A stretch of DNA of 64,000 bases, taken from positions 306,385,373 to 306,449,372 of the forward strand of contig NC_058134.1 in assembly GCF_016433145.1 (NCBI RefSeq), given 5' to 3'. The notes under the pieces are model-generated. The model did not search any database. It saw nothing but the letters and a program-made list of their open reading frames with translations, and had not been told where the DNA came from. Origin of the DNA: Gracilinanus agilis (lineage: Eukaryota). This document shows, piece by piece, positions 1-64,000 of the stretch. Position 1 is the stretch's first letter; every line of letters starts with the position of its first letter. A program made the position numbers and the translations under genes.

Positions 1-816
1 CACAATTTCTTTAGCTATTGCCAATTGATGGGGAAATTGTGTGATTCTTAACAGTCTTGTTTGCTCCTGTCGCCCAGCACTGGGGAATCAGAAAAAGGCC
101 TCACAAGACTGAATGTTTCTTTTGTTCCTGAGTGATTCTAGCCAAGAACTGATCACTCAGTGGCTAACTGGTGGTCGTTCTCTGCTTAGCTAAGACAGCA
201 GGCGCAGTGTATTGTGAGGAGAGAACTCAAAACCCTTCCATATTGACAGAACCAGCCCACGGGTGCTGGAGCAGCCTTCGAGATTCCAGGAACACTACCA
301 GGTCATGATGGAGCCAGTTAGGAAGCAGCAGGGCCTCTGCCTCCCAAGCCAGGGGCCCTTTTGAAGTCATTTTAAGAGGTCCAAGGCATGGTTGAGTGCA
401 ATGGAGATGGAGAAGAGGAAATAGATGGCAGAGCCTTCCTTTGCCCAACAGGTGTATGTTGGACAGCAACCCCAAGAGCAGAGTAATGGGCTTTCACTGT
501 TCCCAATGTCCCCACTTGAAAGAACAGTCCCACCCTGTCCCCTCCCTGATCTTCCATCTCTGCAGTTACCAAGTTAGTTCCCTCTAATGGGGATTCCATC
601 ATCACTGAACTATGTTTGGAAGCTAATCCGGGAAGAGGCATGGCTGAATGGGTTTTAGTACCTTAAGGCCATTAAGCTTGCCCTCCCCCCTCTTGGTTTA
701 GCACAGCTGCCCCTTCCGTCACTTTGGTGCAGCCAAACAACTTGAGCCATGGTGGCACTCAAGTTGTCCCGGAAAGCCTCAGGAAGGATTGGCAATGGCA
801 AAATGTCCCCAGAGAC

Positions 817-1010
817 AGCTGGGTAGCTCAGTGGATTGAGAGCCAGGCCTAGAGATGGGAGGTCCTGGGTTCAAATCCGGCCTCAGACACTTCCCAGCTG
901 TGTGACCCTGGGCAAGTCACTTGACCCCCATTGCCTACCTTTACCACTCTTTTGCCTCGGAGCCAATACACAGTATTGACTCCAAGACAGAAGGTGAGGG
1001 TTTAGGAAAA
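817..1010 (+). mobile_element. Young tRNA-derived marsupial SINE (SINE1-type) with 17-bp TSD
   Basis: Head agctgggtagctcagtggattgagagccagg, B-box ggttcaaatcc, A-rich tail; TSD aaaatgtccccagagac at 800-816 and 1011-1027. Confidence 0.9.
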
Positions 1011-1811
1011 AAAATGTCCCCAGAGACTATGGGGCTCCACTCACATAGATTCATCTCCCAGATTAGAACGGTAGCTTTTTTTTAGTCTGGGAGTAGTTTG
1101 GCATCATTGAAAATGCTGTAGAGTTTCACAAAAGCAATTCAACTCAGTCTTCTGTTTAGTTCTTTTTCTTTTTTTAAACTCTTCCCTTCCCTTCCTCTTT
1201 CTTGCCTATCTTTCCAGCCTCATTTCAGGTGGCTTTTCTTTGAGCTCTACATTTTCAGTAGGTGGCCTTTTCTGCAGGCTTTTGTGATTGGCTTTTTGGT
1301 TGTTTAGTAGTTTTCAGTTGTGTCTTACTCTTTGTGACCCCCTTATGGGGTTTACTTGGCAAAGAGACTGGCATGGAGGAAACTGAGGTCACACAGGTAA
1401 GGATCTGATGCCAGATCTCAACACAGGTTCTCCTGACTCCAAGGCGTGCGCTCCAGTCACTGTGCCAGCTAGCTGCCTAATGTGAGTGGTAGCCCACCTC
1501 AAAATCGGAGGCATTTATGCATGGGATCAGATTGATGTGTTACTCATTGTGTACAGAAAATGCCCCCTCTTCATTCTCTGAAATATGTTGGTTCACGAGG
1601 CGAAATAAGCATTATGGTCTTCCTACTGACTTAGTGGGAGTTGTGCCAGATGAGATGGCCAAGAGTCAAGTAAAACGAGGCCTTCTTGACTCTTGGTACA
1701 CCATCAATCAATCAACATTTATTCAGCATCTATTATGTTCTTGGCATTGTGCCAGGCCATCAGGGTACAAAGACAAAAGTTCATCAGTTCCTGACCTCAG
1801 GGGGTTTACAA

Positions 1812-1943
1812 NNNNNNNNNNNNNNNNNNNNNNNNNNNNNNNNNNNNNNNNNNNNNNNNNNNNNNNNNNNNNNNNNNNNNNNNNNNNNNNNNNNNNNNNN
1901 NNNNNNNNNNNNNNNNNNNNNNNNNNNNNNNNNNNNNNNNNNN
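1812..1943. other. Assembly gap (132 N)
   Basis: Run of N. Confidence 1.
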
Positions 1944-2419
1944 CCCAGCACTAAAATACCCCAGAGTCAAAGACTCTGGGGGTTCTGGGGACAGTGTCTC
2001 TGAGAGAATCACTGCCCTAGATGATTCTCCAAAGAACGAGAGAACATAAGGATCTTATACTTTTGGGAGAACTAAAGACTGGGAAGTATGGTTGATTGGC
2101 TTTACAATGGCTACAAGGAAATGAGGAGTCCAAAACAGGATTATCAGGGAGAAGCTGATGCTTTACAATGGATACTAAAGAAAGAGTATGGCCAAGGCCT
2201 GGGCTTCCTAGGAGAGGACTTTGATACAATGGAAGAAACTTCTAAGACAAAAAGAGTACTTAACATCTGATTATATCTACTAGTCCCACCTAAATTGGGA
2301 TCATAAATACTTTAAGGTCATTGTTCAGTCTGAAACAAGGTCAGTCTGGGTCTCCCCTTGAGATAAATTCCCAAGGAATAGGGGCAAACTTGGGGTTTGT
2401 AATGCAACCCCTCTTCACC

Positions 2420-4190
2420 TCTGCCTTTTGGAATACCTTCTTTCTTTTTTTAAGATATTTTTAAACATTTTTAATTAAATTAAATATTTTAAAATATTTT
2501 ATTTTTATTACATGTAATAATACCAATTTTTAACATAGATTTTACAAAATCACAAGATCGAGATTGTCTCTCTCTTCCCTCCCTTCCCCCTTCTCAGAAA
2601 TGGCAAGCAATTTGATCTGGGTTATACATGTATTGTCATGCAAGACATACTTCCACATTGATCATTGTTGTCAGACAATACTCATATGATACCAAAACTC
2701 CAATATAAAAAACACAAATTAACTAAAGTGAAAAACTATAAATTTTAATCTGCATTCCGACTCCAACAGTTCTTTCTTTGGAGGTGGATAGCATAATTTG
2801 TCATAAGTCCTTTGGAATCGTCCTGAATCATTGTATTGTTGAGAGTAGCAAAGTCTTTTAGAGTTGATCATTCCACAATCTTGCTATTATTGTGTACAAT
2901 GTTCTCTTGGTTCTGCTTGTTTCATTCTGCATCAGTCATGGAGGTCTTTCCAGCTCTTTCTGAAATTATCTTGTTCATCATTCCTTACAGCACCACAGTA
3001 TTCCATCACCATCATATGCCACAATTTGTTCAGCCATTCTTCAATTGATGGACATCCCTTTAATTTCCAATTCTTTGCCACCACAAAAAGAACTGCTATA
3101 GATATTTTTGGTCAAGTAAGTCTTTCCCCCTTTTTTATTATCCCTTTGGGATATAGACATAGTAGTGGTATTACAGGAACAAAGGGTATGCTCAGTTTTA
3201 TGGCCCTTTGGACACAGTTTCAAATTGCCCTCCATAACGGTTGGATCATTTCACAACTCCACCAACAATACATTAGTGTCCCCATTTTGCCACATTCCCT
3301 CCAACATTTACCAGTTTCTTTACTGTCATATTGCCTAATCTGCTATGGGTGGGGTAATATACCTCAGTGTTGTTTTAATTTGCATTTCTCTAATCAGAAG
3401 AGATTTAGAATATTTTTTCATAGGATTATTGATAGCATTGATTTCTTCATCTGAAAAGTACTTCTTTGTGTCCTTTGACTATTTGTCAATTGGAGAATGG
3501 CTTTATTCTTATAAATTTAACCTAGTTCTCTATAGATTTGAGAAATGAGACTTTTATCAGAGAAATTTGTTATAAAAATGTTTTTCCCAGTTTGTTGCTT
3601 CCCTTCTAATCTTGGTTGCATTGGTTTCATTTGTACAGAACCTTTTTCATTTAATATAATCAAAATCATTCATTTTAGATCTTATAATACTTTCTATCTC
3701 TTGTTTGATCATAAATTCTTCCCTTCTCCATAGATTTTTAGGTAACTATTCCACATTCTCCTAATTTAATGGTATCACTCTTTATATCTAAATCGTATAC
3801 CCATTTTGACCATATCTTGGAATAGGATGTGAGACATTGGTCTCACCTAGCTTCTGCCATACTGTTTTCCAATTTTCCCAGCAGTTTTTGTTAAAGAGTG
3901 ACTTCTTTATCCCCAAAGCTGGGATCTTTGGGTCCATTAGACACTAGGTTGCTAACATCATTTACCCCCTGTGCATTGTGTATCTAATCTATTCCACTAA
4001 TCTACCATTCTATGTCTTAGCCATTACCAGACCGTTTTGATGATTGCTGCTTTATAGTACAGTTTGAGATCTGGTACCGTCCTTTATATATATTTTCATT
4101 CAATCCCTTGATATTCTTGACTTTTTATTCTCCCAGATCAATTATGTTATTACTTTTTCTAGTTCTAGAAAATCATGTTTTGGTAGTTTG
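2420..4190 (-). mobile_element. LINE-1 3' fragment (degenerate ORF2 C-terminus and 3' UTR)
   Basis: Frameshifted L1 ORF2 C-terminal sequence (atccctttggg...agtagtggtatt, ctaatcagaagagatttagaatatttttt) and a T-rich tail at the left end. Confidence 0.85.
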
Positions 4191-4360
4191 TTTGGTATGG
4201 CCTTGCTTTCTTTCAAAGCTGAGCTCAAACACCATCGCTGTATGAGGCCTTTCCTGATCTCTGTGCTTCCATCCCTAAAATATTGTTTTTTCATTTGGTC
4301 TGTATTCTACATAGACTTCTATCTAGAACTATCTATACATATTGGCTCCTCCGTTAGAAC

Positions 4361-7300
4361 TGTAAGAGGGGAAAATGGGAATTATCATGGTTGGACTAGA
4401 TATTTAAGGTTTGGTTGCCAGATTGATTAACTTGATTTTGAAATAAAAGAGACCCAAGTCAGGATGACTTTTATGGTGGTTTATTTACAATTAGGAAGGC
4501 TGAAGGTGGGAAATTGAGAGAGAGAAACTCCGGCCCAGACCGGAGGCCCGAACCAGGTAGGAATTCAGAGGCCCCAGCAAAGGGGACACAGAGGTTAATT
4601 AAACAAGGCTTCTAGCCACAAGGCCTCCTCTAAGAAGAGAGGTAAGAGAGGCCTCCCTGAGGCTGGAGCCTCCAGAAACACCAAGGGAAGAGAAGGAGAG
4701 TCAGCCTGACTTACTCACATGACAATTCAGAGGGAAGCTATCTAAGGTCTCACCAGAGCTCCTTCAACACCAAGTTCAAAGCTCCAACAGCCTTCCATAG
4801 GAAGTTACCATCAAATTTAAAAGAGAGCATCTTTTGTCACTTCCTGCATCCATCTCCAGTTTCACATGAACAAATGGCAGCTTCAACACTGTTTTGGACT
4901 GCCCAGGGGGCAGCCACTTGTTTTTGATTTGTCACTTACTATCATATGTAGGTCACAGACCTCCCCCTCCCCACTTAATTCCAAGTTGGATGGGTGACAT
5001 TATTCCTGGTGGCTAAAGTCTACGAATGAGGGGCTGCTGGGTAGCTCAGTGGATTGAGAGCCAGGCCTAGAGAGGGGAAGTCCTAGGTTCAAATATGGCC
5101 TCAGACACTTCCCAGCTGTGTGACCCTGGGCAAGTCACTGGACCCCCATTGTCCACCCTTACCACTCTTCCACCTAGGAGCCAATACACAGAAGTTAAGG
5201 GTAAAAAAAAAAAAAAAAAAAAAAAAGAATGAATGAGGGTGAGCTAATTCCATTTACACAATCCTCCCTGATGATCCTTGGGTGCCTAGTCATCCCAAGT
5301 GATCACTTTACATAATCATCTTGTACCCACAAGGGTCTTCTAACTACAATAGTTAGAGATAAGAGGGGAATGGAAGAGAGAGAAAGCAAAACCAATGTTT
5401 TTCTCGGGGCACTGACAAAGAAAACAATTGGGGGCAGTCCCCTTTTGGCATAAAATGTACATTTAAAGTAATTTTTCAACCTCCTTCAGTTCAATCAGTT
5501 GTAACATTCTGGATCCATTCTGGATCTCTTGATGCAGCGTAGATTCTTCAGGCATCTTTCTGCAAACAGTTCATTCTCTGGATTAAGAAGTTAGCAAGCT
5601 TTTTCCCCTGTAAATTTTTTTCTCAAACAAAAATTTAAATCTTGGATTTTATAAAAAACACAATCCCCCCTGAATAGGGTGTTTAAAAAAGAAACACCCA
5701 GATCAGCTCAGGATACATGGTTGAGTTATGGGGGTGTATGAGTCAATTCAAAAGAAAAAACAAAAAACATAAAAGAAAAACAAATAGAAGAAAAAATTAA
5801 ACTTTGGGAGAAAGAAAAAAATCAAAATCAGAATCAACATATCAAAATCTATGTATGTAAAAATTTCTGAATAAACAAAAATAAATTCATAACAGGCCCT
5901 TGTATTAGGGTCCAATTAAGGGAATTTCTATCCCACTAGTCTGTAGGACAAAATGAAGTAATATTGCACTTACCCATTGGCAGCCAAGACTACAGGAAGT
6001 TGCCATTCTATAAAAGAGAAAAGAGGACCAGATTTATGTGCAAAGGAAGTGTCATTCCCTGGTCTGATTTACCTTCACTCTCCCGGATAGGGTGAGCCAG
6101 GATGATGGCCAACCTTCGATACTCGACTGGTAGTGTAGTAGGAAGTGTCCTACGTCTTAACATATGTTAAGCATCGCAACTTTGAGTCTTACACTAAATT
6201 CAAGTCCTTAGTACTGGCATGGAAGTTCCTCATTCCCACCTGTATTTGTATGGTCTTTTTGACCTTGTGCTCCTTGGCACTGTGCAGTTTCTCATCAATC
6301 CCATTGGGATTGGTTGGTCAGTCTCCATAACCTTGTGCCTTCTTAGCACTGTTTAGTGGCTCTTGTGTTCCCTTCTCCTGGAATCAGACAGAAACATTAA
6401 TCACAGTCCCATAATATTTACAAATACTTGGCAGGTTCCCAAAGTCTACCTTGTGAGTAAGCATTAATATTATAGCAAATATATAAACAATGAACTTATA
6501 TCACTGCAAAAATAAAAAGATTAATAGTGATTATATGTACTTTAAGTATAAGAAATGAGAAAAAGGGAAAAGAGTAAATTATTCTATTACAAAATAAAAG
6601 GAAAAGCAATAAGAAAATTAAAAATAAATTCAGGGAAAAAATACAATGTGATTCCAAAAACAGCATCCATTGTCTATGAACTGTTATCTCCAATGCATGT
6701 GACAAGAAACAGCCAACCAGTTTCAATAGAAGATGCTGTCTTTACATGTGAGTAATGAATCCAAAAGTCCTTTTCTCCCATTTTTTATAGCTATTGGAGT
6801 GGTTAATAATATTTGGAATGGCCCTTCCCATGAAGGCTGAGTTGCTCCAGTGCACTGGAAATTCTTTATATACACCTTGTCACCTGGGTTCAAGTCATGA
6901 AGTGAAAAGTCTATTGGTCCTGCTTGTACTGCAGTTCCGGATGCATGGATTTCAAGCAGTGTGTGCTGCAATTCCTGTATATAGGAAGCAATAGAAGTAT
7001 CTCCTCCTAATAGTGATGTATATGCAGGAGAAAAAGGCTTAGCCTGTATAGGGGGATGTCCAAAAAGCATCTCATATGATGAGATATGTAGATCTCCCCT
7101 GGGCCTGCTTCGAATCTAAGGTAAAATAGAGCCAAAGGGAAAATTTCAGGCCATTCTAAATGTGTCTCAGTGCATAATTTGCCAATCATAGTTTTAAATT
7201 CTCTGTTTCAACTCATCCTTTCTCATCCTTTCAACTTGGCCTGAGCTCTGGGGGTGATATGGTACATGGAATTTAGGGGTTGCTCCCAAACAGGAATATA

Positions 7301-7778
7301 TTTCAGATAAAACTGAATCAGTAAAACAACTTCCCCTGTCCGAATCAATACGTGCAGACAGGCCAAAACGAGGAATGATTTCTTTTAAAAGCACCTTGGC
7401 AACAAAAACCAATGTGGCTCGGGCAGTAGGAAATGCTTCTGGCCACCTGGTCAGTTGATCCACTATGACTAGACAGAATTTATATTGTCCAGCCTTTGGT
7501 ATTGTTATGAAATCAATTTGCAGGTGCTCAAAATGTGTGTAAGCCAGGGGACACCCACCAAAAGCCTTGCCTTGAAAGGCATGTTGGTTATATGCTTGGC
7601 AGGTAGGGCAAGCTGCACACACTTTAGAGGCTATAGTAGTTATGCCAAGAACTATCCATACCCTTTTAACAGAGTCCACAATGCCCTGGGTACCAAAATG
7701 ACCATTTTTATGAATTGATTGGCAAATTTTCTTCTTCAGGGGAAAATGTGTTATTAATTCTCCTTGTGGGGGGGGCAT
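4361..7778 (-). mobile_element. Truncated class I (ERV1-like) provirus: integrase remnant, internal region and 3' LTR
   Basis: ORF 7194-7778 has the integrase HHCC finger (H..GHFG...CPTCQ) and catalytic core (LQIDF, IVDQLTRWPEAFP, IDSDRG, YHPQSSGQVERM). It continues through frameshifts in 7007-7189 and 6723-7070 (WEGPFQILLTTP). A purine tract GGGAGGAT precedes an LTR spanning about 5260 to 4361 (TG...CA). Confidence 0.88.
5031..5226 (+). mobile_element. SINE1-type element with long poly(A) tail, inserted into the ERV LTR
   Basis: Same SINE head; poly(A) tail of over 20 nt; gaatgag duplicated on both flanks; LTR sequence is continuous across the insertion. Confidence 0.88.
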
Positions 7779-7779
7779 A

Positions 7780-8677
7780 TGTTTTATAATCAGAATGTCT
7801 ATATTATAATCTAGAATGTAAAATTTAATTCTTTTGAGAGTAATTTCAGGGGGGAATGTATAGTTCTCCTCAGAAGGGAATGTATGTTTTATAATCTATA
7901 ATGTAAAGTTGAAATTCTTTGAGAGTAATTTCAGGATAATAAATTTGCCATTTCCCCAGAATCCAGACAACAAACCTATTTGGAGAAGGTACCATGAAGA
8001 TGCCTGAAGATCCAAAATGAATGTTGGGGAATTGAATGCATTTGTTTTGAATGTATATTCTTATGCCAAAGGGGACTGCCCCTAATTGGCTTTTTGTGAA
8101 TGCACCTAGCAATCATAGGATCATTGTTTTTGTCCTCTTTTCTTTTTATCCTCAAATTTCTGTAATTTAAAATTTAGTTATGTTTACAAGAGCTTACGTA
8201 TGGGGAGACCAGTCTCCCTCCGCTCTTCAGGTGGGGAATGTGATATTGGAAATTTGGGAATCCTTGAACTAATTTTGAGGTCCCTGATCTAAACTTCCTG
8301 TGGACATTTAGGACTCTTTCAAAACTACATTTCCCATGATTCCTCGTGCATAATGAGGTGGACAGGAAGTGTGATAATGTAGACAGAGGTATAAAGACTC
8401 AGGACAGGACTGGTACGCTGAAGCAGCTTGATGGGCAGAGGTATGGCGCGGCTTTTGAACTAAATCTTTTTTTTTAAACCCTTAACTTCTGTGTATTGGC
8501 TCCTAGGTGGAAGAGTGGTAAGGGTGGGCAATGGGGGTCAAGTGACTTGCCCAGGGTCACACAGTGAACTAAATCTTAATAGGCACATGGCTTCATTTTT
8601 CTAAATGGCTTTCAATAAACCCTTTGAAACCATGATATTTTTAATTCTGTCCCTCTATATTAATTTTATTTGTTACA
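7780..8677 (+). mobile_element. Non-autonomous LTR element: internal 3' part, PPT and LTR (LTR ~8239-8677, interrupted by a SINE fragment)
   Basis: PPT aggtggggaa followed by TG; aataaa within the LTR; internal segment 7980-8230 closely resembles 52080-52350. Confidence 0.65.
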
Positions 8678-9589
8678 TAATGTAAGCTTCCTGAGGGAAA
8701 GAACTGTTTCATTTTTCTCCTGGTATGTCCATGCATAACATAACATAGTTCCTGTCACACAGTGCTTACTTGCTAGATTCCAACCTCCCAGTGCTTGCAC
8801 TCCCCTGGTACCATAGCCTTCAAGCATGCAGAGTTGCCTCCAGGAGCCCAAAGCCACATGGCTGGTAAACAGTAAACATAGGATTTGCACCCAAGTTTTT
8901 GGACTCCAAAGCCTCCAGAGGTCCTTTCTAAGAGGTTCTTCCTAAGCCATTCTATTTAGTTGGATTGATGAAGCTCTGTACTAGGATAGAGGACTTGGGG
9001 ATGGAGAAAAAGGAACAGATGACAGAGGATTCTTCCATGATCAGCCGCCAGGACCTTTCAACTGGAAGGCAAAGGGATGGTTGAACGGTGCCCCGTGTTA
9101 CACTGATTTGTGAATGGACAGGAACTCCCCGGGGCAGAGAAAGGGACTCTTGGTGTTCCCACTTTCCCTAGTTGAGTGAACCCCTCCCTTTGGCACCCCC
9201 TCCCTGGAGTCATTGATACGTCTGAGCTGCCTGGGGTGCTTCCTCGTAATAGGGACCCCAGGTCCTTGCCCAAGGCTATGAGGGAGAGGGAGGCAGGGAG
9301 AAGAGCTGGCTCCTTACCGGTCTCCTCGTTCCATGCTCACCCAGACATCGGGTCACGTACTCAACTTGTCTTTCCCTTCCGAGGGACCCATGTCCCCCAT
9401 GCCTGCCCGGGCCAGTTCTTGTCTTAGTCTCCCCCTCCTGGATTATTCAAGTGTCTCCCTTGAAATAAAGGGGGATGAATGGGGCGTCCATGGGGACTCA
9501 GCTGGAGGGTAGCGGGTGCAAATAAGGGGGGGGGGCGACCATAGGATTTTAGACCTCGTTCTGGGATGGGGTGCAGAGACTCTGTCATT

Positions 9590-10640
9590 CCCCCAACCCT
9601 CACTGCCTCATTTTACGGATGAGAAAACCAGAACCTGAGGAGGTTAAATGACTTGCCTGGTTCACATATAGGATCAAACTGCTAATAATTAATAATAATG
9701 ATGCAGCTAGTTGGTGCAGTGGGTAAAACTGGAGTCAGGAAGACCTGAGTTCAAATCCAGCCTCAGGCACTTACTAGCTGTGTGATCCTGGGGGTGTCAC
9801 TTCCCCTCGGTTTGCCTTAGTTTCTTCAACTGTAAGGGGAAGATCCCAGGACGTGGTGAGAACGAATAAGACAATATGTGTAAAGTGCTTAGCACGGTGC
9901 CTGGGTGCCTGGCTCATAGCGCATGCTAGATAAGTGACTATTCTCTTTCCCCTAATAATGATAATAAATACGTTTATAAAGTGTCGGTCAGTCAACTAAC
10001 ATGCACTATTAATTCCCTACTGTGTGCCAGGCACTGTGCTAAGGGTTGGGAACACAAAGAACTGCAAAAGACTGTCTTGGGAGCAGCTGGGTGGCTCAGT
10101 GGATGGAGAGCCAGGTCTGGAGATGGGAGCTCCTGGGTTCCAATGTGGCCTCAGACGCTTCCTAGCTGGGTGACCCTGGGCAAGTCACTTGACCCCCATT
10201 GCCCAGCCCTCACCGCTCTTCTGCCGTAGGACCAATACATAATATTGATTCTGAGATGGAAGGGAACTTAACAAAAAGAAGGAGGCGGTCCTTTCTCTCT
10301 AGGCGCTCCCAGTCTCACCGGGGAGACAACATTTAAACAGCTCCATCCAACGAAGCCAGATTCTGGATCATGTGGAAACAGTCAATAGAAAGAAGATGTG
10401 GAACTGGGGGATGGGATCAGGGAAGGTTTCCTGTAGAAACTAGAAGTACCATTTCATTTTATCCTCACGACAACCCTGGGAAAGTCAAATGATTACCCCC
10501 ATTTTGCAGATGAGGAAACAGAGACACATGGAGGTTAAATAAGTTGCCCAGCATTACAAAGCTACTAAGTGTCCGAGACAGGATTTGAACTCAGGACTTA
10601 CTGACTTTAGGTCTCATATTCTAACCCTCTGTGCTTCCAG
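9590..10640. repeat. MIR/CORE-SINE fragments (others at ~27100-27320, 31250-31370, 41000-41240, 61850-62180)
   Basis: CORE motifs cctcattttacggatgagaaaac, cccattttgcagatgaggaaacagag, cctcagtttccccat. Confidence 0.7.
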
Positions 10641-11379
10641 GCTTCCTAGTCCATTCCCACCCCCACCCCCCCCACACACACACACCCAATTTACAGAAGA
10701 GTCAAGCAAGGTACAGAGATTCAATCCCGTGCCTCGGGTCACAAAGAGGGGATCTGAACCCAGCTTCTGCTGCTTGTTCTTATTCCTCCCGTGACTGTTA
10801 GCAAAGAGTTTCATCTACCCTACCCCGGCTCGTCTCATCTGTAAAATAAGGACAAGGCTCATTAGAGTCAGAGTCGAGACTCGAACCCAGACCCTTCCTC
10901 AGCTAATGGTTCTCAAGGCCTGGCAATTCCTAGGCTTATAGACTGGGGGGGGGGGGGGGTGCCAGGGCCCTCTCATTCTCCCTGTGCTGGAGAGACCTTC
11001 GGAGATGGGTCTGGAGGACAGGCAAGACAGGGCAGCCCCAAAGTCCCGAGAGGTGACTGGGGGTGGGAGGGATGCTCTAGCCCCAGGGGTGGGGAATGGG
11101 AAATGAGCATCTATAGAGCACCTACTGTATGCCAAGCCTTGAGCTGAGTGCTTTAGAATCTTGTCATCTCGGTCCATCCCTACAGCCACCCTTTAAATGG
11201 TTTTGTATTTTAATAACACATTTTCACATATGTTTTCCGGAGGGACGTGAGCCATGCCGCCCCTCCCCCCATTTTGACTTTGCCTTGGCACCGGCCTAGC
11301 TTTTGCCAAACCATTTCCCAGCGTTCCCAGCAGCTTCTGTCAAGCAGGGAGCTCTTCGCCCCAAGCCGGGATCGTTGGC

Positions 11380-12620
11380 TTTATCGGAGGCCACTCGGCC
11401 CATCTAGGCCCCCGCTGCCCCTCTTGTCTCTTGGCAGGCTGTGTGGATGGTGGCCACTTCACGGTCCAGCTGGAGATCCGGCCCCGCCGCCCGCCGCCGC
11501 CCGCCGCCGCCCACCCGGCCGCCGCCGCCCACCCGGCCGNNNNNNNNNNNNNNNNNNNNNNNNNNNNNNNNNNNNNNNNNNNNNNNNNNNNNNNNNNNNN
11601 NNNNNNNNNNNNNNNNNNNNNNNNNNNNNNNNNNNNNNNNNNNNNNNNNNNNNNNNNNNNNNNNNNNNNNNNNNNNNNNNNNNNNNNNNNNNNNNNNNNN
11701 NNNNNNNNNNNNNNNNNNNNNNNNNNNNNNNNNNNNNNNNNNNNNNNNNNNNNNNNNNNNNNNNNNNNNNNNNNNNNNNNNNNNNNNNNNNNNNNNNNNN
11801 NNNNNNNNNNNNNNNNNNNNNNNNNNNNNNNNNNNNNNNNNNNNNAGAGGCTGAGGGCACTGCCGGCAGTCTGGAGCCCGGGAATGGGCCTCTCTGACCT
11901 CGGGAGGGGAGGGGGAACCTGTGACCCAAAGTCCAGCTCCGCCCCCAGCAAAGGAGTATTTCTGGTCTGGCCTGGTTGGGGAGCTGCCATATCCTCCTGT
12001 GAAGAAAGGAAGACAGCAGCATTCCGAGAAAGCTCTGGTATCGTCCCTCTGGCAATCTCTGCCTCTGGCTGCCCACCTCTCCCCCACTGCCCCGCTTCCC
12101 GTGGGGGCCCCTCACTGCTCTCCTGGAGCCTCCCTCGCCCGGCCTTCCTAAGGGCTGCCCCGTGCCCTCTCCTGGACCCCTCGGTCGCCCTCGTCCCTTG
12201 CCCCCCCTCACGCACCTCCTCCCCAATCTCTCCGTCCCAGTGGAATATGGGGGGACGCGAAAAGGGAGGGAGCAGGGGACTTCCAGGAGGTTCGGGCCCC
12301 AATTCAGGGCCCCTTCTCTGTCCTCCCACACCTGTTCTGGTCCCACTCTTCTCCTCCGTGCCGCCTGTGGCTCCGCCAGCTGCCTCCCTTCAGACCCTTC
12401 CTCCTCCACCATGCTCCGGGGGCTGCCATTATTTATCATCCTCCTGGGCCTTCTGGACCTGTCACTCTCTGGAGTCTGGACCAGGTCAGTCTAGTCCCGT
12501 TGGACCCCTCGGGCCTCATTCCAGAAATGCCAGGACCCGGCATACCCGGGACCCCCCTCCCCATACCTCAGTACCCAGAGCCGACGACTGGGAGGATGAG
12601 CCAGGGGCGGCAACGTGAAG
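11380..12620. promoter_or_regulatory. GC/CpG-rich island spanning an assembly gap, immediately upstream of the candidate peptide gene
   Basis: Dense CpGs and (GCC)n-like repeats at 11480-11539; 306 N at 11540-11845. Confidence 0.55.
11540..11845. other. Assembly gap (306 N)
   Basis: Run of N flanked by extreme GC content. Confidence 1.
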
Positions 12621-13402
12621 GCGAATGGGGGGCCGAGGATACCTTCAGAAGGCCTGCCAGCTCTGCTGGGAGAGGGCAGGGAAGGCACAGGCCCACGAAG
12701 ACTGGAACGGAGGCCCCAAACTCCCAGAGAGTCGAGATGAAAGGGTTCAGAGACCAGAATAAGGGCCCTTCTGTTCCTGGATCTGATCCTAGATCTGGTC
12801 CACGCTGTTCCACCTCCCAAGGACAGACCAAAAGGAAATGACTAGCTCAGGGCTGGATGGTAGGAGGGCAGAATCCATCCTACTGCGAATGGAAACAACA
12901 TAACATCCCTAGGTTTGAGGCCTCTCTCCACCTTCCCGGGGCCTGCCGAGGAGAAGGGGAAGGAGGCTCTTCCTAGAGGCTGGGACTAGAGGGAAGGACC
13001 CTGGAAGCCTACAGGCTAAAGGTCTGACCACGAGAGGCTAAGAGTGAAGTGAGAGCAGGGAGAAAGGATTCTGGGGGGCCGTGGGGCTCAGTTCGCAAGC
13101 CTGGGAGACTTGCTCTTGGAGGGCTGCCAGCAGGGAAGCGAGGGTTGGAGCCTAGGCCAAGGGGAGGAGCTGATTCTGCGAGTTAGGCCTGGCCCAAGGT
13201 GCTGATGGAATGGGCCTATGGGCCTCCTTTCCCTCCCAGCCCTCTCCCTGAGGAGGCGCCGGATGATGCTGCTTACCTTCCAGCAAATGCCCTTGAGTTG
13301 GCTGAAATGCCCCCCATCCCCATAGGAGGCCGAGAAAAACGGGCCTTAGAAAAGGGCTGCTTCCTTGAATTATGTGACCCCGAAGAACCAGTCAATATCT
13401 GA
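12411..13402 (+). CDS. Candidate unannotated secreted peptide precursor, 78 aa: MLRGLPLFIILLGLLDLSLSGVWTSPLPEEAPDDAAYLPANALELAEMPPIPIGGREKRALEKGCFLELCDPEEPVNI
   Basis: Kozak ccaccATG at 12411. Coding exon 12411-12484 ends AG|GTCAGT (phase 2). Acceptor ggcctcctttccctcccag| at 13239 opens exon 13240-13402 in the matching phase. Hydrophobic signal-peptide-like N-terminus, R-X-K-R site, two Cys spaced C-x4-C. AATAAA at 13570-13575 is followed by a GT-rich tract. Confidence 0.7.
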
Positions 13403-13569
13403 GTGGGGCCCAAATCCTGAAGCTCCTGCTCCTGGTGACTTCGGCGGCTCTAAGTCCTTTGGCTAAGGGGCCCCCAGAACCTAGCCCCGGCTCCTGAGGT
13501 CGGGTGGGGGGAGGGGGAGCTGGGCCAGGATGGGATGAGCCACTCAGGCCAGACCCAGAGCAACCCATC

Positions 13570-13575
13570 AATAAA
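13570..13575 (+). terminator. Poly(A) signal of the candidate peptide gene
   Basis: AATAAA 168 nt after the stop, followed by ttgtgtatgtgt (downstream GU-rich element). Confidence 0.65.
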
Positions 13576-14059
13576 GACTCACTTGTGTATGTGTACAAGC
13601 ATTAGCGTCTTGGGGACTCTCACCAGCTTGGGGAGGGGTTCAGGATTGAGAAGGAACTGGGGTGGGGGGCTCAGATGCCTTGGGAGGGACAGGGATTAGG
13701 ACTCTGAAGGAACAGGGGGCTTTGGGAGTCAGGTGTTTCAGGGATTAGGACTGGGAGGATGAGGCAGAGATGGAAAGGGAGGGAGGGAGAATGCGGGGTT
13801 AAGAAGGCCTTTAGAGGGGGCAGCTGGGTAGCTCAGTGGATTGAGAGTCAGGCCTAGAGCCTGGGAGGTCCTAGGCTCCAATCTGGCCTCAGATACTTCC
13901 CAGCTGTGTGACTGTGGGCGAGTCACTTAAGTTCCATTGCCTACCCTTACCACTCTTCTACCTTAGAGTCAATACACTGTATTAACTCCAAGATGGCAGG
14001 GCTCTGTAATGAGGCAGAGCTAAAGAATTTCTGATTATAATATCAAGGCTCCAGCTGTG

Positions 14060-15200
14060 GAAAGGTTGGCCTCAGGGCTCAGAGATCAGGGATTGGCATT
14101 CAGAAGAAACAGCAAAGAGCTCAAGTGGGTCAGGGCTTGGCAAATCCATGTCATGAGAGTGTGGCTGGAGTCATGGGCCAGGAAGGGGGTCACATCGATT
14201 GCTCTTAGTTCCTATAACAATAAGTACAAACCAGGGAGCTGAGAAGAAGAAGGAGCACTCAGGCCACTGGGAGACCTCTTTGGAGAAGGCTGCAGACTTG
14301 GGAAGAGGGAGCGGGGCAGGAAATAAGACCAGAGGCAGGGTTGGAAAGGTTGTGAAGAAATGGGCCTTTATTGCTATTCTGCCTTGGAATCAATATATTG
14401 CATTGATTCTGAGACAGAAGGGAAGGCTTAAAAAAAAAAATGAAGCAAAGTCAGCAGTCAGGGGACAGGAGTCAGTCACAACCTGCCTGTTCTGGCTGGG
14501 AGGGAACACAGGCTCCAAGAGATGAAATGGGGAGTGCACATTTCAGGGATGAACCAGACTACCCAGGAGGTAGAGCAGGTGAATGGAGGGGAAGCCACGG
14601 GAAGTTTGTGTAGAGAGGTGGGCGATGGGAAATCCCTGAGGAAGGCCGATAGAAGGCAATGGAAGCCAGAACATCATCCTGGAGACCAAAGGGAGCCATT
14701 GCACGCTTTATGAGAAAGGGAGAGCTGCGATCACACCCATCCCTCTGAAGATGGTTTGGGGAGCTTTATGGAGATTAGATCAGAGAAAGGAGAGAACAAT
14801 TAGGAGATGATCGTACTAGCCTGGGCAAGAAGTGATGAGGGTCTGAACTGCAGGAGAGAATTCGTGAAGTCTTCACTGAAGGATGAGGGAGAAGAAAAAG
14901 ATCCCAAGGCTTCAAAACTGGTGGCCTAGAAGGATGAGACAGGCGAGCCAGGAGGAGCTGGGGAATATGATCGTCCCTGTTCAGGACACAGTGACCAGGA
15001 GATATCTGGGGGGTGCTCGTGTGGAGGTGTCCAAGCAGATTTGGGAGTCTAGTCAACCATTCAGCAACCCTTTCCTGGTCAATTCAATCTCATCCACTAG
15101 AAAAAAAGCATTCCTGAAGGGCTTGCTGTGAGTACGGTTTGTGCTAGGCACTGGGGGACACGAAGACCAAACCAAAACAGTCCCTACCTTTAAGAAGTTT
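14060..15200 (-). mobile_element. Ancient LINE-2 fragments
   Basis: Purine-rich antisense L2-type text (gatcccaaggcttc...ctggtggcctagaaggatg..., gtgctaggcactgggggacac). Confidence 0.6.
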
Positions 15201-18076
15201 GCATTCCTCTGGCTTAAGAGACTCTACCTTCCTGGACTTCAGTTTCCCTAACTTTAAAAGGCAGAGACTGGACTTAATGACTTTTTTTTTTAATCCTTCC
15301 CTTCCATCTGTGTATTGGTTCCATGGCAGAAGAGCAGCAAGGACTAGGCAGACTTGCCCAAGGTCACACAGCTAGAAAGTGTTTGAAATCAGATTTGAAC
15401 CCAGGACCTCCCATCTCTAGGCTTGGTTCTCTGTCCAGAGCCATCTGTCTGCCTCTGGACTTGATGTCTTCTGTGGCTCCTGATCTCGGCACTGCCCTTA
15501 TTCTTCCCCCTAGGGCTAGTAGTAACCTTTCTGCCACTTGCCAGCTGTCTCTGTATGTGAAGGCAGCCTATCTGTCTGCAGGAGTCCTCCCTCAATGGTG
15601 TAAATATGTTCCATGATAGTAAGTGTTTTTTTGAGGGAAGGGTCTCTAATACACATTGTTTACACCACAAGTCTCATCATCCCTTCGGATCCTGCCCTAC
15701 CTCCGGCCATGGGAGGGTTGAGGGCTCAGGCTTGGCAGCAGCAAAGGCCAGTCATAGCCACTGATAGCACAGGCAATAGGGAAGCTTTCTCTCCCCCAGC
15801 ACTGTGAGAGCAGCCCCATTCCACTCTCTCCTAAGATGCCGTGCTCTCTGCCATGGCCCTTACTTAGCCCCCCACACGGTAGGATTGACTCCATTGCTCC
15901 ATTGCCCTGGATGGAGCTGCCCCTGTGCCAGCAGATCAGCCGGGCCTGATGGCTGCCCGGGGATCTCGAACCCCAGGGCAGGCGATGCGTTGGCACAGGC
16001 TCTGTGGTTCCTGAAGGGTGGCTACAGCAATTCCAGGTTCAGCCTGAAAGGGTGGGGAGCGAGTCAAAACTGAGCCCAAGACTGGTAAGACAAGGTGTTG
16101 GGGCAGAATTCCTTACTTGAGGCAGTCATTTTCCCCATTTGTTCACACACAGCCTGAAGCTCCCAGGCAAGGGCAGAGTCTGGAGCCAGGCAGAAGAGGA
16201 GGCTCCAAACCCTCTGGGGGAGAGATGGGGTGGGGGTGGGGGCAGGGAGCTCACAGCTGACAGTTGGCATTTGACTTGCCTCTCTCGCCTTGTCCCTCTG
16301 GGAAGGACTTACATTCTCCATCCCCCCCCCCCCCCCCCAACTCTGGCTCCTGCCTCATCCCCAGGAGAGCTGCCCTTGGCTTCACACTGGGTGCAAGTGG
16401 CTACCTCCCACCAAGGTGCCTGATCCCTTGAGTTCAGGGATCTGGACCAGAGATCCTCAAACCTGAGGCCCCTAATCCTAACCTCATGACAAGGACCCCA
16501 ACCCAAAGGGGCAGGAACCCCCAGCAGAGCCCCTTTCTGACCCTCTGGGCTGGCAGTCCTTGGCCTTCTTGGACCTAGCGAGGGAGGGGCTCTGCAGGGC
16601 CTAGACTGGACTGAACAGAACAATCCTCTCCTTTCCCTTTGTTTCTTCCCTCAGCATCTCCATTGAGCCCCACACTAAAGGCTTCTTGCTGCCCTATCAC
16701 CAAGTCCCATGCTCCCTAAGATCCCAGCATGTGCTGTCTTCTAGGCCCCCTTATGCCTGGAGCACAGTCCCCCATCTTGAGTGTTCACGGCCCAACCACT
16801 CCTGCAGTTGTCCATCTAGCAGGGGCCCAGCAGGGCTCTGTGGAAAGGCCACCAAGCCCAGGGAAGCCTGTGCTTCTTTCCAAGAGAGACTCCAAAAGCT
16901 GTCCTGGGGCAGCCCACAGGTTTGACGTCAGGACCTATGACAACCCTTCCGTCCTGACAGATCCCTCTCTGGCTCCCTCTCTACCCTTCGCTCAGGATCA
17001 GTAGTCCTCTGGGTATGCAAGAGACCCAGAGAGAAAGAAAGAGGGAGCCAGAGGGGAGAAGGAGAGGAAGACAGAGACACCGAGAAAGAAAAATGGGCCA
17101 ATGCAGTGTGGCTCCAAGATATGGCTGGAGTCTTCCTAGGCCAGAGGCCCAAAGAGCCTAGCATGGGGTTGGGAGTAGCTTCTCTGCCCTGTCCAGGCCT
17201 CCTCTGGAGCCTCCGTCCAGGTCTGGAGCACAGCTTTTAAGAAGGAAACTGACCAGCTGCAGAGTCCAAAAGGTGGCCAGGGCAGAACAGGGCCTTCAGC
17301 CTAGGGCTCATGAGGGTCCCTGGCCTGGAAGGGCTGTCAGGAGGCAGCTTGACGCCAGGGCAGAGCAAGAAGCAATGGGGCAAGAGGGATGGAAATGCTG
17401 ATTTGGGCCCAATGTCTGTCTGAAAGAACACTTCCAAGCAGGAGCTGCTTTGAGAGGTGGTGAGCTCCCCATTCTTAGCAATCATTTAGGGGGTGGGCAC
17501 TTGCTGGCGAAGTCTCGTGCCCAGACCTCCCTTGCCATACACAACTGTCTTTTGTCTGGTATGAGCAGAGAAGGGCCTCCTGATTTGAGCCTGACTCACT
17601 TTATACTCGGCCGTGCTGAAGCCTGGGAAGGTGGGATACTCAGCTCCGTGATGCTGCTGCCTCTGATCAGTGCCGGTGTGTCGCCAGCCTGGACTCTCCG
17701 TCCAAGATCAGGGCCCTGCTCCTCGACCCTAACGACGATGCCCAACAGCATCTGCTTCTTCAAAGCCCATGCTCTGAGGCCCTGGGTAGGCTGGCAGAGA
17801 GGCCTGGAGGCTAAGAGAGGGACAGCAACTGCCAAGGGCATGACAGCTCTAGGCCGAGGCAGAGCTGGGTTTCTGCTGCCCTTTCCCAGGCAGCAGAGGA
17901 CCCAGGCTTAGGGAGAGAGGGGCCAGCCAGTTCCTAGGCTGCTCAAGTCCAGCTTCTCACTCCTCTGAGACCTGGCTGGCTCTTCTCCCCTCCTAAGTCT
18001 GCCTCAACCCCAGGCCTGCTCCACCCTCTGCTGCCCACAAGCCCAAGGATGGAAAAAGGCCAAAGACATTCTTTTC

Positions 18077-18082
18077 TTTATT
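18077..18082 (-). terminator. LMF2 poly(A) signal AATAAA
   Basis: tttatt on + strand about 315 nt past the LMF2 stop codon. Confidence 0.7.
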
Positions 18083-18395
18083 TAGAAAACGAGAGGAAGA
18101 CTTCTGTCCATCCATCTTACACACCAGAAGGAAGTCCGGGTGCGTCTGGCCTGGGCAGCGCAGCCCAGCCCAGGAGAGTCAGACAGTCTCACTAAGGCAT
18201 TTGAAGCTGGCCCTGAGAATGGGCCCAGAATGCAGCAGATGGGGGAGGCCAAGAAGGTCCTGAGCTTGGTGGGGGCTGGTGGCGGTGGTGTCCCAAAAAC
18301 ATCCTGTCTCCACCTTTCCAGCCCCACAGGCCCCTGCTTCCCCAGAGCAGGGGAGCCATGCCTGAGAAGCAGCCTAAGATCCAGGCTCAACAGTG

Positions 18396-21300
18396 TTACT
18401 TCTTTCTCCGGGTTCCCTTGGAGCTGTTTCCAGCCCCCTCTGGGCCCTGGGGCTGGGACCGCTCCTTACCCACCTTCTCCTTCTGAGAGGGTGGCTTGTT
18501 CTTCTCACCACCCACTGTTTCAGGCCTCCGGGGCCCGGGAAACAGCAGTGCCTGGAAGATGTGAATGGCCACTACCGAGCAGATGAGGCCCCAGAGCAGC
18601 ACTGGGGCAGCCAGGGGAGTCAGCTGGTTCCGCAGCCAGCGCAGGGCTTGAGGTAGCGGGCTAGCTGAGCTGGGTGGGGGTCGGCCTGGGCTCTTGTCCT
18701 GGGGAGAAGAGGGAGGTGGATATCTCGCCGACGGCCCCCAACAACTCTGGTAATCATTGTGGACCTTTTGGCAATGTTAGAAGCTTTAGCAAGACTCTCC
18801 ATTTCACATGTGGAGAAACTGAGTGTCAGAGAGGGAAAGGGACTCCTCCAAAGTCAGACAGGAAGGGGGTAAGCTGCCGGCTCTCCCGAGGCCCCAGCCC
18901 TCGCCCTGGCCACACACACGTGTGTCCCTCAGTGCTCTGCCCCAGCCCCAGCCCAGCCCTGGCCCCTCCGCCACTCCCTACCTGAAGGCCAAACTGTGCC
19001 AGCAACGACTCCAGCTTAGGGTCCCCCAGAGTCACCTGGGGAAAGAACTCCTCAGACCACTTTCGCCGCCACCACTGGCTAAGAGACAGGAAAGGGAATG
19101 GAGGCCACTTCATGCCCTGCCCTGCTCCAAGCCTGCAAAGGGCTTGCCATGAGAAGGTCAGTGTGGCTGCGCTGCTGCTCTCCATGCCCCCTCCTTGGCC
19201 TAAGGCCTCACCCCTGCCCCCTGCCCCCACCAGGGCCTGACTCCTGCCCCCTGGTCTTCACCTTTGCTCGCCAGGCCGTGAGAACCAGTACTTGTAGAGC
19301 TGGGCCCGGATATACGTGGGTGGCTGCTCCCAGAATGGGTACCTGGAGGTGTCCACTTGTAGCAGGCGGATCACTGGATTGGGGAAGGAAGCTACTGAGA
19401 ATGCTGCGCCCTCCCCAAACCCCCCTTAAAACCCCTGCTCCCTCCCCCCGGTCCCTCTCCTCACTAGGCCCCCCACTCTCTCCTGGCCCTTCTCCTCATT
19501 AGGCCCTCCGCTCCCTCCTGCTCAGCCCTTCTCCTCACCCTGTGCCTTCCCCTGAAGGAGGCGGTAGACGAGACTGGAGAACCAGGGGCTGTGGGTGTGA
19601 TGGCCCAGGGCGGCAAACCACATCTGCCAATCCAAGCGGGGCTGATGGGGCACCACGAGGGGGGGAGCCACGCTGACATTCCCTGGTTTGTACATGAACT
19701 CGATCTCCTTGGGGAGCCAGGAAAGGCAAGAGGTGAGAGCTTGGCCGGCACAGTCTCCCCGACCCTACCGTCCCAGGTCCCTAAGGGCTTCCTGTGCCTG
19801 CTGGGTCCTCGGGGTATGGAGACAGGGATATCTCTCAGGATTTACTCCCTGATGGGAGAATAAGGCACAGGACAGGGAAGTGTGAGTCAAAGGAGGCAGC
19901 TCAAAGAGGTGCCAAGAACTAGGCAACATCTTCTTTTGCTAGGGAATCAGAGAGGGCTTCCCAGAGGAGGCCACATGCCAGGTGGAGGATGCTGAAAGAT
20001 GCGGACGGAGTGCATCCCAGAGGGGTGTGATGGGAAGCAAGGGATGGGGAGGGCTTGTGGGAATGCCCAGAGGCCAGGCAGGGGAACAGCAGCTCCAAGA
20101 ACAGTAGGAAGAGCCTATGCTTGACCCTCAGGTAATGGAGAGCCATTGAGGAATATCTCAGTAAGAGAGTGACACAGTCACATCTGTGCCTGAGAAAGAC
20201 TCTTTGGGAAGCCGGGAGGAGACCAGACAAGATGGGGAGAGGAGCCTGGGCCCTCGTGATTGTCCAGGTGCCTGCGGGCTCCTGTGGCAGTGGCGTGGGG
20301 AGGATTCGGGGGACTCAGAACTGAGAGAATGTGGCAACAGCTGCAATCTGGGAGATGAGCCCAAGTCCCCCGCCAGGGCCCAGACTGGCATCCCAGGGCC
20401 CTCACCGTCCAGCTCTGGCCGTCGTAGCTGCCCTCTAAGACCACCTCAGGCCGCCCAGCCAGGCCCGTCATGCGTCGGAAGAGGCCGTAGGAGTTAGCCA
20501 GCTGCAGGTGTTCCACGGTGCTGAAGAGCCGGTGGGCCCCGGCCCAGAGCTGCCTGTTGGTGCCCGGCTCCAGGTAGGTGTAGGGCACCTGAGTCACAGG
20601 ACAGTGTGGGTGCCCCTTGCCCAGCCATGCCAGGCCCTACAGCACCAAGGCCCACCCCTGCCCCGTCCCCACTCACCAGGCTGATCGTAAACATGGCCGC
20701 GGTGGCCGCACCGACGATGGACAATTGGACAGCAGCCTTGAGCTTCCCCGGCCACCTGCGGATCCGGGCACACCTGGGGACGAGGATGACCCTCTCCTGG
20801 GGCTGCGCTTCCCGTCCCACCTCCTCTCGCCCTCCAGATTGGCTGGACCACAAGGATGGAGCTGGACAAGGGGCCCCACCCCCCCACCCAGGTACCTGTA
20901 CAGGGCGCCGAGTAGCACCCAGAGCAGCGAGGCAATGCCCAGCCACACGGAGGGCATCGTGACCACCTTCAGCCACTGGGAAAATTCGTGAAAAGTAAAG
21001 GCTGTGGAGGGGGAGGAGCGGGTCAGGAGGGGAGTGGACGGTGACCCCCTTCTCCCACGTCCCAGTCCACTCCTCCCTGCCAAGTCCAGAAGCTCACCTC
21101 TCCCTCCTCGACCTACCTGTTTTGGCCTGGATGCTGCCCCATTCTTTGTCCAGTTCCAGGTCAAAGTAGTGAACCGTACCGTAGGCCAGGAGCCCATAGA
21201 CGGCCGCCTCCAACAGCAGGGTCGAGGCGGTCAGCAGCCGCCCAGTCCATGCTGCAGGGACAAAGACAGAAGGTGGGTGCTGGGGCCCAAGATCTGTGGA

Positions 21301-24300
21301 GTGGGAGCCTGCCCAGCCAGATCCCTGACCCATGGTCCAGGCCAGGGAGCGGGTGGCACTGCCCAGGGAGAGGGTGAAGGAGGCACTACCCAGGGGGAGG
21401 GAGCGGGTGGCACTGTCCAGGGGCTCACACTAACCAGCAGGTGGCTGCTTTGCTCGGCCTGGGCCCAGCCACCAGGACACGTGCTTGTCGTCTAGCAGTG
21501 ATGTGGTGAGCACCAGGGTGAGCAGGTTGAAGAAGTTATAGTTCCCCGTGATGATGATCAGGATCTGGAGTAAGGCCTGAGGAAGGGGGAACAGGGCAAA
21601 GTCAGTGGCAGCAACTCCACAAGGGAGGGAGCAGAGGAGGGAGCATAGGAAGGGGCAGAGGGAGGGGCAGAGAAGGGAGGGAGGGAGTAGGAGGAGGGAG
21701 CAGAGGAAGGAGGGAGGGAAAGGAGGGAAGGGAGGGAGCAAGGGGAGGGCAGCACAGGAGGGAGCACTAGCCAAGGAACAAAACAAGCTCCAGGCCTGCC
21801 ATTGCCAGCCCCTTCTGTCCCCCAGTGGGATTTCAGGTGGGCCATCAGGGCTGGAAGGGGCTTCCACAGTGATCCGGTCTAGTCCTGACTGTAGCCTTGC
21901 TGGAAGCCTTCTCTCCGGCCTAGCCCTCCCACCACTACCTGTGGCCAGTCCTGCCCTTCCCAGGGAGCCCAACAGGCCAACCCTGATCTCCCCGGCTTCC
22001 AGCTGCCTGTCATCTGCATGAACTGGGCATCCTGCCTTCCTCCCTGGGCAGGAGTAGCTTCCATTTCCCCGAAGCTGCTGAGCTGCCCCTGCCGGTCCTC
22101 TTCCCTGGGGCTCTCCGTCCCCAGCCGCCTGTACAGCTGGGCCAGCCTTCCTTGGGGAATGGAAGCTGGCAGGGCCAGGACGGGCATTCCCATGCTGGTA
22201 GCACAAGGCTAAAGCAGGCTCTTAGCTAGGCCAGGAAGGAAGAAAGGCGGCCGCGGGCCGAGGACCCTCTGCTGGGGCCTACCTGGGAATAGAAGGCAGC
22301 GAGGCGGAGCCGGCGGATGGGGGCAAAGAACAGGATGGGCACAGCGATCTCGATGAGGAAGGTGGCAACCACACTGAGCTTGTGCAGCCAGACGGGCAGA
22401 TGATGGGCAAACCAGGCGGCAGGTGTGGGCAGACACTGGGTCTCATAGTGGTAGGTCAGGGCTGTGGGAGGCAGAGCTGAGGCCTAAGCCAGGCTGCCCT
22501 GGGCAGGGCCCTCTGGCTGGGACGTCAGGGTGGTGGCACTGTTGGGGTAGGGGGGTGGCAGCATGGCTGGGTCAGGTTCCAGGAAGCCCACTCACCTGTA
22601 AGCCCCCACCAAGTGGGGCAGCGGCTGGTGAGTTTGACCACTCCAGAGGCGAACATGAGTCGGAAAAGAAGCCATCGAACCAGCCAGAAGGGGACATCTG
22701 CATGGGGCGGGCCACTCGTCTCCCTGCCCCGGGAGGGCTGCAGAGGGGCTACCAGCACAGCCAGGAACCCTGTCTCCAGCAGCAGGGAGTCCCTGGGGGG
22801 TCGGGGTGGGCTCACTGCACAGGAGCCCAGGACCACCCACCTGCCCACCCTTTGGAAAGGGCACAGCTGTGGCCCCACCAGTCTGGAGTCCCCAGTGAAA
22901 AACAAAGGGGTGCCAGCTCTGTTCCCGGCCTCCCTCCCACACTGTATTGCCTCTCTGGACATAGGGAATTCCCAGTCCCCCTACTATAGCTTCCAAGGAC
23001 CTTGGCCATCCCCTGCTGGGCCTGGCCAGTTCTGACAGTTCACCCTGGGATGGAGGCATGTAGCCAGCCTGGCCACTTACCACTGGAAGTACAGGAACAC
23101 CTGTCCCACCTGCAGGAAGGCAGAAAGGGCTGTAGGGCAGCCAGGCTGGCCAGGGGCAGCTCCTTCCCCTCCCCCAGGGGCTTTAAGGTGGGGGAGGGAA
23201 GGGGAAAAGCAGAAGCAACTTTCCTACACTTTCCCCCTAATGTCCCCTGGGAAGGGAAAGGAAGGGAAGGAAGCGAGATCCCAGGGCCTGCAGAGTCTGG
23301 AGCGTCCAGCAGGAAGTGGGTGGGCAGAACTGGCCGGTGGCTTCCCTCCAGAGCAGAAGGGAGTGGGAAGGGGAAGGCCTCACAGGGTCCTTTTCCCTAG
23401 CAGAGCTCAGGCCAAGGCAAGCAGGGGTCCCACAGGACCCTTTCTCACCTGGTAAAGGGAGAGGTAGAGAGTCCAGAGCAGCAAGTAGAGAAGGCTGTGG
23501 CGCAAGGCAGGCACCAGTAGGGCCCCCAGGCTGCACAGTGTCCCCAGAAGGCTCAGCAGCTCCATGCCTTGCTCTGTGTCCAGTCCCAGGCTTGGGGACA
23601 GCCAGAGCAGCGTGGGGACCTCCCACAGCTGCTGCCAGAGACCCTTCCCCAGAGGCCGGAGCATCTTCCGGGCAGGCAGGATCCCCTCCCGCCCATAGAG
23701 CCCTGGGTTGGGGGTGGGGGAGAAGGCTGGTCAGGAGGGGAGCTGGGGCTCAGGGGAGGCTGGTCAGCCTGGGTGCAGATGAAGAGCCAGTAGGAAAGGG
23801 AAGGACTGTGCTCACCCCCTGTCCCAGGAGCCATCTGGAAAGGACTAAGGGCAATGGGGAGAAAGTGTGTTATGAGTCTCCTTGGGCACTGGGTCTGGCA
23901 GTGGTGGGGGATGCCAAGTGGGCTAGGGGTAGAGGGGGAGGAAGGAGTTCCAGGGGGAACTAGTGGGCCAGGTCTAGAGGTTTCCTCTGGGGCAGAGGGG
24001 CAGGAGATGGGAAGGGATGACAGAGGGCTAGAGCGCGTGGGAGTCTGCAGTGGGGACATTCCAAGGGAAAATGGAATGGGACGAGCAGGTTAGTAAGGTC
24101 TGAGGAGGGGACCTCGAGAGGAGCGACAGAAGGGAGGGGAGAAATGAGCCGGGGGCGAGGTGCAGAAAGGAAGGGCTGAGAACTTCGACTGGATTCTCAG
24201 AGAAAGGTGGGAGGATCAGGAGGAGGAACAAGGATCCCCAGGTTGAAGAGAGGAGAATTCCAAGGGGAAGGGAGGAGGATCCCAGGGGGAGGAGGATCTT

Positions 24301-24532
24301 CAAGGGGAGGGTCACCAGAGGGAGTCTGGAAAGGGGATTCCCCGGGGTAGGGTGTGGAAGGGAGATTCCTGGGGGAGGGGAGAGGATCCAAGTTGGACAG
24401 GTCTGCTGGGGGAGAGTCCCGGGGTCCCGCGACCTCACCCGGGATCTGCGCGTAGAGAGAAGCGAAGGCGAACATGAAGGCAGCCGCCACACCCTGCAGG
24501 AACAGGCGCCTGGGCTGCAGCGAGCCAGCCAT
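18396..24532 (-). CDS. LMF2: Lipase maturation factor 2, 14 coding exons, 698 aa
   Basis: Exons (transcript order): 24439-24532, 23449-23702, 23081-23109, 22596-22792, 22283-22461, 21435-21576, 21117-21251, 20896-21001, 20677-20773, 20406-20588, 19539-19707, 19262-19373, 18982-19078, 18396-18698. All introns GT-AG with matched phases; total 2097 nt. Recognisable LMF motifs: [83 protein letters not shown]; C-terminus TRRKK. Confidence 0.97.
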
Positions 24533-25200
24533 GGCGGACGGTCCGGGTCCGAGACAGGGTAGGGGCTGCAGAGACACGTCGGCCCGCCTGCAGCTGGCCC
24601 CGCCCCTCTCTTCGACCCCGCCTTCGAGTGACGCCAGAGAGCTTTGGCTCCGCCTCCGGGAGGGCTGCCCGGAGCGAGAAGGGAGCTAGCTCCCTCCCCC
24701 TCGCTTCGTCCCGCCCTCTCTAGTTACGTAATCGCCCCGCCCCTTCCATGGTCTCGCATTCGTTCAAACTCCGTCCCACGTGGTGCCGTAGGTCAGCGTC
24801 TCCACCCTTCCACCCTCTCCTCCCCCTAGTCCCAGCTTGCAAAAGCTCGACTTCAGCAACGGCACGATCTTCGCCCAGACCGAGAGGACCTTGGCCCCGC
24901 CCTCACGTGATAGCCCAGCCCCACGCGAGGGGCCTCCCTCCCTTTCGTGTTGGCCCAGCCCCACTATGCCTCAAGAAGGAGTCTGGCCCCCCGCCCTGTA
25001 GGTGCCACCAACGCTCCACCCATCAAGCCCCGCTCCTCCCTCCCATCCGTGACGTCACAGGTCTGTGCCCGGCTCCGCCTTTAGTCGTCACGTAGCACCC
25101 TGAGCGGGAAACGCAAAAATGGCGCCAGACCGAGCGGCCGCTACTGTGGCCTGAGGAAGAAGCGGAGCCTGGAGCGGGAGTCCCGGCAGCCTGCCCGCCC
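24533..25200. promoter_or_regulatory. Bidirectional CpG-island promoter shared by LMF2 and NCAPH2
   Basis: The two ATGs (24532 - and 25201 +) are 668 bp apart, head to head, in CpG-rich sequence. E-boxes CACGTG at 24777-24782 and 24904-24909, CRE TGACGTCA at 25050-25057, E2F-like GCGGGAAA at 25104-25111, YY1-like AAAATGGCG at 25116-25124, several GC boxes. Confidence 0.88.
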
Positions 25201-28200
25201 ATGGAGGACGTCGAGAGCCGCTTCGCCCACCTCCTGCAACCCATCCGCGACCTCACCAAGAACTGGGAGGTGGATGTGGCGGCGCAGCTGGGCGAATACC
25301 TGGAGGAGGTGACGTCACGACGGGGTCGGAGAAGGAGGGGCTGGGCGGTGACGTCAGCGGAGACCAGGACTAGGCCTGGTGTTCTGGGGAGGTTCTAGCG
25401 GGGCCTTTCTGGAGGTGAAGAGCCCGGCCTTCCCGGGCTAAGAGTGCATTGATTAAGTGCACATTGGGTTCCCTTAGCTGGGGGCCGGGGTTCCTGCCCT
25501 TGGAGCCCGTGGGAGGACCCCCTGCTCGCACGCACGGAGCTTCCTGAGGTTCCACGAAGTGTTCATTACCTTGTCTATTTCGTGATGCGGACAGGGAGGT
25601 GGGCGGTGCCCGACGAGAAATTGATTGCCTTTTCCCAGTGGGGGAAGGCTTTCGGTAGAAGCCCCGGGAGGGCAGTGGGCCGGAGATGGAGCGCAGTGTT
25701 TCTAGAATAGCCTGGGGGCTCAGATCATCATGGAAGGGTACCGATGGGGAAGGAGGTTGTTAGGGGCCTGGGCTAACTAGAGCTTCAGCATTTCCTATTT
25801 GCTGGGAAATCATTTTGTTGGTTGAATGCTGGATTGGAGGGAGGGAGAGGCTTGAGGAAGGCTGCTGCTATAGTCCAGAGGTGAGGGGATGAGGGTCTGC
25901 ATCATCAGAAGGGGGAAGGGGGCCTGTGTGACGGGGAAATCTTATTGGGACCAAGTTTCAGCCTCAGTTTCCTTGTCTGTAAAATGTGGTAAAGCATCTG
26001 GTAAACCTCAAAGCTGGCCCTTCATGCCAGCACAGGTGTTGGGGGGGGGGGGCAGAAGGGCACCACTGTATCTGCCCCACCCCTGTTGACTATCTGCCTT
26101 TTACTCAGTCGTTTGAGCCCCCAATATGCTAGTGATCTCTGGGTACCCCCATAGGTGCCGTTATACAAACGGGTTCCCTGCCCTGCCCGAGACTTGTTCC
26201 TACCTAGGAGTCCTTGTGGGGCCCCCCCACCTCTGCCCAGGCCTTACAGGGTCACCTCACCAGCCTCCTTTCCAAAGAAGGGTGAGGATGGAGATGGGAA
26301 GATTGAGAGATCAGGCAGAGAACCAAAATTTAGAGAAAGTTAAAAACTGGAGTGGGGTGGGACCTTAAGAGAGTTAGCCTGAGCCCTGAGACAGGTCACT
26401 AACAGCCTCCAGGTGGACATTGACCCAGTCACAACTTTTTGGGTCTGGTTCAGCCATTCCTATTCCCAATATGCTTGAGTGACTTGGATCCATCCCTCTC
26501 CTTGGGAAAGGGCCTAAGAGGCATCCTTTAGTCAAGTCACTGAGTCATCAAACCTTTATTATATGCCAGGCAAACTGGGAAGAAAAAGAAATGGAAAAAA
26601 GCCAAAACTATCCAAGCAAGGGGCTCACATTCATTAGAATGGGGGAGGCAACATGTGAATAACTGGGTCTTGACAAGACACCTTCAGAGGAGATGAAAGG
26701 ACACCCCGTGGGGAAGGCATTGCCTGCTAGGGGAGCCAGAACTATCCTCTGCAGTGGCTTGAGCTGTCTTTTTTTAAAATCCTTCACCTTCCGTCTTAGA
26801 ATCAATACTATGTATTGGTTCTAAGGCAGATGGGTGGTAAAGTCTAGACAGTGGGAGTTAAGACTTGCCCAGAGTCACCCAGCTAAGAAGTGACTGAGGC
26901 TAGATTTGAACCCAGGACCTCCTGCCTCTAGGCCTGGTTCTCTATCCACTTAGCTATTTCACTGCCCCCTTTGAGCTGAATCTCAAAGGCAGTAGTGAGA
27001 AGGCCAGGGGCTGAGGTCCAGAGAGGTTATAGAATTAGGAAGTAGTTGAATCTGGCTTAAGCTCAGGCCATCCTATCCCTAGTTTGAGTTTTCCCAGGTT
27101 CTGGGTCTTTGATAGTGTTGGACTTGGAGGCAGGAGGACCCAAATTCAAATCCACCCTCAGACATTTATGAGTTATGAGACCCTGGGCAAGTCACTTAAC
27201 TGTTTGGTGCCTCAGTTTCCCCATATGTTAATTGAGAATAATAATAGCATCAGCATTTCAGGTTGTTTTAAGGATCAAAAGAGTTAATACATGTGAGCAT
27301 TAAAGGGCTAGATAAATGCATCACTCTCCACAGAAGGCACCTGGGAGGTAGCAAGCCAAGATTTCAGTTGACAAAAGAAAATGTTTTAAAAAGCTAGAAA
27401 CTGGGTTCAGATTTCTTGCTCTTTGGCTGGTTTCGGCTCATGGGGTTATAATACTTATGCTCTTGGGCATCTGTTTGTCAGAGGAAGTAAAAAACATTAG
27501 TACTTTAAAAGAGAAATAAAAAGCAGTTGGTTGGGGGCTCATAGGCTGACCTAGGACTAAGGAGGGCCCTATCCTTGTCTATAATTGTCAGAGGTCACTT
27601 GGGTGACCAGGACAATGGCAGAAATTGTTTCCTCAAAGAGAGGGAGGCCTGAGCCATCTGGTCCTGGCAAGGGCTCAGAGAAGGGTTGTCAGGGAGTTTC
27701 AGGCCCCTGATTTCACTCTTTGCCTGCTGGAAGCCCTCAGGGCCTCCTCAGTGCCCACCGTCTATGTGGGCATTTAAAGCCCTCCTCAGGCCAGTACTTT
27801 CTTACTGCCTTTTGAGCTTAATCCCATAAACCCTGCCCTCCAATTAAACCAGCCTGGGCAGGAAGTGGAGAAGGCAGGAAGGGGGATTTTCTTAGTGTTA
27901 GGAACAGTATGAGCAAAGGCCTACAGGTGGGATTGAACCCCGTGGGGGTAGGGATTGTTCACTTCCCTTTCTGTATCCCTTCTCACATGGCCTGAAGCTG
28001 GACCAGATCTGCATTTCTTTCGATGAAGGCAAAACCACCATGAACTTCATTGAAGCTGCACTGCTGATTCAAGGGTCGGCCTGTGTCTACAGTAAGAAGG
28101 TGAGTGCCTGGCAGCTGGTGATAGGCTCTCCCCCACTTCTCCATGCAGCAGCATGGGGGGGGGGGGTGAAACGTGGGAGGATTGATTTGTGTACACCTCG

Positions 28201-31200
28201 ATTCATTTGCCAGGAGCTGGAAGGAGGCACCCCAGGGTTCCTTCTCTTCTGGGGGGCCCTTGAGCCGTGCTCACACATGTTCCCAGGTGGGCTAGGCCTT
28301 TGCTCTAAGGGCAGACAGGCTATTTCCTGCTTATTCACAAAGACCTCTAAGAGAAGGACCTTTGAGATTCCCTCCTTCGATGCAGCTCTCCTTTGCAGAG
28401 TGTTTGTACCCTTCTTCTGGCCCCTGCTTTGGCATGGCCTTGCTTGAGGTCAGCCTACCCCATCCCCGGGCCCCTGGGCCCCCTGGGCTCCCTGCCTTTG
28501 GGCTCTGTCCCAGGCCTTGCCTTCAGGATCTCTGCTTCCTCTCGTGGCACAGTGGCTCCTGGCAGTGCTCTGTATTCAGGAGATGAGGCACTCAATAAAT
28601 AGGATCAAAATTGGATTGATTTGCCTGCCCCGAGCCTGAGAAGCATCACTGGGCTCTTTTGCACACATGTGCATGCTTTAGGATGCTGCTACCTGGGAGG
28701 ACCTTTGCTTTGGACCCAGCCCCAGCCGGTCGGTCAGCTGTGCTGCCCTGCTATGTCCGGGCATGGGTTCCTCTCCTCACCCCATGTCTCCCTTCCCTTT
28801 GGCAGGTGGAGTACCTCTACTCGCTGGTCTACCAGGCCCTGGATTTCATCTCAGGCAAAAAGTAAGGATGGGAGGAAACTTGGACAAGCAGGAGAATGCT
28901 AAAAATTCGTGCAGGGTCCATTGTGGGCTGAAGAAGCCACAAAGCCTCTTTTTATATTCTGCTTCATATATGGAAATGCCCATCTCCTTGCTGATTGTTA
29001 AAAATAAAAAATGAATTGCTTGAAGAACTGGAGGAAAGGCTCAGGTGCTGGGCAGAGATTGGGCAACTTCCCCAAGGAGCTGTTGGCCCAGGAACACCCC
29101 CCCAGCACTTAACCTGGAGCATCCCCAACTATTCTCTGACAACTTGCACTGACTTTCCCATTTAGGGAAAAGCCAACCTGTCCCTGTTTTTCTCCCCCAG
29201 ACGGAATAAGCAGCCCACATCTGTGCAGCCAGATGGGCATGATGGGGATGCCAGCTGCGGAGCTCCCCCAGAACCTGAGGAAGAGGTGAGGCTTCCTGCG
29301 GCTTGAGCCACACTGATGCTGTGTACATGCCCTTTGCTCACCCCGCTTGGCCCATGCTAGGCCGTTGCAGGCCCTGCCAATTGTTGCCTCTGTTTCCCTG
29401 CAGTTTCTGTCTCTGGATGACCTCCCAGACCCCCGGGCAAACATCGACCTGAAGAATGACCAATCTCCCAATGTAAGTGGCACCTTTGGCCACATTGCTG
29501 ACCTTGGTGCTGTGACAAGGGTGGGGGTGGGGAGAAAGGACCTGGAAGGTGACTCTGTGCCCCCTTGTCAGGCGGTACTTGTCATCCCCTTGGTGCCCAT
29601 GGCCCTGGTGCCCCCTGATGAAGAAGAGAAGAAAAACAACCCACTCTACAGGTACAGGTGACACCCTCCCAACCCTTGCCCACTCTGCCCCCAGTACCCT
29701 TCTGTGCCTCCCTGGGAGGCTTCTCTGTCTGCCCTTGAGCCTGTGGCCTGCCCGAGGCAGGGGTTGGCCCTCAAAGGTCTCTCCTCAGAACATGGTTATT
29801 TGCTAGCACAGCCGGCAAGGGGAGATCCTGGCCAGCCGTAAGGATTTCCGGATGAACACATCCACCCCTCACCCCAGTGGTGCCTTCATGCTGGAGCCAG
29901 GAGGTCTGTCCCCAATGGAGCACATACTTCCAAGGACCCAGCTAGGTGAGAGGGGCATGGAGCCAGAAGGAGTCTGGGGAGGGGGCTGTCCCTTGCATTG
30001 GGCTCAGGACGCAGCTGTTCCTCAGAAGAACCCTAAGACCAGCGAAGTCAAGAGACAGCAGTTATCTCCATCCAGCAGGCATTTATTAAGCACCTGTGAT
30101 TGCCAGGCATTATGCTGGGTGCAGGGGATACAGAGAACGGCAAGGACAGGCCCTGCTCTTGAGGAGAGGGCAGGGAAGAGAGCCTCTGCTCTGAGAGAGA
30201 AGCGACGCCAGGCCATCATACCAAGAGGAGGCAAGGGCTCACAGCTTAGCACTGGAAAGGCCCTTCCTCCACCATCAGACGCCAGGGGCAGCCCCAGCCA
30301 AGGCACAGAGGGCAGTTGGGAGGCAGCAAGCAAATCCCAATGGCTAGTTAAGATGGGATGGCCTGGAAGAGAGACTGAGCTGTGAGGGCCAAGCCAAGAC
30401 CTGGCTGTTCTTTCCTACAGGCAGGGGAGTTCCTTGGGGAGGGCACGTGGTCAGACACGTCCCGTTTTGCAGACAGGCACCTACAATGGCCAGGGACTTT
30501 GCATAGCTTGAGGGCAGTGCTTCAGTCCATGTCTGGCCTGAAAGGAGTGCCAGGCTTTCCCTAGACAGCATCCCGCCTCCTCCAATGACCATTCCTTAAA
30601 GGTCCCTTTCCCCTAGAATGTGTCCTTTGATACAAAGATTAATTTGGAATTCCCAGACCTGAACTCCCCCCATCCCCTTCTCATACCGTTCTTTACAGAT
30701 GCTGAGAGGCCTGAGGAAGTGCCCATGGATGTCTCTGTGTGCATGTCTCCGGCCCCAGTGCTCGATTTCTCCCAGGACGATGATGAAAAGCCAGGTGTGG
30801 AGCTGAGGCCCTTATTCAGCCTTGCTCTGGCCCTTCTCTAAAGTGCTGAAGATCTGGCTGGCCAAAGGGACCCCCTGGACCTCCCCTTCAAGTCTGAGCC
30901 TCAGGCAGCCTCAGTCTCCCTCCCCTCCTTTCTTTCCTTCTATTTTAAATGGAAGTGAATCAGAACTCAGTTTTACCTAGAGGATTCTTGAGAGCCTGGC
31001 AGCCCCTACTTCCTGGGGAGCTCCTTGGGCCTGCAGGAGTTGCCTGGCCGTTATTCCTGGCCAGGCTGGTCCTCATCCTCTCCTCCCTTCCCTTCTCTAG
31101 AGGCAGCCTTATCTGAAGGTGAAGATGATGATGTGGGTGGGGACCTACCTAATGAGGTCCCAGAGGTGCCTGCCGTCTCTCCAAAGCCCCCTGAACAGGG

Positions 31201-34200
31201 GATCCAGCAGCAGGTGGAGCCCTGTGGAGGGTGAGGGTGAGGGGTGACAGAGGGCAGTGAGGTTACTCAGTTTCTATACCTCTAAAATGGGGACAATGTT
31301 GTCTAGAGTTCCCACCTCACAGGCTTTGGGGAAAAATAGCTTTGAAGTACTTTACAAACTTTCAAGGGCTCTAGTGATTCTTTGGATTATTCCCAGATCA
31401 GTCAGAAGTGTGTGGGGCCCTTAGAATTTCAGGTAGATGAACCACAGTTAAATGAATATGGGCGGGTCATCTGGGCTTGTTCCCAGGACACCCTGGGCCT
31501 GCCTGAGTTTTTTGGCATGTTTTACCCTAGTTCCAAGGGATGGTGTAAAGCCTGTGAAGTGTGGTAAAGTCCTCAGGTCCTTGCTGCCATCTGTCCTTGG
31601 CTGACCTCACCCAAGCTCAGCTCTGTTCCCAAGTGGTGGTGACCCCTTTCAGTGGGGTAGCAGGGTCCCAGCTGTCACTCTGGGGCTCTGGGCCAAATTC
31701 AGACGAGCTGGTTTTGTTGGATTGTCTATTAGTCTTTGGGGGTGGTACAATAGGCAATAAAGGTGATGTCCTCGGTGTTCTCTCCTAGGCCACCCCGAAA
31801 CCAAAGAGGTACACTCTGCGGGGCAGAGCCACTGCTGCTATCCCCCATCCATCGTGGTACCAAAAGGCAAGAAGAGCTGGAGTTTGGGGGGGGGGCTGCT
31901 GGGAGGTTGGGAGGTGCTGGGGGATAGGTGGGGGGAGAGGATCCCTTCCAAAATTTCTCTGGTTCTAAACAGGCCTGACTCCTTTCCTGGGGCACCTTGT
32001 GGGCAAAGCTCCCCCAAAACTCTCCGATGAGGCAAACAGCCCAATATCTAGCCTTACTGGGGATCACACAACAGAGCCCCAAGTACGTGGCTCTTGGCTC
32101 AGTGTCTCCTATGTGTCATGTGCCTTAGGAATCCCGAAATCACTGGCAGAACCTGGACCCCTTTGACTCCCTGGAAGGCAAGCCCTTCAAGAAAGGTAAT
32201 GAGAAATGGGGGTGAAGGTGGGTGTGCACTGTGGGGGAGCCTCTAGCAGAGCCAAGGGAATCTAAGACCCAGAGGGCTTTGGTCCCTGTCCCCAGGGCTC
32301 TGGTGGCCCAGTGGGGAGGCTGGCCCGGGGGCAGCCACCTTTTCTCCTGGTGTCCATCCCTTTTGGGCAGCTCCTTTGCCTGACTTCCTGGCTCTGCTTC
32401 CCAGGTAGCCCTTACTCTTTGCCACAGCACTTGGAAGAGAACTCATCAGGCAAACGGAAAAGGAAGACCTCCACTAGACTCCAGGGCTTCCATGAATGGT
32501 ACCTGGCAGCTTGTGAGTAGTCCTAGGTGGGTGGAGGCCACAAGGGGCTAAAGTGATGTCCAATGGGTACCCAGCTGATCACTCACTTCTCTCTTCAGAT
32601 AGTGGCGGTGAAAACTCCAAGAAACCTCAGCCCAAAGGCCCCACGTTTGCAGGTGAGCCTGGGGAAGAGCCCGAAACCCCTTGGGGGGTGGCAAGAGGGG
32701 TAGCAGGCCTGAGACATCACGGGGGGCTTTAAACTGCCCCCCCGGACCAGAACCAGAGGCCCCAGCGACATCTCTTTGTACAGACATGGAAGCCCTCTAC
32801 TGGAAGCATCTCAAGAAGCAGATGGATACTCTTCGGAAGCTGCGGAGGGGAGAGGTGAAGGCAGTGGGGGCTAGACAAGCATGTCCATGAGGAGAGAGGC
32901 AGGACAGCAGCGTTGAGCAGCCTCTTGCTTGGGAAGCTACTGAGGCACTGGGGAGAATGGGGCCAGAAGCAACAAGCCCCAAGGCCCCAGCCACTGTCCT
33001 TAGCCCTGCCAGGTCCCTGAAGTCTGTCTCTCTCTGGGAAGGCAGGTCTCCAGGCCTTCTGCCACCATTCCTCCCTGTGCAGAGCAGATGTTAGAGGGAT
33101 GTTGGCAGAAGGGCATGAAGCCATCTCCAGGCCCATGAGGCTAGAGGACTAACCTCGTTAGCCTTGTGTGCTTCCAGGTCACTGAGCAGCAGCTGACCAA
33201 GGTCCAGGAAAGACTGCAGGCCTTAGAGGAGGAGCGTGTGGAGGAGTCCCTGGAGCACCTTGGAGGGGGAGGTAACCCCTGGGGCCCAGGCTGTCCTTTG
33301 GCAGCCCTGGTGGGGAAGGAAAGGGGAGGGGGGCACTGGGGCTGGTGGATGGGTGGTGCCAGCTCCCCCCATTCCCCTTCTTAGATAGCTTCCTGGAGCT
33401 CGAAGACGTGGAGCCCATGGAGTCCTTGGAGGAAGCTCCAGGTAGGCCTAGGGGCTTGGGGGTATGTGGAATGGCGGGAGGGAAAGGCCACAAAAGTTGT
33501 CCCAATGTGGAGCTGACCTGTAGCCCTGCCTTCCTCCCCCAGAGCCAGAAGTCATCCCTCCACTGAGCTACGAGGAGTTGGTCCAGAGAAATGTGGTAGG
33601 TTCTGCTCTAGAGCCAGGTGCAAGGGTCAGTGGGGTGGGCACACACCTGGCCCAAAGACCTCCTGAGCCCCCTTTCCTTTTCTCAGGAATTATTTATTGC
33701 CAACTCTCAGAAGTATGTTCATGAGACTGAGCTGTCTCAGCGTATCCGTGACTGGGAGGATACCATTGGCCCCCTACTCCAGGAACAGGTGAGGATGGGA
33801 CCCTGGGCCTCCTCGCATCCAGCACCTGGCAGACCTCTGGGCTTCCTTCACCCACTGGGGGGTGGCAGTGGCTGGTGGTGGCAGCAGGTAACCCTTGCTC
33901 CTTTCCTCCCTCCAGGAGGAGCATGTTCCATTTGACATCCATAATTACGGGGACCAAGTGGTAGCCAGCTTTAAGCAGCTCAATGAGTGGTGTCCCTTTG
34001 CTGAGCTGGTGGCTGGCAAGCCGGCCTTTGAGGTGTGCCGCTCTATGCTGGCCTCCTTGCAGCTGGTGAGTAGGGGCTGGGCACTGGGGAGGGGCCCCAA
34101 GCCAGCAGGGCCAAGGCCTGTTCCCAGCCTCCCTTTCCTCCCACCAGGCCAATGACTACACCGTGGAGATCGCCCAGAAGCCTGGCCTCGAAGAGGCTGT

Positions 34201-34288
34201 GGACACCATGTCCCTAAGACTCCTGAGCCGTCAGAGAGCCAATGAACGCTTCCAGACGTACACAGCCCCCTCTATGGTCCTGCCCTGA
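25201..34288 (+). CDS. NCAPH2: Condensin-2 complex subunit H2 (kleisin beta), 20 exons, 605 aa
   Basis: Exons: 25201-25308, 27998-28099, 28806-28861, 29201-29285, 29404-29472, 29572-29651, 29812-29945, 30699-30794, 31101-31213, 31789-31866, 32129-32195, 32405-32512, 32599-32652, 32784-32854, 33178-33271, 33385-33441, 33543-33595, 33687-33788, 33916-34065, 34148-34288; total 1818 nt. N-terminus [36 protein letters not shown]; also [35 protein letters not shown] and [11 protein letters not shown]...[20 protein letters not shown]. Exon 10 requires a GC donor. Confidence 0.96.
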
Positions 34289-34649
34289 TAGTGTGTGAGC
34301 CCCCCTACTTGTTGGGCTGCAGCCAGCAGTGATATTTTTCCATGTTTTGCCCAAAGTTTGGCCAGACTACCTTCTTTGGTACCTAGATGATTGGGGGGGA
34401 GGGGGGAGACATGGGAGCCTCCCTACCCCTAGAGACTGGGTGGCTGCATTTAGCCAGAGCCTAAGGCCGTGGGAGGGCAGTGTTCCCCTTCCCCCTCCCC
34501 CAAACCCAGGTGTCTTAGCTCTAGTCAAGGCCCCAATGTGCCCTTCAAGCTTACTGCATTTTTGTACAAAAAATACATTTATTGCCCCACCCGTGTGGAG
34601 CCCACGTGTGGAGATAATGGAGGTGGGGGCCCAGACATGGGGCGGGAGC

Positions 34650-35405
34650 TCAGGAGCGCACACTGCGGAAGGCGGCCATGTGACCCCTCACACTGGCCAC
34701 GATCTGCTCCTCCGTCTTGCTCCGGCCATAGTAGTCTGTGAAGAGCCCATCAGGGTTGAGCAGGTAGATGATGATGGAGTGGTCCACGATGTAGTCCTGA
34801 TCCTCGTCCCGAGGCCCAGCGCTGTAGTAGACCCGGTAGGCCTGACTGGCCTGGCGCACCTGCTCGGGGGTGCCCGTGAGCCCCAGTAGCCGAGGGTGGA
34901 ACTCGCGCACGTAGCGGCCCACAGCGGCCACGTCGTCCCGTTCGGGGTCCACGGTGATGAAGAGGGGCTGCACGGAGGGCAGGCCTGGTTCGGCCTCCAG
35001 CGTGCGGACCACGGTGGCCAGCTTCTCTAGCTCCTCCGGGCACACGTCTGGGCAGTGCGTGAAGCCGAAGTACAGGAGCACCCACTGACCCACGAAGTCA
35101 GCCTTGCACCGGGGCTGGCCCATGTGGTCCACCAGCTGGAAGTCACCCTGGCCCACAGCAGCGCTGCGGAGGGCCTCTAGCCGCCGCTGCTGCCGCCGCT
35201 GCTCTTTCTCCTCACGCGCGGAGAGCCACGCTGCAGCCAAGCCGGCCCCAAAGAGCCCGGTCACCAGCAAGCGGGTGCGCAGCCCTGGGGCGCCCAGGGG
35301 ACCCCTGCTGCCAGGGCCGGCAGAGCCTGAGGAGCAGGGACGCGCAGCCCAGCGCAGGCGAGCCAGGGCGAGGCGCCAGAGGCCTGGAGCCCGGACGGGC
35401 CACAT
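34650..35405 (-). CDS. SCO2: Cytochrome c oxidase assembly copper chaperone SCO2, 251 aa, single coding exon
   Basis: Arg/Leu-rich mitochondrial-type N-terminus, TM segment [16 protein letters not shown], copper motif [34 protein letters not shown]. Acceptor just upstream (exon starts 35419) and donor GTAAG at 35795-35799 define a non-coding exon 1. Confidence 0.97.
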
Positions 35406-35779
35406 CTCACAGCAGAGCCCTGGAACACACGTGGGGGTGGGGGTGAAGCAGGCAGGGAGAGCTGGGGCTTGCCCTGCCCCATCAGCACCTTTCTCCTCTC
35501 AGCTGCAGTTTCCCCATCGTGGGGTCTGGCTAGGAGAAGGGGGGGTGGGGGGTGTTCACGCAGGCTTCCACCTCCCGGCCTTTGCCCCAGCCAGTCCCCT
35601 GCCCTCGAGTTCGCCCTGGCTGCACTCCTGTGATTCTCCCTCCTTCGCCCCGTACTTTGTACACTGCAGGTACTTAATGTTGGCTATCAGAACCTGGCTC
35701 CTGGGGGGGAGGGGGCCGCGGTGCAGTGGCACGAAGCCCCCCTCCCACTCCCGTTGGTCCCGCCTACCGCCCCGGGTTG

Positions 35780-36060
35780 GGGGGGGCGCATGCGCTTACC
35801 TCTCACACGCGCCTGCAGGGTCCCCCCCTTTGGGAAGCTTTTTCTTTTTGCGATCTCGCGAGATTAATACACGCGCCTTCGAGCAGGTTTGGTCCAATGG
35901 GCATCAGCCGGCAACTGCCGAGGCCGCCCTTGACTGGAGGCCAAAGCGCCTGCGCAGCGAATGGGCGTGAGTCCAGCGGACGCGAAGGGATGATGCTGCG
36001 CCTGCGCAGGGGCGGAGCCTAAAGGGACGATAGGGCGGTGGCTGGTGGTGCCACGCATGA
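35780..36060 (-). promoter_or_regulatory. SCO2 promoter and non-coding exon 1 (CpG island)
   Basis: NRF1-type motifs GCGCATGCGC 35786-35795, GCGCCTGCGCA 35946-35956, TGCGCCTGCGCA 35997-36008; palindrome TCTCGCGAGA 35854-35863; CCAAT 35894-35898; GC box near 36010. Confidence 0.8.
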
Positions 36061-36375
36061 GCACTGCCAGATCTCCATCCACGCACCCTCGAGCGCCCTC
36101 TGGTGTGTTAGTGGAGTACTGTCCCGAGTAGGCGGGTAAACGTGCTCAATGGCTCCCTAGTCTGCATACCCCTTCTGGCTGTTTTAAAATAAGGACGCTG
36201 AGGCCGAGGGCAGTGACCTGCGCAGGGGATTCCCAGCACTCCGAACTGCATTCGAGTGCGCATAGTCTCCATCCCAGCCCCCAGTATGTCAGGAGCCCGC
36301 CCCAGGCTAGGGTGGCAAGAGAGGACGGCGGGCTGGCGGCAGACAGAGGAGCCTCAGTCAGTAGCGGAAGGGCGG

Positions 36376-36381
36376 TTTATT
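36376..36381 (-). terminator. TYMP poly(A) signal AATAAA
   Basis: tttatt on + strand about 95 nt past the TYMP stop codon. Confidence 0.75.
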
Positions 36382-36476
36382 GGAGAGGAGAAGCCCCCAC
36401 CCGGGGGTCTGGGGGCTGGCCTGCAGGCCAGAGCCTGTTTGGGCCTCCAGGAGTCGGTCTGCCCCTGGGCAAAGGG

Positions 36477-39400
36477 TTAGCCTTTCATGGAGGGCGGCAG
36501 GATGAGCTCCCGCAGGCAGGGGTCCGGCACAAAGGGGGCCCCGTCGGACAGCTTCAGAGCCTCCTGCAGCTTCTGGTGGTGGCTGGGGCTCAGGCTGGGG
36601 CCCTTGTGGTGGACTCGGATCCAGGGTGTCCCTGGGCAGTGGGGAAGAGAGGAGGAGTTGTCGTCACCCAAGACTGCGGGGCAACCCCCCCGGCTAAAAT
36701 TCCAGCCCCCCGACCAAGGGGGGATTCGGAGCCGGTTAGCACGACGACAGCACCGGGCTCTCCCGGTACCCTGGTCCCAGCCTCCTGGGCCTTTCCGCCA
36801 CTTTCCTTTTTGATCTCAATCCCTTCCTCTCCATCTGCTGCTGCTCCTCTGCCATGGGGCTCAGGCCTCCCTTGCCTGCCCTTGACCAGCTGTGCTGCCC
36901 CCTCCCACTGTTTCCAGGGTCCTTCCGGCCTCATCTCCCACCTGCGTTCCCCTGGAGCTCCCTCAGAGCCTCCTTTCAGGCCTTATCCTCCTGGGCCTCA
37001 GCCGTCCCTCGCACTCAGGGCCAGCTTGCTGACCCTTGGCAAGCCACTGGCCCATTTCTTCGTGGGTGAGGGGGATTAAAAGCACTTTGTCCCCTGTGTG
37101 AGTCTTTAAAGCCCCATCCAGCTGGGAGTTGTTTTCATTAGTAGTTTTTGTCCTTGGGCTTCGGAGAGGCCCTACTCCCTTGGTTCTCCTCCTGCCTCCT
37201 GCCTGCTCCTGGTCTGTCTCCTCAAGCCCTTTCCAGGCCTCTTCAGGCACGTCTCTCCTCCACTCTCCGCAGCATCAGAGGCCAATCTTCCGCTCCTACC
37301 CCAGGCCAGCCTCTCCACCCAGATATTGTATCCTCTCTCTAAATCTGCTCCGTCCTCTGACACACACAGTTCCTTTGTATTGCCGGCCTGGAACACCCTG
37401 GGCACTCTGTGCCCTCCGCCCGGCATGCATGCTCTTCCCATTTCTTAAAGGCTCCAAGGACATTCTCCCCAGCCCCAGCTGGCCTGGTCTGACCCCCAAG
37501 GATGGGACAAGAAGTCCTGCACGAATCCCAGGTCTCTACTGATGTCTGGTCCCGCTCTTCCTCTCCTGGGAGCCCTACTGCCCAGGGAAGGGCACTGTAT
37601 GCAGCAGGGACTTCATATGTGCACTGAATTGAACTTGCTCAGAGTTCTGAGAATGGCTTATAAAGACCAAGGGAGCCCAGAAAAGACCCTGAGAAGGAGA
37701 CAGAATCCGGGGTGGCGGGTAGGAGAGGGGCAAGGAAAGGGCAGCTCGGCCTAGTCTAAGCCAGAGAGGTCATCACACTATAAGGAGGGAGCTCCTGACT
37801 CCTCCCTGGGACAGAGAGCAGCAGGGCGCAGGGCAAGCACCAACTCAGAGGGAGGAGGGCCAGCATCAGGCCAGGAAGTGAGGAAGGGCCCCAGGCTGGT
37901 CAGACGTCAGCAACCACAGATGGGGGAGTAAAGGAAGCAGTTTTACCCAGACCCCAAAGAATTAGGGAAACCGAGTAGGAGGTCAGCTCCCTTGGGCCTC
38001 AATTTCCTTGTCTGAAAAATAAGATTGGGCCACCTGGCCTCTGAGGTGCCTTTTAGTCCTAGAATGGTCCAGTACCCAGGACTAAGGGCAGTGTGGATGG
38101 AGATGGATGGGAAGGACCCTGAGGCAGTCAGGACCCAGAGAAGGCCTGAAAGAATCTGAAGGCAGAGGGGTTTGGCTCAGGCTGGAGCCATCATGCCCAG
38201 GGGGTCTCCTGCAGGGCCCCCACCCCCACCCCGGGCCTCACCTGCACTGAGTCTCTGTCCTATGGTCACCAGCAGCTCCAGCCCCACATCATGGTGGAGG
38301 GGCTCCCCTGCTCGGGTTCGGCCAGCCCCCAGCTCATGGAGGACCTGGGCCAGGGGCAGGGCCTGGATCATCTGTACGGTGCCTGAGGAGGGGAGTTTTA
38401 GGGTGGGGGATAAGAACAAAGGCAGTGATCCAGAGGGGGATGGGGAGGGGAGCCAGCTGGGGCATCTGGAGAGGTGAGGTGGGGAGGAATGACAGGATGT
38501 GAGGCACAAAGGGAACAAGGGAGAAGGGCAGCATGGGACAGGGATGGGGCCAACCATGAAATTAAGGTTCTCACCCTCGGAAGCCGCTCGCAGCTCATCC
38601 TTGAAGGGGGCTGTGGGGAGCAGGCCTTGGCGCTGGGCAGAAGATCCTGAGCACAGGGCTTGGGCCAGGTCCGAGGCCACCCCCTGGGCTTCCAGCATGG
38701 CCTGAAACCGGCCCAAGGCAGAGCCACTGTCCAGCATGGCGCCCAGCTGGGCTACCCCCTTGGTTAAGGTTGGGGCTTGGCCATTCAGCCACAGCAGAGA
38801 TCCTCCTGGGGATGGGGGTTAGGCAGGACCAGTAGGCAGGAGGAACAGAGAGGTTCCTTCCTTCTCTCTTTTTCCCACCCTCTCCCTAGTCCTACCTAGC
38901 TGGGTGACCAGGTCCCGTAAGTCCGTGGGGCCTCCTCCTTCCAGGCACTGTAAGGCCTCCTCTACTTCGAGCCCATGGCCCACACAGCGGCCCAGAGGGC
39001 TATCCATGGTGGTCAATGCAGCTGCCACCCGGATCCCCAGACGGGCCCCTACTCCCACCTGGAGAGAAACATCCTCTGGTCTGGCCACATCTACCCAGCC
39101 CTTACTGATCTCCCTGGAGTCACCAGGGTGCTTGCCCTGAGCCCTCTCTTCCCGGCCTTATCCTCCTCAGATCATCTTCTTAGCCCTCCAGGTTAGAAAG
39201 CCCCTGATCAGCCTGGACTCCTCTCTCCTTTATCTGCCAAATCTAACCAACCATGAAGTCTTCTTGACTTACCTCCACTTATCCGGCCTTCCCTTCCCTT
39301 CTTCCCTCCGCCTTCCCCCTCCCCTCCCACCCCACGCCCCCATCTCAAGCCCCTTTCCCATCATCCCCTTGCCCTCTTCATTCTTCTTTCCTCTCCTTTT

Positions 39401-42400
39401 CTTTGTCCCTCCCCCCAAGGATGACAACAGCCTCTTCTGTCCCGAGAATATTCCTGATGTGGATTTTTATTGCTTCTTAATTTAAAATTTCCCTGCTTAA
39501 GCTCATGCTGTTCGCCCAGGCGATACCTGAATCCACAGTCCTAAACTGACCTCAGAAGCCCTCAGATTCCATGGGCTACAGGCTGCGGTGGGCACCCAGA
39601 GCAGAATCTGAGTCTTTGAAGGATTGCTGCTGCCGGCTGGCACCAGGGGGCAATGCCCCCCTCCTCCTTTAGCATTCCTTTCTTTGACACCCTTGCCTGC
39701 AACTCTCATCTACGTCTGCTGGCCTCTGGTTTGGATTCAGTTTCAGTTCAAATTCAATTTCAATTCAAGAGATGTCCAGATCTCATCCCTTTCTGAGCCA
39801 CTGATTTCCAGGAAGAAGAGTTTCCTTTGTTTTCGGAGTTCCTGCCCACAGTCCCAGAAGCCTCTGGATATGAACGGAGGCTATTTTGGACCAGGAAATC
39901 AGAAATGGGTGAGGAGAGGTCTTCCTGGGCTCCCTCATTTCAGATTTGAGGCACCCATTTCCATTTGAAATTCGAATTTGGAACCAGCACGTTTGTCTTC
40001 CCATGCCCTGCGCTGACCTTGCTTCCAGTTGCAGTCTAGCCTCCCTTCTCTCTGATACTGCTACGTTTCTGGCTACAATCATGGCCCCCTTGCTGTTAAG
40101 TTAGGTAGGGGGCTCCCTGTCTTGGAAGCTATTCAAGCAATGGGTGACAACCCCTTTGTGGAGGGATGTTGTAGAAGAGTCTTGTTCTGGTTGGCACAGA
40201 GGCTGCTGAGGTTCTCCCATCCACGTCTACGCAGGTCCTGGGCAGGTCCCCAAGCCAAACTCAGATGGCTTTTTCTCCACTTGCTGACTGACTTCTTAGT
40301 CTGTTGGGCATCTGCTCCTGGACGCTTTTTCCTTCCTTGGCCTCCGGGACTCTGTTTTCTCCCAGGCTTCTCGTCCCCCTCTGACTTGCTCCACAGCCCC
40401 TTTTCCTGGCTCGCCTTCTCCCCGCCTTTGGAGGCAGCTGCTCCTCAAGGTTGCCCTCCGTCCCCCTCACCCTGGCAGCTCTCTCCCTTGCCAGCATCTC
40501 CTCCCTCTGGTGGCTTAAACTGTTACCTCAATGTAGATGAGCCCCAAACTGCAACCCCAACCACTGTCTGCCTACTGGACCTGCCCACCTTGGGGGTCCT
40601 TAAGCTCACTGAGCCCTGAAACAGGGGTTCTTAACTGGAGTCTCTCGACTCCCATCTGGGCCTAGGGATGGACTTCCTGGAACTGGAAAGGAAGAGAATT
40701 GTTGTTCAGGCATCATTCGGAGACCGAGTCCAGACTCCACCAGCCTGCCAAAGGAGTCTGTGGCTCGGCTCTGCACTGGCCTCATCAGCCTCCCTTCGAG
40801 CGCCCTTGTCCCACTGCCAGCTCTTCTTCCTGCTGACCTCACCTCCCTGTCCATGTCCCTGACATGTCCCTGACAAATCTGCCCTCTCTCCTGCACATCC
40901 AAAGTTCTTGGTCAACATGTGCTTCCTCCCATCTCTGGAATCCATGAACTCTGCATATGTCTAGTCTGGGCAGAGTTGTTGGCATGTTCTCTCCCCCATT
41001 AGAGGCAGCTAGGTGGTTTGGTGGATAAAGCGCTGGGCTTCCAGTCAGGAAGACTCATCTGGCCGGGGACACTTCCTAGCTGTGTGACCTTAGGCAAGTC
41101 ACTTCACCCTGTTTACCTCCATTTCCCCATCTGTAAAATGAGCTGGAGAAGAAAATGGCAAACCACTCCAGGATCTTCACCAAGAAAACCCCCCAAAGGG
41201 CCAAGAAGAATTGACTGAAATGACTGAACAACAGCAAATCACTCCTGACTGGAACCCCAACTTTTCTACTTGGCATTCAAGACCTTCTACACCGGTGCCA
41301 GTCTGCCTTTCTAGCCCATCTGCCACTTTTGTCTTTGGTTCCTTCTGCCTATGCCAGCCTGACCATTTCATGCCTCGGTGCTCCCTCGGTGCCTCCCTCA
41401 CAGATCCACTCCTTTTAACACCCTTCCCTCCATCTCCGCCAAAGTCCTACATATCCACTACTGAGCGTTTGGGGTAGAAGATGGGGAGGAAAGGGGCAAG
41501 AGGGGACGATTCTGCCCCTCAGCTGTAGGTGGTTTCCACTGTGCTGGCAGATTGACGTTAATAATAAAAAGAATAATTAAAATTCTCCCTGACTTTCATG
41601 GCACGTAATCTGATCCTCATGGGCCGCCACAGTGCTGAGAGAAGTGCCCACCCCCCGAAGGACTAGGCTAAGGATTTTTGAAAAGCCTGTGCTGGATATT
41701 GGTTCCCAGGCGGAAGAGCGGTCAGGGCTAGGCAATGAGGTTAAGGGACTTGCCCAGGGTCACCCAGCTAGAAAGTATCTGAGGCCAGATCGGAACCCAG
41801 GACTTCCCATCTCTAGGCCTGGCTCTCCATGCCCTGAGCCAGCCGGCTGCCCCTGGGTTGGTGATTTCATTGGCTCAGGAGGGTCCAGAGGAGGAAACAT
41901 CGAAGGAGTAAGATGAGTGTTTGTGGAATGCGGCAGACTCGGCTCCACTCACTCATTCACTCACCAGGGCCTGGGCCAACTCTCGGGCCCTTTCTTGGCT
42001 TGGGAAGATGGCAGCCTCTCCAAATTTCACATCCACCACGAGGGTTGAGAGCCGCTCCACAGCCTTCTTACTGAGGATGGAGGCTAGAATGGGCAGAGAG
42101 GGGATGGCTGGAGGCAGAGCGCCCCTGAGCAGACTCTAGCAGGGGGTGGGCAGGCGGTCACCTGTGATCAGAGGGAGGCTGTCCACGGTGGCAGTCACAT
42201 CCCGAATGGCATAAAGGATTCCATCTGCAGGGACGAGCTCCCGACTCTGGCCCACGATGCAACAGCCCACACGCTCCAGCAGCTCCTGCATCTGACCTCC
42301 CAGTCAGGGAGGAGCCCCCCAGTGACCGCAGGACCCCGGGCAAGGATGGCCCACCAATCAGTCCCCCGTGATTTCTCCCCTCGGCCATTGATCTCCAATT

Positions 42401-43432
42401 AGGACTGCCCCATTCATTGCCTGCTTAGCAGGGCCCCCAGTCAGGATCCTTTGCCCAATACCTGCTCTGGACTTTGTACCACCGAGAAGCCGGGGATGGC
42501 CTCCAGCTTGTCCAAGGTGCCCCCGGTGTGCCCCAGTCCCCGCCCACTGATCATTGGGACCTGTGTGGAGGAGCCCAGCCCCCAGCCCACCACTGAGGGT
42601 TGAAAACTCCCAGGCTTCCTTCTTCCATAGACTCAGCTCTCATCTGCGGTCTGTGGCTTGAAGGAAGCCCGGGCTGAGGGGGTTCTCAGCCAGCCCACCC
42701 CCAAATTCCGGCCGGCCTCGAGGCGGGCCAGGCTGCTCGGAAAACTGGCCCAAAATGGGAGTGCCGAGCAAAGAGTCGATTGGGGCAAGAAGCACTTAAT
42801 AGGAAGGAGCCCCATTTACGTCCCCCTCCCAGGCTCCCCAGGGATACCTTGAGCCCCCGGGGCCGGGGGCAGGGGGCTGACCTTGCAGCCGCAGGCGGCC
42901 AGAGCAGGTGCCAAGACCAGGCTGACTTTGTCCCCTACACCCCCTGTCGAATGCTTGTCCACCAGCAGCCCTCCCCAGGCCTCGGGCCACTGCAGCTGCT
43001 GCCCAGACTCAGCCAGAGCTCGAGTCAGAATCTCTGTCTCGCCCAGGTCCATGCCTTGTAGTCGGATGGCCATTAACATGGCACCTGCAGGCACAGGGAG
43101 AGCCCTTGGCGCAACAGATTCTGCGCGACTTTGGGGAACCCTTCCAGGGGCTGGGAAGGTGGGATCCCTGGGGAGGCCAGGCCTAGGGTGCTGGCTCTGG
43201 GTCCCGTGGCGGGCAGAGGCAGAGAGGGAGGGGTGTCACCTATCTGCGCCTCCTGCACGGTGCCCTCCGTCAGCCCTTGAACAAAGCTCCGGATCTCTGC
43301 GTCCTCCAGGCGAGCCCCATCTCTCTTCTTCTTAATCAGCTCCGGGATGGTGCTAGGGTTCTGGGGGCTGGAGTCTGGGGGAGGGATGGAGGAGAGGGCC
43401 GAGTCAGAGGGGCCCCAGCACCGAGGGGACAT
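36477..43432 (-). CDS. TYMP: Thymidine phosphorylase, 9 coding exons, ~477 aa (start codon uncertain)
   Basis: Exons: 43240-43432, 42882-43084, 42462-42560, 42162-42291, 41965-42083, 38896-39058, 38575-38805, 38242-38382, 36477-36631; phases match, 1434 nt, no internal stops. Motifs: [86 protein letters not shown]. Confidence 0.96.
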
Positions 43433-44164
43433 CTCGGGCCCTGGACGAGACTGGTGCCCCCCAGGGCCCCTCACCTGGCCCTGTCCGTTGGGTCGCTGCC
43501 ATCCTCGGACTCTGCCAGGAGGAAAAGGCAAAGGTGGAGCCCCTCCAGGCAGTCTTCCCCCCCCCCTGCCTCCCCCCATGGCCACCTCAGCCCTCTCTAC
43601 CTTCTAGCTTGCTCTCCCCTCTCTCAATCTGGGTCTCAGGCCTTCTGGGTCTCTTCACCACCCACCCACTCTCTTCCCTTTCTCTTTTGTACCTTGACCT
43701 TTCACTGGGGATAATGAAGGGGGCGTGTCACAAACTGGACCATTCCTGGAACCTGAAGTGTGGGCGGGACAGAGCAGTGTCCCCGCGTACCAGAGGCCTC
43801 TGCCCCTCACTTTCTTCAAGATTCACTTCCTCAGGGCAGCCAGACCTGGAGATGGAAGGTCCTGGGTTCAAATTTGACACTGGGCAAATCACTTAACTCT
43901 AACCCCCATTGCCTAGCCCTTATCACTCTTCTGAAAAAAAAATCTATATCTATATCTATATCCATATATATCCATATATATATTCACCTCCTCTAAGAAG
44001 CCTTCCTTGCTTGACTAGCCCTGTCATTTGCTCTGAACTTCCTTAGTTTTGGTGAAAATACAAGCCGTTTGATCCCTACAGGGTGCCTTAGAATTGCCTC
44101 TATAGCTTTTTTCTTTCCCTGAGTTCCCATGGAGGCTGAGTAATGGACTGACTGTCTGCTGACC

Positions 44165-44200
44165 AAGAGCCAGCCCAGCCCAGCCCAGCCCAGCCCAGCC
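44165..44200 (+). repeat. (AGCCC)n pentanucleotide microsatellite
   Basis: About seven tandem agccc units. Confidence 0.9.
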
Positions 44201-47200
44201 CAGGAAGCCACTGGAAAGGCAATTGACAAAAAAATCATTCATCCAAAAGAGACCCATTTAAACTTCTGTAACATCCAGAGAGAGCCTTGGCCTCAGCTAG
44301 GGGAGGGAATGCTGGTAAATGTTTAACAGCCCACTGGAAAAAATGTCCATCTACCACACTTGCAAGTTTTATGTGTATACTAACATTTTCTCAATCACTG
44401 AGAAAATATGCAACAATAAAACAAGCTGCCATTGGTTGGTTTCTGAGGCATAAATGTTTACTCAGAAAAGTGAACAATTGGAGGCTCTGGGAGGGGCCAG
44501 GCTGGCTCTAGCCCACCCCTGGCTGGGAGAGATGCATGGTTTACCTCTTACTATCCCTTCCTTCAGGGGCAGCTGGGTGGCTCAGTGGATTGAGATCCAG
44601 GCCTAGAAACTGGAGGTCCTAGGTTCAAGTCCGGCCTCAGACACTACCAGCTGTGTGACCTTGGGCAAGTCACTTGACCCCTACTGCCCACCCTTACCAC
44701 TCCTGGGCCTAGGAAGGTCCCTAGCCTGGATGAAAAAAGGAGGAGGGTTGGGCGTGGGGCTAGCAACCCCACCCTGTAAAAACTACATCTGCTAAAGAAA
44801 CTGCAACCTAAAGTAGGGGCAGCTGGGCTAGCTCAGTGGATTGAGAGCCAGGCCTAGAGACGAAAGGTCCTAGGTTCAAGTCCGGGCTCAGACACTTCCC
44901 AGCTGGGTGACCCTGAGCGACTGTGTGTCCCATTGCCTACTGGTTGTGGCCCTATGCTCCTAGAAATCCCTTCCTTCCTGGAGCTCACAGACTAGGAGAA
45001 GGAGGAGGAGGTGGTGGCAACACAAGGCGAGAGGCACAAAGTGCACCAGTTTAAGGGTATCCACAAGAGGCAAAGGGATGTTGGAGGTCCCAGCATCATT
45101 ACAAACCAGTGGCATTTAAGTAGGGAATAGAAGGAAAGGTGGAAATTCAACAGGGAAAGCCAGAACCCTCTGGGCCTAGGGAACAACCTGAGCAAGGATG
45201 AGGAGGTGAGGTGAGGTCTTTAGGGATCAGAGAGTCACCTCAGATTGTTAAAAGTATGGAGAGAAATATGAGATCAAGCTGGAGAGGTGAGGAGGCAGCA
45301 GGGGATCATTGAAGTCTTCTAAACTGATTTACTATCAGATGATGCTGACAGTTTAGATTAGTTCCTTCCTGCCCCAGAGGAGTAGGAAGAGGACAGAAGT
45401 AGCTTAAATGACTGACAGGTACCTGGGAGGATAGGCTGGCCTCATGGGATCACAGAACATATCCCCATCAGCCAAAGGGATCATCCTTCAAAGAAATTCT
45501 ACCAAGCCTGGTGTTTTGGCTTAGGGCTAGTGTATTCAGTGGTGACTGGGATTTAGACTCAACCTAGCTTAGAGCACTCAGCTCCTTTGGTTTACCTGAG
45601 TTAAAACCTCTAGCTCCCTAATATGTAGGGGCCATCCAGAAATAGTCCTTGCCTGGGAATTGGTTTCCAAATTCTGTAGCTTCATCTCTATGTCCCAGGG
45701 CTGGCAGGGAGGTTCAGGGAGCCTCATATCTTTTTGGTGTAAGTATGTTCCTCATGGTCTATAAGTGATCAATAAATCCCATACTTAGATTAACTTCATG
45801 ACTTGAGCTCCATGCCTCAAAATCAGTATTCCCTTGGCCACTCCCTGACCAGATCTACCCAAAAAGCCATTAATTTCAGCAGCAATAGAGAGAGGTAAAT
45901 ACTCTTGGATGGCCTGGCCAAGCTGGATCTTGGGTGAAACTGTGGAGTTCTACGCTGTTGCTTTCTGTGAGTGGAATCCTTTGTTGAGGTGATCTTACTC
46001 ATAATCTTCTGTCATTCTCTTCCATATTGTTTTGCAAATGAGCTTGTACTCTAAACAGGTAGTTTACTTTGTTGCCATGCCTCCTTGTCTCAGGAAGATG
46101 ATTATTTGCCAAGGCATTTCTAGGCTTACTTAGTATCCTCATTATAGCAACTAATAACCAATCAATAAATATTTATGAATGTTTCCTATGTGCCAGGTAC
46201 TGTGCTAAGTTCTGAGGACACAAAAAGAAGCCAAAAAATAGCTCCTGACCTCCAGAAGCTTATAATCTTTCTTAAAAAAAATTTTTTTTTTTAAAAATTT
46301 AGTTCCAAATTCTCCCTTTCCCTCCATTCCCCTCCCTCACCCACTGAGAAGGCAAGAAAGACAATTCCCATTATACATAAGAAGTCATGCAAAACACATT
46401 TCCTTGTTAGCCCTGTTGTGGGGGGGGAAAGCCAGAAAAAAAAAAGGGAGCGAGGGAGAAGCTGCTTAAATCTGCACTTGAGGTCATCAGCTTACTCTCT
46501 GGAGGGGGAGAGAATTTTTTCTCATGGATCATTGTACTTCTCAGAGGTGCTAGGTCTTCTACAGTTGATTATTGCTACAATATTGCTGATACTGTGTACA
46601 GTGATCACAGAGCTCAGAATCTAATGGGAGAAACTACATGTTAACAAATACATACAAAATAAGCTATATATGGGGGAAGTAGGAAACAGTTAACAGAGGG
46701 AAGACACCAGAATTAAGAGTCATTGGGGCAGGCTTCTAGTAAAAGAAAAGATTTTAGGTTTTTTTGTGATTAAACTTTTCTAAAAGGGAGGAAAAGATAG
46801 TCTCAGTCAGTAACCTTCCTTTTGTTCATTTTTTGGGGTTGATGTTTTTTTTTGTTTTTCTTTTTGTTTTTCAACAGGCTCTGTGATGTTGGGACACCAA
46901 CACCATACTAATCCTTTAGATTCTTAATTTTAACTTTGTCTTTTCTCCTAATTCAGCATTTATTTTAATATTTCTTCTAGTCGACTGATCTAATTGTACC
47001 CATGCTGCTGATGCTGGAAGAGGGGCAGCTGAACATAGAAGAAAGTTCATTGGATTTGGAATCAAAGGACTCAGAGGGTTCAAAAGCTGTCTCTGGCAAT
47101 TAATTGCCTCACCTCCTCAGTTGGTTGCCTCACCTCCTTGGGTCTCAGTTTCCTCATTTGTAAAATAAGAAGGGGTTATACCAACTGGCCTCTGAGGTCC

Positions 47201-47829
47201 TATCCAGCTCCGGATCTAGGATCTTGGGGAAAGGATCACCATGTTGTTTCCAGAATCGGAAGTGGCTAGATTGATGAGCTCAGAGTCTGTCTCATTTGGA
47301 ATCCTCAAACAATATCATGTTCCAACTTCTAAGAGCCTCTCTTTTCTAGTCTGTAATTTAAGAATAACAATGTTAATTTAACTCAAGAAGTTGGGCTGGG
47401 AAAATTCTTTGCAAAATGTAAGGACTTTGAAACATAATTAGTGTGTGTTAAGTTACTCAATGGAAGGAGGCCATTTTGAGGAATAGTGCAATGAAACCCA
47501 TGTCTTGAATGGATATCCATTATTCAAAAGAAAGAGGATAGATGTGAGTGAGGATTAGGAAGGTAGATGGAGGGCAATTAAATGGTTCAGTGGGTTTCAG
47601 AGCCACGCCTAGAGACAGAAGGTCCTGGGTGACCTCTGATACTTCCTAGCTGTGTGACCCTAGGAAAGTCACTTAACCTCCATTACCTAGTTCTTGCGTC
47701 TCTTCTGCCTTGGAACCAATTAAATCTAAGACAGAAGGTAAGGGGTTTTATTTAAAAAGAAAAGATATATGACCCAAAGATCCCAACTATGGAGGAACTC
47801 ACTGTTTGATGAAAACTCCTGAGAAAACT

Positions 47830-49304
47830 TGAAATTAGTCTGACAGAAACTAGGTATACACCACTATCTTACAACATATACCAAGAAAAGCTTCAAATGT
47901 TTAAAGAATTTAGACATAAAGGGTGACGTCATAAGCAAATTTGAGAAGTGTGGAAGAAACGACCTATCCGATATATGATAAAAAGTTCAGGGGCAGCTGG
48001 GTAGCTCAGTGGAGTGAGAGTCAGGCCTAGAGATGGGAGGTCTTAGGTTCAAACCCGGCCTCAGCCACTTCCCAGCTGTGTGACCCTGGGCAAGTCACTT
48101 GACCCCCATTGCCCACCCTTACCAATCTTCTACCTATGAGACAATACACCGAAGTACAAGGGTTTAAAACAAAACAAAACAAAACAAAAAGTTCATGACC
48201 AAACAAGAAATAAAGAAATTCATAGTAGGTCAAATGGACAGTTGTGATTATACACATTTAAAGAGGTTTTGCATAAACAAAATGAATGCAACTAAAATTA
48301 GAAGCAAGAATTTTGGAGAAAAAAATCTTTGCAACCAGTTTTTCTGTAAAGGTTTCATTTCAAAGTGGATAGGGGACAGAATCAAATTTGAATGAATAAG
48401 ACCCATTTACTAATTGATAAGTCATCAAAGGATGTGAATAGACAGTCTTCAGAGGAAGAAATCCAAGCTATCAATAGCCATGTGAAAAATCTTTGTATCT
48501 CAAATAATTAGATAAATGCAAATTGAAACATCTCTGAGGTACTACTTCCCATCTACTTCAGATGGGCAAAGTTAACAAAAATGATAATGTGCAAAACAGG
48601 TACATTAATGAAGTGCTGGTAAAGCTGTGAACTGATACAAAAATTCTGGAAAACAATTTGGAATTATGCCTCCAAAGCTATTAAGTTGTGTGTATTTTTT
48701 ATTTTTTTAACTTATTGGGTTTTTTGTTTTTGTTTTTAATTAATTAATTAAATTAATTGATTTAGAATATTTTTCCATGGTGTGAAAATGGAATTAGCTT
48801 ACCCCTATTCATTCTTTAGACTTTAGCCACCAAGAATATGTTACCCCACCCAACTTAAAATTAAGTGGCAAGTGGGGAAGGTCTATGATCCACATGTGCT
48901 ACTGAAAGACAAATCAAAAGCAAGTGACACCCTGGGCAATCCGAAAGGAGGTTGAAGCTGTCATTTGTCCATGTGGAACTGGAGGGTGGATGCAGAAAGT
49001 GACGCAAAGATCTATCTTTTAAATATGATGGTAACTTCCTGTGAAAGGGATTTTGCCCTTTGAACTTGGCCTTGGAGGAGCTTGGGTTGAAACCTCAGAC
49101 TGCTTTCTCTTGAATTGTCACGTGGGTAAGTTAAGGCTGACTCCTTTTCCTTGGTGTTTCTGGAGGCCCTAGCCTCTCCGAAGAGGCCTCTTGTCTTAGA
49201 GGAGGCCTCGTGGCTAGAAGCTTTGTTTAATTAACCTCTGTGTCCCCCCTTTGCTGGGGCTGCTGAAGCCCTGCCTGGTTCAGGCCTTCAGACCAGGCTG
49301 GAGT

Positions 49305-49350
<46 letters not shown>

Positions 49351-51080
49351 GTCTCTCTCTCTCTCTGTCTCTTTCTCTCTCTTTCATTATCTCATTATCC
49401 CTATCTTCACTCTTCCTATTTGTAAATAAACTACCATAAAAGTCATCCTGATTTGGGTCTTCAATTTGGAATTGGGTAATCAATTCCGGGCGTCCAAACT
49501 CTTAAATATTCAATCCAACTATAATTTTTACCTCTTACAATGGTTACATGATTCATATTCTTTCCCCTCCCATAGCCAACAAACAATTCAACTGGGTTTT
49601 ACATGTATCATTAATCAAGACCTATTTCCATATTATTCATATTTGCAATAGAGTGATCATTTAGAGTCTACCTCCCCAATCATATCCTCATTGAACCATG
49701 TGATCAAACAGTTGTTTTTCTTCTGTGTTTCTGCTCCCTCAGTTCTTTCTCTAGTTGTGAATAGTGTTCTTCTCATAAGTCCCTCAGAATTGTCCTGGGT
49801 CATTGCATTGCTGCTAGTACAGAAGTCCATTACATTCGATGGTGCTACAATGTATCCCTCTCTGTACAATGTTCTCCTGGTTCTGCTCCTTTCACTCTGC
49901 ATCAGTTTCTGGAGGTCTTTCCAGTTCACGTGGAATTCCTCCAGTTTATTATTCCTTTGAGCACAGTAGTATCCCATCACCATCAGCTACCACAATTTGT
50001 TCATCCATTCCCCAATTGAAGGGCATCCTCTCATTTTCTAATTTTTTGCCACCACAAAGAGTGAGATTACAAATATTTTTGTACAAGTCTTTTTCCTTAT
50101 TATCTCTTTGGGGTACAAACTATAAAAATGAAAAATGATAAATGCTGTGATAAATATATAAATTAGTATTTTAATTAAAGCCATGTTGATAGATAAAATC
50201 ATTAGACCACGCGCTTGTAAGCATTCAAAACTGCTGCCTCCATTTTGTCTCCTGTTTCCAGGCCATGGCCTACTCACAAAAAAGACCACCCCTCCTAACC
50301 CACGAGATTTAAGCTCTCCCCTGCGTCAAGACGTCGGAGACGGAAATCAGTTGGACCATGTTGGATCACGGGAAATGTAGTTTTATACATTTCCCAAATT
50401 TCACTTTTTACAAAACCCAACACTGGTCTGGCTGGATCCATGGGTACCTTTTAACCCAATGATACCCTTACCAAGTAAAGAAAGAAGGAGAGGACCCATG
50501 GGTACAAAAATATATCAGTAAAAAGAGCTGAAAAAATATCAAAAGAATTGGAAACTGAGTGAGTGCCTATCAACTGGGGAATGGCTAAACATGTTATATA
50601 TAAATATATATATATATATATAAATGTGATAGAATATTGTGCTATAAGAAACAATGAAGGGGATGATTTTAGAAAAATCTGGAAAGGCTTATGTGAACTG
50701 ATGCAAAGTGAAGTGAGTAGAACCAGGAGAACAATTTCTACAATAACAATACTGTAAGAACAATCAACTTTGAAGTCTTAGGAACTCTGATCAAACAATG
50801 ACACGTTTCAGTTCCAGAGGACTAATGATGAAATCTGCTGCTTACTCTCAGATAGAGAACTGATGGGCTTAGAATACAGAATGAAGTATTCATGTTTCAT
50901 TCCTTTCCTTTTTTTCTCTTTTTTCTTTCTTCCTTTTTTTAGATGTCACTAATGTGGGAATTTATTTTGTTTGATTACATATTTCTTTTGGGTTTTTATT
51001 TTCTTACCTTCTCATCATGTCAGAGTGGTCGAGATAGGAGGGAAACAATCCAGAAGTAAAAAGAAAATAAAATTGAATTT
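47830..51080. mobile_element. Cluster of L1 fragments with nested SINE and LTRs
   Basis: L1 ORF2 pieces ~47830-48690 (+) split by a SINE; L1 3' end ~48720-50120 (-) split by the solo LTR; LTR-like piece ~50145-50430; L1 3' end ~50450-51080 (+). Confidence 0.78.
48781..49539 (+). mobile_element. Solo LTR, same family as 4361-5260, inserted into an L1 3' end
   Basis: TG...CA ends, 4-bp target duplication ATGG on both sides, long similarity to the reverse complement of 4361-5260; contains a (CT)n microsatellite at ~49306-49385. Confidence 0.85.
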
Positions 51081-51989
51081 TTAAAGGAGAAGGCACAGGG
51101 GTAGTTAGATGGTTCAGTGAATAGAGAGCTAGGTCTGGAGATGGGTGATCTTGGATTCAAATCTGGCCTCAGACACTTTCTAGCTTTATAACTCTAGGCA
51201 AGATGATCAGTTCTAGGCAGAAGATAAGAGTTTATAAAAAAATAAAAAATAACCAGGAAAGAGGGATAGGGAGAGGAAGCATTTGATTAAAGATCGATAG
51301 TGGGGAAAACAGAACCCTTTCTTATCATTGGAGTATATAACTACCAGTACAGAAAGAGGAAATAGAAGAGCATTGGGGGGAAAAAATTGCTAGCCCAACC
51401 CAGAGGCATTATATAGTAATGATGCAAGACTTCAAATATCCAGACATACGCTAGAGCTCCCTTTGCTAAAAGTAGAGCAGCTAACAACTTCTTAACTTTC
51501 CATGATGAGATTTTCTTCCTTCAAAAGGTGGAGATTTCATTACCCAACCCTACCCCAGTCCTGAATCTAGACCTGATCTAGACCTGTATAATTTTTCCAT
51601 GCACAAAAGATTTTACTCTGTATCTATATCTGTATCTAACAGGAAAGAACTGATTGCTAGTATAGAAATGATGTGACCATTCTCTCCTGGAGGTGGAGGT
51701 GGGAGGGTTTTCCTAGGGGGCATGGCACCTCTGGATGGCTCTTGAGAAGGGAGTGTTACCCAGGTAGCCTAGTGGCTTCTGGATGGTTTTTTCTATTTGT
51801 AATTCTTTAGTTTACTCTACCCCTCCACCAGAATGATCTAGATGCTTGGTGATGTTTTAGACCCAAAAGGTTTTCTTGAATTAGCTGCTACACTACTGTT
51901 TGTTTTTTTTTTAAAGCTGTTTTCTTAGTGAAAATTAATGTATCATGAGTTGATCCATGTGTTTGGATCATACAATCCCCCCCCCCCTC

Positions 51990-52654
51990 AGGTGGGGATT
52001 GTATAATTATCATAAAATTCTCATTTTATAAAAGTTTTTCTTGTTTGAGAGTAATTTTTGTGTAAGAAACTTGCTGCTTCCCAGAAGGCCATGGAGATGC
52101 CTACAGAAATCTCACACTGCACCAAAAGATCCAGAATGAACTTTGGGATGTAGTGAAATTGAACTGTGGGGGGTTGAATGCATTTGTTTTCAATGTACCC
52201 TTTTATGCCAAAGGGAACTGCCCCCTAACTGGCTTTTTGTCAATGTGCCTAGCAATCATTGGTTTTGTTCTCTTTCCCTTTTATCCCCAACTTATTGCGA
52301 TATTATGTTTACATGATCCATTGGGGAGACTAGTCTCCCAAAGGATCCCAGGGAGGATTGTGTTATTAGAATCTGTTACCCTAAAAAAAACCCTATGATT
52401 CTCAGAGCTCCACTCTCTTCCTGTCATTACGTGCTGACATAGTCAGGATATAAATTCTGTGGAGTTCCATCTCTCGCTCTCTTGTCTTCTTGTTGCAGCT
52501 TTGGTGGAGCGGGCTTTTTGAGCAGGTAGAAAAACTTAGTCATGTAGTTCTGTTTTGTTAGATAATTACCTTTTTACTTCTTTATTTCTAGTGATTATCA
52601 ATAAACTTATAAAATATAATAGTTGAAGTATTGGACATTAATTTAAATTTTACA
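51990..52654 (+). mobile_element. Second copy of the non-autonomous LTR internal segment plus LTR (52359-52654)
   Basis: Shared ttatgccaaaggg.actgcccc.taa.tggcttttt motif with 8060-8100; PPT gggaggat then TG...TACA; TATA-like and aataaa motifs in the LTR. Confidence 0.65.
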
Positions 52655-55600
52655 AGAGTTTGTGATAAAAAAAATCAAGGCAAGCTAGGTAGAATCTGAC
52701 ATGCACCATAGTAGGCTATGGGAGACTCAAAGTGTTCACAGAAATACAGTCCCTTTCTACCCAAGGAGATCTGAGAAACTCTCAGGAATGAAATGAAATC
52801 ATAAAATGAACAATTTCAGGAAGACAAAACAGAATCTGTCTGAGAAGACCAGATGTGCAAGTGAGCAAAGAAGTAACCCCTGACTTAGATTGTCTTTTGT
52901 TTCTTTGTTCTTTAAATCCTTACCTTCAGTCTTGGACTGAAGACAGGAGAGCAGTAAGGGCTAGGCAATGGGGATTAAGTGACTCGTCCAGGATCACACA
53001 GCTAGGAAGCATCTCAGGCCAAATTTGAACCTAGTACCTCCTGTCTCCAGGTCTGGCTCTCTCTATCCATAGAGCCACCTTGCTGCTCCGATATCTTTCT
53101 GTATGAAGTGATTTATATGATGGATACAGATCATGGAAAACTCCGTATATAACCTGATATAGGATGAAGTTAGCAGAGCCAAGAAAACAATCAATATTGT
53201 AACTACATCAATGTACATGGAAAGAACAACAATGCACCAAAGAAAGGAAGAAAATTACAAAGATCAAGTGGGAGTTGAATAAACAGAGAAGACACTGCCA
53301 ACCTATCCCTATGTGGAAGTGTGTGGGGGGGGCAGTTCACAGGTGTTATATAGGCACATGTTTTTGGCCTTTTTCTGATGGATCAGTTTTGCTGACTTTC
53401 CCTTTTTGTGCTGATTTTCCTTTAAAAAATATTATTTGTCACATGTGATGACTCTGTGGGAGGGGGAAAGAGAGGGCTACTTGGGACAACTATGGCAATG
53501 TAAGCAACAGAAAATATGACTAAAAATTTAAATAATTAAAAAGAATAAATTCTAGAGCATATTGCTAAACTGAAGTTAGAGACCAGAGACCAGAGACCAG
53601 AGGCCAAACAATATCCTGTGTGCCCCTCTTAAGATGTGATCAATTGACAGTTTCTTGGTTCTGGGAGAGCATGATATGTGGGAGCCCATCGGACTGGCTC
53701 CATCTATAATCGTGCTTACATTTGGTATATATCCTCAACCACAGCTATTGAAGTCAAGTCATATTTGGCTTCCAAAACATTGATTTCACAAATGGGACTT
53801 GAGAGAGGCAGTTTGTTTTGGGGGGTGGAGATCTGAGAGGTTTAGAGGGCAACAAGTTTGCAGTGTGATGGGGCAGCCAGAAAAGCTAATGAGATGATTT
53901 GGGGCTGCATCCAAGAGTATAGCAAAGTTTCCAGGAATGAGGAGGCGAGAGTCCCTCCATATTCCAAGTCTGGTATATTGTATTCAAATTGGGTTTTTCC
54001 AATTCAAATATAAGAGTTTACATTTCATCCTCATGAAGTTTCTAATAGAAAAGAATCTCAGACTCAATTCCATGCTCTAGTCTGTCAAAGAAGCTGGTTA
54101 GCCTGTTAGGCTTGTACCCTCTTGTCCATTCCTCTTTGCTCCCAGCTTTGGGTCATTTCCAGACTGGTTAACATTCCTTTATCCAAGTCCTTGGATAGAA
54201 GGGCTAACCAGCAGGACTGTCTGGGGGCTGCTTCATTTAGTAGTCATCTTACAGGGGAGGAAATTTGGATCCTGAGAGGTGAAAAAATAAATGTCCCATC
54301 TGAAAGAATGGGTAACAATAAACTAACAGTAACTTAGGGGAATGGGGAAATAGGTAGAAAATGGAAGAAGAAACACCAGTACAGCTACATTGCTGCTTAG
54401 GGAGAGGTAACCCAATGTAACTTAGCTGGGGAAACAAACAGTAACTGAAAATCAATACAGCCAGGGAAAACAGTTTAACCTCAGTGGGTTCTTGATGGCT
54501 GGGAAGGAGACTACCAGGAAGTTTATAAAAGTTTTGTTTAATGTTTAAGAAGGACAGGGAAGGAGGGGAGAGGGTTAGCTGAAATCTTAAAGTCTACAAA
54601 CAACTGTCAAAGGAATGTTGGCGTGGAATTGGCTACACTACTCTAACTCCAAACAGTCAGCACTGACAGGGCTGCAGAGGGAAAAGGAATTTGGGAATCT
54701 CACAAATCAGGTCCAAGATGATATCCAGATGTAATTGGTACACAGGAAAACTTCAAATACAGTAAGTTAATCCAAAGAGGGCTAGAGAGTAAAGGGCTTC
54801 CTGTTTGCCGTCCACCAAGAACAGGAAAAGCACCCAACTCTACCTAGTTCTTGATTGAAGCTCAAACTCATCTACTGAGATCCCAAACTTGTCCACAGGC
54901 TTAGATGAACAGATGCCACCTCTACCAACACTCTCCCAGGCAAAACCCTGCCAATTCCTCAGTCTCTGGGGCCAAAACTCTCTGAACATTCTGATTTTAG
55001 AATGTTCACAGCCTCAGCCAGGTTTTAGCTTAGTCTGTCTGCTTTCACTATAATAAGCCCTATCTATAAATTGTAAATTACCTATAATTTACAGAGGGGA
55101 CATGATTTAGCCAGAGCTGTACAATTAGTGAGTAGTAGGGTTTGGATTTGAACCCAGAGCTTCTGAGTCTATGCCTTCTGGGTGTACTCTCTTTGTCCAG
55201 GTACTCTGCTTCTGGATCTCAGAGTCCTGGTGTGAGATGAATGCTGGAACCAAGCTTGGTTGGTCTCTAGGGCACGTACAGGAAAATGGACAAGGTGGGT
55301 GCAAACTGGCCCTTTGGCTTTGACTGTGAATCACCAGTGTCACTGATACGTGTCACTGATGTTAACAGGTCTGATTGTTGTGTGGCCTACCAGTGTTCCT
55401 GGGCCAGCAGAGCTAAAGAGGTATTGTGGCTGGGGGCTCAGAGAGGTCCTAGTCCCTCCTTGGTGAACCTTTTCAGAGTTCCAGTGCCCAAAGGGCAAAT
55501 TCAAACTGTCTGTGAGCCCCCAGATTGTTGGAGAGTTGGGGGGGGGGAGGGGAAGTGCTTGCTTTGGGCAGCTGGAGAGATGGGGTGGGGCATGCAAAAA

Positions 55601-57135
55601 ATGTTCTCTGGCCCTGGGAAGAGGAGGAAGGGAGCAGATCCCTGAGTGCTGGCTAGCATGCCTTTGCCAACACTGCCCTAGTCCTTCACACTCTGCCCTC
55701 CCTCCCACAGGGGAGCTCTCTGGATTGGTCCCCAGTCCAATAGGATTGCCTTGTGCTGGTCCTTAACTAGCCTGCTGATGGGCTAAGTACACCTATTCTT
55801 TAAAAAAACAAACAAACAAAAAAAACTCCTACTTCCATCTTAGAATCAATGTTGTGTAATTGAGTTCAAGGCCCAAGAGCAGGAAGAGTTTGACAGTGAT
55901 TTGCCCAGGGTCCCACAGCTAGAGAGTGTCTGAGGTCAAATTTGAACCCAGGTCCTCCTGGCTCTAGATGTAGCTCTCAATCTACTGTAAGCCTTTTGTA
56001 GATAAGAGTTGCCTCCCAAGATTCTGATATTTTATTTTATTTATTTATTTTAAACCCTTATCTTCCACTTTAGAACAATACTGCATATTTATTCCAAGGA
56101 AGAAGAACTGCATGGGGGTTAAGTGACTTGCCCAGGGTCCCACAGTTAAGAAGTGTCTGAGGCCAGATTTGAACACTCTATCCACTGCACCACTCAGCTA
56201 CCCCCTAATTCTGGTATTTTAGGGAAAGAGGAGACCACCCAGATGCTCGGGGGCCCTAGGGACCTTAGGGATAAAGATAACAACAGGGACCAAGCTCTCG
56301 GGCTGGAAAAGCACTTTCCTTTCAGTCTCAGAGATGGGGCCTGGGTTATTTTCTCTATTTACCAAGAAGGAAACTGAGGCATGAGAGTCACATGAGAAGT
56401 GTTAGAGGCATAGTGGAAACCCCTAGGCCAGGTTCCCTCCCTCTGGATGCCCAACAGTCTGTATGCTAAAGTTGCTAAAGCGGCCCACTTGCACAGCCAG
56501 GATCAAAGAACAATGAAACCTCCAGGTCAGTCTGGGCTCTGGTGGGCCTCGGACCCACTGGGAAAGGGAAACAGGAAGTGGGTCGCTCTGCCCGCCCCCC
56601 ACCCCCACTTCCTAATTGGGCTCTGCAGGTTTCCAGGTAACGCCTTGTGCTGGGGCCCCCAGGAGCGGCTGCCACGGGGCGGCCGGGGGGCCTTGGAACC
56701 TGAGGGGCAGGCAGTGCCCCTTTCCATCCTGGACCTTCTAGGCCCAGGGGATGTCGGGATGTCCCGAGCTAGCGCGGCTGAAAGCTAGAAGAAGCCGCAG
56801 GTATAGGACAAGGTTTATTTCCGCATGGGGTCACCGCACACTGACAGACAGACACAGACAGGCTCAGGCTGCAGGGGCCCAGGGCCGGGGCTCCAGCTGC
56901 AGGGGCGGCTGGCCTCTGCGCCCAGGGCCAGAGAGAAGAGGGAGTATACTCTGCGGCCCGCCAGGGGCCTGCTTTATACCGCCGGGACGGAGGCGGCCAC
57001 AGCCACACAGGCTGACAGACGCTCAGGGGGGTGGGGGCGGCCGGACAAATGGACAGATGGACAGAGGCAGGGCTGGGCCAGGAGGCTTTACGAGAGGAAC
57101 CTTTGTGGGGTTTCACCCCTCGGGCCCCGCAGAGG

Positions 57136-59570
<2,435 letters not shown>

Positions 59571-62500
59571 CTAGGCTGGAGCCGCCAGGTCGGCCACGCC
59601 TCCGGCCGGTCTCCGAGGAGCCCGGACAACAAACAGAGAGGCCTTTTGGTGGGGAGGAACTGGGGGGGTTGGGGCCCCAGAACCCCGAGGCCACCCCGCT
59701 CCCAGAGGCAGAGACCAAGAAGCCCACCGGGCCACCCCCGTTTGCCTCTGGCAGGAGTCAGGGGCGTGGAGAAGAACCTCCGGGGGACTCGGAAAGGGGC
59801 GAGGGCGGGGTCCGTGGGAGGGGCTCGGAGTGAGTCAGTGAGGAGTCTGGGGGACTGCGGGGGGAGCTTTGGGGAGGGGTCAGTGGGAAGTTTGGGGTGC
59901 CGAGTGGGCATTGGACTAGGTGGCTGTTATGTAGACACGCACATCAGGAAAGGCCCTGCCGCTGCCTCTGGGGCCGCACTCACCTGCTGGGGCCCCGGCA
60001 GAGCCGAGGGGAGAAGTCTAAAGAAGCAGCGGCCCAAAAGTAGACCGACCATCCCGGTGGGAGGCCCGGGTCCCCTGGGCCTAACTTCAGCCCCGGCAGC
60101 TGCTCCAATGCCCCGCCCACAAACCCTATTGTGGCCCCGCCCCTCAGCCCCATTGTGGTCCAGTTCGCCTCTGCAAGAGCTGGATCCGCTAGCCCCTGCC
60201 TTAGTTTCACCATCACTCTCCCTGGAGCCCGGGAGCTAGTTGGTCGGTGCCCAGGGCGGGGGTCTGGACTCTTGGGTCCCGATCCCGGCTCTGTCCGTCG
60301 CACGCGGAGACCTAGAGCTTCTCCTTTGCAAAGTCTTCAGTAAAGTGGGGCGACCCCTCCCCACTCTGGAGCCGCTCTCCTCCCAAGGTCCCCCTGTCCT
60401 CCGGGTGTCGTGCTTTTCTCAGTCCCGGACCTCGGAACCCCCAGGGACCACCCGCTGGCTTTAGAAAGGCCATGCTCCTCCCCGCTGTCTTCTCCCAGCT
60501 TTCCCTAGCCCTTCCTAAACGAGCTCATTCTGTCCGGGGCTCTGGGAGTCTTGGGCTCCACCCCGGGGCTCCTGGGCACCGCCTGCCCCCCCCCCCCACT
60601 GGCCCCCGCCTGCCCAGGTTGCATTGACATGGAGGAAGGGCTTTAGCCTGGAAGCAACCAGAGACTGGCTGAAGACCTCTGAGCAGGAGGGGCGTGTAAG
60701 ACCAGAACTTTAGAGGGTCTCCTTGGCAGCCAGAGGATTGGCCTTGGAGGGATCGCTGGGCCGGTCACTGTCTTGAGTCCAGGTGAAAGGGACGGAGGCC
60801 GGCCCAGGTGGAGCAGTGTGAGGGGAGAGATACTGTGGAAGTAAATTGGGGGGTAGGGGAGGGGAAAAGATGTCTTATTCACAATGCCTTTTGTCCTGAC
60901 ATCACAGCCATTTCATCCCCGATCCTCCTCCTCGACTTGGGAAAACGAGCCCGATCAATCCAGGGGAGCTATCTCCCTGGTCCACCTCCTGCCCCGATGC
61001 ACACTGGGAGGAGGAAGAAGTCACTGATTGTTCTTCTGGAGGCAGAACTGACAGCAGATTGGATAGGGGAGGTGGGAGAGGGCACAAGAGGCATGCAGAG
61101 GAGTCTGAGCTTGTGAACCTGGGAGGGAACTGGGGTGCCACCAAGACAGATGGCAAAGCAGGGCAGCAGAGGGACTTTGGGAAGGAAGCTGATGTGGCTA
61201 CAGCCGGCCAAGTAGACTTGGAGGTGCAGGACTTTGAGAGAGCCCTTGGAGGGTCATTGGCTCTGAGGGGACAGATGAGAGCCACTGAGGCCACCAAGTG
61301 TGAGTGGAGAGAAAGGAGTGCCCAGGGCAGGACTGGGGAGTTGGGCAGGCAGGTAAGGAGGAAACCAGGAAGACAGAGGAGGCCAGCCAGATGGAAGAGA
61401 ATGACCTCAAGTGAAGATAGATGATTAGGAGTTGAGGAATAGGGGGTGGGAGTGGGGGGAGGGCAGCAGATCTAGGGTTAAGCACAAAGCAAGGGGAATG
61501 AAGGACATCTTGCTTTTCATAACTGTGTATTCTCAGTGCTGGTAATATCTAAACACTGGGCTATGGGGATGGGCATTTTGTCAGGGCTGGGAAGGGCCTT
61601 AGAACCAGGAATGTCACAATCTGGAGATACCTTTGTAAATGAAACAAAGAAAAGTAGAGTTGAGTAGAACCTTAGAACACTGCAGAATAATAGCTTTAGA
61701 GCTGGGAGGGGTTTTAGAACACAGAATATTGGAACAAATATTTATGAAGCTACAAGTAATCCTTAGGAAGGAATATGCATTTATTAAACTCTTACTATGT
61801 GCTGAGCTCTTAAATGAATATTTCATCTCATTTTTCACAACAATCCTGGGATGTCAGTGCTAGCATTATTCTTACAGATAAAGAACTGAGGCAGACAGTG
61901 ATTGTCTTGCCCAGGGTCAAACAGCTAGTAAGCATGTATGACTGGATTTGAACTCAGGTCTTCCCAACTTTTGCTCTGTACATTCTGGTGCCCCCTAGCT
62001 GCCTTATTTTAAGAGCTTATCTTATTCTGCCAGTAGCAACTACTTCCATTACTTTACTCCCATCAGCATTGGGGGTTGGGGGGGAGGAGAGACCAATCGG
62101 AAAAATAGGGATCTTGAAAGGACTATTATCCTCCTTCTATAGAAGAGGCTGCATAAGTGGAAAAGACTTGCCCAAAGTCACATAATGAGTCTGGAATTCA
62201 ACCCCATGTTCCATGACTCCAGCAAATCCAGTGTGACCTCAAGGCTCAGGAGAGTCATACAAACTGAAGAGAGCAAACATGGTCCACTCCTAAGAGCTCT
62301 CTTATGGCTAAAAAGAGGCATGGCCAGAAAGGATGGATGTGTAGCTCGGTGGGTAGGATATCTGTTGACTGCGGATCTCTGTGTAGCTCTAGAGAACTTC
62401 ACTTTGTTTTGTCTTGACTTCTTTGAACATTTCCCCCCTCTCTGGACCTGAAAAAATAATTCAGAAAGAGACTTGAGGAGCAAATTCGGAGGTCTTCGTA

Positions 62501-63399
62501 CAGGAGAAGGACAACCTGTTCTTCCTCTTATAGTCAGGTCACTTTTTTTTTTTTTTGCTTTGTTTTGTTTTGGTCTTTGGTTTTTAATAGACAAATAGGT
62601 TTTTAATAAAGAACCAGGGAAGAGGCGAAAAGGACACCATTTGCACTTTGGCTCTCTCTTTCCTTGATTTTTTTTTTTTTAACCCTCATCTTCCTTCTTG
62701 GAGTCAGTACTGTGTATTGGCTCCAAGGCAGAAGAGCAGTAAGAACCAGGCAATGGGGGTCAAGTGACTTGTCCAGGGTCACCCAGCTGGGAAGTGTCTG
62801 AGGCCAGATTTGAACTCAGATTTGAACCCAGAACCTCCCATCTCTAGGCCTGGCTCTCAATCCACTGAGCTACCCTTGGTGTTTTTTAAACCTCAGCTGC
62901 AGCCTTCCAGAGAGGAGAAGAAGGCCCTGCCAGGGGGTCAAGACAAGGAGCGCAGGGCAGCACAGTGACTGCCACCCAGCATGTCACCCAGAGTCAACGA
63001 TAGCTCCAGCTACTAAGATCTGGTGGCTGGTCAGCCAAGGGGAAATTTGTTTTCCCCAATTCCCTACAATCCAAAAAACTTAAGAGCGCACAGTGGAGGT
63101 TCTCCTCATACCTGACTGGGAGACTGTGAGACAATGTGCACTTGGGAAGCAGACCTTCTGCACCGAAGCCCGGGGACGGGGTGGGGGTGGGGTGGGTGGG
63201 GTGTGGCCACAAGAGTTTATGTCGTCCCTTGCACTGGCAGCCTGAAAATGACGAAGCCGCAAGATGCGGAGGGGCGGAATTCCCGGGCATGAAGAGGGAT
63301 GGGGGGAGGGAACTGCCATCTGAATAGCCCATTTCATGTTTTAATATTCGATCCACGTTCTGTCTACTAGACTAGATTGAAACCTGGGAGCTCGGGGGT

Positions 63400-64000
63400 G
63401 GGGACTGGTTAGAGGCAGAGAAACAGCGGGAGCAGAGGGCCACCTGCTGGCCACTTTGGATAGGACCGCCTCGCCCGCGTCCCCCGCGGAGGAGTCGGGC
63501 TCTCAGCTCCGGGATGGTTCCCAGGGGTCGCCCGCAGACAGGGGGAAACAGGGGGCCGAAGGCTGCTTCCTTTTCAGCCGGATTTGTTTTGCTTGGCAGA
63601 TCGAGGCCCACTTTGGAAGTATTCGCCATATTGCAATCCCTGCTTGTCGCTTCGGATGCCGCATCTTCTCCCACCATTGCTCCTCCCGTAGCCAGACGGA
63701 GCACCGATACGTGCCCGGCGAAACCGTCGCGGCAGTCTCGCCCCGCCATTAATCACTGCTGTTTGCACTTCACAGCAGTAACCTAGTATCGGTCAAAGGG
63801 CCGCTTAATTGCACGCGCCATTGAGACCGCCAGCTCTGCCGGCCTTCTCAGGTGACCCGGCTCTGTGGTACCAGGTGTGGGCGTGCATTTGTCTCTGGGA
63901 CCTCTGATTCATCCCCGCCCGGGGGCCTCGGACACCGGCACAGAATGCCGTCTCTAACTCGGTCCCCACCCAGAATATATCCGGAAGGAAATGTCTAAAC
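63400..64000. promoter_or_regulatory. CpG island of unassigned gene or enhancer
   Basis: Abrupt CpG enrichment relative to the flanks, GC boxes, TAAT and TCAAAG motifs; runs to the window end. Confidence 0.6.

What the first reader, a model, noticed from the sequence alone, without database searches (positions are those of the whole stretch)
12394..13590. Candidate undescribed peptide-hormone gene: complete prepropeptide model next to LMF2
Seen in sequence: several independent signals agree. (1) An acceptor (tgcctcccttcag|, 12393) lies 17 nt before a Kozak ccaccATG. (2) A 74-nt coding segment encodes MLRGLPLFIILLGLLDLSLSGVWT and ends at a phase-2 donor AG|GTCAGT. (3) 755 nt later, a branch-like ctgat and a pyrimidine-rich acceptor open a phase-matched terminal exon. 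(4) The splice creates VWT-SPLP, a plausible signal-peptidase cut. (5) An acidic Pro-rich pro-region is followed by R-E-K-R (13331-13342), a textbook furin/PC site, then a 19-aa peptide and a stop. (6) AATAAA plus a GU-rich element follows. The ORF track misses it because the product is split across two short exons. Inference: a secreted, convertase-processed bioactive peptide of about 2.1 kDa. I do not recognise the sequence as any named gene.
Basis: partly seen in the sequence, partly recalled or inferred. Interest (0 to 1): 0.92.

Follow-up and report, generated by a model that had tools for sequence, protein, structure and literature searches.

The report
Truncated marsupial adrenomedullin-2 gene
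The two-exon secreted-peptide gene is real and conserved across marsupials, but it looks like the marsupial copy of the known hormone gene ADM2: the hormone part is cut short by an old frameshift, and only the signal peptide and a short acidic N-terminal peptide are still kept by selection.

Summary
Orthologous DNA from six other marsupials, reached by walking SCO2 to LMF2, shows that this is a real coding gene.

- The ATG, the 74-nt exon 1, the AG|GT donor, the acceptor and the AATAAA are kept in all seven species.
- Conservation drops sharply just past the poly(A) site.
- The 26 to 30 codons after the signal peptide evolve under frame-specific purifying selection (omega about 0.27, P = 1.7e-5; the other two frames give 1.3 to 1.5).

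The proposed 19-aa REKR-released disulfide peptide is the least conserved part.
- REKR is lost in wallaby, koala and bilby.
- A cysteine is lost in dunnart and bilby.
- Koala and bilby carry frameshifts.

The locus sits where ADM2 lies in human and bird, although MIOX is missing here. The G-C-x4-C ring is followed, in the +1 frame, by ...PGD..S.KSFG-stop, which echoes the AM2 C-terminus ...VDPSSPHSYG-stop. This composite occurs nowhere else in 631 kb except at the bird ADM2 gene.

My reading: an unannotated marsupial ADM2 orthologue that can no longer make canonical AM2 but still makes a selected secreted propeptide. This is a new variant of a known kind, of moderate interest. An earlier first-reader note of this scan on this same window (s1-183283) proposed the same ADM2 link. 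There is no transcript or peptide evidence yet.

The parts
11927..12042 (+). Conserved upstream block. It may be a promoter or a 5' non-coding exon (tentative).
   Evidence: 80.5% identity to Sminthopsis and 77% to Macrotis, above the local background. It lies just after the N gap at 11540-11845. Not tested further.
12380..12410 (+). Acceptor-like site (ends 12393), 17-nt leader and Kozak context before the ATG.
   Evidence: Read; acceptor score in the top about 2%. The AG is kept in the window species, Monodelphis, Dromiciops and koala and lost in wallaby. A at -3 of the ATG is kept in all seven.
12411..12484 (+). Coding exon 1: the signal peptide (24 codons plus 2 nt), ending at a phase-2 donor CAG|GTCAGT.
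   Evidence: The ATG, the 74-nt length with no indel and the AG|GT are conserved in 7 of 7 marsupials. The hydrophobic core has mean Kyte-Doolittle 2.5-2.9, and cuts compatible with the (-3,-1) rule after residues 20/21 occur in all seven. Omega is 0.83, which is not significant; I read this as typical of signal peptides.
12485..13239 (+). Intron of 755 nt. Its last 139 nt (13101-13239, with ctgat at 13202-13206 and the pyrimidine tract) are unusually conserved.
   Evidence: The body of the intron is 63-72% identical to australidelphians with many indels. The last 139 nt are 83-87% identical to Dromiciops, wallaby and koala.
13240..13330 (+). Exon 2, first part: the acidic N-terminal propeptide SPLPEEAPDDAAYLPANALELAEMPPIPIGG. 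This is the segment under selection.
   Evidence: 80-86% nucleotide identity, and all indels are multiples of 3 except in bilby. Tree-based counts give 20 nonsynonymous and 24 synonymous changes, omega 0.27, P = 1.7e-5. The other two frames give 1.3-1.5. Pairwise dN/dS is 0.24-0.26.
13331..13342 (+). R-E-K-R, a furin or prohormone-convertase type site.
   Evidence: Present in the window species, Monodelphis, Dromiciops and Sminthopsis. It is QEKC in wallaby, REKC in koala and QETR (out of frame) in bilby.
13343..13402 (+). The 19-aa C-terminal peptide ALEKGCFLELCDPEEPVNI plus TGA. It holds the vestigial AM2 ring G-C-x4-C (Cys codons 13358-13360 and 13373-13375).
   Evidence: It is the least conserved part of the exon (63-82%). 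Omega is 0.44, P = 0.026, in the 5 species without a frameshift. It aligns to the ring of human and bird AM2.
13401..13466 (+). Remnant of the AM2 C-terminal half in the +1 frame: EWGPNPEAPAPGDFGGSKSFG followed by TAA. It now lies in the 3'UTR.
   Evidence: Gly-stop is kept in the window species and three others; the stop is lost in koala and dunnart and the stretch is deleted in bilby. It aligns to human APVDPSSPHSYG-stop. It shows no frame-specific constraint. Its spacing to Cys2 is 88 nt in six species with no gaps, so the frameshift is shared.
13467..13600 (+). The rest of the 3'UTR, with AATAAA (13570-13575) and a GU-rich element (13584-13594).
   Evidence: 79-84% identical to australidelphians other than bilby (74%), and AATAAA is present in all seven. 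Identity falls to 41-68% beyond 13620.

Best explanation
This is the marsupial orthologue of ADM2 (adrenomedullin-2, also called intermedin), sitting beside LMF2 and not annotated as a gene.

How it is built and read:
- It is transcribed on the + strand and spliced from a signal-peptide exon onto one terminal exon.
- Translation gives a 78-aa secretory precursor.
- Cutting of the signal peptide after about residue 20-24 is inferred.
- That leaves an acidic proprotein of about 54 aa.
- Its first roughly 30 residues are the part kept by purifying selection (shown).
- In opossums, Dromiciops and dunnart an REKR site could let furin-type convertases split off a 19-aa C-terminal piece (inferred).
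- That piece carries the old AM2 ring, G-C-x4-C.

What was lost:
- A few codons after the ring, the reading frame leaves the ancestral AM2 frame and meets a stop.
- The receptor-binding C-terminal half of AM2, ending in aromatic-Gly-stop for amidation, survives only out of frame in the 3'UTR.
- The shift is shared by all the marsupials examined.
- Canonical amidated AM2 therefore cannot be made from this gene (inferred from sequence).

The selected product is most likely the secreted N-terminal propeptide. Its function is unknown. A co-peptide role like that of PAMP from the ADM precursor is only an analogy.
For: The gene is real:
- ATG, exon length, donor, acceptor and poly(A) signal are conserved in 7 marsupials.
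- The conservation profile peaks over exon 2 and ends at the poly(A) site.
- Propeptide selection is frame-specific: omega 0.27, P = 1.7e-5.
- All seven exon 1 peptides look like signal peptides.

ADM2 ancestry:
- The window's gene order is candidate, LMF2, NCAPH2, SCO2, TYMP.
- The human order is SBF1, ADM2, MIOX, LMF2, NCAPH2, SCO2 (PMC9224546).
- The bird locus has LMF2, then MIOX, then a canonical ADM2 in the same convergent orientation.
- The echidna gene at the same spot is the top AM2 match in its locus (rank 1 of 396, z 5.4-5.5).
- With one frameshift the window sequence aligns along the whole of AM2.
- The composite G-C-x4-C followed 80-125 nt later by [FY]-G-stop occurs in 631 kb only at bird ADM2 and at this exon in 4 marsupials.
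- The human AM2 sequence was taken from PMC11616451.
Against: - There is no transcript, junction-read or peptide evidence.
- Pfam, PDB and two very large protein searches found nothing.
- Plain tblastn of AM2 and DNA-level alignment to bird ADM2 are at noise level for most marsupials.
- The frameshift-tolerant score of the window species ranks only 24 of 398.
- The koala's top rank is partly due to koala-specific substitutions.
- MIOX, which separates ADM2 from LMF2 in human and bird, is absent here, so the synteny is imperfect.
- The propeptide resembles no known ADM2 pro-region.
- An intact ADM2 elsewhere in marsupial genomes was not excluded.
- The composite pattern was written after seeing the sequence.
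Confidence: 0.7

Rival explanations
1. The gene is new and unrelated to known families, and its active product is the 19-aa, one-disulfide peptide released at REKR.
For: - The ORF, REKR and both cysteines are intact in the window species, Monodelphis and Dromiciops.
- Omega is 0.44 (P = 0.026) for this segment in the five species without a frameshift.
- No homologue was found in any protein library.
Against: - It is the least conserved part of the exon.
- REKR is lost in wallaby, koala and bilby.
- Cys1 is lost in dunnart and Cys2 in bilby.
- Koala and bilby carry frameshifts, and the stop is lost in dunnart.
- The ring plus the out-of-frame ...SKSFG-stop, together with the locus, fit ADM2.
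Confidence: 0.1
2. It is a decaying unitary pseudogene of ADM2, or only a non-coding transcript. On this view no protein product is under selection, and the open frame is a leftover in slowly evolving DNA.
For: - The hormone moiety is clearly broken in all marsupials.
- Bilby has three small deletions plus a large 3'UTR deletion, and koala has a frameshift.
- Platypus has lost the ATG and carries stops.
- No coding gene is called here in six marsupial annotations.
- Background identity in this locus is high, at 64-72%.
Against: - Substitutions in the propeptide are codon-position specific: 24 synonymous against 20 nonsynonymous where about 1:3 is expected (P = 1.7e-5), and only in frame A.
- All seven species keep the ATG, the signal-peptide ORF, both splice sites and the propeptide up to ...LELAEMPP. 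I estimate their divergence at roughly 80 million years; this figure is my own knowledge, not a tool result.
Confidence: 0.12
3. A full-length AM2-like hormone is still made by recoding. Ribosomal frameshifting, editing or an unseen splice would join the ring in frame A to the ...PGD..SPKSFG tail in frame +1, giving an amidated Phe.
For: - The tail keeps Gly followed at once by a stop in the window species and three others.
- It has no indels in six species.
- With one frameshift the alignment to AM2 is colinear.
Against: - The tail shows no frame-specific constraint: omega 0.63, against 0.78 and 0.92 in the other frames.
- The Gly-stop is lost in koala and dunnart, and the tail is deleted in bilby.
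- The Thr before Cys2 and the helix residues of AM2 are gone.
- No slippery site or short intron was looked for or seen.
Confidence: 0.03

Closest known systems
ADM2 (adrenomedullin-2, intermedin), as in human (PMC11616451) and the bird locus L009
   Same: - It lies beside LMF2-NCAPH2-SCO2-TYMP, convergent with LMF2.
- A signal peptide is followed by a pro-region.
- A basic site comes before a G-C-x4-C ring in the terminal exon.
- An ...SP.S[FY]G-stop motif lies about 90-100 nt downstream.
   Different: - The ring and the C-terminal motif are in different reading frames, so the product stops 8 residues after the ring.
- The Thr-Cys pair and the helix residues are lost.
- There is no C-terminal amide.
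- The pro-region is short, acidic and unrelated in sequence.
- MIOX does not lie between the gene and LMF2.
- There is no Pfam match.
ADM precursor with its N-terminal co-peptide PAMP (my own knowledge of the family)
   Same: The precursor has a segment next to the signal peptide that is a product in its own right, beside the C-terminal hormone.
   Different: There is no sequence similarity. PAMP is basic and amidated, whereas this propeptide is acidic (pI about 4) and has no amidation signal. The analogy is functional speculation only.
Monotreme gene downstream of LMF2 (echidna L008 26054-26344, platypus L010)
   Same: It has the same position and orientation. It also derives from AM2 and is also non-canonical.
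   Different: Echidna keeps the in-frame C-terminus ...DPRSYG-stop but has no ring cysteines. Platypus has lost the ATG and carries stops. Marsupials keep the ring but have lost the C-terminus.

Membership tests
ADM2 orthologue (by descent) | It occupies the ADM2 position in the conserved block SBF1-ADM2-MIOX-LMF2-NCAPH2-SCO2-TYMP, convergent with LMF2. | tested here: inconclusive
   It is the first gene beyond the LMF2 3' end, in the right orientation, in 7 marsupials. MIOX is missing and SBF1 was not seen in the window.
ADM2 orthologue (by descent) | Detectable remnants of the AM2 coding sequence. | tested here: met
   The composite of ring plus [FY]-G-stop is unique to bird ADM2 and this exon in 631 kb. 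With one frameshift the alignment is colinear. The tail of the marsupial consensus scores 40, about z 2.6 against the Dromiciops-locus background, where Dromiciops gave the same score and ranked 7 of 360. Simple tblastn and blastn-like scores are at noise level.
Calcitonin/CGRP/adrenomedullin ligands (Pfam PF00214 type) | A six-residue disulfide ring, C-x4-C, near the N-terminus of the mature peptide. | tested here: inconclusive
   It is present in the window species, Monodelphis, Dromiciops and wallaby. Cys1 is Arg in dunnart, Cys2 is Tyr in bilby and koala is frameshifted. The conserved Thr before Cys2 is replaced by Leu or Ile.
Calcitonin/CGRP/adrenomedullin ligands (Pfam PF00214 type) | A helical mid-region and a C-terminal amidated residue (Gly donor) that binds the receptor ectodomain. 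| tested here: not met
   Frame A ends ...CDPEEPVNI-stop, 8 residues after the ring. The FG-stop exists only in the +1 frame, after the stop.
Calcitonin/CGRP/adrenomedullin ligands (Pfam PF00214 type) | A match to the family profile. | tested here: not met
   There are no Pfam hits at E up to 10 for either frame, in the window species or in four other marsupials. There are no PDB AM2 hits.
Secreted prohormone-type precursor (generic) | An N-terminal signal peptide. | tested here: met
   A hydrophobic core and (-3,-1)-compatible sites are present in all 7 species. This was a heuristic only; SignalP was not available.
Secreted prohormone-type precursor (generic) | A conserved dibasic or furin processing site. 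| tested here: inconclusive
   REKR is present in 4 of 7 species and lost in wallaby, koala and bilby.
Secreted prohormone-type precursor (generic) | The gene is expressed, spliced and translated. | not testable with these tools
   No RNA-seq or proteomics access. No Logan-derived ORF matched.

The most novel reading that the evidence does not exclude
Marsupials have no canonical AM2 (intermedin), and monotremes may have lost it independently. In marsupials the ADM2 gene has survived for about 80 million years (my own estimate of the divergence, not a tool result) because selection moved from the hormone to a roughly 30-aa acidic N-terminal propeptide. That propeptide would then be an undescribed secreted marsupial peptide with its own target.
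Probability: 0.3. Interest if true: 0.7.

Novelty: new variant of a known kind. Interest (0 to 1): 0.55.

Why it matters
AM2 (intermedin) is regarded as a conserved vertebrate cardiovascular and renal peptide acting on CLR/RAMP receptors. My evidence shows that it is essentially unchanged between bird and human.

If marsupials cannot make it from the orthologous gene, several things follow.
- Their CLR/RAMP signalling must rely on AM and CGRP alone.
- Opossum models would lack one ligand.
- The case would show a hormone gene kept for a by-product peptide.

It also adds a small conserved coding gene that is not called as a protein-coding gene in the six other marsupial genome annotations checked.

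Tried and rejected
Searches that gave nothing useful:
- PDB and Pfam searches of both frames found nothing.
- The 5.8-billion-protein word search with exon 2 found no candidate.
- The exhaustive search of representatives gave only three hits. Two are the same repeat protein family and one is an LRR-like repeat protein. Their scores are inflated by repeats, so I rejected them.
- The ESM Atlas returned only low-scoring bacterial clusters.
- Literature searches found nothing on marsupial ADM2.

Tests of AM2 similarity that were weak:
- tblastn of AM2 against all loci was noise apart from koala.
- Local DNA alignment to bird ADM2 was not significant in marsupials.
- The koala's high frameshift-tolerant score rests partly on koala-specific substitutions (SLKNVNLRIW), so I did not count it as ancestral signal.

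Other checks:
- There are no MIOX motifs and no hits to the bird MIOX exons anywhere in the window or the marsupial loci.
- There is no second canonical ring motif in the window.
- An ATG inside the conserved end of the intron (13205) is not conserved, so I rejected it as an alternative start.

Method note: full-length LMF2 proteins could not be reached with an exon-sized query because of the tool's length filter. I therefore aligned an LMF2 exon to a 420-aa unrelated carrier protein and searched with that profile. The LMF2 hits are named by NCBI and were confirmed by their loci.
Full report

- An acceptor ends at 12393.
- ccaccATG is at 12411.
- A 74-nt segment encodes MLRGLPLFIILLGLLDLSLSGVWT and ends at CAG|GTCAGT.
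- The intron is 755 nt, with ctgat at 13202-13206 and a strong pyrimidine tract.
- Exon 2 starts at 13240 and completes a 78-aa ORF.
- REKR is at 13331-13342, followed by a 19-aa tail and TGA at 13400-13402.
- AATAAA is at 13570-13575 and a GU-rich run at 13584-13594.

Simple matrices rank the donor in the top 1.4% of GTs in the window and the acceptors in the top about 2% of AGs.

**Surroundings**

On the minus strand, LMF2 runs from about 24.5 kb to its stop near 18.4 kb. NCAPH2 starts near 25.2 kb on the plus strand. SCO2 is a single ORF at 34650-35405 on the minus strand, and TYMP lies near 38-39 kb. The candidate is therefore convergent with LMF2, about 4.8 kb beyond its stop.

The SCO2 protein is 92% identical to that of Monodelphis, so the genome is a didelphid opossum.

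**No homologue by direct search**

Pfam, PDB, the word-indexed search of 5.8 billion proteins and the exhaustive search of 1.84 billion representatives gave no true relative. The only hits were repeat proteins with inflated scores. The product is therefore not annotated in this frame anywhere in those collections.

**Getting orthologous DNA**

I obtained LMF2 protein ids for other species with a profile that carried an LMF2 exon on an unrelated 420-aa carrier. This was needed to pass the tool's length filter. I then fetched LMF2 with 10 kb of flank from each of these species:
- marsupials: Monodelphis, koala, tammar wallaby, Dromiciops, dunnart and bilby;
- outgroups: echidna, platypus and a bird.

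No gene is called within 10 kb downstream of LMF2 in any of the six marsupials. The candidate region still aligns in all of them.

**The gene is real**

Exon 1:
- All seven marsupials keep the ATG with A at -3, the exact 74-nt length with no indel, and AG|GT.
- All seven peptides have a hydrophobic core (mean Kyte-Doolittle 2.5-2.9) and small residues at -3/-1 around position 20-21.

Exon 2: the acceptor, the reading frame from the acceptor and the AATAAA are kept.

Identity to the window species, for the australidelphians:

| Segment | Identity | Note |
|---|---|---|
| Upstream DNA and most of the intron | 63-72% | many indels |
| Exon 1 | 73-80% | no gaps |
| Propeptide | 80-86% | |
| 3'UTR and poly(A) region | 74-84% | |
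| Just beyond the poly(A) site | 41-68% | |

**Where selection acts**

Substitutions were counted on the species tree:

| Segment | Result |
|---|---|
| 26 codons after the splice junction, frame A | 20 nonsynonymous, 24 synonymous; omega 0.27; binomial P = 1.7e-5 |
| Same nucleotides, other two frames | omega 1.3 and 1.5 |
| 19 codons after REKR (five species without frameshifts) | omega 0.44, P = 0.026 |
| Signal peptide | omega 0.83, not significant |

Pairwise estimates agree.

The 19 codons after REKR are also the least conserved part of the exon, at 63-82%. The changes by species are:
- wallaby: QEKC in place of REKR;
- koala: REKC, plus a 2-nt insertion before the ring;
- dunnart: Cys1 changed to Arg, and the stop lost;
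- bilby: a 2-nt deletion that gives ...LELAEMPPS-stop, further small deletions, and Cys2 changed to Tyr.

The proposed 2.1-kDa hormone is therefore not the conserved product. The conserved product is the signal peptide plus about 27-30 acidic residues, PLPEKALDDAANYLPANALELAEMPP in consensus.

**What the gene descends from**

- Human gene order is SBF1, ADM2, MIOX, LMF2, NCAPH2, SCO2, TYMP (PMC9224546).
- In the bird locus, LMF2 is followed by MIOX. Next comes a gene whose last exon ends ...VRVGCVLGTCQVQNLSHRLWQLRGQSGRRDSSPMNPNSPHSYG-stop. Both are convergent with LMF2. This matches the human AM2 printed in PMC11616451.
- In the candidate, frame A reads ...REKRALEKGCFLELC..., that is, a basic site followed by G-C-x4-C.
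- The +1 frame then reads ...SEWGPNPEAPAPGDFGGSKSFG-stop.
- In Dromiciops the tail is APGDLGSPKSFG-stop, and in koala APGDPSSPKSFG. Human AM2 has APVDPSSPHSYG-stop.
- With one frameshift the opossum sequence aligns colinearly to AM2 from the ring to the stop.
- The spacing from Cys2 to the Gly codon is 88 nt with no gaps in six marsupials, against 99 nt in the bird. The frame change therefore predates the didelphid-australidelphian split.
- The tail shows no frame-specific constraint inside marsupials, as expected for a 3'UTR.

**How strong is the ADM2 link?**

- Simple tblastn and local DNA alignment are at noise level.
- In a frameshift-tolerant protein-to-DNA alignment the exon ranks 1 of 370 in koala, 7 of 360 in Dromiciops, 8 of 352 in dunnart and 24 of 398 in the window species. 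The koala score is helped by koala-specific changes.
- The composite that defines the family is a G-C-x4-C ring followed 80-125 nt later, in any frame, by aromatic-Gly-stop. In 631 kb of both strands it occurs only five times: at bird ADM2 and at this exon in four marsupials.
- The echidna gene at the same position ends ...NVAQMLTNLFHEPDREGSPPEDTNDPRSYG-stop and is the top AM2 match of its locus (z 5.4-5.5), although it lacks ring cysteines. Its platypus counterpart has lost the ATG and carries stops.
- MIOX is absent from the window, the marsupial loci and both monotreme loci. Synteny with human and bird is therefore good but not perfect.

**Reading**

The gene is most likely the marsupial ADM2 orthologue. 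It still encodes a secreted precursor, but canonical amidated AM2 cannot be produced. By established knowledge of this family, the C-terminal amide region binds the receptor ectodomain and the ring activates the receptor. A ring followed by eight acidic residues is thus unlikely to act on CLR/RAMP; this is an inference. Selection now sits on the N-terminal propeptide, whose function is unknown.

An earlier first-reader note of this scan on the same window (s1-183283) had already suggested the ADM2 link. I tested that suggestion and it holds, with the caveats above.

**Limits**

- There is no expression or peptide evidence.
- Marsupial genomes were not searched for a second ADM2.
- The propeptide test rests on 26-30 codons in seven species.
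- The composite-pattern test was designed after seeing the sequence.

Noticed in passing
whole window; L002-L008, L010: MIOX lies between ADM2 and LMF2 in human and in the bird locus L009. It is absent from the 64-kb window, from LMF2 plus 10 kb in six marsupials, and from echidna and platypus. It has either been lost or moved in non-eutherian mammals.
   Followed up: partly
L008 26054-26344 (-); L010 about 27300-28177 (-): The echidna gene downstream of LMF2 (annotated, 254 aa, no Pfam hit) ends in an AM2-like ...DPRSYG-stop but has no ring cysteines. The platypus orthologue has lost the start codon, has in-frame stops, and no gene is called there. AM2 may be non-canonical in monotremes too.
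   Followed up: partly
window 13101-13239: The last 139 nt of the intron are 83-87% identical to Dromiciops, wallaby and koala. That is as conserved as the coding exon and far above the rest of the intron. It is more than a branch point and pyrimidine tract would need.
   Followed up: no
window 11927-12042: A conserved block (77-80% to bilby and dunnart) lies about 400 nt upstream of the ATG, next to the N gap at 11540-11845. It could be the promoter or a non-coding first exon that feeds the acceptor at 12393.
   Followed up: no
window 6726-7895 (-): Long stop-free pieces (130 and 233 aa) with a retroelement pol/integrase-like look lie in the AT-rich region upstream of the gene.
   Followed up: no
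one search hit list: The window species' own LMF2 protein did not appear among the LMF2 hits, although its SCO2 (P0004) is in the collection. LMF2 may be unannotated or annotated with a different length in this genome.
   Followed up: no

What the first reader, a model, noticed from the sequence alone, without database searches (positions are those of the whole stretch)
13331..13402. C-x4-C ring peptide and exon layout suggest a diverged adrenomedullin-2-locus peptide
Seen: the predicted mature peptide ALEKGCFLELCDPEEPVNI has G-C-x-L-x-x-C. Established: adrenomedullins have a six-residue ring preceded by Gly (ADM GCRFGTC, ADM2 GCVLGTC). CGRP/ADM-family genes have a non-coding first exon and a signal-peptide exon ending in phase 2. 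ADM2 lies on the same strand just left of LMF2 in human and mouse. Differences: this peptide is acidic, stops 8 residues after the ring, and lacks the amphipathic helix and the C-terminal Tyr-Gly amidation signal needed for CLR/RAMP binding. The ring size also matches urotensin II (CFWKYC), vasopressin/oxytocin and ELABELA, and KGCF recalls CNP (GLSKGCF). Inference: either a truncated, repurposed ADM2 duplicate with a different or no receptor, or an unrelated orphan family.
Basis: inference. Interest (0 to 1): 0.8.

Follow-up and report, generated by a model that had tools for sequence, protein, structure and literature searches.

The report
Orphan secreted-peptide gene candidate in opossum
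Next to LMF2 this opossum makes a real spliced RNA whose 78-codon reading frame looks like a small secreted hormone precursor, but nothing ties it to adrenomedullin 2 or any known peptide family, and whether it is translated is unproven.

Summary
Window 12411-12484 plus 13240-13402 (+) splice in frame into a 78-codon ORF. It encodes a signal-peptide-like start, an acidic spacer, R-E-K-R, and ALEKGCFLELCDPEEPVNI with a Cys-x4-Cys ring. RNA contigs of the same species show the exact GT..AG joint 12484|13240, and a related species shows it too.

The adrenomedullin-2 reading is not supported.
- 120 vertebrate ADM2 proteins, including bilby, echidna and platypus, all have G-C-x-L-[GS]-T-C, exactly 33 residues after the ring, and a [HY]SYG end.
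- This peptide lacks the Thr, the 33-residue tail and the amidation end, and its net charge is -4.
- Its ADM2-like ring Leu is Phe in two relatives.
- Pfam and custom ADM2 profiles find nothing in the peptide or anywhere in the 64 kb.
- Only the phase-2 intron is shared.
- In human and platypus the left neighbour of LMF2 is MIOX, not ADM2.

No homologue exists in about 15 billion proteins, and the gene is unannotated in GCA_016433145.1.

Best reading: a lineage-restricted orphan prepropeptide candidate, about as likely translated as not. Against translation are weak constraint, abundant unspliced RNA and possible upstream ATGs.

The parts
11200..11539 (.). CpG-rich flank next to an N run (11540-11845). 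Possible promoter of the transcript; not shown.
   Evidence: CpG observed/expected 0.71-0.85 and GC up to 0.78. The N run was left untouched.
11950..12410 (+). Transcribed sequence continuous with the ATG exon: either a long 5' UTR or unspliced upstream RNA. It contains an upstream ATG at 12247 in strong context; another lies at 11884.
   Evidence: X11 contig 11950-12484 and X10 contig 12022-12374. Upstream ATGs and the overlapping 107/228-codon ORF are.
12411..12484 (+). First coding exon part: Met1-Thr24 plus 2 nt. Signal-peptide-like (MLR, a 12-residue hydrophobic core, SLS|G).
   Evidence: Contigs of three runs end exactly at 12484, the fork between spliced and unspliced RNA.
12485..13239 (+). 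Phase-2 GT..AG intron, 755 nt.
   Evidence: Joint '12480 to 13236, cut +4, GT..AG' in X10 and X11; loose end in X14.
13240..13402 (+). Second coding exon part: Ser25 (split codon) to Ile78 plus TGA.
13331..13342 (+). R56-E-K-R59, a furin/proprotein-convertase type R-x-K-R site.
   Evidence: 13324-13353 is identical at nucleotide level in organism C (X14 record 14 has 0 differences).
13343..13399 (+). Predicted C-terminal 19-residue peptide ALEKGCFLELCDPEEPVNI, pI 4.05, charge -4.
13358..13375 (+). Cys65-x4-Cys70 ring codons.
   Evidence: In organism C no change is listed at either Cys codon. Ring residues change: L67F (13364, also in organism A) and L69I (13370, 13372).
13324..13326 (+). Alternative acceptor (ccccatAG|G) used in organism C. 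It skips 86 nt, shifts the frame and stops after 14 codons.
   Evidence: X14 record 14 and its loose end at 13324, depth 12 against 30.5 for the main joint; sequence.
13403..13590 (+). 3' UTR with AATAAA at 13570-13575.
   Evidence: Contig ends are at 13535, 13542 and 13588.

Best explanation
A lineage-restricted transcription unit, seen in this opossum and two related organisms, lies tail-to-tail with LMF2. It produces a spliced, polyadenylated RNA whose 78-codon ORF has the generic build of a secretory prepropeptide and belongs to no known peptide family.

If it is translated (inferred, not shown), these steps follow:
- The hydrophobic N-terminus takes it into the ER.
- Signal peptidase cuts near Ser20/Gly21.
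- A furin-type convertase cuts after R-E-K-R59.
- A 19-residue, strongly acidic peptide with a Cys65-Cys70 six-residue disulfide ring is released, together with an acidic Pro-rich spacer.

It is not an adrenomedullin/CGRP-family ligand, and it should not act on CLR/RAMP in the way ADM2 does.
For: - Exact splice joint in two runs of the same organism and in a relative.
- Kozak-type ATG and good splice sites.
- The N-terminal hydrophobic core ranks 1/397 among ATG starts in the GC-rich part of the window.
- The R-x-K-R site, both Cys codons and the whole CDPEEPVNI-stop tail are unchanged in organism C. This is partly inferred from which differences the table lists.
- No indels over 13075-13386 in organism A, while the neighbouring intron and the 3' region carry 10 and 7 gap letters.
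- The substitutions known in organism C are 4 synonymous and 4 conservative replacements (T24A, A46T, L67F, L69I).
- Orphan status: no Pfam family, no homologue in the 5.8-billion-cluster search, only LRR-repeat artefacts in 1.84 billion representatives, and nothing in the ESM Atlas.
- Not ADM2.
Against: - There is no evidence of translation.
- Constraint is weak. In organism A the exon regions are about as diverged (8-10%) as the intron (about 8%). The 4:4 synonymous to replacement count in organism C is not significant (binomial p about 0.14, my estimate).
- In X11 unspliced RNA (depth 5.5-6.6) exceeds the spliced joint (2.9).
- Organism A's run shows only unspliced contigs.
- If transcription starts upstream of 12247 or 11884, two strong-context ATGs open an overlapping 107- or 228-codon ORF ahead of the main ATG.
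- About 28% of joints in organism C use a frameshifting acceptor.
- NCBI's annotation of this genome holds the neighbouring SCO2 protein but not this one.
Confidence: 0.5

Rival explanations
1. A non-coding (or not productively translated), poorly spliced transcript from the CpG island left of LMF2. On this reading the 78-codon ORF with its signal-like start is fortuitous or very young and has no function.
For: - A high unspliced fraction and upstream transcription continuous with the ATG exon.
- Overlapping upstream ORFs.
- Exon divergence no lower than intron divergence in organism A.
- A frameshifting alternative acceptor in organism C.
- No homologue anywhere and no annotation.
- Open frames of 53 codons are common at this GC content (about 15% by my estimate; see the many ORFs).
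Against: - The hydrophobic start ranks 1/397 and sits on a Kozak-type ATG.
- The frame is kept across the intron.
- R-x-K-R, both Cys codons and the stop are kept in organism C.
- No indels in the coding part in organism A.
Confidence: 0.38
2. A diverged orthologue or tandem duplicate of ADM2, truncated after the ring.
For: - It lies on the ADM2 side of LMF2 and on the same strand as ADM2.
- It has two coding exons with a phase-2 intron after the signal-peptide exon, as in platypus and rat ADM2.
- G-C-x-L-x-x-C shares 4 of the 5 invariant ring positions of ADM2.
- No canonical ADM2 exon lies in this 64 kb.
Against: - ADM2 is extremely conserved. All 120 sequences have Thr before the second Cys, 33 residues after the ring and [HY]SYG at the end, and a marsupial (bilby) has the canonical form. 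None of these features is present here.
- The ring Leu is Phe in organisms A and C, so the match is probably a derived coincidence.
- Custom ADM2 profiles, Pfam PF00214, the signal-peptide profile and 3' UTR frame tests are all at chance level.
- No DNA similarity to ADM2 loci.
- The intron sits after codon 24, against codon 34-42 in ADM2.
- A shared phase has a 1 in 3 prior.
- MIOX, not ADM2, is LMF2's neighbour in human and platypus.
Confidence: 0.08
3. A member of another C-x4-C or disulfide-loop family: urotensin II/URP, vasopressin/oxytocin, ELABELA, CNP, or a miniature Gla-type loop (C-x-x-E-x-C-x-x-E-E).
For: Ring size; 'CF' as in urotensin II; 'KGCF' as in CNP; the spacing of Glu residues recalls the Gla-domain loop. 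These are resemblances from memory only.
Against: Pfam-A, which holds these families, gives no match at E<=10 for the 53-residue exon product, the 23-residue REKR+peptide, or the pieces. The peptide is acidic, whereas ELABELA and CNP are basic. Its 8-residue tail is unlike urotensin II. The E-x-x-[ERK]-E-x-C signature of Gla domains is absent (by eye).
Confidence: 0.04

Closest known systems
Adrenomedullin 2 / intermedin (ADM2; CGRP-calcitonin family, Pfam PF00214)
   Same: A secreted precursor with two coding exons and a phase-2 intron after the signal-peptide exon. Six-residue disulfide ring preceded by Gly, with Leu at ring position 3 in this species. Same chromosomal neighbourhood in a broad sense.
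   Different: Lacks the invariant Thr before the second Cys, the 33-residue helix/tail and the Tyr-Gly amidation end. Net charge is -4 against 0 to +5. No profile match. The intron is 10-18 codons earlier. The ring Leu is not kept in relatives.
Urotensin II / URP
   Same: A C-terminal cyclic peptide with a C-F-x-x-x-C ring released after a basic site, and an acidic residue content near the ring.
   Different: No W-K-Y pharmacophore, 8 residues after the ring instead of 1, no Pfam match, and a different locus (the locus is from memory).
ELABELA/APELA-type 'hidden' peptide genes
   Same: A short ORF with a signal peptide and a C-x4-C ring on a transcript that annotation pipelines do not call as coding.
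   Different: ELABELA is basic and conserved across vertebrates. This ORF is acidic, has no homologue outside close relatives and shows weak constraint.
Taxonomically restricted (orphan or de novo) small secreted-protein genes
   Same: No detectable homologue, short, fast-evolving, low or leaky expression and inefficient splicing.
   Different: Unusually complete prohormone grammar: Kozak ATG, signal peptide, R-x-K-R, and paired cysteines in the released peptide.

Membership tests
ADM2 / CGRP-adrenomedullin family | Ring G-C-x-L-[GS]-T-C with invariant Thr before the second Cys | tested here: not met
   120/120 ADM2 sequences have Thr and Leu. Here the ring is G-C-F-L-E-L-C, and the Leu is Phe in organisms A and C.
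ADM2 / CGRP-adrenomedullin family | 33 residues after the ring (amphipathic helix plus receptor-binding tail) | tested here: not met
   120/120 have exactly 33 residues; here there are 8. No remnant lies in other frames of the 3' UTR (p=0.42 against shuffles).
ADM2 / CGRP-adrenomedullin family | C-terminal Tyr-Gly-stop amidation signal | tested here: not met
   120/120 end in [HY]SYG; here the end is V-N-I-stop.
ADM2 / CGRP-adrenomedullin family | Match to the family profile (Pfam PF00214, or an ADM2-specific HMM) | tested here: not met
   0 Pfam families at E<=10. Custom mature and full-length ADM2 HMMs run with --max do not place gene X among hits with E up to about 5-26.
ADM2 / CGRP-adrenomedullin family | Two coding exons, with a phase-2 intron after the signal-peptide exon | tested here: met
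   Platypus has 42 codons + 2 nt and rat has 34 codons + 2 nt. Gene X has 24 codons + 2 nt. The phase is shared; the position is not.
ADM2 / CGRP-adrenomedullin family | Orthologous position (SBF1-ADM2-MIOX-LMF2) | tested here: inconclusive
   LMF2, NCAPH2, SCO2 and TYMP are confirmed. No SBF1, ADM2 or MIOX signal lies in the 12 kb to the left or the 5 kb to the right of the gene. The true ADM2 of this genome could not be located with these tools.
Convertase-processed secretory peptide precursors (generic class) | N-terminal signal peptide | tested here: inconclusive
   It has an n-region Arg, a 12-residue hydrophobic core (rank 1/397) and small residues at -3/-1. No dedicated predictor was available.
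Convertase-processed secretory peptide precursors (generic class) | Basic cleavage motif before the bioactive peptide | tested here: met
   R-E-K-R at residues 56-59, with identical nucleotides in organism C.
Convertase-processed secretory peptide precursors (generic class) | Translation, secretion and processing in vivo | not testable with these tools
   Only RNA contigs were available.
Urotensin II, vasopressin/oxytocin, natriuretic peptides, ELABELA, Gla domain | Match to the family profile | tested here: not met
   Pfam-A scan at E<=10 returned no family. Very short profiles have little power.

The most novel reading that the evidence does not exclude
Didelphid opossums (perhaps marsupials more widely) carry an undescribed, unannotated peptide-hormone gene. 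It has arisen in the interval left of LMF2, where monotremes and placentals have MIOX. Its product would be a 19-residue acidic cyclic peptide with its own, unknown receptor.
Probability: 0.3. Interest if true: 0.65.

Novelty: new member of a known kind. Interest (0 to 1): 0.38.

Why it matters
If the ORF is translated, it would be a rare documented case of a young, lineage-restricted mammalian prohormone-like gene with complete processing grammar. That would be useful for studying how secreted signalling peptides arise, and it would be a candidate ligand for orphan receptors in marsupials. The negative result also matters: a Cys-x4-Cys ring plus a phase-2 signal-peptide exon is not enough to assign a peptide to the adrenomedullin family, whose real members are almost invariant from fish to mammals.

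Tried and rejected
- **Family scans.** Pfam on the exon product, the signal exon, the REKR+peptide, the frame-1 3' UTR piece and an X-joined composite gave nothing.
- **Homologue searches.** Word-indexed searches with the 53-residue exon product and the full 78 residues gave nothing. phmmer against 1.84 billion representatives gave five hits, all long repeat proteins; the one I inspected is an LRR-type repeat whose weak matches add up, so I rejected them. The ESM Atlas best score was 0.60, which is meaningless.
- **A frameshifted ADM2?** In frame 1 of the 3' UTR I saw '...W..GP...AP.D.....SFG-stop', about 30 codons after the ring, which resembles the ADM2 tail. Local alignment against human AM2 (sequence verified on PDB 6uva_P) scores at the mean of dinucleotide shuffles and of other window segments (p about 0.4). 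PDB and Pfam searches of the composite found no AM2. Rejected.
- **Signal-peptide resemblance.** 9/22 identities by eye to echidna ADM2; p=0.10 against composition-preserving shuffles. Rejected.
- **tblastn without composition correction.** Thousands of Pro/Gly/Arg-rich artefacts all over the GC-rich window. Discarded.
- **blastn of platypus and rat ADM2 loci against the window.** Only CA repeats, poly-C and MIR fragments.
- **Gene X against platypus and rat ADM2 loci.** Nothing.
- **Literature.** No paper on ADM2 in opossums or on a peptide gene beside LMF2.
- **Not done: orthologous DNA from other marsupials.** Reaching the interval needs a full-length multi-exon LMF2 protein as a reference, which cannot be built without typing a long sequence. 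Large marsupial assemblies also returned no DNA.
- **Probe provenance.** Scoring was restricted to the verified mature part.

Full report
**What is there.** The window is marsupial DNA syntenic with human 22q13.33. Pfam identifies these exons:
- an LMF-family exon at 20181-20636 (-);
- an NCAPH2 exon at 33618-33935 (+);
- SCO2 at 34653-35405 (-);
- TYMP exons near 42816-43094 (-).

An exact look-up of the SCO2 protein places the window on a 313-Mb chromosome of NCBI assembly GCA_016433145.1. From memory this is the agile gracile opossum.

Joining 12411-12484 to 13240-13402 gives a 78-codon ORF across a phase-2 GT..AG intron of 755 nt.

**Transcription and splicing.**
- Four small runs of the same organism hold 64-84% of the locus's sampled words.
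- When laid on 11846-13780, two of them show the exact joint 12484|13240.
- A run of a roughly 95%-identical organism (C) carries the exon-1 tail as the loose end of its exon-2 contig and has no intron coverage.
- Contigs end near the AATAAA at 13570.

Three caveats come from the same table.
- In X11 the unspliced paths (depth 5.5-6.6) exceed the spliced joint (2.9).
- Organism C also uses an acceptor at 13326 that shifts the frame, at depth 12 against 30.5.

If the RNA starts upstream, ATGs at 11884 and 12247 open an overlapping ORF ahead of the main ATG.

**Is the ORF more than chance?** The start has a Kozak-type context. Its hydrophobic core ranks first of 397 ATG-started open starts in the GC-rich part of the window.

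In organism C the nucleotides encoding GGREKRALE are identical. No change is listed at either Cys codon or in the tail and stop. The known changes are 4 synonymous and 4 conservative replacements: T24A, A46T, L67F and L69I.

In organism A (about 90-92% identity) the coding part has no indels, but it is as diverged as the intron. The difference table was truncated, so its cysteines could not be checked.

This amounts to suggestive but not significant evidence of protein-level constraint.

**Test of the ADM2 idea.** A probe built on human AM2, whose mature part I verified against PDB 6uva_P, retrieved 280 ADM2 proteins. 120 of them were listed, including bilby, echidna and platypus.

| Feature | 120 listed ADM2 proteins | This peptide |
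|---|---|---|
| Ring | G-C-x-L-[GS]-T-C | G-C-F-L-E-L-C |
| Residues after the ring | exactly 33 | 8 |
| C-terminal end | [HY]SYG | V-N-I-stop |
| Net charge | 0 to +5 | -4 |

The peptide shares only G, C, L and C with the ADM2 ring, and that Leu is Phe in both relatives. The other tests also failed:
- Profiles built from the 119 mature regions and from the full proteins were run without filters against all 2811 six-frame pieces of the window, the 78-residue product and an X-joined composite. The best E-value was 0.18, a chance GTCQV in a repeat. Gene X was not among the top hits.
- Pfam-A, which also holds the urotensin, natriuretic, vasopressin and Gla families, found nothing.
- The signal-peptide and 3' UTR resemblances I noticed are at chance level.
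- ADM2 loci of platypus and rat share only simple repeats and MIR fragments with the window.

What is shared is the gene layout. Platypus and rat ADM2 have two coding exons split in phase 2 after codons 42 and 34. Gene X is split in phase 2 after codon 24.

**Synteny.**
- The human order is SBF1, ADM2, MIOX, LMF2 (PMC9224546).
- Platypus has SBF1(-), ADM2(+) and MIOX(+) within 21 kb.
- The gene studied here sits where MIOX would be, tail-to-tail with LMF2.
- Neither MIOX nor SBF1 nor ADM2 is detectable in the window.
- Bilby ADM2 has no called gene within 10 kb.
- Whether this opossum keeps a canonical ADM2 further left could not be determined.

**Orphan status.** I found no homologue in any of these searches:
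- the 5.8-billion-cluster collection, queried at 29-93 and 43-136 residues;
- 1.84 billion representatives, which gave repeat artefacts only;
- the ESM Atlas.

The exact protein is absent from about 15 billion sequences, although the neighbouring SCO2 of the same assembly is present.

**Verdict.** The ADM2 interpretation fails every family-defining test except intron phase.

The remaining reading is a lineage-restricted, unannotated transcript with a textbook prepropeptide ORF. I put translation into a secreted, furin-processed cyclic 19-mer at about one in two, a non-functional ORF on a leaky transcript at about four in ten, and ADM2 descent below one in ten.

Noticed in passing
window 13600-18800 and the whole window: No MIOX exon lies between this gene and LMF2, or anywhere in the 64 kb, although MIOX is LMF2's neighbour in human and lies 5 kb from ADM2 in platypus. 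Bilby ADM2 also has no called gene within 10 kb. MIOX may have moved or been lost from this neighbourhood in marsupials.
   Followed up: partly
window 7194-7778 (-): A 194-codon ORF with retroviral integrase domains (rve, Integrase_H2C2) in the AT-rich repeat block left of the gene. It is an endogenous retroelement remnant and I did not examine it further.
   Followed up: no
window 13324-13326: Organism C splices about 28% of its joints to an acceptor 86 nt inside exon 2. This would give a 38-residue product ending in a basic 14-mer instead of the ring peptide. The acceptor is not seen in the two runs of the window's own species.
   Followed up: partly
window 11884 and 12247: Two in-frame upstream ATGs in strong context open a 228- or 107-codon Pro-rich ORF that overlaps the main ATG, if transcription starts in the CpG island.
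   Followed up: partly
window 11540-11845: An N run sits inside the CpG-rich block directly upstream of the gene, with GC-rich repetitive flanks.
   Followed up: no
window 13800-13990: A marsupial SINE-like element lies just downstream of the poly(A) site.
   Followed up: no
L001 10001-11862; L002 10001-11025: Several database 'ADM2' proteins from run assemblies (P0032, P0078, P0093) start inside the intron and read through the acceptor into 'C-R-E-P-P'. This independently shows the phase-2 split Arg codon of ADM2.
   Followed up: yes
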